A stretch of DNA of 64,000 bases from Eledone cirrhosa (Eukaryota): positions 113,522,001-113,586,000 of the forward strand of contig OZ024743.1 in assembly GCA_964016885.1 (NCBI GenBank), written 5' to 3'. Of this stretch, positions 1-64,000 are shown piece after piece. The stretch's first letter is position 1. Each line of letters opens with the position of its first letter. Both the position numbers and the translations under genes were made by a program. Under the pieces are notes generated by a model. The model was not told where the DNA came from, did not search any database, and saw nothing but the letters and a program-made list of their open reading frames with translations.

Positions 1-2684
1 CCACGCTTGCATGGGTTTGGACGGGGGTTTTCCCACTTGAGGCAAGGGTGGTTGTCTTGCTCGCATAGGACTGTCTGGCGGGTTTTCTACAGTTGGATGC
101 CCTTCCTAACACCAACCACATTTACAGTGTAGGGCTGGGAGGTTTTTACCGTGTTGCCTACACGGCCACATTACAGCGTGGACTGTCTGGCGGGTTTTCT
201 ACAGCTGGATGCCCTTCCTAACACCAACCACATTTACAGTGTGGGGCTGGGAGGTTTTTACCGTGTTGCCTACACGGCCACATTTACAGCGTGGACTGTG
301 TGTTTTTTTGTCGTGACACCTACACGATCTCATTTGTTTCGGCCTGGATGTTGTGGGACCAACATAACTTTACATTGAAAGGGGCGGTGTGGATGGGGTG
401 GAGGTGGTGGGACGGGGGGGGTTGATAGAGATGCCTACTGACTGTAGTAGGTTTTTACTTTGTATTTAGGTAAGGCGGGTCTTCTCTATTACTGAGTAGC
501 GCCAAAGGTCTCGGTCCAGTGACATTGTCTTGGAGAGGTGTGAGGTCGGAATTTATCAGCTCGTCCCATGTTTTTCTGGGTCTGCCTACTCCGTGGCTAC
601 CGTCTATCTTTATTGCCCTGCACTTTGTTATACAGCTGTCGTCTTTCATGCGCATCACGTGACCGTACCAATGTAGCCTTCTCTCGAGTAAACAACATCT
701 GATCCCTCTTATTTCTAATTTTTTCCTTAGTTCGTTTATGCTTTGCCGTTCACGTATATTACTATTGCACATCCAGCGGAGCATGCAAGCTTCGTTCCTC
801 TCTAGTCTGCATATATCCTCTGCACACAATGCCCAGGTCTCACTGCCATGCAGCATTGCTGTTTGTATGCAGGCATCGTATAACCTGCCTTTCATTTTTA
901 GGGAGAACCCTCTAGCGGCTAATAGTGGTATAAGCTCTCTGAACTTTTTCCATCCAGTTCTACTGTACTTTCAGAGCACCCTCCCCCACTGCTGATTTTG
1001 TCACCCAGGTAACGGAAGCTGTCCACTATTTCTATAGAACCCTCTGCGCAGTTGAAGGAGCTAGTATTTTGTGGGCACTTGCTGCTACTTATTGCACCAG
1101 AGCACCGGCCACATGTAAAATCTATGTTCTTAGTTAGCTTACCTGTGATCCCACTACATCTTTTATGCACCCATACTTTGCATTTGGGACATAAAATGGA
1201 GTTTCTACCTACGCCTTTCCTACACACTGAGCATGGCCATTTCCCAGATGGGACTGCCGCCTTATTTTCTTTCCTACAAACTAGAACTTTAGTCTTAGCC
1301 AGGTTAATTTTAAGGCCTTTTGATTCTAGGCCGTGCTTCCATGTTTGGAATTTCTTCTCTAGTTCGGTCATTGATTCAGCTATGAGCGTTAGATCATCTG
1401 CGTATAGGAGTTCCCATGGGCAGCCGGTCTTGAACTCCTCTGTTATTGCCTGAAGGGCAATAATAAATAGTAGGGGGCTAAGAACAGAGCCCTGATGGAC
1501 ACCAACTTTTACGCTAAACTCTTCACTATATTCGTTGTTAATTCTAACCTTACTGACTGTTTCTTTATACATGGCTTGTATAGCTCTCACAAGCCATTCG
1601 TCAACACCTAGTTTTCTAAGAGACCACCAGATAATGGAACGGGGGACTCTGTCGAAGGCTTTCTCCAAGTCGACGAAAGCTAAGTATAGGGGTTTACTTT
1701 TAGCTAGGTACTTCTCCTGTAGTTGTCGTACAATGAAAAGAGCGTCTGTGGTACTTTTGCCTGACACAAATCCGAACTGCATTTCATCTAGATCAATTCT
1801 CTCTCTGATTAGTTGCGCTATTACTTTTTCCGTGACCTTCATGACCTGGTCGATTAATTTAATGCCTCTATAGTTACTCCTATCTAGGGCATCTCCTTTT
1901 CCCTTATAGCAGTTAACGATGATGCTGCTACGCCAGTCCTTCGGAACAACCCCATTCTGTACGACTTGGTTAACTATCCGGGTGACCATGGTGTGTCCCA
2001 CCGAACCAGATGCCTTCAGCATCTCAGCAACTATTTCCGAAGGACCAGCCGCCTTACCCGTCTTCATATCTTTGATTGCCTTGCTTATTGTACTACCCTG
2101 GACTAACACTGCTGGTCCCTCTATTGGGTCGATGTGGGGGAGACTGTCTTTCTCCCATTTGTTCTCCTCATTTAGAAGCCTTTCGTAGTGACACTTCCAA
2201 GCTACCTTCTTATCAGCGTCGGTGATGGCAAGTATGCCATCATCGTTAAGTACACACTTCTCCCCGACAATATCACGGTTTTCCTTGACACATTGCCTGG
2301 CAATCCTGAACACCTCACGTTTTTGGTCCTCACGTTGTAGAACATGCTTGAACTTTCTTTCCTCTGCTTCCCTTCTTGCGAAGTACACTTGTCTCCTAGC
2401 TTCCCTCCTGGCCACTTGATAGTCTTCTCTACTTCCCCCATCCCGCCATGCTTTCCAAGCCTGCTTTTTGGCCTTAATTGACTCCTCCACCTTACTGTTC
2501 CACCACCACGTTACTCTCCTCCTGCCTACAGGCCTGCTCCAGCCACAGACTTTGTCTGCTGCCGTCAGCAGGTTTGCTCTCAGGAATTCCCACTGTTCCT
2601 CTATATTATACGACTCTAATTGCTCTTCCTTACTGTCGAAAGCGTCAAGTAATATGCTTTGAAATTTATTTCTGGCTATGGGGT
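1..2684 (-). mobile_element. RTE-clade LINE, 5'-truncated (RT, PHD-like insert, C-terminus, 3' UTR), frameshifted
   Basis: ORF 919..2952(-) has RT motifs [47 protein letters not shown] 455..895 has RTE C-terminal WYGHVMR and GRPRKTW. A ~10-bp deletion near 961 relative to the + copy breaks the frame. The N-terminal YIYI part of the ORF is microsatellite read-through. Confidence 0.95.
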
Positions 2685-2685
2685 G

Positions 2686-2722
<37 letters not shown>

Positions 2723-2902
2723 GAATGTATGTATATATATATATACATATGAATGTATATATATATATATATATATACATATGAATGTATATAGATATGT
2801 ATATAGATATATATATACATATGAATGTATGTATATATAGATATGTATATAGATATATATATACATATGAATGTATGTATATATAGATATGTATATATAT
2901 AT
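2685..2902. repeat. (TA)n-derived minisatellite with ACATATGAATGT units
   Basis: Directly visible; separates the two divergent RTE copies. Confidence 0.9.
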
Positions 2903-4066
2903 GCGTAGGTAGAAATTCCATTTTGTGTCCCAAATGCAAAGTTTGGGTTCATAAAAGATGTAGTGGGATCACAGGTAAGCTAACTAAGAACATAGATTTT
3001 ACATGTGGCCGGTGTTCTGGGGCAATAAGTAGCAGCAAGTGCCCACAAAATACTAGCTCTTTCAACTGCGCAGAGGGTTCTATAGAAATAGTGGACAGCT
3101 TCCGTTACCTGGGTGACAAAATCAGCAGTGGGGGAGGGTGCTCTGAAAGTACAGTAACTAGAGTCAGAACTGGGTGGAAAAGGTTCAGAGAGCTTATACC
3201 ACTATTAGCCGCTAAAGGGTTCTCCCTAAAAGTGAAAGGCAGGTTGTACGATGCCTGCATACGAACAGCAATGTTGCATGGCAGTGAGACCTGGGCATTG
3301 TGTGCAGAGGATATACGCAGACTAGAGAGAAACGAAGCTTGCATGCTCCGCTGGATGTGTAATAGTAATTTACGTGAACGACAAAGCATAAACGAACTAA
3401 GGAAAAAATTAGAAATAAGAGGGATCAGATGTTGTTTACTAGAGAGAAGGCTACGTTGGTATGGTCACGTGATGCGCATGAAGGACGATAGCTGTATAAC
3501 AAAGTGCAGGGCAATAAAGATAGACGGTAGCCACGGAATAGGCAGACCCAGAAAAACCTGGGACGAGCTGATAAACTCCGACCTCACACACTTACACCTC
3601 ACCAAGACAATGTCACTGGACCGAGACCTTTGGCGGTACTCAGTAATAGAGAAGACCCGCCTTACCTAAATACAAAGTAAAACCTACTACAGTCAGTAGG
3701 CATCTCTAACAAAATACACCCCCGTCCCACCACCCCCACCCCATCCACACCGCCCCCTTCTATGTAAAGTTATGTTGGTGCCACACCATCCAGGCCGAAA
3801 CAAATGAGATCGTGTAGGTGTCACGACAAAAAAACACACAGTCCACGCTGTAATGTGGCCGTGTAGGCAACACGGTAAAAACCTCCCAGACCCACACTGT
3901 AAATGTGGTTGGTGTTAGGAAGGGCATCCAACTGTAGAAAACTTGCCAGACAGTCCTATGCGAGCAAGACAATCACTCTTGCCTCAAGTGGGAAAACCCC
4001 CGTCCAAACCCATGCAAGCGTGGAACACGGACGTTAAACGATGATGATGATGATGATGATGATGAT
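2903..4066 (+). mobile_element. RTE-clade LINE 3' fragment with (GAT)n tail; inverted relative to 1-1213
   Basis: ORF 2923..3669 (FRYLG, LHGSETW, WYGHVMR, GRPRKTW). The 3' UTR ends GGACGTTAAACGATGATGAT and is the reverse complement of 1-1213. Confidence 0.95.
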
Positions 4067-4459
4067 ATAGATATGTGTGTGTGTGTATGTATCTATAAAC
4101 ACAAAGATATTATGTATAAATTCATTAGAAAATTATGGTTTGCTTATTTTATTGCTAGTTTTCTATTCTAAGAATAGCAGAATAAGAATCCTATGGTGAG
4201 GTGTGAGAGGGATCCACTGTTGTGGTGTTAGGCTGCAGTGGTGTAGTGAGAGATAGAGGAGGAGTTTTTATGTAAGATACAGAATCTAAAACACACTCAC
4301 CTTTGACACCTCCAATATTGCAATGGAACTTTGCCAGTGAAAGAAACAGAAATTGAAAGTTGTTAAACTGAATAAGTTTCAGTTTCTTTCCTGCTTTGTA
4401 AACCAACGAGAGGAAAAAATCTTGACTACTAAATTTTATCATAATCTTCATTATGGCTA

Positions 4460-4665
4460 GATAGATTTTATGGGTAAAACTAACTGGCAATGGAGACCCA
4501 GGGATAAACTCCAAGCAAGATGGTTGGATAACATCCATGAGCTTGGTTGGTGTATGCTTGGGGATCCAGCTGAACCAGTTGGAGACGTTGCTTCTGACAG
4601 GACCCGCTGGAGGAGTGTTTGAGGACTCTGCCCCCATGACCCTCTCAAGTGGGTGAAGAAGAAGT
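4460..4665 (+). mobile_element. 3' end of a second RTE-type LINE family with (GAA)n tail
   Basis: Matches 46890-47095 and, inverted, 33870-34095 (GACAGGACCCGCTGGA...GACCCTCTCA...GAAGAAGA). Confidence 0.8.
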
Positions 4666-4682
4666 TAGTATTGAAAAATGGC

Positions 4683-4906
4683 TTAACCCTTTAGCATTTA
4701 AACTGGCCATATTTGACCAAAATTCTCCCACCTCTTTCTGTTCAAACCGGTCGTAAGTGGCCGCTCATACTGATGTCAACATATTGTTTTCAAAATAAAT
4801 ATCAAAATCTTGTAGATTCAATACTATGTGAGATAATTATGTAAAATAAAGCCTTTTATGTGAAAATACAATAGTAAACAGAGTAATGTGAATGCTAAAG
4901 AGTTCA
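4683..4906 (+). mobile_element. TTAA-flanked MITE (piggyBac-like termini)
   Basis: Starts TTAACCCTTTAGCATTT and ends AATGCTAAAGAGTT; ~225 bp, multi-copy in window. Confidence 0.75.
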
Positions 4907-5344
4907 AGTATGTTATACAAGGTTGCTAGATGTATTACTTATGTTGGACATAAACATCTATCACCACAGGCTTATAACAGTGTTGTTTGTAACAACTGGC
5001 ATACAGTCACAGGCACATATATGCATACACACATACAAATGCATGCTCACACACATATACTTTTGAAAATAATCAAGAATTTAGTAATATAATTAACTTC
5101 CTCTCTCATTTTTAAATTGTTGTTTGGAACATAACTTAACAAAGGTTCATTGTCATCATCATACATGTGTTGCTCCATGGTTGCATCAGTTGGATGGATC
5201 CATCTCAGAACAGCATCTCTCCACTTGTGTTCTTTTGTTATCTTTTCCATGAGCATTAGCAATCTGAGATCAGCTCCTGATCACCTACACAGGCACTAGA
5301 GAGGTTGTCTTACCAGACTGATGGGTCCTCTCTACCCTGTATCA

Positions 5345-5670
5345 GTTTTTATTCAGAGTGACTTCTTCCCTAAATAGGTTGCCTACATTTCAGCTTACAG
5401 AGCCCACATCTATCCTGTGCAGTCATATTTTATTCAAAGCCACTGCCCCCCCTAGATGGGCTGCCTTCTCCATGCCTTATGGATCCCACATCTGTCTTGT
5501 GCAATATTGTATTTTATTCAAAGTCACTGCTCTCACAATCAGGGCATCTTTTGCATGGCTTACGGAGCCCAGATCTGTCCCATGTTGATTTATTTTATTG
5601 AGTCACTGGCCTCTTAGCCAAGTTCGCTTCATCCTGGGTTATGGAATACATGTCTGTTCCATGCAATCTT
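5345..5670. repeat. Four degenerate tandem units of ~83 bp
   Basis: Recurring TTTTATTCA(A/G)AGTCACTG...AGCCCACATCTGTC motif. Confidence 0.6.
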
Positions 5671-6472
5671 ATATAAATTTATGAGAAAGGGGCTTTTTTT
5701 TTTAGATAAATATAAACAATTTAAAATAAATAGCTATGTATCATAAGCAGTTTTGGTTGGTTTGATATCAAAAGGATTAAACTGGTGTTGGGAACATAAC
5801 TTAACACAAGTTTCTTTTTAGATAAATATCAACAATTTAAAACACAGTTTTATATTGTGTAACCAGTTTTTGGTGGATTGGTATCAAAAGGGCTTAAGTA
5901 TCAATTAGTCTTCCAATAATAGACCAAAAACAACCTTCAAATCTGCCTTCTATTAGAGAGAACATAGTAGGTTGACATGTTTGGTGTGTTTAGCTATAAT
6001 TATAATATCACTTAGCAGATTTTCATTGTTGATCAGGAAAATTACTGACATCTATTTACGGACCCACAAACACACATACATGTACAAACACACACACATG
6101 CACACAGACACACACACACAGACACATACACTATAATTACCTGCAGATATAATCATATCCTCTTGAGCTAACAAAGGAGCCACTATGAGTGCTAGAAATA
6201 ACAACCAAACCATCTTTTAATCACAACCTACCATGTTAAAAAGGGACTCATTAGATAAAGTGTTTCTGGACACCCTGAATGTAAGAAAAGGACAGGATGA
6301 TTATGATTAGAATGGCTTTGTATTACAGGGCAGCTCAGTCATAGTTGACCTGGGGTTAAACAACAACACACCATTATAAGCTCTTTATACATCTAACACA
6401 TTCATGTTTGTATGTATGTATATATATAAATATATACACCATAGACACACATGTGGCTGTGTGACAATTTTT

Positions 6473-6630
6473 ATGTACGTATGCATGTATGTATGTATGC
6501 ATGTATGTATGTACGTATGCATGTATGTATGTATGCATGTATGTATGTATGCATGTATGTATGCATGTATGCATGTATGTATGTATGCATGTATGCATGT
6601 ATGTATGCATGTATGTATGTATGAATTTAT
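6473..6630. repeat. (ATGT/ATGC)n microsatellite
   Basis: Directly visible; followed by (CA)/(CT)n at 6690-6845. Confidence 0.9.
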
Positions 6631-7174
6631 GTATGAGGTCTGTTCAGATAAACACTGATATATATGCATGAAGTTTTTCTACTAAACACTCTCACACACA
6701 CACTCACTCTCTCTCTCTGTCTCTCTCTCTCTCTCACTCTCTCTCTGTCTTGCTCTGTATTTCTTTGTCTGTATTTCTCTGTCGTCTATATCTCTCTCTC
6801 TGTCATCATCTATCTTTCTCCCTCTGTCTTTGTCTCTCTCCCTCTCCAGCTACGCCCTAGATATAGATCACAGCATAACAGGAATATAAAGACTATGTAA
6901 AAAATAAACCGACACAATTCTTATTTAACATTGAAATTAGTCATCATTTCTATTCCTTCTGGCCAATATTGAATGAAGATGAAGTCATTTGTAAATTCTC
7001 TGGTTTGTTTAGTAGTCATGACTATCTTAGTAAACTCATTGTCATAGTAACAGCTCCCTCAAGTGTTTGTGTTGACTTCATTGTCTTCTTTCATTGTCTT
7101 CTTTCATTGTTTAACCCTTTTCAGACCAACCTCTCAATTAGTCTACTTAATAAACATAGCAGATGGCAAATTGG

Positions 7175-7520
7175 CAGAGATGTTAGAATATTGGATAGAA
7201 AGCTTCGTTGCAGTGAATCTAACTTTTTGTACTCCCGGTTGAAATTGGCTGAGGTTTACTTCACCTTTCATCCTTTCAAGGCTGATGAAAAAAAGTACCA
7301 GTCCAGTACTGAAGATGATTCCTCCTCTATACTTCTTTCTCATTTTCTCTTTACCATTCACTCTCTCTTTCTCTTGATGAAATCAACTTTGTTCAGACCT
7401 GGAGGAGGATGGACTCTGCCTGGTTTAAAATGCTCAACACTCACTGTATGTCACAATGTCACCTCTATGACTCCATCAGGGGTTACAGGTTCATACATAC
7501 AACTGACAGGATTTGTTTTT
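7175..7520 (+). mobile_element. Old tRNA-SINE with extended tail (same composite as 52650-53200)
   Basis: Degenerate SINE head/core, then a CT-rich linker and TTCAGAC..GGAGG..ATGG.CTCT.CC.GGTTTAAAATG shared with 53089-53130. Confidence 0.6.
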
Positions 7521-7823
7521 GAACCTACAGAACTGGACGCTAGTAGCATTCTGGGCCCTCAAAACACCTCTATACTCATTGCTATCAGGGTGGTGTTGGC
7601 CACCTGCAGGAGTGCGCTCAATGAATTGAAATAGTTATATTTCAGTCCACTTCCCTTGTTAATATCTAGGGTCACACTTTCTCTATTCTGTCCCTGGAAC
7701 CATGAGGCAGCATGCATTTGGCGTTCTGCACATCAGTGTGTGTTCTACCACATTGTCTGGGTATATATCAATGTGGTAGACATGGTGTTGCTCTATGTGT
7801 GTATATATATATATATATATATA

Positions 7824-8332
7824 CTAACAGTGGTACCTGGCGTTGCACGGGATAACGTATTGTGAAATATATAACCGCCTTAACTAAGCTTAGTATTGCC
7901 ACAACCACGGCTGGCAAAGAAGTAAGGGTCTGGTGGTACGTAAGTAAGCAACACTGTGGCTTAAAACGTGAGGAAGAAGTTGTGTGCACTTACCAACCGT
8001 TTGGAGAATGAGTGTGAGATTTGTCTTGAGCAAGGGTGGCAGAATAACCGGAGGCAGCAGACAGTCAGACATACAGACAGATATTATAAGGGTGCAACGT
8101 TATATGTATGTATCTATCTAAAAAGAGAAAGACTAAGAATTATAGAGAGAGATCGCCTAATGCGGTCCCTAGGGCATTGAAAATTTAAAATTATTTTTGC
8201 TCAGAACACTCCCTGAAACATAAGTATTACATGTGTAAAGTTTGAAAACAGTCGGTTGGATGGTTCTCTAGTTTTAGGGATTCAAACTCACACACACACA
8301 GACAGACATCCGCAGTTTTATATATATATAGA
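7824..8332 (-). mobile_element. Non-autonomous Helitron (Lep1-like architecture)
   Basis: Minus strand starts TCTATATATATATAAAACTGCGGATGTCTGTCTGTGTG and ends CCCGTGCAACGCCAGGTACCACTGTTAG (hairpin plus YTAG); inserted between A and T with no TSD. Confidence 0.75.
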
Positions 8333-8395
8333 TATATATGTCCAACTCTTGCAAGCAGGGAAAAGCGGACGTAAAAATGATGATGATGATGATGA

Positions 8396-8612
8396 TGTAT
8401 CTGTCAAAATTACATAGATTGATATACTACCATTTTGATATTGTATGTGTATATAAATATATACATACATACACACATTCACATTTTCAAAGCTGCAGAA
8501 ACTAATTCTACCAAAATATAGTTACACTTTATATGTGCATGTATGTATATATTTATATACACATACAATATCAAAATGGTAGTATATCAGTCAATGTAAT
8601 TTTGAGGGATAC
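8396..8612. repeat. Fold-back element, ~74-bp inverted arms
   Basis: 8396-8470 is the near-perfect reverse complement of 8539-8612. Confidence 0.85.
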
Positions 8613-8624
8613 ATATATATATGA

Positions 8625-8848
8625 TAATGGTTTCTGATTTAGACACATGACCAGTAATTTTGGGGGAAAAGGAAAGTTGATTAAATCGACTCCAGTGTAT
8701 TACTGGTACTTTATTTTATCAACACCATAAGGATGAAAGGCAAAGCTAACCTCGGCGGGATTTGATCTCAGAATGCAAAAGGGCCATAACTCTATGCTGC
8801 TAAGTATGTTGTCCGATGCTCTACCAGTTCTAAATATCCATCGCCCAC
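8625..8848 (-). mobile_element. tRNA-derived SINE family A
   Basis: Reverse complement of consensus TCAAATCCCGCCGAGGTTAACTTTGCCTTTCATCC...AATAAAGTACCAG. Confidence 0.85.
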
Positions 8849-8989
8849 ATACATATATATAATAATCAGAACATATTTTCTCGTTCTTTAATGGCTTTGG
8901 CTATAAGGACCAGATCATCAGCATAGAGAAGTTCCCATGGGCAGCCAGTCTTAAACTTCTCTGTTATAGCCTGACGAATTATAATGCCA

Positions 8990-9935
8990 GCCCTCGCAAT
9001 TCGGATTTATCCCTAACTGGGATAAATTGCTGTGATCAACTTATAAAGTTTCTTGAAGATATCATCCGGATCACTGATAGCTGCTCATGGGTGGATGTTG
9101 TTTACCTTGACTTTGCTAAAGCTTTCAATTCTGTGCCACACAAAAGACTTATGGCAAAATTCTCTGAAATAGGTGTGAGAGATGATCTTTTTAACTGGTT
9201 GAAGTCCTTCATTCTCAATCGAAAAGAGGTAGTCACAGTTGTAAGGCAGCATTCTTCACCCTATGAGATGTCATCTGGTGTACTGCAGGGATCTATTCTT
9301 TTGTTTGTTGCATATATTAATGACATAGATGCCAACTTAAAGAATGCCACATTGCTAAAATGTGCAGATGACATCAAGCTGTACCTTGAGATAAAAAGGA
9401 CAGATCCTGAACACTATAGATCTTTCCTGCAATCAGACCTGGACACAATGCAGCAATGGATCACCGACTGGCAACTCAAGCTGGCTGTGGACAAGTATAC
9501 CACCATGCATTTTGGGAGGAAAAAACCCAGCATTCACACTCCCTCCACAATACTAATATCAAAAAGTCTTCTTGTGAACGTGACCTGGGCATTACTGTCA
9601 GCAGCGATTTGCGTTGGACAAAGCACGTCTCTAAAATTGTCAAGAGGACCGAGGGTGTCTTAGCATTACTAAGCAAGACCCTTGTCAGCCACTCTCTAGC
9701 TATCTATTTAAAGCTGTATATAGCTTTGATGCGGCCACACTTAGAATTTTCATCACCAGTCTATCTTGCTCAGATCATTGACCTGGAAACTGTTCAGAGA
9801 TGTGCAACAAACGAATACCCTCCATCAGGCATCTACCATACTCTGAATGCCTTGCTTCCCTGGACATGGATACATTGAAACTTCGATGTCTGGCAACTGA
9901 CTTGGGAAACACCCACAAAATTATTCACCATCTAT
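8990..9935 (+). mobile_element. CR1/L2-group LINE RT fragment (pseudogene)
   Basis: DVVYLDFAKAFNSVPHKRL, SGVLQGSIL, CADDIKLY, ERDLGI and RPHLEF across frameshifted ORFs 9091..9663 and 9456..9878. Confidence 0.9.
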
Positions 9936-10060
9936 CAGGTGTTATGGGACCATACATACATACATGCATGTTTATGAATGCATACACACATGTATGTGTG
10001 CAAATTATAGGTATATATATATTGGAGTATATATATAGACGTATAGGTATATATATATAT

Positions 10061-10395
10061 GGAGGCACATGGCTTAGTGGTTAGAGCATTGGCCTTGCAA
10101 TCGAAAGGTTGTGAGTTCAATTCTCAGACCGGGTGATGTATTGTTTCCTTGAGCAAGACACTTTATTTCACATTGCTCCAGTTTACTCAGCTGTAGAAAT
10201 GAGATGATAGGGACTGGGGTCCCTATCATTCCACTGCAAAGTGGTCGTGAAAGTGCCACGGCAAAAAAGCACCCAGCACTCACTGTAAATGAGGTTGGTG
10301 TTAGGAAGGGCATCCAGCTGTAGAAATCAAGCCAGAATCAGTTCCCGTCCCACCCTTGCACGCAGGGAAAAGCAGACGTAAAATGAAATGATGAT
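10061..10395 (+). mobile_element. tRNA-derived SINE family B with RTE-derived 3' tail
   Basis: A box TGGCTTAGTGG, B box GAGTTCAATTC, CCTTGAGCAAGACACTT core, LINE-like tail ending GACGTAAAATGA; in (TA)n. Confidence 0.9.
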
Positions 10396-10480
10396 ATATA
10401 TATATGCAGAGGTTATATTTAATTTGTTGGGATTCAACAAGCTTAAACATTTTTAACAACAAGCTAGTGGAGTAAATACA

Positions 10481-10738
10481 CAATATATTAATAAATGGAA
10501 ACTATATTTATAAAACCATATTTATTTTATTATATATATATTTCAAGGGCAACCAAGTCAAATTATGGTGTGCTTTCATCAGATAAAATACAGATTTGTT
10601 TTATAAATAAATATTGACATACCCAGAAAAAAGACAACCTTAACGGTTGGAGCTTCCTGGATAGTTGGTTGCCCTTGAAATATATATAATAAAATAAATA
10701 TGGTTTTATAAATATAGTTTCCATTTATTAATATATTG
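10481..10738. mobile_element. Inverted-repeat non-coding element carrying a hammerhead (Penelope-type terminus)
   Basis: Arms 10481-10556 and 10666-10738 are reverse complements; contains the HHR below. Confidence 0.7.
10523..10590 (-). ncRNA. Type I hammerhead ribozyme motif
   Basis: UAUUUUAU-CUGAUGA-AAG..ACCA..UGGU..CUU-GAA-AUAUAUAUAU-A-AUAAAAUA: 8-bp stem I, palindromic stem III, AUA triplet. Confidence 0.65.
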
Positions 10739-10812
10739 TATATATATATATATATATGTATATATGCAAATACTTATGTGTGTGTAAATGCATATGGGGT
10801 ATGTCCATATAC

Positions 10813-11220
10813 ATTAGGGTGGCCCTTACCAATAAGTAATTTTCTGAAAGTTAACATTTTGCTGTTCCCACCCACTAACCCTGTTCGAATTAACAAAACC
10901 ACGGATTGTGCAAAATTTTAGCTCAATTGGATAACTGTTAGGCAACCCTCAAAAGCGTTGAATTTGGAACATAGTATACGCAACGATTAATTCTGTGCAA
11001 AAGCAGTATTTTCTTTTTTCTTCTTAGAGAAATTTATGTGGACACATCTAGGCAACCCCAGAAAATGTTTAAAAACCTTCTGAATCAAATTTACCAATAG
11101 TTAATTTGAAAAATTCCTGAAATAACTTAAAGAAAAACTTAAGAAATATTAGGTTTTCTAAATAAAGCACACAACCTCTATAAGAGAAACGCTTTTTTAT
11201 TTACAACAATAATTTCTATA
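10813..11220 (+). mobile_element. Partial Tc1/mariner-type MITE related to 14737-15112
   Basis: Starts ATTAGGGTGGCCCTTA...GAAAGTTAACATTTTGCTG as at 14736; right TIR not seen, so the right boundary is approximate. Confidence 0.55.
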
Positions 11221-11461
11221 GAATCAAAAACATAATGTGAACACTGAATATTGAACATTATTTTTGTGTAAGAGAGGATTTAGTGGCAGTTGGGTATGTT
11301 TTATGGTTTTCGGTAACGATCTGTAAAACAAATTGTTTCTCAGTTTCATCTTTTGTGAGAATATTATTGTAATCCTGAATGAGTTTGACACCTCTTTCTG
11401 CAACATCATTCACAACAACTGTCTTCTCAAGTTTTTTAAGTCCACATTTGTAACCAGGATC

Positions 11462-11955
11462 ATCCTTCTGCTCTCCTTTTCTCCTTCCACTCCTTTTCCT
11501 TCCACTCCTTGCTCTCCTTGCTTTCCTTTTCTCCTTCCTCTCCTTGCTGTCGTTTTCTCATTGCTCTCCTTGCTCTCCTTTTCTCATTGCTCTCTTTGCT
11601 TTCCTTTTCCAATGCTATCTTTGCTCTCCCTTTCCCCTCACTCTCTATTTCTCCTTGCTCTCCTTTTCCCATTGGTCTCTTTGCTCTCCCTTTCCCCTTA
11701 CTCTCCTTTTCTCCTTGCTCTCCCTTTTCTCATTGCTCTCTTTGCTTTCCTTTTCTCCTTCCTCTCCTTGCTCTTCCTTTCCCCTTACTCTCGTTTTCTC
11801 ATTGCTCTCTTTGCTTTCCTTTTCTCCTTCCTCTCCTTGCTCTTCCTTTCCCCTTACTCTCGTTTTCTCCTTGCTCTCCTTTTTTCATTGCTCTCATTGC
11901 TCTCCTTTACTCTTCTTTTCCCCTGACTCTCCTTTCCTCCTTGCTCTCTTTTTTT
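11462..11955. repeat. Pyrimidine-rich minisatellite (TTCTCCTTGCTCTCC / TTCTCATTGCTCTC)
   Basis: Directly visible; followed by a (TA)n-type tract at 12030-12243. Confidence 0.85.
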
Positions 11956-12442
11956 CATATATCTATGTACTTGTTTATATACAAATACAATTAGAAAAGA
12001 GGAGCAAGGAGAAATATGAAAGCAAGGATAGTATATATACATATCATATATATACATATATATATATGCATATATATATATTATATATATATATATATGC
12101 ATATATATATATCATATATATATATATATATATGCATATATATCATATATATATGATATGTATATATATATGTATATATATATATATATATGCATATATA
12201 TCATATATATATATATATGCATATATATATATGCATATATATATTGTTATACTTGGGGAGGGTCATATTTGTGTAATTATATTGGCAGAATTAATAACAT
12301 AACACACTCACTGTTTGGTTGCTTTTCGCTTCTGTGTCTTTTATATCGGTTAATCTAATTTATTCGGTCCTTAATGTTACCATTGACTGACCAACGGTTA
12401 AAAATACAGATACAATATAGACACAAACATATATATATAGTC

Positions 12443-12490
12443 TAACAAAGTTCTTTCGTTGCACATCTGCAACATCGTCAGTGGTGCTAT
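12443..12490 (-). ncRNA. Hammerhead ribozyme motif (left arm)
   Basis: Reverse complement reads CUGACGA-U-GUUGCA-GAUG-UGCAAC-GAA-AGAACU-U; stem I weak. Confidence 0.65.
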
Positions 12491-12830
12491 TATGTTTCCT
12501 CCCGTTGCATTGTATGCCTACGCCATCTTTATTTAGTCTGTTTATTTATTTATTTATTTGTTTATTTTTTTGTCTTCTCTGCGCATGCGTTTGCGTGTGT
12601 GTATAGTGTTTTGTTTGATGTGTGTTCGTGTTTGGGTGACTGTGTATTTGTTATTGTATTCTATCTTAGTTTACTAGTGTGTGTTTATATGTGTTTGTTA
12701 TTATTGTGCTTGTGTATGTACTTATTTATTTATTTATTTATACTCCTCTTAGGTCAGTGTTGTTTGTTTGGGTGTTGTTGTTATTCCATTCATTTTTTCT
12801 GTTTAGCCTTGGCCTTCTAAGGAAACATAA

Positions 12831-12877
12831 TAGCACCACTGACGATGTTGCAGATGTGCAACGAAAGAACTTTGTTA
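12831..12877 (+). ncRNA. Hammerhead ribozyme motif (right arm)
   Basis: CUGACGA 12839-45, stem II GUUGCA/UGCAAC, GAAA 12863-66, AGAACU-U; stem I weak (CA/UG, or UAGCA/UGUUA offset). Confidence 0.65.
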
Positions 12878-13142
12878 GACTATATATATATGTTTGTGTC
12901 TATATTGTATCTGTATTTTTTACCGTTGGTCAGTCAATGGAAACATTGAGGATCGAATAAATTAAATTAACCGATATAAAAGACACAGAAGCGAAAACCA
13001 ACCAAGCAGTAAGTGTGTTCTGTTATTAATTCTGCCAATATAATTACACAAATATGACCCTCCCCAAGTATAACAATATTTGTTTCGACACACGATTTCA
13101 TATCAAAAACCTCGCAAAACTAATTTATCGCTGTATATATAT

Positions 13143-14615
13143 ATCATCATCATCATCATCATCATCATCACCATCGTTTAACGTCCGTCTTGAGCTCCTC
13201 TGTTATAGCCTGAAGGCAATAATAAATAGTAGGGGGCTAAGGACGGAGCCCTGATGAACATCAACTTTTACGCTAAACTCTTTACTATATTCGTTGTTAA
13301 TTCTAACCTTGCTGACTGTTTCTTTATACATGGCTTGTATAGCTCTCACAAGCCATTCATCAACACCTAGTTTTCTAAGAGCCCACCAGATAATCGAGCG
13401 GGGTACTCTGTCAAAGGCTTTCTCCAAGTCAACAAAAGCTAAGTATAGGGGTTTACTTTTAGCTAGGTACTTCTCCTGTAGTTGTCGTACAATGAAGAGA
13501 GCGTCTGTTGTACTTTTACCTGACACGAACCCGAACTGCATTTCGTCTAGATCAATTCGCTCTCTGATTAGTTGCGCTATTACTTTTTCTGTGACCTTCA
13601 TGACCTGGTCAATTAATTTAATGCATCTATAGTTTCCCCTATCTAGGGCATCACCTTTACCCTTGTAGCAGTTAATGATGATGCTGCTGCGCCAGTCCTT
13701 CGGAACGACTCCATTCTGTATGACTTGGTTTACTATCCGGGTGACCATAGTGTGTCCCACCGTTCCAGATGCTTTCAGCATTTCAGCAACTATTTTCGAA
13801 GGCCCAGCCGCCTTGCCCGTCTTCATGTCTTTGATCGCCTTACTTATTATACTACCTTCAACTTGCACTGCTGGTCCCTCTATTGGATCGATGTGGGGGA
13901 GACTGTCTTTCTCCCAATTATTTTCCTCATTTAGTAGCCTTTCGTAGTGACACTTCCAAGCTACCTTCTTATCAGCGTCAGTGATGGCAAGTACACCATC
14001 ATCATTAAGGACACACTTCTCCCCGACAATATCACTGTTTTCCTTGACACATTGCCTAGCAATCCTGAACACCTCATGTTTTTGGTCCTCGCGTTGTAGA
14101 ACATGCTTGAACTTTCTTTCCTCTGCTTCCCTTCTTGCGAAGTACACTTGTCTCCTAGCTTCCCTCCTGGCCACTTGATAGTCTTCTCTACTTCCCCCAT
14201 CCTGCCATGCTTGCCAAGCCTGCTTTTTGGCCTTGATTGACCCCTCCACCTTACTGTTCCACCACCAAGTTACTCTCCTCCTGCCTATAGATCTGCTCCA
14301 GCCACAGGTTTCATCTGTCGCCTTCAGCAGGTTAGCTTTCAGGAATTCCCACTGTTCCTCTATATTGTACGTTTCTAATTCCTCTTCCATACTATCAAAA
14401 GCATCAAGTAATATGCTTTTAAATTTATTACTGGCTGTGGGGTCTTTTAACTTCCATATTTTTCTCCTGAGGATAGTGCTCTTCTATTGTCGAGTACGTC
14501 TCATCCTGACTATGAGGTCGCTAATTATGAGTCTATGTTGAGAGGTGCATTCTTCATGGGGGGGGGGGGTTAGTGTTTACAACAGACACTCTGTCACGTC
14601 TCCTGGTAAGGATAT
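13143..14615 (-). mobile_element. RTE-clade LINE, internally deleted copy
   Basis: ORF 13203..14390 is closely similar to the RT ORF at 1430-2640. The (GAT)n tail and terminal ~20 nt are fused directly to mid-RT at ~13188. Confidence 0.92.
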
Positions 14616-14649
14616 AATCTACCTGGCTTGTGTGTTCCCCCGATCTATA

Positions 14650-14680
<31 letters not shown>

Positions 14681-14736
14681 CTCAATACCGAGTACTCATT
14701 TCTCTCAGCTGTCAACTACATACAGATATATGTATA

Positions 14737-15112
14737 TTAGGGTGGCCCTTAGCAACGAAAGTTAAAATTTTGCTGCTGCCACAGCGAAAAATAGGTGTTT
14801 GCTCTATACCTTTGCTCTGTCTCCAGCTTTGCAAGTTGTCTTCCCTATTATATTTATTGTCACTTATCCTTCTAATACGAAGAATAAGTCTGAACACGTT
14901 TTTAATTTAAGAGAAATTACATTAGAGATAAAAAAATTTTATCTGAAAAAATGACTTTCTGGGCGAAAACTTCAAAATTTCACAGTTGATGAAGGTCGCC
15001 TTGCAGTTGGCTGCGCGAGCTAAAGTTTTGCATAGATTGGTTTTTGTTAATTGGAACAAGATGGGGGTGGGAGCTAAACTTTTAGAAAGTTGAAAAATAA
15101 GGACCACCCTAA
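14737..15112. mobile_element. Tc1/mariner-type MITE
   Basis: TIRs TTAGGGTGGCCCTTA / TAAGGACCACCCTAA, flanked by TA on both sides. Confidence 0.85.
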
Positions 15113-16049
15113 TATACATATATGTTTGTATGTACTCAATTATGTGTGTATGTGTGTAGGTGTATGTCCACATGTGCGTGTATATGCTCAGTTATGTGAG
15201 TGTGTGAAAATGTATGATGGCAAATTGTGTGTGTTTATATATAAGAGAGAGAATAAATGTATTTATAATATATATGAAAGTGCAGTAAGATAAATAAGTT
15301 CACCATGAATATATCATAGCAAATATCATGCTAAGAGCTTATATACTCACATGTACAAGTGCTATAAATGGTAGTAGGAACTACAGCTGCACTTATATGA
15401 CTATATAATAGCAAATACCTTCTTAACCCTTCAGGTACCACCTGGCTGAAACTGCCCAGAATTTATTATACAAAACTGCTCATTTTAAAATGTTTATTCT
15501 TATAGTTAAAACATTTCATCATATACAGCTTACAGAAAATAATCACTACTAGGCATGGCACATATGATGAAGAGTACTCACTACAACAGAAACAACACCA
15601 CCACAAACAACACTGCACATACCCAAGGAACACAAAACTGTGCTCAGTAATGTGGTGACGACATGCAAGGGGGCCCAAAGTAGGCAAAGATTTTTCTCAA
15701 AATGGATGTTGCATGGTTGCTGTGGGGCCCTCTTAGCTCTTGAGTCCCAGAACAAAGTACCAGCGGGACACCCCTCTCAAAGGCCCTAACCTTTCCATTG
15801 TTGATGTTATATGTTGCTTTTAGCCCACATAGAAGAGGCATCACTGCTTTTCTAGTGATTGGAGGTTGGATTTATACTCAGAACATATAAAGCTACATCT
15901 GCCCAATGTTTTAGCAATTCTGCTAATCCACCACCCGACTGGTACTTAACTCTTAATATCCTGTAATGATTTAATAGCAAGTATCTTAAATTGGGTCTGT
16001 TGGTTCAAATGTTTATATAATATTTTACTAGTGAGCAGATTTTTAAGTA

Positions 16050-16232
16050 TTTGGCAGTATCAGTAGAGCATCGGAAAAAATGCTTTGCAGCATAGAGTTA
16101 TGGCCCTTTACATTCTGAGTTCAAATCTTGCCACGGTTAACTTTGCCTTTCATCCTTATGGGGTCGATAAAATAAAGTACCAGTAATGCACTGGGATAAT
16201 TGCTGGCCTTGTGCCGAAAGTAGAAACAATTA
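16050..16232 (+). mobile_element. tRNA-SINE family A
   Basis: TTGGCAGTATCAGTAGAG...GAGTTCAAATC...GTAGAAACAATT. Confidence 0.85.
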
Positions 16233-16603
16233 TAGTAAATGTGATGCAGATATATTGATGTTTTACATTTTTCAAGAATGTCTTTCTATTGTGGATATTA
16301 AAAGTTAATTCATTCATTGACCAGGAATGGATGAAAGGTAAAGTTGACCCCAGTGGGAATTGAAACTGATAGTACATAGAGATGGAACAAATACTGAAGC
16401 ATTTAATCAAACACTAATTACTCTACCAATTCACTGAAATAAAGCCCACAGTAGCTTTCTTTCTTCTTCAACAGGTCTGTAATTGGTAAGCCATAATGTA
16501 GTGCACTTAACACTGACCACCCTGCTTTTGTCATTGGTCTCTTTCTTTGGCACAGTCACCATCTTCACTAAATCTCATGTTGTTCTTGACTAGATCATCA
16601 TTA

Positions 16604-16831
16604 TTAACCCTTTAGCATTTACATTGTTCTATATATACTATTATATTTACTATTGTATTTTAACAGTAAAGGCTTTACCTCACATAATATCAAATCTATG
16701 AGATTTTGATATTATTTATTTCAAGAACAATACCTTAACATCAGTATGAGTGGCCAGTTACAGCTGGTTTGAACAGAAAGAGGTGAGAGAATTCTGGCCG
16801 GATATGGCCGGTTTGTATGCTAAAGGGTTAA
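16604..16831 (-). mobile_element. TTAA-flanked MITE
   Basis: TTAACCCTTTAGCATTT...TGCTAAAGGGTTAA. Confidence 0.8.
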
Positions 16832-17446
16832 GTTAAGAAATGTATATCTTTCACATGGTTCCTTCAACATGATAACAGTCTGTAGCTCTATTATCACCAG
16901 TCTCACTAAATCTCATGTTGCATTTGTCTAGAGTATCATTAACTTGAGCAATATATAGCCTTCACATGGTTCCTCCAACAGGATATCACTCTGAAGCTCT
17001 ATTTTTGTGGCTAGTGATATATTTGTTCTTGTCAAAGCATGTCCAGCTAGAATTAATCAGTCTGAACCTAAAATGCTATCAGTTAAGAAAGTTTGTCCTC
17101 TTACAATTTATTTATTCTCTATATATTATTCTGAAAAATAAACATTAAGTGCAAATCATAGAAGAGAGCAATATCTAGTGTTTATCTATTCTACTAATGT
17201 TTCTGTTACTGTCCAGGCCTTACTCTGATATGCCAAAACAGAACTGTTTTATTGCAAGCTTTGAAAAGTACCATTTTAATTCTGTCATGAAACTGAACAG
17301 TTCCAAATACAGTTAATTTTACAAGCTGCTGTCCATTTTAATCAATTCACAAAACCAAAACAAAATATCAACTAAACAATGCCATGAATTTAATCTGGTG
17401 CTGATGCATTTTCATGGTGTTTTGTTGTTGTTAACCATTGGGATGT

Positions 17447-17790
17447 GGAGGTATGTGTGTGAATTAGGTGTTAGGGCATTTGGCTCATAATCAAAAGGTG
17501 ATGAGTATCACTGCTGAACAGGGAAGCGCATTGTGTTCTTGAGCAAGGAAGGCACTTTATTTCATGTCACTTTAATCCACTCAGCTAGCAAAAATGAATT
17601 AATGAGTTGAATTTGTAATTCAAAAGCCAGCCTTGTGTCATACTGAATCTCCCTGAGAACTACATTAAAGAAAACATGTATTTGAAGAATGCTCAATCAC
17701 ATACATATTAATTTCATGAGCAGGCATTTCTGTTGATTGAATCAACTGAAGCAATTATCATGTGAAACGATGAAGGCCTGATAACAACAA
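17447..17790 (+). mobile_element. Older tRNA-SINE (family B-like head, different tail)
   Basis: GGAGGTATGTG...TTCTTGAGCAAGG core; tail matches the reverse complement of 63860-64000. Confidence 0.65.
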
Positions 17791-18155
17791 ACTATTAGAG
17801 ACGAGATGAAAATTAAATTCATGTTTCCACATTGTTGTTTTGGTACATTAGCCAATTTGCCATTCTACTTCTAATCAAATACTCTCTATTTTAATTAATT
17901 GATGAAGAATTTTGTGGGTTTTACTAAAATTTTAATTTGTTTTTCTCGTAAGGTGGTGATACTGGTGCCATAACAAAAAGCATCTAGTCAACCCAGTAAA
18001 GTGGCAGTGGTGGTGCTCCTAGTACACACTGTAACGTGTTTGATATCATGAAAGACATCCAACCATAGAAAACCAAGCCAAAAAACAGATCATATGAGCA
18101 AGATGTGGTCACCTAACCTAGCAAGTTTCATAACATGACAATCTGTCTAACCCAC

Positions 18156-19755
18156 ACAAACATGGAAAATAGACATTAAGACAAACATGGAAAATAAACA
18201 TTAAGACAAACATGGAAAATAGACATTAAGACAAACATGGAAAATAGACATTAAGACAAACATGGAAAATAAACATTAAGACAAACATGGAAAATAGACA
18301 TTAAGACAAACATAGAAAATAGACATTAAGACAAACATGGAAAATAGACATTAAGACAAACATGGAAAATAGACATTAAGACAAACATGGAAAATAGACA
18401 TTAAGACAAACATGAAAAATAGACATTAAGACAAACATGGAAAATAGACATTAAGACAAACATGGAAAATAAACATTAAGACAAACATGGAAAATAGACA
18501 TTAAGACAAGCATGGAAAATAGACATTAAGACAAGCATGGAAAATAGACATTAAGACAAGCATGGAAAATAGACATTAAGACAAGCATGGAAAGTAGACA
18601 TTAAGACAAACATGGAAAATAGACATTAAGACAAGCATGGAAAGTAGACATTACGACAAGCATGGAAAATAGACATTAAGACAAGCATAGAAAATAGACA
18701 TTAAGACAAGCATGGAAAGTAGACATTAAGACAAACATGAAAAATAGACATTAAGACAAACATGGAAAAGAGACATTAAGACAAGCATGGAAAATAGACA
18801 TTAAGACAAACATGGAAAATAGACATTAAGACAAACATAGAAAATAGATATTAAGACAAGCATTGAAAGTAGACATTAAGACAAACATGGAAAATAGACA
18901 TTAAGACAAACATGGAAAATAGACATTAAGACAAGCATGGAAAATAGACATTAAGACAAGCATGGAAAATAGACATTAAGACAAACATGGAAAATAGACA
19001 TTAAGACAAGCATAGAAAATAGACATTAAGACAAGCATGGAAAATAGACATTAAGACAAGCATGGAAAATAGACATTAAGACAAACATGGAAAATAGACA
19101 TTAAGACAAACATGGAAAATAGACATTAAGACAAGCATGGAAAATAGACATTAAGACAAACATGGAAAATAGACATTAAGACAAGCATAGAAAATAGACA
19201 TTAAGACAAGCATGGAAAATAGACATTAAGACAAGCATAGAAAATAGACATTAAGACAAGCATGGAAAATAGACATTAAGACAAGCATGGAAAATAGACA
19301 TTAAGACAAGCATGGAAAATAGACATTAAGACAAGCATAGAAAATAGACATTAAGACAGGCATGGAAAATAGACATTAAGACAAGCATGGAAAATAGACA
19401 TTAAGACAAGCATGGAAAATAGACATTAAGACAAACATGGAAAATAGACATTAAGACAAGCATAGAAAATAGACATTAAGACAAACATGGAAAATAGACA
19501 TTAAGACAAGCATGGAAAATAGACATTAAGACAAACATGGAAAATAGACATTAAGACAAACATGGAAAATAGACATTAAGACAAACATGGAAAATAGACA
19601 TTAAGACAAGCATGGAAAATAGACATTAAGACAAACATGGAAAATAGACATTAAGACAAGCATGGAAAATAGACATTAAGACAAGCATGGAAAATAGACA
19701 TTAAGACAAACATGGAAAATAGACATTAAGACAAGCATGGAAAATAGACATTAAG
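18156..19755 (+). repeat. 25-bp satellite, 64 units (ACAA[A/G]CATGGAAAATAGACATTAAG)
   Basis: Phase held over 1600 bp. Lies between an RTE-type tail body (17950-18155) and its (GAT)n tail (19756-19800). Confidence 0.97.
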
Positions 19756-19859
19756 CGGTGATGATGATGATCATGATAGTGATGATGATGATAATGATTT
19801 CATTACTAAGATATTAACTTAACATATGGCGCTAAATTATCAGCACCACATCTCTCTCC

Positions 19860-20495
19860 TGTGAACAGCTTCATTCCTTTCTTTTGTCCAGTCTTTTTGT
19901 CTTGTCTTCACCTTCACCACCCCTGTCCCCAATTTTTCAGTCCAATTTCTCGACATCTCTCTGTCTTTCGACCACATTCACCACACACTCTACCTCCATC
20001 TTCTATAAGCCCAATGATTTTCACTCCTACCCCAACTTCACCTCCTCCCATTCTACCCACACCATCAAACTCTCTATACCTTACTCCCAATTACACAGTC
20101 TTCATCAGCTCTATAGCCAGGATCACAATTTTGAGATCCAGTCCCAATACATGGCCTCCCTCTTCATCCAGCATTGATATCCCCCACCCTGATCAGAGCT
20201 GCCCTCACCCATTCCCATGAAACCGACCTTAACACAGCCCTCTCACCTCACCACCATGCTCCCAGCATCTGCCTTCTCCCCCCCCCCTGCTGTAACATCT
20301 GTCCCTTCATTTCTAACCCCACCACTCACACAAGCACTAATAGTTCATTCTGTATCCACCACTCTGCCACCTGCATATCCACACATGTAGTCTATGCCCT
20401 CTGGTGTTCCCTTTACGGGTTCATATACATCAGACAAACAGGCTACCGTCTGGCGGACCACTTCGCTGAACACTTGAGGGAAGTACGACATGGCG
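19860..20495 (+). mobile_element. Penelope-like element remnant (GIY-YIG endonuclease region)
   Basis: ORF 20174..20716 contains CCNICPFI...ATCISTHVVYALWCSLYGFIYIRQTGYRLADHFAEH, matching the PLE pattern C..C...VIY.I.C..C...YIGETGR.L..RF.EH. Confidence 0.8.
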
Positions 20496-21787
20496 TGGGT
20501 ATCCACCATCGCTTGTCATTTGCTAGAAATAGCAGCTGCTATCAAATTACTCTCTTTAACAACAACAACAACAATTGTAAGGCAATTTCCCCTGATGAAG
20601 CAACAGTTGAGAGTATTCCTACTCACAATGAGGTCCCTTTTGAGGCAAGTTTATGGTTAAATGCCCTTCTTAGCACAAACTCCTTTTGTTGCCTCTTAGA
20701 ACATACAGAGATATAATGTATGTTGGGTACCTATTCTAAACATCAAATTACACATTACATGCTAGAAATAGCAACCAAATTTCCCTTGAATTATAGTTTG
20801 CCATCAGAAATCTGAAAAGGACATATTGGATAATGTAGTTGGTGACATTCTTCTAAACTGATGGGCCTGGTCAAAGCCAGAATGCTTTTGATCATATGTC
20901 TACTTGCTCAACGATCACCTAGGGCTAAACAACAACAGCAACATACACTAGCTGGCATGAGTTAGACAAGTTATCCTGTTGGGAGTAATGTCATGGTCAG
21001 GTGACCATGTCATACTCATACGGGACCGATTTTGGTTTGGTTTCTACAGCTGTATGCCCTTCCTAACACCAACCTCTTTTACAGTGAGTTTACATGAATA
21101 TACAATGTATTCTAAGGTGTTGTAGTACTAAAGAGCTTTTAACACCATATTTCTCATGAAATACCACCTATGTTTTATCAATTAAATTTGTAAATAATCA
21201 ACAATTTGAAGGAACTTAGTAAAATAATTAACCACATTATTAAGCTGGAATTTAGCACATAGCTTAACAAAATATTCTTCCATAACATTTAAAAAAATCT
21301 AGATATAATCATTCCGTGTGTATTGTAAGAGGTGATTAAAAGAGTTGGCATAAGGAAGGGCATCCACACACTATTTAACCCATGCCAGTAGGTAAAAGTG
21401 AACATACAACCGATGATGATGGTGATAAATAATTTTAAAAAAGAGATTTATAATCATAGAATTGGTGTGGTTTGGAGTAGGTTGCTATCAAAAGGGTTAA
21501 AGTTATTTTTGCATATTTATGACAGCATACACTATTAAAATTATCCAATAATTAAAGTTTGATTTTTTTGATTTTTTTTTTTAGATTCTTTTTAATTTTT
21601 ACCATTATCTTTATTATTATTAGCCTATGTTTTCAGTAATGTTATCTTAAATCATTTTCAGATAAAATTTATTATTCATTGGTTTTTCTCATTTCCCTTT
21701 TTATTTTATCTTTTCCTTTGTTTAAAAAGACGGAAAAAAAAAAGAAAAGAAACAAACAAAATTTGTTTGTTGTTGTTTTCTATGTTT

Positions 21788-22052
21788 ATTTTAAGAAATT
21801 TAATTATTAAAGTTTATGAATTTGCAAGAAGTATCAACATTATTTGGTTATTAAATATAGTCTTATAAGTTAGGCATATGAACTCTGAAAACGGAAAAAA
21901 CTTTTGTCCAATACTACTCGGGCGGTGCTATACAAAGTTATTTCCATTTTCAGGGTTTATATGTCCAACTTATAAGACTATTTTTCATAGTTAAACAATG
22001 TTAATGCTTTTTTCAAATTCACAAACTTCTTATTGCTCAACAATTCTAAAAA
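21788..22052. repeat. Old fold-back (palindromic) element, ~120-bp arms
   Basis: ATAGTCTTATAAGTTAGGCATATGAACTCTGAAAACGGAAA pairs with TTTCCATTTTCAGGGTTTATATGTCCAACTTATAAGACTAT. Confidence 0.8.
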
Positions 22053-23617
22053 TAGATTAATGATTGAAGTTTTTTCCTTGTTGTTTATTGACTGCTTTTA
22101 TTTATTAAGTTTGTGAAAATTTTAAATATTTCTAATGCACCAATGTTTACTGCAAATCACATTAAAGTTTGGCCAGAACTAGCTTGAATTAATCGTTCTA
22201 TATTTGATTCTTGAAATCTTTTTGATCTTTGTTTTAATGTCAAATTGCAAATTCTTCTTCTCCTCTTTCAAACAGAAATTTCATTTTACTTGGTAGATTT
22301 GGATGAAGGGACAGTGCCCATAGCCTTCGTAGACCCTCTGAGACCAGAGAAACTGATGCTGTTGATGTTCTGCTTAAATTGTAACAGGTTCACTATTTTT
22401 CATAAAAATCATGAGCAGGGTATGAGTCCCAGAGGGACAATGTTGTGGGAAGGAAGAACTTGATGTATTAATTAGTGGAGGACTAGACACAACATGGATC
22501 ATGAGAGGAAGAGAGACAAGTGAGTCAGGAGTGCCTGAGTGGATGTGGCATGAGACCTGCAAATTTCAAAGAGCAAAAACCATTGTAGTAATGGTAGAAG
22601 AGATAGAGGGAGGAAACATCACATCTGTGAGCCAGAAGTTGGAGAGTGATTGTATTATTTATCAACATCATATGAAGTGTTTTGCTCAAGAACGCAACCC
22701 AGCCCAGGAATCAAACCCATGACATAATATATACCATTGATATATATATATATAACAGTATCAAAGTAATCACTAAAATTATGTAAGAGTCAAGCACACT
22801 GACATCTTCATTATTATATATACATATATATATACTATGTAAATGAGATGTGTTCCCTTACTTCCTCTCCTGGCTTGTCTGGAAGGTCAGTATTCTCACT
22901 TCAGTACTGACTTGGACTGTGACAACCCATCCAACCCTTGCTAGCAGAGACAGTGGACGATAAAGGATGATGATGATGATATATACATACCCATATATGA
23001 TGGACTCCACACAAGTTTTGTCTACCCATATACCACTCACAAGGAATGGGTCATCATGCACATTATTATGGTAGAAGATGCTAGTTAAACTGCTATACCA
23101 TGGGATTGAACCTGGAACCTTGTGGTTGTGAAGAAAACCTCTTAACCACACAACTATCTCTTCCATATTAGTAACATATATTGAAGGAAGATTATGCATA
23201 AATTGTTGGAATAAAGCTGTTTTTCATATGGGATGACCTTTATAAGACATTCTAGATAACATGCCTTGCTTGAGGTCAACCATCATGCAATGCCTTCTCA
23301 AGGGTTTGAAACCATGAATCATGAACTGATAAATCAGTTGTTGTTTAACCCTCCAATACATTGGGGATTAAACAACATCACTTTTATAGACTTTGTTGTT
23401 GTTTTTGTTGCAGTTATATGAAGTTTAAAGCAATGTAAGAAAATCAATATTGGAAAAAAAAATAATGAGGAGCTAACAAAATGTCAAATTAGTTTAAAAC
23501 AATAAACATTTTATTGTTTTATTGTTCATTTAGTGTAGAAACTGAAGCAGAGCTAGTCATAGGTAGGTAGGTGTAGATAGATAGGGGGATGGGTAGATAG
23601 CTAGCTAAATAGATAGA

Positions 23618-23725
23618 TATGTTTCTTTATTAGCCACAAGGGCACAAAAGAAGGGGACAAATACAAAGGGGGAAGTTTACATACAATAAAAACGTGTAAA
23701 ATATTATCACAAATGCAATTTAAAA
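23618..23725 (-). mobile_element. Short 3' stub of a Tx1-like LINE
   Basis: GATATGTTTCTTTATTAGCCACAAGGGC parallels the 3' end at 23771-23800; in (GATA)n. Confidence 0.6.
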
Positions 23726-23771
23726 ATTAGTCAATTTTCCCCAATAGATAGATAGATGTATAGACAGATAG

Positions 23772-26700
23772 ATATCTTTCTTTATTTGCCACAGGGGCGT
23801 ACAAAAATAGGACATTACAAGACGTGACGGCAGAGGTTTTACATAAAAATAACTTTAATATTAATAAATAACAATAAACTATATATAATAAAATAACAAT
23901 TGAAATCCCCAATAGGGGGGAACGTTACTGCAGGGTTGTTTTACACCCCGTGGATAGAACAACCCTCAACACCAGGAACACGTTTTGTAGGTGTTTCTGT
24001 CTTCCCTCTGTTTATCTTCCTCAACCTACAGGTTTTTATACAGAGAAGCCCCATTCACTCGGACCATTTTTGCCACATTCACCCACCTTTCAGCGAATTT
24101 ACTGAGGTGTAGCACCTCTCTCTCCACTCTCACCTTCCTTCTAAAGTGATACTTAAAGAAGAGGATAAGTTGTTGTCCGGAGAGAAAGGTGTTTGCCCTC
24201 TGTCGTTTTAACCTCGTCCACCATATTACCTCTTTCGCCATAGCCACCAGACAGAGCAAAACCACCTCTCCTTCGTTCTTAAATGAAGGCGGCGGGGTGA
24301 TCCTCCCGATGGACTCGGCTGACAACTGGATGCGTCCCACATGTGATAACAGCTGTTCGACATAATTCCACAGGTCGGTCACCCCTGGGCACTGAACAAT
24401 TGCGTGAGAACGGTTTCGATGTCCTGCTCGCATCTTCGACAGGTCCTTTTGGCAGCATCTCTGCCAGGGCGTCCATGCCTGTAGATTTTGTCTCGAACTG
24501 GTAGAGCTCCTCGATAGCACTGCCAGACCAGAGACCTCTGGAAGTTATCCATAGGCCCTGGACGGAAAGTCCTCTCGAACAGACTGGTCAGTTCGTCCTC
24601 TTCGATGCCTAGAGTTTCCCCGAGAACGTCGTCACACTTATCCTCCATTAATCCCCTATAGAATGTCGAAGTGGAGCCTCCGCTGATCGCCGTTTCCGCT
24701 TGGTAGAGGGCTGTGAGCGCCTGTAGGCACTCGAGGTGCCAGGCACCCGTTTTCGGTCTTCGCTTGACCAAGGACTGCAGCTCTGTTAGTGAGACGAGTT
24801 GTGGAAGAGCTTGTCTCACAAACGACAGCCACACCGGTTCAACGGTCAGGAATACCTAGAGATGGTGTAGCCTCAGCGCATGTTTGCGCATCAGCCACGG
24901 CATGCCCAGCCCTCCGTTAGAAGGGTGTTGACAGCAGATGGATCTCCTCACCAATGGAGCCTGTTGCTTCCAGAGGAACTTGAAGAGCAGGTGTTCCATT
25001 TTGGTAAGGTATTCGCGGGGGCAAGGCACGACTGTCAAGCAGTAGTAGATGACGGACGCTATGTAAGTGTTCGCCACCTCCACTCAACCTTTCAAGGAGA
25101 GTTTGCACTCAGCCCACTTCTGGGTGAGTGCAAACACCTTCGCCGTGACCTCGTTCCAGTTCTTGTCCACCTGGAGGTCTGGACCAAACCAGACTCCGAG
25201 CAATTTCACCGGTCCTTCCGTCCAGCGTCCAACGACACTGTCAGAAGGCATGGGTTTGCCTCTCCATGTGCCGAGTTGCAAACCGACAGACTTGTTTGGG
25301 TTTAGTCTTGCTCCTGTCAACGTTTCATATTCCTGTAATAGGTTGCCGATTACCCCAATTTCCGAGGTTTTTGACACCATTACGCTTATGTCGTCGGCAT
25401 AGGCTGACGCTACTTTCCGCAGTCCTGATTCGATCGGGATGCCCTGCAACAGCTCCAATTTCCGCAGTAACGACTCGTGAGTCAGTACATACAGAATGGA
25501 GGAGAGAGGACATCCCTGATGGATGGAACGCATGATTTGGAATGGCTCCGATAGGTAGCCATTCACCTTAACTGCCGAGCAGATGCTGGTGTGCATGGCA
25601 GCGATCCAGCCTCTCAAGACCAGACCGAAGCCGGCCGCCTTGAGAACTGCTTTCAAGTATTGATGGTCGACCCTATCAAATGCCTTAGACTGATCTATAT
25701 TGATCAGAGCCCCACCAAAGCCAGGTTTACACCCTACCCTCTCTATGATGCATCGCATGAGGTAGAGGTTGTCGTGTATGGACCTGGTCGGAATTGCACA
25801 CGTTTGGGCTTCCCCTACCAGGTTCTCGACGACAAGCACCAGCCTTGCTGCTAACACCTTGGCCAAAATCTTTAACTCTGTGTTGAGCAGAGTTATGGGC
25901 CTGAAATTTCTTATCTCATCCCCCTTGTTCTCATCTTTCCTGATCAGAGTTACAATGCCTCTGCCTACAGAACTGGGAATCCTCCCATTCTGCTGCCAGT
26001 TGCAGTAGACCACTTCGAGGACGCCAGAGAACAAGTCTGGCATGCCTATGTAAAACTCATAGGGTAGACCATCTAAACCAGGTGATTTGCATTTCCCGCA
26101 GCGGCCTAGGGCATCTTCTATTTCGCCTGCCATGATCGGCCTTTCGCAGCTCTCCGCATCCATGCTCAAGAGTTGCAGTACGCCTTCGAGGTAGGAGCTG
26201 AAGTCCATCACCTCACTCGATGTACCGCTTTGCCCGAACAGTTGTGCAAAATGCTGCTGGATGGCCGCACACATCTGCTTGGATTCAAGTATAATGCGTC
26301 CATCTTTGTCTTGCAAAGACCGAATTGTGGATTTGTTGCCACTTTTTGCCTCTGCCACTTGGGCCCAGCTAACAGCTTTGGCTCCCTCGTTTCTTAGAGC
26401 ACGTGTTCTACTTCTGACAATACAACCTTCGTGTTTCACGTTGAAGAACTGGTCTAGTGCCGTTCTCACCGCTAGCATGTCAGCTGTACTGCCATTCCTA
26501 AGTGCCTCTTCTATTTTAGCTACCAGTTCCTTTTCAGTTTTTTTTTTTTTCTAAAGCTACTTCCTTGCTAAATGCTATCGATTCTATTCTAATTGCTCTC
26601 TTGAGAGAGCTCCACCACCTATTGTTGACGATCGCCCCCGTCAACTGGCACTTAACTAAGGTGCTAATCCGTTTACTGTAGGCCTTACGCGCAGGGAGCG

Positions 26701-27137
26701 ACATGTTTAACTTCCAGTATCTGGGTCCCTGTCTATGTGTTCTATCAAGGTTGACTACGCAGGTTACTAATTTGTGGTCTGAATAGGCAACCATGTGCAT
26801 TTGTGGACAGCTTAATGTTTCCTTATCATTCTGTCTAATTAAAAAAATCTATCTAAATACGATCTAGAAGACCCAGTGCGGTTGCTCCACATCCACAGTG
26901 GAGCACTTGGGAAGTCTAGTCGATATCTATCAGCCAGTTGGAATTGGCTGATGAGATTTTTGAGGCTATTACACCCCTCTATTATCACAAGCTCCTACAT
27001 AGTCCCAACGTGCGTCTAAGATGCCATTCCAGTCCCCCGCTAACACTAAGGAGTGAGACGTTCCTAGGAATAGCTCCAGACGCTTGAAGAACTCTGGTCA
27101 CGATGTCCCAGTCGGGGCATATACGGCCACCAGTCTG
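23772..27137 (-). mobile_element. Tx1/L1-group LINE ORF2 (APE endonuclease, RT, C-terminal Zn region), frameshifted and 5'-truncated
   Basis: SDHKLV...YWKLN; KSPGLDGLPYEFY, NFRPITLLN, IDQSKAFDRVDH, QGCPLS, AYADD (ORF 25084..26478); GGLGMP; LPVRDK...CRRC. Flanked on both sides by (GATA)n. Confidence 0.93.
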
Positions 27138-27370
27138 ATATAGATAAATAGATAGATGGAAAGATAGGTGGTTGGGTAGATAGATAGATTGATTGATTGA
27201 TAGATAGATAGGTAGAAATATTAGTGGATATGAGGGAGGATAGATTGATAGATAGGCAGAAATATAAGTGCATATGGAGGGGGGTAGAAAGGTAAATAGA
27301 TAGGTGAATAGATAAATAGATAAATAGACAGGCAAAAATATAAGTGGATACGAGGTGGGTATAGATATAG
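27137..27370. repeat. Degenerate (GATA)n
   Basis: Directly visible; counterpart at 23560-23775. Confidence 0.85.
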
Positions 27371-27593
27371 TTGAAAAGCTAACTGTTTAGTCGTTAAACT
27401 GGAATTGTATTACAGTACTTATTTTACAGCTTGGTTATAGTGACCAACAAGTGACCAATAAAATATGGACATCAAGAATATATACCAATTCTTGATTTTA
27501 TCATCTGATGAAATGTGATGATAAAAATAGCAACCAAAATCACTCTCACAAACCACACACACACCTTACTGTCTTAAAAAAGCTACATTAGAT

Positions 27594-27742
27594 AATTGTT
27601 TCTACTTTTGGCACAAGGCCAGCAATTCACCAGTACATTACTGGTACTTTATTTTATCGACCCCGTAAGGATGAAAGGCAAAGTTAACCTCGCAAAAAGC
27701 ATGGCGTCCGACCCTCTACCGATACTGCCAATCCACTGCCCT
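27594..27742 (-). mobile_element. tRNA-SINE family A (internally deleted)
   Basis: Reverse complement of family A consensus lacking the B-box segment. Confidence 0.8.
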
Positions 27743-27838
27743 TAGATAATGATTTCTAATTTAGGCACAAGGTCAGCAAATTTGGGGAAAGGGCAAAGTT
27801 GATGAATAATCATAATTTTTAACTTCAACATAGTTAAG

Positions 27839-28066
27839 TTAACCCTTTAGCATTTAAACCAACCGTATCTGGCCAGAATTCTCTCACCTGTTTCTGTTCA
27901 ATCTGGCTGTAACTGGCTGCTCATACTGACATTAAGGCATTGTTCTCAAGATAGATAACATCAAAACCTTATAGATTCAATATTATGTGAGATAATTATG
28001 TAAAATAAAGCTTTTGCCACAAAAACACAATAGTAAATATAGAATAATGTAAATATTCAAGGGTAA
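27839..28066 (+). mobile_element. TTAA-flanked MITE
   Basis: TTAACCCTTTAGCATTTAAACC...; same family as 4683. Confidence 0.8.
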
Positions 28067-28539
28067 CATCTGTATCAAACCTGGAAGCTCATCAGTCTGG
28101 TACTTATCCCAGTTTCCTTGATGTTAATTGACTGAGAGTACAAAACTTTCCCTAGTCAGGATGCCAGTCCATTGCAGGTTTAACTCTCAGCTACTGTTGG
28201 TACTCATTTTCAGCTGAGAGTACCAGAGTATAAGGCTACATATTGATTGAATCAACCAACATGACTGGAATTTATTTTATAAACTGTGAAGACACATGAA
28301 ACCATGTAGGAATTGAACTCACCTCCCAATCAATTGGAATTATTTCTTATATAGGCACAAGACATGAAATTTGAGCGGGGTATATAGTTGCTTATATCAG
28401 TGTCAGTACTTCATTGGTACTTTATTATATCAATCAATGAAGAACTAAAAGCAAAGTTAACTAACTGAAGTAAGATTTCTTCTGAAACAAAATCCTATGC
28501 TTTGTTCAACACATTAACAATTCTCTACCAGTCTATCAA

Positions 28540-29225
28540 TAATGGTTTCTGATTTAGGCACAAGGCCAACAATTTTGTGGGAGGGGGAAATCAATTAAAT
28601 CGACCCCAGTGTCTTACTGGTACTTTATTTTATCAACCTCATAAGGATGAAAGGCAAAGCTAACATCAGTGGGATTTGAACTAAAAATGTAAAGTGCTGT
28701 AACTGAGTTCAAATTCCACCGACGTCAACTCTGCTTTTCATCTTTCCAGGCTAGATAAAATGAAGTAACAGTTAAGATCTCGACTTGGTATAATCGACTT
28801 TCCCTTTCCTCCAAATTGCTAGTCTTGTGCTAATTCTAAAAAGAGTTAATAATAATAATTGTTTCTACTTTAGGCACAAGGCCAGCAATTTTGTGGGGGA
28901 AGGGGAAATAAATTAAATCAACCTCAGTGCATTACCGGTACTTTATTTTATTGACCTCGTAAGGATGAAAGGCAAAGCTAATCTCGGCGGGATTTGAACT
29001 CAGAACGTAAAGGGCCATAACTCTATGCCACAAAGCATAATGTCTGACACTCTAATGGTACTGCCAATGGTTTCTAATATAGGCACAAAGCCAGGAATTT
29101 TTGGGCAAAAGGGAAAATCAATTATATTGACTCCAGTACTTCATGGGTCCTCAGAGTTTACCTCTGCAAGATTTGAAACTAGAATATAAAAGGCTGTAAA
29201 CATGATTCTGCTAATTCACCAACCT
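28540..29225. mobile_element. Cluster of 4 family A SINE copies in mixed orientation
   Basis: Repeated GGCACAAGGCC...GGATGAAAGGCAAAG motifs; the copies at ~28705 are joined head to head. Confidence 0.8.
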
Positions 29226-29262
29226 TAGACACTTTAGATAATGTAATGTTTGTATGATTGAC

Positions 29263-32078
29263 TGCTCCTATTAATACCAACCACTTTACAGAGTGTATTG
29301 GGTGCATGCTCCTATTAATACCAACCACTTTACAGAGTGTATTGGGTGCATGCTACTATTAATACCAACCACTTTACAGAGTGTATTGGGTGCATGTTAC
29401 TATTAATACCAACCACTTTACAGAGTGTATTGGGTGCATGTTACTATTAATACCAACCACTTTACAGAGTGTATTGGGTGCATGTTACTATTAATACCAA
29501 CCACTTTACAGAGTGTATTGGGTGCATGCTCCTATTAACACCAACAACTTTACAGAGTGTATTGGGTGCATGCTCCTATTAACACCAACCACTTTACAGA
29601 GTGTATTGGGTGCATGCTCCTATTAACACCAACCACTTTACAGAGTGTATTGGGTGCATGCTACTATTAACACCAACCACTTTACAGAGTGTATTGGATG
29701 CATGCTACTATTAACACCAACCACTTTACAGAGTGTATTGGGTGCATGCTACTATTAACACCAACCACTTTACAGAGTGTATTAGGTGCATGCTACTATT
29801 AACACCAACCACTTTACAGAGTGTATTGGGTGCATGCTACTATTAATACCAACCACTTTACAAAGTGTATTGGGTGCATGCTCCTAATAATACCGACCAC
29901 TTTACAGAGTGTATTGGGTGCATGCTACTATTAACACCAACCATTTTACAGAGTGTATTGGGTGCATGCTCCTATTAACACCAACCACTTTACAGAGTGT
30001 ATTGGGTGCATGCTACTATTAATACTGACCACTTTACAGAGTGTATTGGGTGCATGCTACTATTAACACCAACCACTTTACAGAGTGTATTGGGTGCATG
30101 TTACTATTAATACCAACCACTTTACAGAGTGTATTGGGTGCATGTTACTATTAATACCAACCACTTTACAGAGTGTATTGGGTGCATGCTACTATTAATA
30201 CCGACCACTTTACAGAGTGTATTGGGTGCATGCTACTATTAATACCGACCACTTTACAGAGTGTATTGGGTGCATGCTACTATTAATACCGACCACTTTA
30301 CAGAGTGTATTGGGTGCATGCTACTATTAATACCGACCACTTTACAGAGTGTATTGGGTGCATGCTACTATTAACACCAACCACTTTACAGAGTGTATTG
30401 GGTGCATGCTACTATTAACACCAACCACTTTACAGAGTGTATTGGGTAAATGCTACTATTAACACCGACCACTTTACAGAGTGTATTGGGTGCATGCTAC
30501 TATTAATACCAACCACTTTACAGAGTGTATTGGGTGCATGCTACTATTAACACCAACCACTTTACAGAGTGTATTGGGTGCATGCTACTATTAATACCAA
30601 CCACTTTACAGAGTGTATTGGGTGCATGCTACTATTAACACCAACCACTTTACAGAGTGTATTGAGTGCATGCTACTATTAATACCGACCACTTTACAGA
30701 GTGTATTGGGTGCATGCTACTATTAACACCAACCACTTTACAGAGTGTATTGGGTGCATGCTCCTATTAACACCAACCACTTTACAGAGTGTATTGGGTG
30801 CATGCTACTATTAACACCAACCACTTTACAGAGTGTATTGGGTGCATGCTACTATTAATACCAACCACTTTACAGAGTGTATTGGGTGCATGCTACTATT
30901 AATACCGACCACTTTACAGAGTGTATTGGGTGCATGCTACTATTAATACCGACCACTTTACAGAGTGTATTGGGTGCATGCTCCTATTAATACCGACCAC
31001 TTTACAGAGTGTATTGGGTGCATGCTCCTATTAATACCGACCACTTTACAGAGTGTATTGGGTGCATGCTACTATTAATACCGACCACTTTACAGAGTGT
31101 ATTGGGTGCATGCTACTATTAATACCGACCACTTTACAGAGTGTATTGGGTGCATGCTACTATTAATACCGACCACTTTACAGAGTGTATTGGGTGCATG
31201 CTACTATTAATACCGACCACTTTACAGAGTGTATTGGGTGCATGCTACTATTAATACCAACCACTTTACAGAGTGTATTGGGTGCATGCTACTATTAATA
31301 CCAACCACTTTACAGAGTGTATTGGGTGCATGCTACTATTAATACCGACCACTTTACAGAGTGTATTGGGTGCATGCTACTATTAATACCAACCACTTTA
31401 CAGAGTGTATTGGGTGCATGCTACTATTAACACCAACCACTTTACAGAGTGTATTGGGTGCATGCTACTATTAACACCAACCACTTTACAGAGTGTATTG
31501 GGTGCATGCTACTATTAATACCGACCACTTTACAGAGTGTATTGGGTGCATGCTACTATTAACACCAACCACTTTACAGAGTGTATTGGGTGCATGCTAC
31601 TATTAACACCAACCACTTTACAGAGTGTATTGGGTGCATGCTACTATTAATACCGACCACTTTACAGAGTGTATTGGGTGCATGCTACTATTAATACCAA
31701 CCATTTTACAGAGTGTATTGGGTGCATGCTCCTATTAACACCAACCACTTTACAGAGTGTATTGGGTGCATGCTACTATTAATACCAACCACTTTACAGA
31801 GTGTATTGGGTGCATGCTACTATTAACACCAACCACTTTACAGAGTGTATTGGGTGCATGCTACTATTAATACCGACCACTTTACAGAGTGTATTGGGTG
31901 CATGCTACTATTAACACCAACCACTTTACAGAGTGTATTGGGTGCATGCTCCTATTAACACCAACCACTTTACAGAGTGTATTGGGTGCATGCTACTATT
32001 AACACCAACCACTTTACAGAGTGTATTGGGTGCATGCTACTATTAACACCAACCACTTTACAGAATGTGTTGGGTGCA
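29263..32078 (+). repeat. 44-bp satellite, 64 units (TGCTACTATTAA[T/C]ACC[A/G]ACCACTTTACAGAGTGTATTGGGTGCA)
   Basis: CCACTTT recurs every 44 nt from 29281 to 32053 without phase shift. Confidence 0.97.
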
Positions 32079-33174
32079 TTTTATTCTGTCATCAGGATTA
32101 TAAGATGTTGCTACGTTTTCAGTATAACTAAAGGATCCTTTGAATCTTACACTGTCCCTAATTGTTTGACTACATTTTACAGAGTGCACAAGGTGCATTT
32201 TATAATTGCACCTTCACTAGTGAGTTAGTGGAGGTGCCTGGCCTTGTGGTAAGGGTGTTGGACTTAGGATTATAATGTTGTAGATGAGTACCAGCAATAG
32301 CTGGGAGTTTAACCCTGTGATAGACTGGCATCCTGTCCAGTGGGGAGGGGGTCTTGTACTCTCAGTTACTTCACACCATGAAACTAGGATAAGCACTGGC
32401 CTAATTAGCCTTCTGGCTTAAGACAGACTTTAGACTTTTTAGACTAATGAGCTTGCCTTGCATTTCACTATCTAATATCAGAAACTGGTGAATAGAGAAA
32501 AGAAAGGTCTGATTTTCAGATCGAACTAAGAAAACAAAACAACTTTTTTATTGGCCTTTCCATTGCTGATAACTCTCTGAAACGAGAGCACAGAGAACTA
32601 AAATAAATAGCAAGACTCCATTGCTCTAATGACTTGGCCAATTGTCTTTTTGTTGTTTTTTATGAGTAAATATTTGTTAATTATAAAGGAGAAGGTAGTT
32701 TAACAAGGAAATAATGGCAATATGATTAATAAATTGAACAGATGGCATAATGTATCAACATGTCTAAATGAAAAGAGCAGCAGACAACATTGTCATGTTG
32801 TGACATACAGATATGAAGAGACAGAAAATAATGTTATTTTGTTTCACTATTTGTTGTTGTTTTATTGTATGTAATAACTGTAATTATATTTTTTTTTTTA
32901 CTCATCTTGAAATTATAATTATTTTATCAGACTATATGTGGTAGTGGTAGCAGTACACTTGAGTTTTACTTGGTTTACAACACTAGTTGGTTGATGGCAA
33001 TAGGAAGAAATGATTATGATGATGATGGTGGTCGAAGTGGTACTGCCACTTGTGGCTGCTGCTGCTACTATTATGTTCTGAGTTGAAATCCGGCCAAGGT
33101 TAAATTTGCCTTTCATCCTTCTTGGTGGGGGTGGGGTTGATAAAATAAACTACCATTCAAATACTGAGATCAGT

Positions 33175-33596
33175 TTAACCCTTTAGCATTTAAACCGGCC
33201 ATATCCAGCTAGAATTCTCTCACCTCTTCTGTTCAAACCACCCATAACTGGCTACTCATGCTGATGTTAAGGTATTGTTCTCAAAATAAATAATATCAAA
33301 ATGTCATAGAGTTGATCTTATGTGAGATAATTATGTAAGATGAAGCGTTTACCACAAAAATACAATAGTATATATAGAGTAATGTAAATGCTAAAGGGTT
33401 AAACAGGCCATATCCAGCCAGAATTCTCTCATCTCTTTCTGTTCAAACCATCTGTAACCAGCTGCTCATACTGATGTTAAAGTATGGTTCTCAAAATAAA
33501 TATCAAAATCTCTTTGATTCGTTATTATGTGAGATAAAGTGTTTACCTCAAAAATACAATAGTAAATAAAGAGTAATGTAAATGTTAAAGGGTTAA
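33175..33596 (+). mobile_element. Two tandem TTAA-flanked MITEs
   Basis: 33175-33402 complete; the second unit runs on from the TTAA to ...AAAGGGTTAA at 33596. Confidence 0.8.
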
Positions 33597-33869
33597 TTGA
33601 CTTTCCCTTACTCACCACAAATTGCCAGTCTTGAGCCTAAAATTTGCAGTATTCAGTTAGGACTCTCTATGGTGTCAGTTTTAATCCCACTGAGGTCAAC
33701 TTTTCCTTTCATTCTTCCAAGGGTCACATGACATCTAATTGTATGCAGAGTTGTCAAATTTTTAAATATACTTCATAAATAAATATTTTTTTAAAAAGTT
33801 AGTAGGTCTGGAGTAAAGGACAGTGCCCATTGCCTGTACAAGCTCTTTGAGATTAGAAATCTCAAATAT

Positions 33870-34095
33870 ACTTCTCTTCTTCTTTGCCACGTATTCCTGA
33901 GAGGGTCATGGGGGCAGAGTCCTCAAACACTCCTTCCAGCAGATCCTGTCAGAAGCAACTGTCTCCAACTGATCCAGTTGGATCCCTAAGCGTGACCAGC
34001 CAAGCTCATGGGTGTTATCCAACCACCGTGTTCAGTCTAGCTCTGGGTCTCCAGCGATTCTATCCTGAGACATTCTAACCATATGCCCATAGTAT
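33870..34095 (-). mobile_element. 3' end of second RTE-type family
   Basis: Reverse complement of 4460-4665 and 46890-47095. Confidence 0.75.
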
Positions 34096-34604
34096 TGGAG
34101 CTGTGATCTCTCAATTCGGAGTGAATCTCTGATCTCCAAGCTACGTACTTTATCGAGTAACATTACTCCAAAACCCTTCACAACAAAAAGTATATATTTT
34201 TTTAGTTGGTAGGTCTAGAGTAGGAGTGTCAAACTTAAAGACCCAGAAGGCCATTACTTCCTGGGGGCAAGGCACAGTGGGCCTAAAGTGAGATGATGCC
34301 AATTTGCAATACAGCTGATAGACTGCTATTTTTCCCCATCAAAATAAATGCACATATCATAGTTAGTGGAATATGAGAATTAGTACAAAATGTTGAGTGA
34401 GAACATTTTTCATTTCAAAGTTTTCTTAATTTTATTTTTGCTTTTAGTAAATTCCATTTTTTCTGTTTTCACTTTTGTTAAATTCAATATTTGTTTTTAT
34501 TTTATTGTATTTCAAGGGTAAACTACAATAACTTGTACTATATATATCATTAAAACAGGGACAAATTACCAAGTTTTAGGAAATATCACATCATCATTAT
34601 CATC

Positions 34605-34915
34605 AGGGTGGTAGATTGGCAGTATTGGTAGAGCGTCAGAAACCCTGCTTCGTGGCATAGAATTATGGCTCTTTACGTTTTGAGTGCAAATCCCGTCGAG
34701 GTTAGCTTTCCCTTTCATCCTTACGGGGTTCAATAAAATAAAGTACCAGTAATGCACTGGGGTTGATTTAATCAACTTTCCCCTCGCCCAAAATTGCTGG
34801 CCTTGGAGATGACGGAAGACCATGACAAGTGGAGAGATGCTGTGCTGAATAGGACCCATCCCACCCTTGCAAGCAGGGAAAAGTGGACGTAAAAAGATGA
34901 TGATCATCATCATTA
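34605..34915 (+). mobile_element. Family A SINE joined to an RTE-type 3' terminus
   Basis: Family A head/core to ~34805, then CCCACCCTTGCAAGCAGGGAAAAGTGGACGTAAAAGATGATG. Confidence 0.75.
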
Positions 34916-35849
34916 TCATCATTTAACATTACCTTTCCCTGCTAGCAAGAGCTGTATGTGTCTTCACAGACCAAATCATTACTGCAGTGATGTTACTGAG
35001 CTCCCAGACAGGCCAGAGTCTGCATCTCACTTACGTACAGTCTCACATTCTACTGAGTGTATCAGCAAAAGAGGCTGTCATGTCCCTTACATAAATGATG
35101 GATCTTCCCAACTCTTTGTTTGGCAAGCCATCCATGACCGGATGCCATTCTTATCACCAACCACTTCACAGGCCATAGAAAAGTAGTTTGAGGGCCTGCA
35201 TGTAGCCTGCATGTTTGAGACCCCTGTTTTAAGGAAAAGACAGTGACCATGACCTTCACAAACCCTTCGGGGGAACAAGCCTAAATTGATGTCATTGATG
35301 CTCTGTTTGTATTGTAAAAAGATTGATGAGATTTGACTGAATCTCACATCTCACCTAGAGATTATCAGCAACACATTAGCATTGGGACACACAGACATTG
35401 TGGGGAAAGCCTTTGATCTATTGATTGATTTAGCAGAAAATTTGAAGTGAACACTTAAAACAACTGAACTGAAATGGAATGGTGAATGTGAAAGTGTGAA
35501 CTAACTGTAAGGTGATGGAAGGGGTGTTAGTCTGCATGTATGTGTAAAATGTGTGAGAGTGCATGTGTGAGTGAATGATTGTGTGAATGTGTGTTTGTGT
35601 GAGTGTGTGAGTGAGAGAATGGTTGTGTGTGTTTGAGTGAATGAGAGTGAGCAAGTGAATGTATGACTGTGAATGAGTGTGTTTTGGAGAACTTGGCTGT
35701 GTGTGTGAATGAGGAAGGAAAATTGATAGTAACTGGGATGAAGGAGCCTTACTAATGTAAAATATGGGATTATAAAGAGTTAAACTGAAAGAATGATATA
35801 ACTGGAAAAAGGATGAATGAATGAAGGAAAGAATAATAATGGCTGTAAA

Positions 35850-36515
35850 GAAATGAGTTTACCAAAAATATGAGAATCTAAACTTTTCATTTCCATATTT
35901 TGAATGAAATACACAGCCAATGTGTTTCAAATAATTTTGAAAATAAGGAAAAAATTAGAGGGATTTAGTAATTCAAATAATGTTCTCGTTATTAAGCTGG
36001 TGTTTGGAACATAAAGGTTCTTAGACAAAATTATGATGCAAAATATTTAGATAAATACAATCATATTAATCCTTTTATTACCATATTTCTAATGAAAGAC
36101 ATTGTTTGTGATTTTGAAATCATTTAAAAAATAATCATGAATTTGAAGGGATTTAGTAATACAACTAATTTTCTCATTAATAAGCTGGTGTAAGGAACAT
36201 AACAAAGGTTCTTATATGAAATTATGATAGGGTTTTAGATAAATATAAACACTTTAACACTTTCATTACCATATTTTTACTGAAACCATTGCCTGTGATT
36301 TTCAAATCATTTTGAAAATAATCAAGAATTTGGAGGGATTTAGTAATATAGCTAACTTTCTCACTATTAAGCAGATGTTTGAGACATAACATAACAAAGG
36401 TTCTTGCAGAAAATAATGACTTGAGATTTTTACATAAATATAAATACTTTAAACTAAACATAATAGTATTATAGAACAAAGGACTGTTTCAGGGGGTGTG
36501 GTACCAAATGAATTA
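35850..36515. repeat. Three to four degenerate ~180-bp tandem units of an AT-rich MITE-like family
   Basis: Recurring GGGATTTAGTAAT...TTAAGCTGGTG..GGAACATAAC..AAGGTTCTT; related pieces at 5060-5150, 5700-5900, 21130-21500, 50150-50690. Confidence 0.6.
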
Positions 36516-37115
36516 AAGTGAATGTTTGAAATAACTGTAAAGAGATGTGGCAGATGGTGAATGAGTGAGTGTAAGGGTATGAGGGATGGTATGTAGATGA
36601 ATGCTATGGAGGGTGAAGGATGATCTGTGTGAGTATAAAGAATGGTGTGTGAGGGTGTGTTTGTGTGTGAGTATGAGTGAATGTAAGAGATGGTGTGTGA
36701 GTGAGAGAACAAGTGTGAGTGAGTGTGAATGGTTGATATTAACTGAGAAAACTTAAGATTAGCTTAACCAAGAAAAATTGGAAGAAGTTGTCCAGTGGAA
36801 GACATAAGATGGTATTTATATGTAGAGAAGGGTTTGTGTGTAAACATCAGCTGGGATGAAAGGGTGGGAGGAGGATGTGGGAACACAATATGAAAGATGC
36901 TGAATGGGAATAAAGAGGAAATAGTTTTCTGTTAGGGGAAGAAATAGAAAGAAGGGAATTTTTGTGAAAGATTTCTTGGCAAGAAACACATGAAGAAACG
37001 AATTGTTGGAGGAAATTTATGGGTTTAGCAACAACACCTAGACAGAATATAAGAAATTGATTTCTTCCTACTGCAATGTCCAAACATTATTGTAATTCTA
37101 CCCAATTCTGATTAG

Positions 37116-37562
37116 ATGGCTGGCTGGCTGGCTGGCTGGTTTGATGGTTGATCTGCTGATTAGTTGGTTGGCTGGCTGTATGGAAGCTTAGCTGGATGGA
37201 TGGTTGGCTGGCTAGATATTTTGCTTGCTGGTTGATTACCTGGTCAGTTGGTGAGCTGACTGGCTGGTTCTTTAGCTAGCTGGCTAGCTGGCTAGATGGT
37301 TAATCTGCTGATTAGTTAGTTGGCTGTCTAGTGGAAGCTTAACTGGATAGATAGTTGGCTTACTGGTTTGCTGGTTAGTTGGTTGGCTGAATGGCTGGTT
37401 CTTTAGCAAGCTGGCTAGCTGGCTGGCTAGATGGTTGATCTGCTGATTAGCTGTTTGGCTGGCTGGTTCAGTGATGATTGGCTGCCTGGCTTGTAGATTG
37501 CTGACTGATTAGCTGGTTCAATGGCTGGTTGACTTGCTGGCTGGCTGGCAGGTTGGCTGGTT
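37116..37562. repeat. Degenerate (GGCT)n minisatellite
   Basis: Directly visible. Confidence 0.85.
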
Positions 37563-38196
37563 GTTCTACTACTTATAAGCCATCCATTCCTTATATTTAC
37601 CATCCTCATCCTGCTTCAACCCACTTGGGTCTGGCCCTACCACATTGCCTTACCCACCCTAACCAATCACCGAAAACTAGCTGAATTGTTAATTAATTTG
37701 TATAGAAATTTATCTATTTATTTGTTTATTTAAATAGCTAATGTTGCCTGCAGAAAGTGCGAAAAAAATATATAAATAAATTAACCTAACAGAAATCATA
37801 ATACGTACCCCCCCCCCCCCCCCCCCCACACACACACACCGACAACACTACATCAGCCACCATCCTCGCCACCACACCAACCAAAACATTGTAATATCAA
37901 TATATATATATTTCAAAAAGCAGAAAGCCAAATAAATATAAATGCTCTTCTCTCTTTCCCTCTCCTGCTCTCTCTCACATACAAATACTGTTTCCACCAC
38001 CCCTTACTCTCCCCCTCTCTCTTCTTCACTAACCATTGTTTTTCATGGCTCTTGAAGTGTTTAAATTAATGGTTCTCTCCTCACCTTGCTCTAAAGGTCA
38101 ACCAAAAGAGAAGACCTAAATGTGAACAGTTTTGATGTTAACTTCCAGATATAATAGTGATGATAGTATGTAGAGTACATGGGGCATGGAACAGGC

Positions 38197-38243
<47 letters not shown>

Positions 38244-38306
38244 TCACCATATGTGTGTGTGTATATATATATATATATCATCATCATATGTGTGTGTGTA
38301 TATATA

Positions 38307-38360
<54 letters not shown>

Positions 38361-38498
38361 CATATATATATATATGTATATACACACACATGCATATATA
38401 TGTGTGTGTGTGTATAGTAGTGATAGGGTGGTAAAGATATCAAAGGTATAGAGCAACTGAAGTCCGTAGGGTGAGTTTAAATATAATTATTAAGGCCT

Positions 38499-38640
38499 CT
38501 TACTACAACAACGCCATACCAGGTATGTACATTTTGTTAGCCCTGAGTAAACATTTTCTGGTTCATTTTTTGGCACAAGTTGAACAACTTGGTCCTCAGG
38601 GCTAATGAAACATATGTACTTGGTATGGCACCGTAGTAAT
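38499..38640. repeat. Short fold-back, ~48-bp arms
   Basis: GCCATACCAGGTATGTACATTTTGTTAGCCCTGAG pairs imperfectly with CTCAGGGCTAATGAAACATATGTACTTGGTATGGC. Confidence 0.75.
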
Positions 38641-38746
38641 TATATATATATATATATATATATATAATTTCTGCCGGACCGGCTACCGCTCTTTCAAACC
38701 AGTTCCTGTACACAGCTAAGTATTCTATAAGTCTCTAGCTGTGTCG

Positions 38747-38833
38747 TTCTCGATAAAAGCATTGGATATGTAATCCTGACGATTTCTAATAAGAATGAAA
38801 CGCGTAGGTTACTTCCCTTGCTTTTATCGAGAA
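38747..38833 (+). ncRNA. Type I hammerhead ribozyme with extended stem I
   Basis: UUCUCGAUAAAAGCA/UGCUUUUAUCGAGAA (15 bp), internal loop, GUAAUC/GGUUAC; CUGACGA 38776-82; stem II UUCU/AGAA; GAA-ACGCGU-A (palindromic stem III, GUA triplet). Confidence 0.8.
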
Positions 38834-38934
38834 TCTCAAATTGTAATACGTGACGTATTCTATTCTATAGCGATTAGGTCTTCAAAATGTTTATTATAAA
38901 CATACAGAATATTTTCGAATATTCTATGTTTGTC

Positions 38935-38995
<61 letters not shown>

Positions 38996-39316
38996 GGAGG
39001 CACATGGCTTAGTGGTTAGAGCATTGGAAAGGTTGTGAGTTCAATTCTTAGACTAGGTGATGTGTTGTTTCCTTGAGCAAGACACTTTATTTCACATTGC
39101 TCCAGTTCACTCAGCTGTAGAAATGAGATGATAGGGACTGGGGTCCCTATCATTCCACTGCAAAGTGGTTGTGGAGGTGCCACGGCAAAAAAGCACCCAG
39201 CACTCACTGTAAATGAGGTTGGTGTTAGGAAGGGCATCCAGCTGTAGAAATCAAGCCAAAATCAGTTCCCATCCCACCCTTGCAAGCAGGGAAAAAGCGG
39301 ACGTAAAATGAAATGA

Positions 39317-39320
<4 letters not shown>
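38996..39320 (+). mobile_element. SINE family B
   Basis: Near-identical to 10061-10395 with a small deletion in the head; in (TA)n. Confidence 0.9.
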
Positions 39321-39362
<42 letters not shown>

Positions 39363-39449
39363 ATACACACATAAACATATGCTCTTTTACATGGGCCTAC
39401 CAACTGGCTGAGGCCATGCTAGGACACTGCCATATATATATATATATTA

Positions 39450-39595
39450 CAGATAGGGTGTGGTAAAATACCAGGTGGACCATAACCCACCAGAGTACTT
39501 GATACTTGGGGTAGTATAGTGGGTAATATGAAAAGATTCAGGACCCTAACGGCTGAGCTCTGGCCATTTCGACTGCTAGATCCAGATCTAATGTT
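39450..39595 (+). mobile_element. Half copy of a palindromic element family (see 54512 and 58082)
   Basis: Reverse complement of 58140-58262: CAGATAGGGTGTGGTAAAATA...AGTGGGTAATATGAAAAGATTCAGGACC. Confidence 0.75.
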
Positions 39596-39670
39596 GGGTG
39601 TGTGCGTGTGTTTGTGTAGAGAACAATGAAGACAAGACAGAAATCAGAGATAGGTAGTTAATTAGTTTAT

Positions 39671-39757
39671 TGTTTTACAATCGTTTCAGAGGGTCAATTG
39701 ATTGTGGAAATCGATGTATCGATTAGCCTGGTAGAGATTACATTTTCTTCAGAAACA
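39671..39757 (-). ncRNA. Hammerhead-like motif, long degenerate stem II
   Basis: UGUUU-CUGAAGA-(~58 nt)-GAA-ACGAUUGU-A-AAACA. Confidence 0.5.
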
Positions 39758-39778
39758 CTAAACTAAACTATAGTTTAG

Positions 39779-39899
39779 TGTTTCTGAAGAAGTCAATTGA
39801 TCAAACAGTAATTTAAAGACTAGTAACAGGTAGTAACATAACCGCTACCATGTTAGTTGATTCAACGATCAATTGACCCTCTGAAACGATCATAAAACA
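39779..39899 (+). ncRNA. Hammerhead-like motif with extended stem II
   Basis: UGUUU-CUGAAGA-A-GUCAAUUGAUC...GAUCAAUUGAC-CCUCU-GAA-ACGAUCAU-A-AAACA. Confidence 0.55.
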
Positions 39900-40329
39900 A
39901 TGAACCAAATAAATACCATTGTTCTATACACAAACACACATATATATATAAATGACTCTGTTACCTGGGCAAATTCATCTTCGAGGAAACCTTTATAACC
40001 ACAACAACAATAAATACAGCACAGGTTGACGACTAACCTGGACCATCTTGAATAGATATGTTTTTGTTAGGTGTATAGCAACAGTTACAGGTAGCGCACT
40101 ATTCAATTGTACCCTGAGCTGATCGATATTGAAGCAATTATGATACGTAAATAAAGTTTGTACAGATACTGCAACACTGACTTCAACTCTTTTAAAAACA
40201 CACACACACACACACCATACACATTCATTCACACACAGATGTATGCATGTGTGTGTTTGTGCAAACAATTCAGGTGTTGATAGATAGTTCATTCTGATAT
40301 TGTTTATTTAAGTAATAATATCTATCTGT

Positions 40330-40830
40330 TTGGTTTAATTTCAATTATTTTGATTTTTCTTTTCTAGCTTAGTTATGTAGAGCTAAGCTACATATCTCTG
40401 TAAAGTTTATTTTCAATATAGAAATAATAAAGAAAAAGGGGAACAAAAGGAAAGAAAGAATAGGGAAATATATTAAAAAAAAAAAAGAGAGAGAGAGAAA
40501 GAAAGAAGAAAAAGAACGGAAATGGGAGGGGATGGCAAGAGCTCTGGTGAGAGGGGGTGAGGGGCAGAGGTGATTGGGCTTTTGGCCTAGGGCAAGAGGG
40601 CAGAAGTGCTGCGCCCCACAGCCAAGATGGCAAAAGCATTCCCACGGATGATGGCCAGTGACACCTGCTGCAACAGCCACCCAACCTCACGGGACTCCCT
40701 CCTCAGGCAGGCTGCCAATGCTCCGATCTTGCGGAGGAGCTCGACAGTACGGGGTCCAAGTACGCCTGTGGTCTCAACGGTGACCGGTGCGAAGAGGAAG
40801 CGGCCGGACAAACCCTGGTGTTTGTTTATT
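40330..40830 (-). mobile_element. 3' fragment of a CRE-like (restriction-like endonuclease) non-LTR retrotransposon
   Basis: ORF 40587..40847: FLFAPVTVETTGVLGP...LLRKIG...WLLQQVSLAIIRGNAFAIL resembles the F.P..VET.G..G...QR.S.AI.RGNA C-terminal signature; GC-rich relative to flanks. Confidence 0.7.
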
Positions 40831-41228
40831 TTACGTTCTTCTGCCATGCTGGAGTTTGTGGAGTGACTAAGTTGGAGGTGGAGAAGGGAATGGGAAGAGG
40901 GTGGTTATTTTCATGCTAACATAAATTGAAGTCTTTATCTAGTATCGCATAGGCTGTGGCTTTACTGATGCTAACTTCATTTAATATTTTACATTTTATG
41001 GGTGGCTTTGGTCTGTATCAGTCCAAGGCCAGGCTCATTGTTAATTCTGCTCTGGTTTAGTGGCCCTTCTTTGGTTGTATTTCATCTGGGTATTTATCAT
41101 TATGTCATTAGATCATATGGATTTGGAGCTTATGGTTTATCCCAACGGTTATTTTGTGTGTGTGTTTTCATTTCATTTCATAAATGAAAACACACACACA
41201 CATAGAACAAACAACTTACCCGGATGTG

Positions 41229-41275
41229 GCGCATGCGCAAACTGAGCACGCAACCCACACACAAACAAAATGGCG
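41229..41275 (+). promoter_or_regulatory. NRF1-like (GCGCATGCGC) and YY1-like (AAAATGGCG) motifs upstream of HHR
   Basis: Exact motif matches; same order on the minus strand at 12589-12580 and 12530-12521. Confidence 0.5.
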
Positions 41276-41321
41276 TAGGATAGAAGAAAGGAAAGGCACA
41301 GAAACGAAGAAAGAAATCCCC

Positions 41322-41366
41322 AGTCACTGAAGAGGTCACAGAGTGTGTGACGAAAGAACTATGACT
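41322..41366 (+). ncRNA. Type I hammerhead ribozyme
   Basis: AGUCA-CUGAAGA-G-GUCACA-GAGUG-UGUGAC-GAA-AGAACU-A-UGACU: 5-bp stem I, 6-bp stem II, minimal stem III, CUA triplet (cut after 41361). Confidence 0.8.
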
Positions 41367-41447
41367 ATATATATATAAACAACTATATATATATAAACAA
41401 CTATCTGGTTGTGGAACCAACCAACCAACCAGAAATTTATAAATTTC

Positions 41448-41487
41448 AGTCACTGAAGAGGTCACAGAGTGTGTGACGAAAGAACTG
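41448..41487 (+). ncRNA. Second tandem hammerhead copy (cleavage site altered to CUG)
   Basis: Core and stem II identical to 41322, 126 nt downstream; the 3' strand of stem I differs. Confidence 0.6.
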
Positions 41488-41689
41488 TAAATTTATAAAT
41501 ATATATTAAATTAAATTGAAGTGAAAGCAACTGGTGCGTGTGTTTCTTATTGGCAACATGACCCTCCCAAAGTATAACAATATCGGTTTCAACACACGAT
41601 TTCAGATAAAGAATCTTGCTAAACAAATTCAGAAACGATATATATATATATATATATATATATAATGTGTATATATATATATATATATA

Positions 41690-41765
41690 CAGGGTGTCCC
41701 AAAAATGTATACACACTTTAACAGCACTCTAATCAAAGGGTGTATACATTTTTTGGGATATCCTG
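41690..41765. mobile_element. 76-bp Tc1/mariner-type mini-MITE
   Basis: TIRs CAGGGTGTCCCAAAAATGTATACAC / GTGTATACATTTTTTGGGATATCCTG within (TA)n. Confidence 0.85.
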
Positions 41766-42148
41766 TATATATATATATATATAGTTCATTCACACTGTTT
41801 CTACCTGCCTTTCCACACTTATTCAATGTCTGTCCCCCCCCCCCTCCCACACACTTTGTCTCTATCTTCTCCTCCCTCACTACTATTGTTTTGTTGTTTT
41901 TGAAGTCTATAAAAATCAATTATGAAATATTTTTTTGTTATACTTGTACAGTTTTGAAGCAGTAATACAGAAGAATACTATATATGACTGCAACATATAG
42001 TAGTACTAGTTGTCATGTTGGTGAGGTAGTGTTATAGTTGTATTGGTATTTATACAATATTGGTATATTGCTGTTGTTCTGGTTTAACTGTGGTGGGGAA
42101 GCCAGCCTTGATTGGACTCTTTTACAATATGTTCAAAGACAACCCAGT

Positions 42149-43255
42149 GTATAACAGAGTTGATAGCAGTACTATAACAGAGTTGATAGCAATACTATAA
42201 CAGTGTAGGTAGCAGTACTGTAACAGTGTTGGTAGCAGTACTGTAACAGTGTTGGTAGTAGTACTGTAACAGTGTTGGTAGCAGTACTGTAACAGTGTAG
42301 GTAGCAGTACTATAACAGTGTTGGTAGCAGTACTGTAACAGTGTTGGTAGCAGTACTGTAACAGTGTAGGTAGCAGTACTGTAACAGTGTTGGTAGCAGT
42401 ACTGTAACAGTGTAGGTAGCAGTACTGTAACAGTGTTGGTAGCAGTACTATAACAGTGTAGGTAGCAGTACTGTAACAGTGTAGGTAGGAGTACTGTAAC
42501 AGTGTTAGTAGCAGTACTTTAACGGTGTTGATAGCAGTACTGTAACAGTGTAGGTAGCAGTACTGTAACAGTGTTGATAGCAGTACTATAACAGTGTAGG
42601 TAGCAGTACTTTAACGGTGTTGATAGCAGTACTGTAACAGTGTTGATAGCAGTACTGTAACAGTGTTGAAAGCAGTACTGTAACTGTGTTGGTAGCAGTA
42701 CTGTAACACTGTTAGTAGTGGTACTGTAACAGTGTAGGTAACAGTACTATAACAGAATAACAGTGTAGGTAGCAGTACTGTAACACTGTTAGTAGTGGTA
42801 CTGTAACAGTGTTAGTAGCGTTACTGTAACAATGTTAGTAACAGTACTGTAACTGTGTTGGTAGCAGTACTGTAACTGTGTTGGTAGCAGTACTGTAACA
42901 GTGTAGGTAATGGTACTATAACAGAATAACAGTGTAGGTAGCAGTACTTTAACACTGTTAGTAGTGGTACTGTAACAGTGTTGGTAGCAGTACTGTAACA
43001 GTGTTAGTAGCAGTACTATAACAGTGTTGGTAGCAGTACTGTAACTGTGTTGGTAGCAGTACTGTAACAGTGTAGGTAACAGTACTATAACAGAATAACA
43101 GTGTAGGTAGCAGTACTTTAACACTGTTAGTAGTGGTACTGTAACAGTGTTAGTAGCAGTACTATTTACAGTGTTGGGTACATGTAATAACAGTATTGAT
43201 TACATAATTATAACAGTAGCAGTACTGTAACACTGTTACTAGCAGTACTATTAGA
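42149..43255. repeat. 23-bp minisatellite (GCAGTACTGTAACAGTGTTGGTA), degenerating rightwards
   Basis: Period of 23 directly visible. Confidence 0.92.
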
Positions 43256-43956
43256 CTGTGTGTAGAAGCCTGATAATTTTTGTCAACCTTCAAACCTCTT
43301 TCTCCTAACTTTACCCTTTCCTGGTGGACGACTAATGTCCAATATGTTCAATATGTCGAAACATTAATTTTCTTTTTCCAACAACAGTGAAACTAAGAAG
43401 ACTTTGTGTAATTGTATCTTTGTGTTTGTCTTTTTTAATCTTGTTGTTCAGTACTAGGTTGACCTAAATTGAAAAGTCCTTTGAAAGAAGAGATTACAGC
43501 TGTGACCATCTATTGAGTGGTAGTGGAGGAATTAGACATGTCATGTATCTAGGATTACATCATCAAATGTGTTCTGTTTGGGATTTTCATATAACACAAA
43601 AGTCTTTTTTCATATAACACTAGTGGCCCAATACAGTTAATAATGACAGTAATAACGGTTAAGGTATTTAATTTTTGCAATCCCCCATTTGATATGTCAT
43701 ATATACCAGAATTACTGGAATTATGAACAATCATACAAAACTGGGGAATTTGCATTTTGATAAATTTATCATTTGCATAAGAGAAACCCTATAGCTTATG
43801 TTGATTATTGACATGTGTAAGTAATTAGATATAACATTGTGGCCATGTGCCATAAATAATGATTGCAATAATGTTGCATATATTTAAATTTTGGAATCCA
43901 CAATTGGTATGCCATTTTTTCCAGGATTATGGGACATACAAGATTTGTCCTAAGTA

Positions 43957-45176
43957 TAGAGGATGTACATGAAAGTACCAGTTAGGTCCTTCACAATATA
44001 ACCCTTTGGAAATCATACAATGGTTACAACGTTTTTTCCATTGATCGTCGCAATACCAGAAGTTATTTTCTGTGAGTGTCCTTAGCTTATTATTTACAAT
44101 TTTTTTATGCTTTCAACAGTCCCAAAATAATGACCCTTCAACTTAGGGAAGAGGTAGAAATCACACAGAGCTAGATATGGGCTGTCGGGAGGATGTGGAA
44201 GAGTGGGAATGTTTTTATTTGCCAGAAATTCTCAATTGAAAGTGCTGTGTGAGCAGGTACATTATTGTGGTACAGTACCCAAACTTCTGCAATGTCCTTT
44301 TGGACTCACTGGACCCATTTTCAAAGTTGTTCCAAGACATCTTTGTATTATTGGAAGGTGCAATTAACTGTCTGTCCTGGAGGTAAACATTCTTTATGAA
44401 CAATACTGTTGAAAAAAATGATAATCATTATTTTCACCCTGGATCTGCTTATATTTGCTTTCTTTGGATGAGGAAAATGTTTTTGTGTCCATTCCTCACT
44501 TTGCTGTTATGTCTCTAGACCATACTTGAACAACTGTGATTCATCTCTTGTTATTACTATACCAAGAAATTTGACTCAATTTCAAGTTTTTCTATCAAAT
44601 CCTGACAAATTTCCAAGCGGTTCACTTTTTTTGCTCCACAGATAAATGTTTGGGCAATTAGTTTTGCCCAATTTTTTTGCATGTGCAAATGATTGGTCTG
44701 TTAAAATTATGTGAACTGCATTTTTATCCAAGCCCCCTTTCTTCTGCAATTATCCTAGCACTTAATCAGCGACTTTTTTGTCATCACCACTCACGCCACT
44801 TCCACATTTTGTTCATTTGTTGACTAGATTGGCCTTCCAGAATGATGTTTATCTTCCATATTTTCTCAGCCTTCTTTGGAAGCTTTGTGCCACTTAAAAA
44901 CCTTACCTTATTTCTCGATAGAGTGGTATTTCCATAAGCTTGTGTTAAAGAATTAAAAGTTTCTGTGGTATATTTGTTGAGTTTCACACAAAATTTGATC
45001 GTTAACATAACAGAAGTTATAACATGCCTATACATAATCAGCAATAACTCATGATTGACTCAATCATATTGAAACAAGTATGTAGGTGCAATCAAAGTCA
45101 TAACCAACATGCCTATATATATCATCAAGGGGCTGCATTACCATATTCAGTACTCTTACTTTTGGGACAATCCTAC
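43957..45176 (-). mobile_element. Decayed mariner transposon
   Basis: N-terminal IKFCVKLNKYTTETFNSLTQAYG..TLSR (ORF 44784..45044). Minus-strand translation near 44140-44205 gives LPHPPDSPYLALCDFYLFPK (YSPDLAP.D motif). Degenerate TIRs; ~1.2 kb. Confidence 0.88.
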
Positions 45177-45884
45177 AAACTGAGAAATTTGCATTTTGAT
45201 AATTTATGGTTTGCATAAAAGGAACCCTATATTTTATGTTGATTACTGAAGTAATTAAAGATAAAATTGATATTTTAATCATTTATTTCTAGGATTTAAT
45301 TCCATAAATGTTTAGCATATATACACCAATGACATATAAGATTAAATATATGAGTAACTTTGGAGAAATAACTATTTACAGGGATGAATGTAGGGTTAGA
45401 ACCCAGAACTGGAAAGCAAGCTTCTTATTGTAGCATGACTGATATAAGAAATGCATTGTGTGTGTATGTGATTGAATTTTAAAGAGTTACAGACAGAGAT
45501 ATATATAAATATATGCACACACATATAGTATTATGGTTAATGGTAGGGTGGTTTGAGTGGAAAAGATGACAGGCATCAATGTAGACCAGTGGTTTTGAAA
45601 TGCTGAGCCATTACACATTAGTTTTCCATAAGTTATAGCTTGGTGTGTCTCAAAATTACTAAAGTATATTTAACTCTTTTGTTACAAAACTGCCTGAAAC
45701 CACCACTGAATCTACAAATGTTTATATCTATCTAAAAACCTTCCACCATAATTATATAAAAAGACCTTTATATTATTCCCCAAACACAAACTTAATAAGG
45801 AGGAATTTAATCACTATTAAATCCTTCCAAATCTTTGACTATTTTCAAGATTATTTGAGAATTATAGGCAATGACTTTCTTTAG

Positions 45885-47095
45885 AAATGTTTTGTCGACC
45901 TTGAAAAGTCAAATGACCAAGTTCTGCAGGAGATTGGGATCAATGGTCAACTTCTTGCTGCCCTGATGTCTATATGAATACCTGAACAAATGGTGATAAA
46001 TCAAAACCATTCAATGTGGGAGTTGGACTCTGTCAATGGTGCGTACTGTCACCTCTCTTGGATTGGCAGTATCGGTAGAGAGTCGGACGCCATGCTTTCC
46101 AGCATAGTTACGTCCCTTTACGGTCTGAGTTCAAATCCCGCCAAGGTTAACTTTGCCTTTCATCCTTACAGGCTCGATAAAATAAAGTACCAGTAATGTA
46201 CTGGGTAATTGATGGCCTTGTGCCAAAAGTAGAAACAATTATTTTCTTGAACAGGATTGACATGTGCAGCCGGGTTGGAAGTAGCATCATGACTGGCATG
46301 TGTAAAATCTGTCAGCTGGAATTTGCAGACGACATGGTGTTACTTAACTCGACAGAGAGTGATCTCCAACTTGCACTCGATAGGTTTGATGCCGAGTGCT
46401 GCTTGGCTGGAATGAAAATATATGCTGTGTAAACTGAGATACTCATCCTCTGAATGAAACTTGCACTGCACTCTATTTGTGAATGGTGTTCCACTGAAGA
46501 AGGTGGAGAAGTTCAAATATCTTGGGGCTGTGTTCTCAAGTGATGGAAGGCAGAAAACTAAATTAATTGCAAGAATTACAGGAGTTGGTGCAATAATGTG
46601 CCAGCTTCAGCATTCAGTAATTAGAAGAAGAGAGGTAGGTGTAAAAGCCAAATTCGCTATCTTCAATTCGGTATTTGTGCCAACCCTTATCTATGGTAAA
46701 GAATCTAGGGTAATGACCAAAAGAATACAATTGTGAATACAAGCGTCCAAAATAGGCTTCTCCTGAAGGATCTTTGGAGTAATGTTGCTCGAGAGAGTGT
46801 GTAGCTCAAAAATCAGAGAGTCACTCCAAATTGAGAGCTCACAGCTCCGATACTATGGGCATGTGGTTAGAATGTCTCAGGAAAGAATCACTGGGCAGAT
46901 TTTATGGGCATACCCAACTGGCAAGAGACCCAGGGGAAGACCCTGAGCAAGATGGTTGGATAACATCCATGAGCTTGGCTTGGAGAACCAGCAAGATCAG
47001 TTGGAGATGGTTGCTTCTGACAGGACCCGCTGGAAGGGGTGTTTGAGGACTCTGTTCCACGACCCTCTCAGGAATAAGTGCGTGAAGAAGAAGAT
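45885..47095 (+). mobile_element. Decayed RTE-type LINE (second family) interrupted by a SINE
   Basis: QLEFADDMVLL, KVEKFKYLG, FVPTLIYGKES, GKRPRGRP; (GAA)n end. Confidence 0.85.
46060..46241 (+). mobile_element. tRNA-SINE family A nested in LINE
   Basis: GGATTGGCAGTATCGGTAGAG...GAGTTCAAATCCCGCC...GTAGAAACAATTATT. Confidence 0.9.
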
Positions 47096-48463
47096 AGGGC
47101 AAAAAAAGAGTTTAAAATTTTGAAAAATACAAATTAAAATTCTAAATATAAATTTATGATAACTATGCTTCATTTATTGAATAACGGATAAATAAATAAA
47201 TAAATACGTCATTTTCTAACCGGGTCTCTTCATCCCTTCCTCCTCCAGTTGTGGAGACTTCTAGTCTGTAGTAACATATGGCATGTCTTGGGTACTTTAT
47301 TCCTGAGACAATTCCCTACCTAGGTTTCAATGCAGCCAATAACTTTTAAGGGAAGGAGAGTGATAGAATGGGATAGGGGAAGTGAAAATAAGATATAGAG
47401 GAAGAATTGATCTCAGTACTTGACCAGTATAAGCTTCAAAAGGATGAAAGGCAAAATGGAGGTGATGGGATTTGAGCTAAAAAACCACAGGGAGCTGGAA
47501 TGACTACCACAAATCATTCCATCCAACATTCTAACAACTCTGTGAATGTGCCACCCCTTCCTTCCTTGACTAAACATTGAAAAATAAAAAATGATATCTT
47601 CAGCCATTGTACACTTTGTTGTGCCCCATTATAAGGTCCCAAAATCTCCTGTCTTCACTTTACTTACCTATCTCACACTTTGCATTTTAGGCAGTGTTAG
47701 GAGCTGTCATAGTGTTGGGGGTTTCTTAATATATTCCACGACCCAATTTGAATTATGATCCAATTGAACTCAAGATCTTCCACATTATGATGAACAAATT
47801 CTTCAGTTGTGACCCAGAGACCTTAATGTATTATGGGAAACAATGGAATGCAGCCACTTTCTGTCATTCTTATTATTGGTGGTGGTGGGGGTGGGGGTAA
47901 ATTTAAATTCTAGTTCCACTCTTGAAAATTAGAAGCATGATTCAGTATAAGGTTAAGATACTTCATCTAAAGGTCATTAGTTCAACACATACTAGAAACA
48001 TTAAAATGTAATCTTGAGCAAAATACATTGATCTAATATTTTAACCTGCCTTCTGGTAAAAAAAGAAATAATAAAATCTTTTTTCACATTTAAGCCCATG
48101 ATTTAGGTCATCTAAATTGTAAAACATAAAATTTTGTGGATAAAAACATTCAAGTGAGTTATTTCGAAAATGAGGGGAAAAAATCCAATATGTCAGATAA
48201 TTGTCCTTCTTTAGAGAGAAAAATATTTCTCAGGCCAATGCAGAGGTTGCTAGGAAACAATTGTAAGACAATTTGTGAGAGAGCCTCTCTACAGTTGCAC
48301 AACATGCTAGAAATAGTAGCCATATTTCCCTTAAAACATACTTTACTATCATCATCACTGTTTAATGTCTATTTTCCATGCTTGCATGGTTTAGAAAGTT
48401 GTCACGTGCTGAGAGCAGGCAACTCAGGTGACTAGATCCTGCTTGTATGCTTTGTTTTGGCTT

Positions 48464-49620
48464 GGTTTCTACAGCTGGATGCCCTTCCTAGCACCATCCA
48501 TTTTACAACATGTACTGGGATCAAGGGTTCCAAGGCTGGATGCCCTTCCGAGCACCATCCACTTTACAGCATGTACTGGGATCAAGGTTTCTACAGCTAG
48601 ATGCCCTTCCTAGCACCATCCACTTTACAGCATGTACTGGCATCAAGGATTCTACAGCTAGATGCCCTTCTTAGCACCATCCACTTTACAGCATGTACTG
48701 GGATCAAGGTTTCTACAGCTAGATGCCCTTCTTAGCACCATCCATTTTACAGCATGTACTGGGATCAAGGATTTTACAGTTGGATGCCCTTCCTAGTACC
48801 ATCCATTTTACAGCATGTACTGGGTCAAGGGTTCTATGACTGGATGCCCTTCCTAGCACCATTCACTTTACAGCATGTACTGGGATCAAGGTTTCTACAG
48901 CTGGATGCCCTCCCTAGCACCATTCACTTTACAGCATGTACTGGGATCAAGGTTTCTACAGCTGGATGCCCTTCCTAGCACCATTCACTTTACAGCATGT
49001 ACTGGGATCAAGGTTTCTACAGCTGGATGCCCTCCCTAGCACCATTCACTTTACAGCATGTACTGGGATCAAGGATTCTACAGCTAGATGCCCTCCCTAG
49101 CACCATTCACTTTACAGCATGTACTGGCATCAAGGATTCTACAGCTAGATGCCCTTCCTAGCACCATCCATTTTACAGCATGTACTGGGATCAAGGGTTC
49201 TACAGCTAGATGCCCTTCTTAGCACCATCCATTTTACAGCATGTACTGGGATCAAGGATTCTACAGCTAGATGGCCTTCCTAGCACCATCCATTTTACAG
49301 CATGTACTGGCATCAAGGATTCTACAGCTAGATGGCCTTCCTAGCACCATCCATTTTACAGCATGTACTGGGATCAAGGGTTCTACAGCTAGATGCCCTT
49401 CCTAGCACCATCCATTTTACAGCATGTACTGGCATCAAGGATTCTACAGCTAGATGCCCTTCCTAGCACCATCCATTTTACAGCATGTACTGGGATCAAG
49501 GGTTCTACAGCTAGATGGCCTTCCTAGCACCATCCATTTTACAGCATGTACTGGGATCAAGGGTTCCAAGGCTGGATGACCTTCCTAGCACCATCCACTT
49601 TACAGCATGTACTGGGATCA
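48464..49620 (+). repeat. 61-bp satellite, ~19 units (GGTTTCTACAGCTRGATGCCCTTCCTAGCACCATCCAYTTTACAGCATGTACTGGGATCAA)
   Basis: GCCC recurs at 48481, 48542, 48603, 48664 and onward; embedded in a minus-strand RTE-type tail (48348-49830). Confidence 0.95.
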
Positions 49621-50242
49621 TTTTATTATGATTCTAGTGCTATCATTTACAAAGTGGGCTGTCTGCTTTTCGTCATGGGACCACCACTACCACCGTACAG
49701 GGTGGACTGTCTGCTTTTCGTCATGGCACCAACACTACCACCGTACAGGGTGGACTGGGTGCTTTTTGTCGTAGCACTAGCACTACCACCTTAGAGGATT
49801 AACTGGATGCTTTTGTTGTGGAACCAGCACTGCAATCTTGAAAAAAAATTGAATAATATAGTCTGTGGTGCACACATTGTACCTGCCACAGAAAATGAGG
49901 GGATGGTCGTGTTTGGAATGCTTTTGATAATCTATTTGATCAGGGCTGACTTAGGGACTATACAATAACAACAATAGTTATTCAATGTTCTAACAATGAG
50001 TCTTGACTTGCTAGAAACAGCATCCAAATCATTCTCTAAAAAAGAAGCACACAATGCACAACATATTCATAGGTACACTATGCCTATGGAATCTATAAAT
50101 CTATAGTTCTCCTCACCCTCTAAAAAGAAAAAAAAAAAATTAAATCATTCACAACTTATAATTTCTCATTTAAAGTTGGTGTTTCAGATGTAACTTGACA
50201 AAAGTTCTAACACAAAATTATTATGTAAAGTTTTAGATAAAT

Positions 50243-50627
50243 TTAACCCTTTAGCATTTACTTACATAAATATCTCACATAATATCGAATCTATGAGATT
50301 TTGATATTATCTATTTTGAGAACAATCCCATAACATTAATATGAGTGCCGGTTTGAACAGAAAATGGTGAGAGAATTCTGACCAGATGTTGCCAATTTAA
50401 ATGCTAAAGGGTTAAAGTGTTTATCCCTTTAGCATTTAAACTGGCCAGAATTCTCTCACCCCTTTCTGTTCAAACTACTCATAAATGGCCACTCATACAG
50501 ATGTTAAGGTATTGTTCTCAAACTAAATAATATCAAAATCTCATAGATTCGATATTATGTGAGATAAAGTGTTTACTGTGAAAATACAATAGTAAATATA
50601 GAGTAATGTAAATGCTAAAGGGGTTAA
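50243..50627. mobile_element. Two adjacent TTAA MITEs in opposite orientation
   Basis: 50243-50415 (-) and 50421-50627 (+), both with CCCTTTAGCATTT / AAATGCTAAAGGG ends. Confidence 0.8.
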
Positions 50628-50939
50628 GATAAGCAGCTTTGTATCATAGAACCAAAGATGGTTTCAGGGAGTTTGGCATCAAAAAGGTTACTTCATAAAA
50701 GAAAACTGTTTTTAGTGTATTGAATTGATCAATATATCGGCAAGACAATTGCTATATTTTCTTCTCGTAACGGAAGAAAGAATTAAAAAAAACTTCTTTA
50801 CTTTTATGTTTTGTTAGCATGGATGGGATGGATTTTTTTTTTATTTGTACAGCTGGATACCCTTCCTATTGCTAACTATAAACTCTATCATTAATTAGTG
50901 GTGGGGGAGATATTTAGTTAATCCGACACCTTGCTATAG

Positions 50940-51694
50940 GATGAGTTCAAATCCTGCCGAGGTTGACTTTGCCTTTCATCCTTACGGGGTCGATAAAATA
51001 AAGTACCAGTAATGCACTGGGTAATTGCTGGCCTTGTGCCAAAAGTAGAAACAATTATTATTATGTGTGTCGGTAGAGGGTCGGACGTCATGCTTTGACG
51101 CATAGAGTTACGGCCCTTTCTATTCTGAGTTCAAATCCCGCCGAGGTCAACTTTGCCTCTCATCCTTACGGGGTTGATAAAATAAAGTACCAGTAATGTA
51201 CTGGTTAATTGCTGGCCTTGTGCCAAAAGTAGAAACAATTATTATGTGTGTGTGTCTGTGTGTGATGAGAAAGAAAAATTGTTGAAATTTTCTAGCTCAT
51301 CATCATCATTATCATTCTTGCCATCATCATCTTCATCATTGTCATTATTTCATTATTGTCATCGTTATCATTGTTGTCACAATCATCATTAACATCATCA
51401 TCTTTGTCTTTGCCATCATCATCATTATCATCATCAGCATTGTCATCATCATCATCTTTATCATTATCATCATCATTATTGTTGTCATTATTGTTGTTGT
51501 CAGGGCGGTGGATTGGCAGCATCGGTAGAGGGTCGGACGCCATGCTTTGACGCATAAAGTTACGGCCCTTGCCATTCTGAGTTCAAATCCCGCCGAGGTT
51601 AACTTTGCCTTTCATCCTTACGGGGTCGATAAAATAAAGTACCAGTAATACACTGGGTAATTGCTGGCCTTGTACCAAAAGTAGAAACAATTAT
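50940..51694 (+). mobile_element. Three family A SINEs (50940-51060, 51070-51243, 51503-51694) around an (ATC)n tract
   Basis: Near-identical repeats of the consensus; the second copy is flanked by an ATTATTATGTGTGT duplication. Confidence 0.9.
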
Positions 51695-52828
51695 TGTTGT
51701 CATTATCCTCATCATCCTTGTAGTCAGGTCACTCTTGAGTGATTCTGGTAACATGTAACCCGGTACAAGCTGTGACTATACCAGAAACCCCACTAAGTTT
51801 GCTTAGTAAGGTGGGTGACTTTGAACACCCTGCAGGATGAAAAACAAAGCCTGACAAAGGGCAGAAGAACTTGTGTGATTCAACAGCCCAATAGTGTGTA
51901 TATATGTATATATTGTGTAGGTGTGTAAATATGTATGTTAATTTAAGAGTGTGCAGAGCTGTAGTAGATTTCACTGGTTGGCACTGGGTGGTCTTTTGCG
52001 GCGTTCCCCGTGTGTCCCAGTGTCTGTTCAACATGCCACTCAGTGAACTGATGACATACAGTATATGCTCATTCAAGCTGAGCACCTAGCCTCTTTCAGT
52101 TCGAAGACCAACCTGTGTGGTGAAAAGCCACATGCTATACGAGGTGCTTCTGATATGGCTATCATAGGATAGTCTAGCAGAACAGGTTGGATCTAGAGGA
52201 GTAAGCCTTGATAAAAATCCTGCTTGTCTCATAGTAAGCAGTAGCTCATGCGAGGACCAACAGTTTAATTACATAACCTCAGCTTTGGGAACACAGATGA
52301 TTGACTATTGATTCAATAATGGGTTGGGGCAACTGCTCCAGTTAGCGGAGGAATCTATGAGAATGTAGGTGTGACAAGCCACTCGATGGAGTGATGACTA
52401 AAGAAAAAGAATCATTATCATCATTGTTTTGTTTCATGTTTCTTTTTCCTGAAGCAATTATTTTTAGCAAGATCCCCTCTTTTCTCATTACTTCACCCAA
52501 TCTCACTCATTAATGAAGTCTAGTGTCTCTCCTATGACAATATCTAAACAAATCCCCCCCCCCCCTTACTGTACCTGTCTGTTCTGGTTGCACCAGTTGT
52601 TGACATATTTCTATATTACATGAGAAACACATGCATATATATGTGTATACGTGGTGAATTGGCAGAATCTCTAGAACATCGGATAGAATGCTTTGCAGTA
52701 TTTGATCCAGCTGTCTGCACTCTGAGCTCAAAACCTACACTGAGGTCAACTTTGCTTTTCATCCTTTCAAGCTCAATCAACAAGAACCGTTCAGGTACTG
52801 GGGTTCATTATTTCTCTCTATCTCTAAA

Positions 52829-53018
52829 GCGGTGGATTGGCAGTATCGGTAGATGGTCGGACGCCATGCTTTGAAGCATAGAGTTACCTCCTTGTATGAT
52901 CTGAGTTCAAATCCCGCCGAGGTTAACTTTGCCTTTCATCCTCCTGGGGTCGATAAAATAAAGTACCAGTAATGCACTGGGTAATTGCTGGCCTTGTGCC
53001 AAAAGTAGAAACAATTAT
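52829..53018 (+). mobile_element. Young family A SINE with 19-bp target-site duplication
   Basis: ATTATTTCTCTCTATCTCT at 52807-52825 and 53014-53032. Confidence 0.92.
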
Positions 53019-53649
53019 TTCTCTCTATCTCTTTCTCAGTTCTTCTTTTCCACCCTCTGTCTCCTTATTCTGGAAGAAATCAGCTATGTTCAGACTTGGG
53101 GAGGGGATGGGCTCTACCAGGTTTAAAATGACTAAGTCCATACAATGACTCTAAAACTCCACCAGGAGTTATGGGTCCACTTTCAAAACCACTTATTCTT
53201 TTATTCATCTTAGAGCTGTTGGAAGTATTAAAATTGTTCAATAGATGAGGTTTTGGTACATGAGCCAATGTTGAAGCATTTAAACATTGTCACTAAAGAG
53301 ACTAAGTAGGTAGAAATAGTGCTGGAGATGTTTAGATAGACAATGTGATGAGATGAGAGATAGTTATTCATTGAAATAACATGTTCAGATATTTGAATTA
53401 CCGAAAGCTGATTATATATATCTAGATTGTAGTGAAGTGTTTAAGAATTCTGGCTGATCCCAAACTGATTAAATATGGATTGTGTGGAATTGTTTGGACA
53501 TGGCTGGTTCCAATATGATTAAATATGGATTATGATAAGTTCTTCAGAACAGGATGATGATTGTTAAGATGTTTACATTGCGGTACTAGTGGAAATTATG
53601 TCTTACAACACTGGCTAAGGCAAAAAAAGAATTAAAAATTAAAAAAAGA

Positions 53650-53703
<54 letters not shown>

Positions 53704-54039
53704 CAAACAAAAAGAATTAACAGATTAAACTGTTTTATAAATATAAATGGGATTGATAAAATGGTTCAATTATGAAGTAAAGTAGATTTTGAATGACTTT
53801 GAAAACACTTGAAATAGCTGAAGCTCTTCTGATTTCTAGAATATTCTCGGCTCCATCATGATTGCTGAACCCTACTTCTGAACTTTTCCTACGCTGCAAG
53901 AAGCTGCTCTTCTGGAACACAGTTTAATCAATAGAGATATCTTATCTATTTAGTTAGTGGATGATCAGTTTCTCATTTCTGTGTGTTGTGGCATCTAGCT
54001 TCTACTGCTCACATTCTCTTTCTCTTGATTTCTCTCTGT

Positions 54040-54082
54040 TTATATATATATATATATATTGTGTATGGTATGTATGTATGTG

Positions 54083-54151
<69 letters not shown>

Positions 54152-54510
54152 TTACATATATATATATGTACGTATATATGTACATATATATATATGTATA
54201 TATGTAAATATATATATATATATGTACATATATATATATATATGTGTATATATATGTATATATATGTGTATATACATTATATGTATAAATATATGTGTGC
54301 ATATGTATATATATATATGTGTGTGTATGTGTATATATATATATATGTATACATATATGTGTGTATATGTATATATATATGTGTGTGTATATATATATAT
54401 ATGTATAAATATGTGTGTATATATATATATATGTATATATGTGTGTATATATGTATGTGTGTATATGTATATATATATATGTGTGTGTATATGTATATAT
54501 ATATGTATAT
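54040..54510. repeat. (TA)/(TG)n microsatellite
   Basis: Directly visible; similar tracts at 38198-38415, 55095-55345 and 62575-62790. Confidence 0.95.
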
Positions 54511-54511
54511 A

Positions 54512-54700
54512 GGAGAGAGTATGACCCCGACGGCAGAGCTCAAGCTGTTTTGACGGCTATTTAGTCCAGAAATAGCCATCGAAACGGCTTGAGCTCTGCC
54601 GTCGGGGTCATACTCTCTTCTATTACCCACTCTACTACCCTAAGTATTGAGTACTCTGGTGCATTATGGTCCATCTGGTTCCTTACCCCAACTCCTCCGT
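54512..54700. mobile_element. Palindromic element with ~49-bp-arm hairpin
   Basis: AGAGAGTATGACCCCGACGGCAGAGCTCAAGC...GCTTGAGCTCTGCCGTCGGGGTCATACTCTCT, then ATTACCCACTCTACTACCCTAAGTAT shared with 58197-58225. Confidence 0.8.
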
Positions 54701-54755
54701 TATATATGTATATATATGTGTGTATATATATGTATATATATATGTGTGTGTATAT

Positions 54756-55095
54756 GGAGGCACATGGCTTAGTGGTTAGAACATTGGCCTTGCAATCGAA
54801 AGGTTGTGAGTTCAATTCTCAGACCGGGTGATGTGTTGTTTCCTTGAGCAAGACACTTTATTTCACATTGCTCCAGTTTACTCAGCTGTAGAAATGAGAT
54901 GATAGGGCTGGGGTCCCTATCATTCCACTGCAAAGTGGTCGTGGAGGTGCCACGGCAAAAAAGCACCCAGCACTCACTGTAAATGAGGTTGGTGTTAGGA
55001 AGGGCATCCAGCTGTAGAACTCAAGCCAGAATCAGTTCTCGTCCCACCCTTGCAAGCAGACGTAAAGCGGACGTAAAGTGATGATGATGATGATG
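54756..55095 (+). mobile_element. SINE family B
   Basis: Matches 10061-10395. Confidence 0.9.
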
Positions 55096-55137
55096 TATAT
55101 GTATATATATATATATGTGTATAGATACATATATATG

Positions 55138-55168
<31 letters not shown>

Positions 55169-55525
55169 ATATATATATATGTATATGTGTATATATATAC
55201 GTATATATATATGTATATGTGTATGTATATGTATATATATGTATATGTATATATATATATGTGTATATATATGTGTGTGTATATGTATATGTGTGTGTAT
55301 ATGTATATGTGTATATATATATGTGTGTATATGTATATATATGAGATTGTGTGGGTGTTAACCCACGCAATCTCATATATGTTTTTCTTTTCACACTAAA
55401 TCTCTCCTTAACTTCCATCTTCATCATCTCAGGTCATATCCTTGCTTATTTCCCCTATATCCTTCCATAACACCACACTTCACTCATGTATTTCTTGAAA
55501 TGTGTAAATTCATACACACACCCAC

Positions 55526-55559
<34 letters not shown>

Positions 55560-55694
55560 ACACACTCACATATATATATACACATACACACACACATATA
55601 TGTATATATACACACACACATATACATATATGTACACACACATGCTAGCGTGGAAGTATAGACGTAAAATGGTGATGATGATGAGGATGAGGAA

Positions 55695-55725
<31 letters not shown>

Positions 55726-55794
55726 CCTTATCGAGCCCTCTCTGGATTCTAGTCTTCAATTTTATTATTATTACTATATATATATATATAAATA

Positions 55795-56478
55795 TACGTG
55801 AACGGCAAAGCATAAACGAACTAAGGGAGAAATTAGGAATAAGAGGGATCAGATGTTGTTTACTCGAGAAAAGACTACGTTGGTATGGTCACATGATGCG
55901 CATGAAAAACGACAGCTGTATAAAAAAGTGCAGGGCGATAAAAATAGACGGTAGCCACGGAGTAGGCAGACCCAGAAAAACCTGGGATGACTTGATAAAT
56001 TCCGACATCACACACACTTCTCCAAGACAATGTTACTGGACCGAGATCTTTGGCGCTACACAGTAATACAGAAGACCCACCTTGCCTAAGTACAAAGCAA
56101 AACCTACAGTCAGTAGGCACCTCTAACAAAATACACCCCTGTCCCACTACCCCCACCCCATCCACACCACCCCCTTAAATGTGAAGTTATTTTGGTACCA
56201 CAACATCCAGTCCGAAACAAATGAGGTCGTGTAGGTGTCGCGACAAAAAAACACACAGTCCACACTGTAATGTGGCCGTGTAGGTAACACGGTAAAAACC
56301 TCCCAGTCCACACTGTAAACGTGGTTGGTGTTAGGAAGGGCATCCAGCCGTAGAAAACCCGCCAGACAGTCCTATACGAGCAAGACAACCAATCTTGCCT
56401 CAAGTGGGAAAATTCCCGTCCAACCCCATGCTAGCGGGGAAGATGGATGTTAAACGTTGATGATGATGATGATGATGA
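55795..56478 (+). mobile_element. RTE LINE 3' fragment (family of 2903-4066)
   Basis: Collinear with 3371-4066; (GAT)n tail. Confidence 0.92.
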
Positions 56479-56502
56479 TATATATATATATATATATATA
56501 TA

Positions 56503-56825
56503 TGGTTAGAGCATTAGCCTTGCAATCAAAAGGTTGTGAGTTCAATTCTCAGACCGGGTGATGTGTTGTTTCCTTGAGCAAGACACTTTATTTCATATTG
56601 CCCCAGTTTACTCAGCTGTAGAAATGAGATGATAGGGACTGGGGTCCCTATCATTCCACTGCAAAGTGGTCGTGGAGGTGCCACGGCAAAAAAGCACCCA
56701 GCACTCACTGTAAATGAGGTTGGTGTTAGAAAGGGCATCCAGCTGTAGAAATCAAGCCAGAATCAGTTCCCGTCCCACCCTTGCAAGCAGGGAAAAGTGG
56801 ACGTAAAATGATGATGATGATGATA
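56503..56825 (+). mobile_element. SINE family B (slightly 5'-truncated)
   Basis: Matches 10078-10395. Confidence 0.9.
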
Positions 56826-56942
56826 TATATAACAGTTTTGCAAGAGATGTCATCATGAATGGACCTGTTATTTTTATCTAAAGACATTTTTTTCAAATTC
56901 CATCCCGCCCGTCCCCTCAATCTATCTTATTTCTCATTCTTC

Positions 56943-56976
56943 CTTCTGATGAAGGACTAGCATCTGAAACGTTAAG
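56943..56976 (+). ncRNA. Minimal type I hammerhead (partly decayed stem II)
   Basis: CUU-CUGAUGA-A-GGAC-UAGC-AUCU-GAA-ACGU-U-AAG. Confidence 0.65.
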
Positions 56977-57811
56977 ACCCTCTTCCTGATATATCAAGTG
57001 TTAACCTAATATATACCTTCCATATACTGTACCGATTGTGTTGTTATTTCTGTTTACCTTTTACATACATATAATATATAGATATATATATATATATGGA
57101 ATAGAATGAAACGAAATTTCATTTCTCACTCTTAGTACGGCACTTACTTAAATGTAAGTATGTATGTATGTATACGTACATACATATATGTATACAGACG
57201 TACAGTAGTATGTATATATATATACATGCACACATATATATATATGCATGTATCGGTTTACCGAACATTTATTATAATGCTCGGTTTGTTTGTTTTTAAA
57301 CAAACAAACAGCCCGAATTACGCTGTACAGTGTTTAGGCAACCACGTCACCTTTTTGTTCAACACTGACACAGGAATGATGTACTAGTTTCAAGCTTATT
57401 AGCTATCGTCAGCATCGTATACCTTCCTGCCAGATGGTTGAACATCTGAAAGTATATACTTTCCTTATGCATATTAACGGCTGAGCAGCCTAATTTGCAT
57501 ATCGAGTGAGTTCAGTCGGCCGGGCGCACCGAAAACGATAAATGGAATAGAATATATAGATAGATAGATGTGTGTGTATGTGTGTATGTGTGTGTGTGTG
57601 TGTGTTGATGAATGAAAACATTCAACATATAAATATAACTGTGGAGCTCATTTGAATGTTCAAGGAAATCCAATATGATAAAATCTTACTACAAAAACAA
57701 TAACTCTTATCACCTGGTCTCATGTTGGAATTACTACTTCTGTATTACATGCAGTTCTAACAGCATTATTGACTCTGACATAGACAGGTAGATACCAGTA
57801 TATATATAGTA

Positions 57812-57986
57812 ATAATTGTTTCTACGTTTTGGCACAAGGCCAGCAAATTACCCAGTGCATTACTGGTACTTTATTTTATCGACCCCGTAAGGATGAAAGG
57901 CAAAGTTAACCTAGGCGGGATTTGAACTCAGACCGTAAAGGAACGTAACTATGCTGGAAAGTATGGCGTCCGACTCTTTACCGATT
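57812..57986 (-). mobile_element. tRNA-SINE family A
   Basis: Reverse complement of consensus. Confidence 0.88.
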
Positions 57987-58081
57987 GTATAGTAATAATG
58001 TAATAATAAAGGTGATAGCAGCGATTCTTTGCTTAAACTTTAATGTTCTTATAATAAATATACATACATATATATATATAT

Positions 58082-58262
58082 ATGAAAAGATTCAGGACCC
58101 CAATGGCTGAGCTCCGGCTGTTTCAACAGCTAGATCCGAATTAGCTGTCGGAATGGCCAGAACTCAGCCGTCAGGGTCCTGCCTGAATTTTTTCATATTA
58201 CCCACTCTACTACCCTAAGTATCGAATACTCTGGTGGGTTATTTTACCACACCCTATCTGAT
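58082..58262. mobile_element. Palindromic element with long hairpin (subfamily of 54512)
   Basis: ATGAAAAGATTCAGGACCCCAATGGCTGAG...CTCAGCCGTCAGGGTCCTG..GAATTTTTTCAT. Confidence 0.78.
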
Positions 58263-58264
58263 AT

Positions 58265-59120
58265 ATCATCATCATCATCATCATCATTATCATCACCGTC
58301 TTATGTCAATTCTTCCACGCTAGCATGGGTTAGACGGATTGTCCTGTTGTGGACAATGTTAGGTTGGCTGATCTTGTCTTGCTCATACGGGAACTGATTT
58401 TGGCTTGATTTCTACAGCTGGATGCCCTTCCTAAAACCAACCTCATTTACTGTGGGTGCTGGGTGCTTTTTATCCATGGCGCCTACATGTCCACTTTATA
58501 GTGTGGTCTGGGTGCTTTTTTGTCGTGACACCTCCACGACCACTTTGCAATGGAAAGGGATGAGGGCATATTGCCTATATGCTTCGGCTTCAGCTTGTTC
58601 CCGTGGGAAGTTGGGTCTTTTGTATTACTGTGTGACACCAGAGGTCACGGTCCTGTGTCATCGCCGTTGAGAGGTGCAATTGGGTAAGGTCGGCCTTTAT
58701 CACCTCGTCCCAGGTCTTCTTGGGTCTCCCCACTCCACGACTTTCATCAACCTTTAGTGCTCTGCACCTTTTTATGCAGCTGTCATCCTTCATACACATC
58801 ACATGTCGATACCAACACAAACTCCTCTCCTGCACACAGCATTTGATTCCTCTTATGCTCAGTCTCTCTCTCAGTTCGTTTATGCTTTGCCGTCTGCGTA
58901 TATTATTATTACATGTCCATTGGAGCATGCAAGCTTCGTTTCTTTCTAATCTACACAAGTCTTCTATTCACAATGCCCAGGTCTCACTACCATGTAAGTT
59001 TGCTGTTCGTATACACGCATCATACAGTTTGCCTTTCATTTTGAAGGAAAAGCCTTTTGCAGCTAGCTGTGGCACTAGCTCCCTTAACTTCTTCCATCCC
59101 GTTCTTACCCTGGTTACTGT
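58265..59120 (-). mobile_element. RTE LINE 3' fragment (sister subfamily; donor of the family B SINE tail)
   Basis: ORF 58590..58958 (RLERNEACML, WYRHVM, GRPKKTW); its 3' UTR matches the SINE B tail. Confidence 0.9.
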
Positions 59121-59207
59121 AATATATAGTTAATAAATAAAACAAGCAAAACACAGGAGGCAATTTTACAGCTATATTAGGTTCACGCTTAGTGGAAGTG
59201 GAGGGGG

Positions 59208-59243
59208 TTTCAACGTTTCGGACAGAAGTCCTTCTTCAGGAAA
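59208..59243 (-). ncRNA. Minimal type I hammerhead ribozyme
   Basis: UUUC-CUGAAGA-A-GGAC-UUCU-GUCC-GAA-ACGU-U-GAAA: all helices intact, palindromic stem III, GUU triplet. Confidence 0.8.
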
Positions 59244-59549
59244 GTTCGGATAAGGAGAGAAAAGATAGAATAAGAGTAACGTGAGAAGGTTAGGGAAAGA
59301 GGTTTAAAAAAGAAAATGGTGATAGGGGAAGGTGGATGAAAGGTTCGGCCAGGGATGGGATAGGGTGTGGCATGGGTGTGGTTGTATGTGTGTCAAAGGG
59401 ATATATACATATATATATATGTATATATATATGCACACAGACATCATATACTACACACTGCCCTTATCAATTCTACCCATTGAAACTTAATTACTTATCT
59501 ATTTATTTAGAAGTTTATTTCATTATTTACTGTTGCTGCTAGTATCTCT

Positions 59550-60130
59550 ACATGTGAGTGTGGTGTGGTGTGCATGTGTGTATGTTAATGGATGTGTACC
59601 TGTGGTGGTGGTGTGTGTGTGTAGTATGTACATGTGGTGGTGTGTGTGTGTGTGCACTATGTATGTTAATGGATGTGTGCAGGTGGTGGTGGTGGTGGTG
59701 GTGGTGGTGGTGTGTGTGTGCAGTATGTTTGTTAAAGGATGGGTACATGTGGTGTGTGTGTGTGCAGTATGTACATTAAAGGATATGTATGTGTGGTATG
59801 TGTTTGTGTGTGTGTGTGTGTGCAGTATGTACATTAAAGGATATGTATGTGTGGTATGTGTGTGTGTGTGTGTATGTGTGTGCAGTATGTACATTACAGG
59901 ATGTGTACATCTGTACATCTGGTGGTGTGTGTGTGTGTGTATGTGTAGTATGTATGTTATAGGATGTGTACATGTGGTGGTGGTGGTGGTGTGTATGTAT
60001 GTGTGTAAACGGATGTGTACATGTGGTGTGTGTATGTATGTTAAAAGATGTGTACATGTGATGTGTGTGTGTGTGTTTGTGTAGTATGTATGTTCAGATA
60101 TGTATGTGGTGTGTGTGTGTGTGTGTGATG
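59550..60130. repeat. (GT)/(GGT)n-rich minisatellite with CAGTATGTACATTAAAGGAT units
   Basis: Directly visible. Confidence 0.85.
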
Positions 60131-60287
60131 TGATTAGTGTCTGGTTCCAAGTAAATATATTCCAATATATGTAGCTACCATTTAAACAGCTGTAAACAAC
60201 AACAACAATGGCCACACCAACTACACAATCCATGTTAATGTAATGAGACTAATTGAAATCAGGTGACAGTAATGAGATACCAAAAAT

Positions 60288-60730
60288 ATGTCTGTGTGTC
60301 TGTCTGTCTGTTTGTTAGACTCTCAACCTGCCTGTGTGTCTGTCTGTGTGTTTGTTAGACTGTCATCCTGCCTGCTTGTCTGTGTGTCTGTCTGTTTGTT
60401 AGACTCTCAGCCTGTCTGTTTGTTAGACTGTCACCCTGCCTGCTTGTCTGTGCGTTTGTTAGACTGTGAGCCTGTCTGCTTGTCTGTGTGTCTTCTGTGT
60501 TTGTTTGTTAGACTATCAGCCTGTCTGTATGTCTGTTTGTTAGACTGTCAGTCTGTCTGTCTGTCTGTTTGTTAGACTGTCTGTGTGATTGTCTGTTTGT
60601 AAGACTGTCAGTCTGTCTATCTGTCTCTCCATCTGTCTGTTGGTTAGACAGTCTGCCTGCCTGTCTGTCAGTCAGACAGTCTGTCTGTGAGTCAGTCTGT
60701 CTGTAAGTTAGGCTGTCTGTCTGTCTGGCT
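60288..60730. repeat. (TGTC)n-rich minisatellite with TTGTTAGACT units
   Basis: Directly visible. Confidence 0.85.
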
Positions 60731-61717
60731 TGTCTTTTTTAATCTTGTTGTTCAGTACTAGATTGACCTAAATTGAGAAGTCCTTTGAAAGAAGAGATTA
60801 CAGCTGTGACCATCTATTGAGTGGTAGTGGAGGAATTAGACATGTCATGTATCTAGGATTACATTATCTAATGTGTTCTGTTTTGGGTTTTCATATAACA
60901 CAAAAGGTTTTTACCACAAGGGAGATTGTATGAAGCTTGTATACAAACAGCAATACTACATGGAAGTTAGGCCTGGCTAATGTGTACAGAGAATCTACCT
61001 AAATTGGAAAGAAATGAAGTCCCTATGCTCTGATGGATATGTAATAGTAGTATGGATGAATGACAAAGCATCAGGGAGCTAAGAGAGAAAACTAGGCATC
61101 AGAGGGGGTCAGGTGCCGTGTACATGAGGAGATTATAGTGGTTTGGACATGTGATGTCATCTCCTCTGCCAGTAATAGCGATTTGAGGTCAGCTCTCACA
61201 ACCTCTGTCCAAGTCTTTCTTGGTCGTCCTCTATTGTGGCTTCCTTCCACTGGGTCTTCTTGACATTTCTTTAACCATCATTCATTGTCCATGCACATGT
61301 GTGTATGTATATATATATGACTGTATGAAGGCAAGTAGCCAAGTGGTTTGGGTGTTAGACATGATGATAATATCGAAAAGTCAATTCCTGGACTAGGTGG
61401 CACATTGTGTCCTTGAGCAAAACACTTCATTTCATATCATTGCAATACACTTAGCTGAAAATGAGTACCATCTGTAGCTAGGAGTTAATCTTGTGATAGA
61501 CTGGTGTACTTACTTGCTTAACGATGTGGAAACTAGGCCGAGCAGTGGCCTGATGCCTCTTGGCTTGGGACAAACTTTAACTTTCTCCTTGTCTGTGCAT
61601 GTGTGTTTATTGTAAAATATATTTTTCTTTTTTTAGTCTGCAACATAGCAGCTAGGTTATAAATATATATACACATGTAGTCTCAGTTATTTCTATTCTG
61701 TACATATACAGATACTA

Positions 61718-62341
61718 CGAGGGTCGGTTGAAAATTTCATAGGCTGACTATGAAGGATTGATGCTAGAGCTGTGAAATCTTGCATGCATTAATTTCAACT
61801 CTTCTTATTAATAACTGCATTGTTTCTTTCCTGGGACTATGTTGAAAAATAAACCTCATTTAGTCATTCCATGAGAGTATCTTGGTCAGCCCATGAAGGA
61901 GTGGTGCTAGAGCTGTGAAATCTTGCATGCATTAATTTCAACTCTTCTTATTAATAACTGCATTGTTTCTTTCCTGGGACTATGTTGAAAAATAAACCAC
62001 ATTTGGTCATTCCATGAGAGTATCTTGGTTAGCCCATGAAGTAGTGGTGCTAGAGCTGTGAAATCTTGCATGCATTAATTTCAACTCTTCTTATTAATAA
62101 CTACATTGTTTCTTTCCTGGGACTATGTTGAAAAATAAACCTCATTTGGTCATTCCATGAGAGTATCTTGGTCAGCCCATGAAGGAGTGGTGCTAGAGCT
62201 GTGAAATCTTGCATGCATTAATTTCAACTCTTCTTATTAATAACTGCATTGTTTCTTCCTGGGACTATGTTGAAAAATTAACCACATTTGGTTATTCCAT
62301 GAGAGTATCTTGGTCAGCTTATGGATTTTTCCGCCGACTCA
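61718..62341. mobile_element. Mariner-type MITE containing four tandem 143-bp units
   Basis: TA-CGAGGGTCGGTTGAAAATTTCATAGGCTGAC ... GTCAGCTTATGGATTTTTCCGCCGACTCA-TA; GCTAGAGC at 61763, 61906, 62049, 62192. Confidence 0.85.
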
Positions 62342-62677
62342 TATGTGTTATATTTTTAGACATACTGTTGTTGAGAAATCTAAGTTTCTGCTTGAGTAGA
62401 CCAGTGTCATGAAGACAACTGGTTAATTAAATGAAACAGATGAGAACAACTAAACTGGAACATGCAGATGATATAACATCAATTGATGTCTGGCTTGAGT
62501 TTCAGCATTTCACCAGCTCTTTCTTACTATTACAATTCTATTGAGTGTATGCTGTCTTGACATTTAACATTTATATTTGTGTGTGTGTGTATGTGTGCAT
62601 ACGTGTGCACATATATATGAGTGTATATATGGATTTATGTATGTATATATGTATCTCTGCATGTATGTGTGTATGTG

Positions 62678-62726
<49 letters not shown>

Positions 62727-63004
62727 GTGTGTGTATGTGTGTACATATATGTGTTTGAGTGGGTGTCAGTATGTGTATGTATATATGGGTAGTGTTTTCG
62801 ATGCTCAGAGAGTAGGATTGGTCGAGTACAAGGCCTTTCCGCCACTTAAAAAACCTTCAAAGTACAGGCATTGTTTGTTCAGGTTATATTACAGATTTGT
62901 GTGGGTGGCTGTAACCTAAAAGTGCACCATTTTCTGTAATCTGACAAGCGGTTGCAATACTCTTAGCAGAGTTTGCAGCCATCATGTATGCATGTATATG
63001 TATG

Positions 63005-63057
<53 letters not shown>

Positions 63058-63059
<2 letters not shown>

Positions 63060-63268
63060 GTGTAGGTGCCACGGAAAAAGCACCCAGCACTCACTGTAAA
63101 TGAGGTTGGTGTTAGGAAGGGCATCCAGCTATAGAAATCAACCCAAAATCAGTCCCTGTATGAGCAAGGCATGGTCAGCCGACCAGACACTGCCCACAAC
63201 AGGACAACCCGTCTAACCCATGCTAGCATGGAAGAACGGACGTAAAACGGTGATGATGATGATGATAT
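63058..63268 (+). mobile_element. RTE 3' terminus (subfamily of 58265) in (TA)n
   Basis: Reverse complement of 58270-58490; ends GGACGTAAAACGGTGATGATG. Confidence 0.85.
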
Positions 63269-63279
63269 ATATATATGTA

Positions 63280-63310
<31 letters not shown>

Positions 63311-63834
63311 GAAAACATTAAACAGTGATGTTAATTTTGAGACATATGATCTTATATGATCTTTGTTTTAAAGTATATAGGAAGTTTTCTCTGGATATTG
63401 ATTTACCTGCTTTATTTACTAGGTTGAGCAACCATATAGATATAGAATGAACTCATGGGATGGGTCTCTATTTGGTTGGTTGATCTGATAGAAATTTCGG
63501 GCAAAACTCCCTTAAACTACACACGATATTACCTTACAGAAAAATACTTTGGATAATATAGTCTAATCTACAGTGTTGTCATTGTTGGTTGTGTTTATGA
63601 AGCTGCTACAATGCAGATGGAGTTGTAAAGATTCATGCAACAAATTGTTGTGTAGAAATAGAGAGGTAAGGTTGAGTGAAGAAGAGAAAGAAAAATGGAA
63701 AAAAGAAAAGAAAAGAATCAGAGATAATGTTTCCTTGGAAGTATTTATTGATCACTATATTTTGGATGTCAAAAGAGAGTCTGAAGGAAACTTTGAATGT
63801 CAGAGAAGGCCTTTCTGTTCCTCTGAGTGGCTCT

Positions 63835-64000
63835 GAACATCTGTTGGTTCCAATAATAAGTGATCAGTTGATTGAACAACAGGACAGTCTACTCGTGAAT
63901 TTAACGTGCAAGTCGTTGAACATTCCACAGACATGTATTTTTGATGTAGTTCTCATGGAGGTTCAACATGACACAGTCTGTAACTAGGCTGGCTCTTTGA
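63835..64000 (-). mobile_element. SINE tail fragment
   Basis: Reverse complement similar to 17625-17760. Confidence 0.6.

What the first reader, a model, noticed from the sequence alone, without database searches (positions are those of the whole stretch)
41200..41640. Promoter-like motifs, tandem hammerheads 126 nt apart and a conserved terminus: retrozyme-like unit
The order NRF1-like, YY1-like, HHR, HHR, terminus matches the minus-strand order at 12589-12241 (one HHR there). Tandem HHRs with a 2-bp stem III are the arrangement that allows dimeric folding and release of unit-length RNA that can circularise. Here the second site is CUG, normally uncleavable, so it may act only as the dimer partner for cleavage after 41361 (inference).
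Basis: partly seen in the sequence, partly recalled or inferred. Interest (0 to 1): 0.75.

Follow-up and report, generated by a model that had tools for sequence, protein, structure and literature searches.

The report
Penelope element end with duplicated hammerhead
This is the broken-off end of a very common Penelope-type jumping gene, in which a one-off 40-base duplication made a second, incomplete copy of its predicted self-cutting RNA motif; it is ordinary and not a retrozyme, though the ends of sister copies suggest where the element's likely promoter starts transcription.

Summary
The motifs are real, but the unit is not a retrozyme. 41182-41640 is the 5'-truncated pseudo-LTR plus tail of a Penelope-like element (PLE). 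[quoted passage not shown] The 'conserved terminus' is the ORF start (MTLPKYNN). The hammerhead 36-mer has 8,349 exact copies. The second 'hammerhead' is an exact 40-nt copy of 41321-41360 inserted at 41447-41486. Its junction occurs once in the genome, it has no stem I partner strand, and its CUG comes from the flank. None of 98 unselected sisters has a second hammerhead within 440 nt. The 12241-13131 element is an inverted pair of a sister PLE family (~60% protein identity). The promoter idea gains indirect support: both families keep the NRF1-like and YY1-like motifs, and 17 of 98 copies stop just 5' of the YY1-like motif, as expected of a transcription start on uncut RNA. Simple-repeat breakage is a rival, and no RNA run was available. 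The scan has already reported PLE hammerheads elsewhere in this genome.

The parts
41158..41197 (.). 5' junction: 16-bp inverted repeat (41158-41173 / 41182-41197) around TTTCA-type repeats; looks like a fold-back or templated join (inferred)
   Evidence: in runs X1 and X3 a single-copy contig leaves the window sequence at 41165
41182..41640 (+). 5'-truncated pseudo-LTR plus tail of PLE family A, starting a few nt after the position of the ORF stop codon in full copies; about 160 nt deleted at a TAC microhomology (41217-41219) relative to L002
41229..41238 (.). GCGCATGCGC, NRF1-like motif (label recalled, not from a call); CGCATGCGCA shared with family B
41257..41261 (+). Inferred transcription start: equivalent of the place where sister copies' 5' ends pile up (9 of the 17 ends lie 9-13 nt 5' of ATGGCG)
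   Evidence: inference, no RNA data
41267..41278 (+). AAAATGGCGTAG, YY1-like motif (label recalled); also reads Met-Ala-stop in both families
41322..41366 (+). Minimal type I hammerhead: stem I 5 bp, extra G between A9 and G10.1, stem II 6 bp, helix III GAAC, predicted site CUA| after 41361
41369..41402 (+). Local tandem duplication of about 18 nt, not seen in the other aligned copies
41447..41486 (+). Private 40-nt insert identical to 41321-41360 (stem I 5' strand, core, stem II, helix III, U16.1); no cleavage nucleotide or stem I 3' strand of its own
41558..41583 (+). ORF start MTLPKYNN = the 'conserved terminus'; short 3' end of many copies
41584..41640 (+). 57-nt tail (further ORF codons), long 3' end, followed by (TA)n
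12241..13131 (.). Separate insertion of sister PLE family B: minus-strand copy (12820-12241, short end) and inverted plus-strand copy (12820-13131, with tail); hammerheads at 12481 (-) and 12839 (+)

Best explanation
This stretch is the 5'-truncated end (pseudo-LTR plus tail) of an abundant Penelope-like retroelement, and the second hammerhead is a one-off 40-nt duplication that likely does nothing. Shown: family membership, the ORF of full copies, the identity of the terminus with the ORF start, and the uniqueness and limits of the insert. Inferred mechanism: the pseudo-LTR holds a Pol II promoter (NRF1-like motif upstream, YY1-like motif just downstream of the start). The element's reverse transcriptase starts inside the ORF's first codons at one of two sites (short end, tail end), primes on a nicked (TA)n target and copies leftwards. 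Here it slipped or was repaired several times (deletion, 18-nt duplication, 40-nt templated insert, fold-back 5' join). The family hammerhead would cut only as a dimer, between pseudo-LTRs about 4.3 kb apart or in trans, and most templates appear to be copied uncut.
For: L035 holds a 1,286-aa open frame between single hammerheads 4,316 nt apart; many other copies have frames of 1,270-1,300 aa. The AlphaFold model of the C-terminal 736 aa (pLDDT 91.5) matches telomerase RTs best (Foldseek E 5e-8; VIA Z 15.2, rmsd 3.5-3.8). GIY-YIG passes the Pfam cutoff in two intact copies (23.9 vs 22.6 bits), preceded by CX4CxxC. Ends in the unselected sample of 98: 48 short then TA, 31 tail then TA, 5 run on, 4 other short, 10 no terminus found. 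Insert identical to 41321-41360, with the flanks contiguous in 4 of 5 sisters checked; junction count 1; second hammerhead within 440 nt in 0 of 98 family A and 0 of 100 family B copies. The architecture matches PMC8557442, PMC4209133 and PMC11167929.
Against: Pfam found nothing in the two long ORFs as a whole and only sub-cutoff RVT_1 hits in 3 of 13 homologues. No RNA data test the promoter or cleavage. No listed contig of four public runs spans the insert junction, so an assembly error or a private allele is not excluded. The energy model cannot rule out some dimer cleavage.
Confidence: 0.9

Rival explanations
1. The accidental insert works as an enzyme strand: core 2 pairs with site 1 and lets this solo copy cut itself after 41361. 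No circle would be released.
For: The insert carries an intact stem I 5' strand, core, stem II and helix III half, and all 9 required pairs are Watson-Crick. Tandem min-hammerheads showed low but detectable cleavage in vitro (PMC4209133). The locus keeps the putative promoter.
Against: Copy 2 is predicted to be locked in a long hairpin with its flanks; trans stem I probability <=0.001. The GAAC helix III duplex is the weakest variant (+1.4 kcal/mol against -1.7 for GGAC and -5.0 for GATC). The hairpin adds about 5 kcal/mol. An Anolis PLE hammerhead needed the element's protein to cut (PMC11167929).
Confidence: 0.15
2. The unit is a non-LTR retrozyme, or a nascent one, that yields a 126-nt circular RNA and spreads.
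For: A type I hammerhead core repeated at short distance; retrozymes are proposed to derive from PLE pseudo-LTRs (bioRxiv 10.64898/2026.07.22.740005).
Against: The second site is CUG with 1 of 5 stem I pairs; the junction is single-copy; there is no repeated monomer. Of 25 loci with close same-strand pairs, 9 others have both sites intact and are better candidates, none seen amplified.
Confidence: 0.03
3. The insert is a fossil of self-cleavage: reverse transcriptase jumped onto the 3' end of a cleaved 5' fragment, copied 40 nt and jumped back.
For: The insert ends at U16.1, one nucleotide short of the predicted cut.
Against: Of 42 genome-wide breaks at this point, the 30 inspected were mostly microhomology indels or sub-family variants; only this locus re-inserted a hammerhead piece. 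5' breaks at the cut are only about twice a control window (68 vs 28 matches; 13 of the 68 are TA deletions). The locus has other slippage events.
Confidence: 0.08
4. The insert is an assembly error.
For: Single-copy junction; no listed contig of runs X1-X4 bridges it at 100% identity.
Against: Those runs may be another individual or allele, and the tool warns that a hole proves nothing. A clean 40-nt templated insert with other slippage marks nearby is biologically plausible, and similar private duplications occur at other loci.
Confidence: 0.07

Closest known systems
C-terminal EN+ Penelope-like elements, Neptune/Nematis type (Craig et al. 2021, PMC8557442; abstract, sections 11, 12, 15, passages and one supplement look-up read)
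   Same: Telomerase-like RT, CX2-5CxxC linker, GIY-YIG with a CCHH-like pattern at the C-terminus, partial tandems and inverted 5'-truncated copies, tail at one end, microsatellite targeting.
   Different: The tail is 57 nt rather than 30-40; DKG reads DKS(G). Neptune versus Nematis was not tested with a tree. The linker and CCHH pattern argue against Hydra, and the domain order against Naiad.
Minimal hammerheads in PLE pseudo-LTRs (Cervera and de la Pena 2014, PMC4209133; parts 1-2 of 4 read)
   Same: [quoted passage not shown]
   Different: Here a private same-strand partial duplicate. The parts read describe no such case and no promoter motifs.
Poseidon element of Anolis, internal RT initiation (Frangieh et al. 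2024, PMC11167929; parts 1-2 of 4 read)
   Same: Two 3' ends inside the start of the ORF define the tail; AT-rich targets; uncut RNA as the main template.
   Different: There the ends lie about 111-118 nt into the ORF and the hammerhead overlaps the start codon. Here the ends lie 26 and 83 nt in, and the hammerhead is about 200 nt upstream of the ATG.
Animal non-LTR retrozymes (PMC7229834, passages; bioRxiv 10.64898/2026.07.22.740005, parts 1-2 of 5)
   Same: Type I hammerhead, low GC, two cores within a few hundred bases, PLE ancestry proposed.
   Different: No repeated monomer, the second motif incomplete, single copy, minimal rather than canonical hammerhead, and the sequence is colinear with an autonomous PLE.
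Internal promoter of Drosophila virilis Penelope (Schostak et al. 2008, PMC2377424; abstract and section 16) and human NRF1/YY1 positioning (PMC11269187, passages)
   Same: A promoter in the terminal repeat; NRF1 sites lie upstream and YY1 sites just downstream of the start.
   Different: No NRF1- or YY1-like motifs are named for Penelope in what I read; binding in this animal is untested.

Membership tests
EN+ Penelope-like element | Single ORF with a telomerase-like RT | tested here: met
   In full-length sisters. The window copy holds only the first 27 codons.
EN+ Penelope-like element | C-terminal GIY-YIG endonuclease | tested here: met
   PF01541, 23.9 bits against a cutoff of 22.6, in L047 and L049
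EN+ Penelope-like element | Pseudo-LTRs from partial tandems; inverted 5'-truncated copies; tail | tested here: met
   12241-13131
EN+ Penelope-like element | Minimal type I hammerhead in the pseudo-LTR | tested here: met
   By sequence and covariation on 8 hand-picked variants: 89.6% of cells paired, 5 of 12 pairs changed on both sides. Cleavage not tested.
Neptune/Nematis clades | CX2-5CxxC linker and CCHH motif in the EN | tested here: met
   CIDKKCITC, then CTEGQC and two later His residues in L047; read by eye against the paper's description
Neptune/Nematis clades | RT groups with one of the two clades in a tree | not tested
   No named reference proteins were in hand
Hydra clade | CxCX5C linker, no CCHH, length under 3 kb | tested here: not met
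   Unit about 4.3 kb, CX4CxxC linker
Non-LTR retrozyme | At least two consecutive repeat units, each with a complete hammerhead | tested here: not met
   Second copy has 1 of 5 stem I pairs and N17 = G; the 126 nt is not repeated
Non-LTR retrozyme | Non-coding unit amplified as a family | tested here: not met
   Junction count 1; 67 of 98 sisters continue into a PLE ORF
Non-LTR retrozyme | Expressed as linear and circular unit-length RNA | not testable with these tools
   Needs RNA data
NRF1/YY1-type Pol II promoter | Start site between an upstream NRF1 site and a downstream YY1 site | tested here: inconclusive
   5' ends of copies pile up there, but simple-repeat tracts also collect ends; no CAGE or binding data

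The most novel reading that the evidence does not exclude
These Penelope-like elements use a conserved NRF1 + YY1 promoter in their pseudo-LTR, and its start site is written into the genome: many copies are short cDNAs running from the internal RT start in the ORF to the RNA's 5' end, straight through an intact hammerhead. Genomic copy ends would then map a retroelement promoter without RNA data, and show in vivo that templates are neither cut at the hammerhead nor all circular.
Probability: 0.5. Interest if true: 0.45.

Novelty: new member of a known kind. Interest (0 to 1): 0.22.

Why it matters
The finding as flagged matters little: it is one damaged copy among thousands. The family is more useful than the locus. 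It is young and large, so the statistics of its copy ends bear on an open question named in PMC8557442 and PMC11167929, namely what the PLE hammerhead does. The ends point to templates that begin upstream of the hammerhead and pass it uncut. Nine other loci with two intact hammerheads close together are ready-made tests of the idea that retrozymes arise from pseudo-LTR duplications.

Tried and rejected
Rfam scan at E<=1: 117 matches, nearly all microRNA-family models below their gathering scores, no hammerhead. Pfam on the two long ORFs: nothing. PDB sequence search: nothing. Single-sequence fold of the nuclease: pLDDT 52, not used. Sequencing runs: no RNA holder listed, so expression is untested. 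Contigs of X1-X4: none listed across the insert junction, which proves nothing. Looked for a pile-up of 5' ends at the cleavage site: 68 matches against 28 in a control window, most with A or TA microhomology, rejected as evidence of cleavage. Looked for other captured 5' cleavage fragments: none in 30 of 42 matches inspected. Looked for more distant families with the same hammerhead type: 8 matches, mostly decayed A- or B-like copies, so the motif comparison rests on two families. An intron from the conserved GTAGG after the YY1-like motif was considered; no shared acceptor was evident by eye, so it was dropped. Literature: three searches for PLE promoter motifs or start sites and two for cephalopod PLEs listed no paper that, by title, abstract or the passages I read, reports NRF1/YY1 motifs in pseudo-LTRs or this family; the library lacks most subscription journals. 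One supplement look-up in PMC8557442 showed octopus Naiad and Hydra entries (4 rows shown, more not read) and no MTLPKY; Repbase or Dfam may hold the family. G17 'strongly impairs' minimal hammerheads but is not absolute (PMC3884650, search listing only).

Full report
Observation. The NRF1-like decamer is at 41229-41238 and the YY1-like motif at 41267-41278 (both labels recalled, not from a call). Hammerhead cores start at 41327 and 41453. The first parses as AGTCA / CTGAAGA / G / GTCACA-GAGTG-TGTGAC / GAAA / GAAC / TA | TGACT, with the predicted cut after 41361. The second reads the same up to GAAC, then TG | TAAAT. The same order occurs on the minus strand at 12589-12241, but that element has a second hammerhead at 12839 in an inverted arm.

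What the element is. A search of the 3.0-Gb own genome gave 46 matches from 40 of 624 candidates scored. Reading upstream of them showed an open frame that ends just before the sequence in the window. L035 carries 1,286 codons between two single hammerheads 4,316 nt apart, and other copies have frames of 1,270-1,300 aa. Its best named relative is an Octopus vulgaris protein at 70% identity, so the host is likely an octopod (inference). A model of the last 736 residues (pLDDT 91.5) matches telomerase reverse transcriptases first. The C-terminus passes the Pfam GIY-YIG cutoff in two intact copies and follows a CX4CxxC linker. Pfam missed the two long ORFs as a whole. These are the marks of a C-terminal EN+ Penelope-like element of Neptune or Nematis type (PMC8557442); the clade was not tested with a tree.

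The terminus. 41558-41638 translates to MTLPKYNNIGFNTRFQIKNLAKQIQKR, and the family B copy to MTLPKYNNICFDTRFHIKNLAKLIYR. The terminus is conserved because it is the ORF start. It has 47,410 matches in the genome. Among 98 unselected family A copies, 48 end at the short site and 31 after the 57-nt tail, each followed by TA; 5 run on, 4 end short without TA and 10 showed no terminus. Two ends inside the ORF start are what PMC11167929 reports for internal RT initiation. Family B is about 60% identical in protein and has 2,799 exact hammerhead matches.

The second hammerhead. It is a 40-nt insert, 41447-41486, identical to 41321-41360; its two flanks are contiguous in 4 of 5 sisters checked, the fifth lacking the exact left flank. 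The G of 'CUG' is flank sequence, and only 1 of 5 stem I pairs can form. The junction occurs once against 8,349 exact copies of the hammerhead 36-mer. I fetched 99 of the first 100 listed family A copies (98 distinct) and all of the first 100 family B copies; none has a second hammerhead within 440 nt downstream. Genome-wide, 28 matches at 25 loci, this one included, have same-strand pairs 20-400 nt apart. Spacings run from 86 to 437 nt. Nine loci have both sites intact, and at six loci my pattern recognised fewer than two cores. The window copy also has a deletion of about 160 nt, an 18-nt duplication and a fold-back 5' join, so slippage during copying or repair is the simplest origin (inference). 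No listed contig of four public runs bridges the insert; this neither confirms nor excludes it.

Can it act as a dimer partner? All nine pairs needed for core 2 to act on site 1 are complementary, but copy 2 folds into a long hairpin with its own flanks, and the trans stem I has probability <=0.001. The constrained dimer costs 14.1 kcal/mol, about 5 of it due to that hairpin, against 9.5 for the natural pair in L069. Most natural close pairs cost 7.6-17.7, one degenerate array 18-21, and three loci (one shown to hold inverted segments) 44-89. The window is therefore unfavourable but not an outlier. The first hammerhead looks selected: 5 of 12 pairs change on both sides across 8 hand-picked variants (related sequences inflate such counts), and helix III varies among GAAC, GGAC and GATC. 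It fits the dimer-type minimal hammerheads of PMC4209133.

The promoter-like motifs. Between families A and B the pseudo-LTRs share only the hammerhead, the ORF start, low-complexity tracts, CGCATGCGCA and ATGGCGTAGG. In family A, 50 of 98 copies end within 600 nt upstream of the hammerhead, and 17 of them (13 loci) end between 10 nt inside and 14 nt 5' of ATGGCG, where about 2 are expected (p = 7e-8 by locus; window chosen after seeing the data). All of these are short pieces that stop at the short end or the tail, or show no terminus, and contain the hammerhead. In family B, tested afterwards, the same window holds 8 of 94 copies at risk (p = 0.013), and a wider window chosen post hoc holds 19. 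Against this: family B has a second pile of 12 apparent ends at a (TAAA)n tract, and both peaks lie beside simple repeats, so microhomology could explain part or all of it. The positions agree with human data in which NRF1 sites lie upstream and YY1 sites just downstream of the start (PMC11269187) and with a promoter in the Penelope terminal repeat (PMC2377424). ATGGCGTAG also reads Met-Ala-stop, which is another possible reason for its conservation. At the cleavage site itself the excess of 5' breaks is only about twofold and mostly carries TA microhomology.

Earlier notes. A look-up by sequence found nothing. A look-up in this genome showed several AI reports on PLE hammerheads and retrozyme-like repeats, one also suggesting uncut templates. 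I saw them after reaching my reading and do not count them as support.

Verdict. An ordinary PLE end with a private, probably inert partial duplication. New member of a known kind; interest 0.22. The start-site reading from copy ends is the one lead worth following.

Noticed in passing
L221-L300 and L301-L395 (G000 C1): 5' ends of PLE copies pile up just 5' of the YY1-like motif (17 of 98 in family A; weaker in family B), a possible genomic record of the transcription start.
   Followed up: partly
L206, L212, L215, L210/L211, L198, L200, L202, L207, L208: Nine loci with two or three intact same-strand hammerheads 116-437 nt apart (L210 is a 252-nt trimer with inverted segments); better proto-retrozyme candidates than the window locus.
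   Followed up: partly
L217-L219 (G000 C27): An array of degenerate hammerhead-bearing units of about 110 nt upstream of a pseudo-LTR end.
   Followed up: no
window 41165 (runs X1-X3): In X1 and X3 a single-copy contig matches 40814-41165 and carries about 280 further letters unlike the window, while an X2 contig runs on to 41211: possibly an empty and a filled allele in one sample.
   Followed up: no
window 41690-41765: About 80-bp element with inverted ends (CAGGGTGTCCC...GGGATATCCTG) flanked by TA, like a Tc1/mariner-type MITE (recalled), inside the (TA)n run after the tail.
   Followed up: no
window 40590-40830 (-): Repeated fragment whose translation resembles the C-terminal restriction-like endonuclease of CRE/R2-type LINEs (recalled; no Pfam hit).
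   Followed up: partly
window 56946 (+), 59239 (-), 57412 (-), 38776 (+): Further minimal hammerhead-like motifs of other types (CG or CUAG helix III), probably from other PLE families; two have core or stem changes.
   Followed up: no
window 12474-12486 and family B copies: 87 of 100 family B copies have GCACCA on the 5' side of stem I, which leaves a mismatch; only 2 have the fully pairing GCAACA form. A weak stem I did not stop amplification.
   Followed up: partly
window 29131-32200: 44-bp tandem minisatellite of at least 64 units.
   Followed up: no
window 8866-9660 (+), 13206-14483 (-), 25087-26550 (-): Three LINE-type reverse transcriptase fragments (RVT_1 above cutoff).
   Followed up: partly
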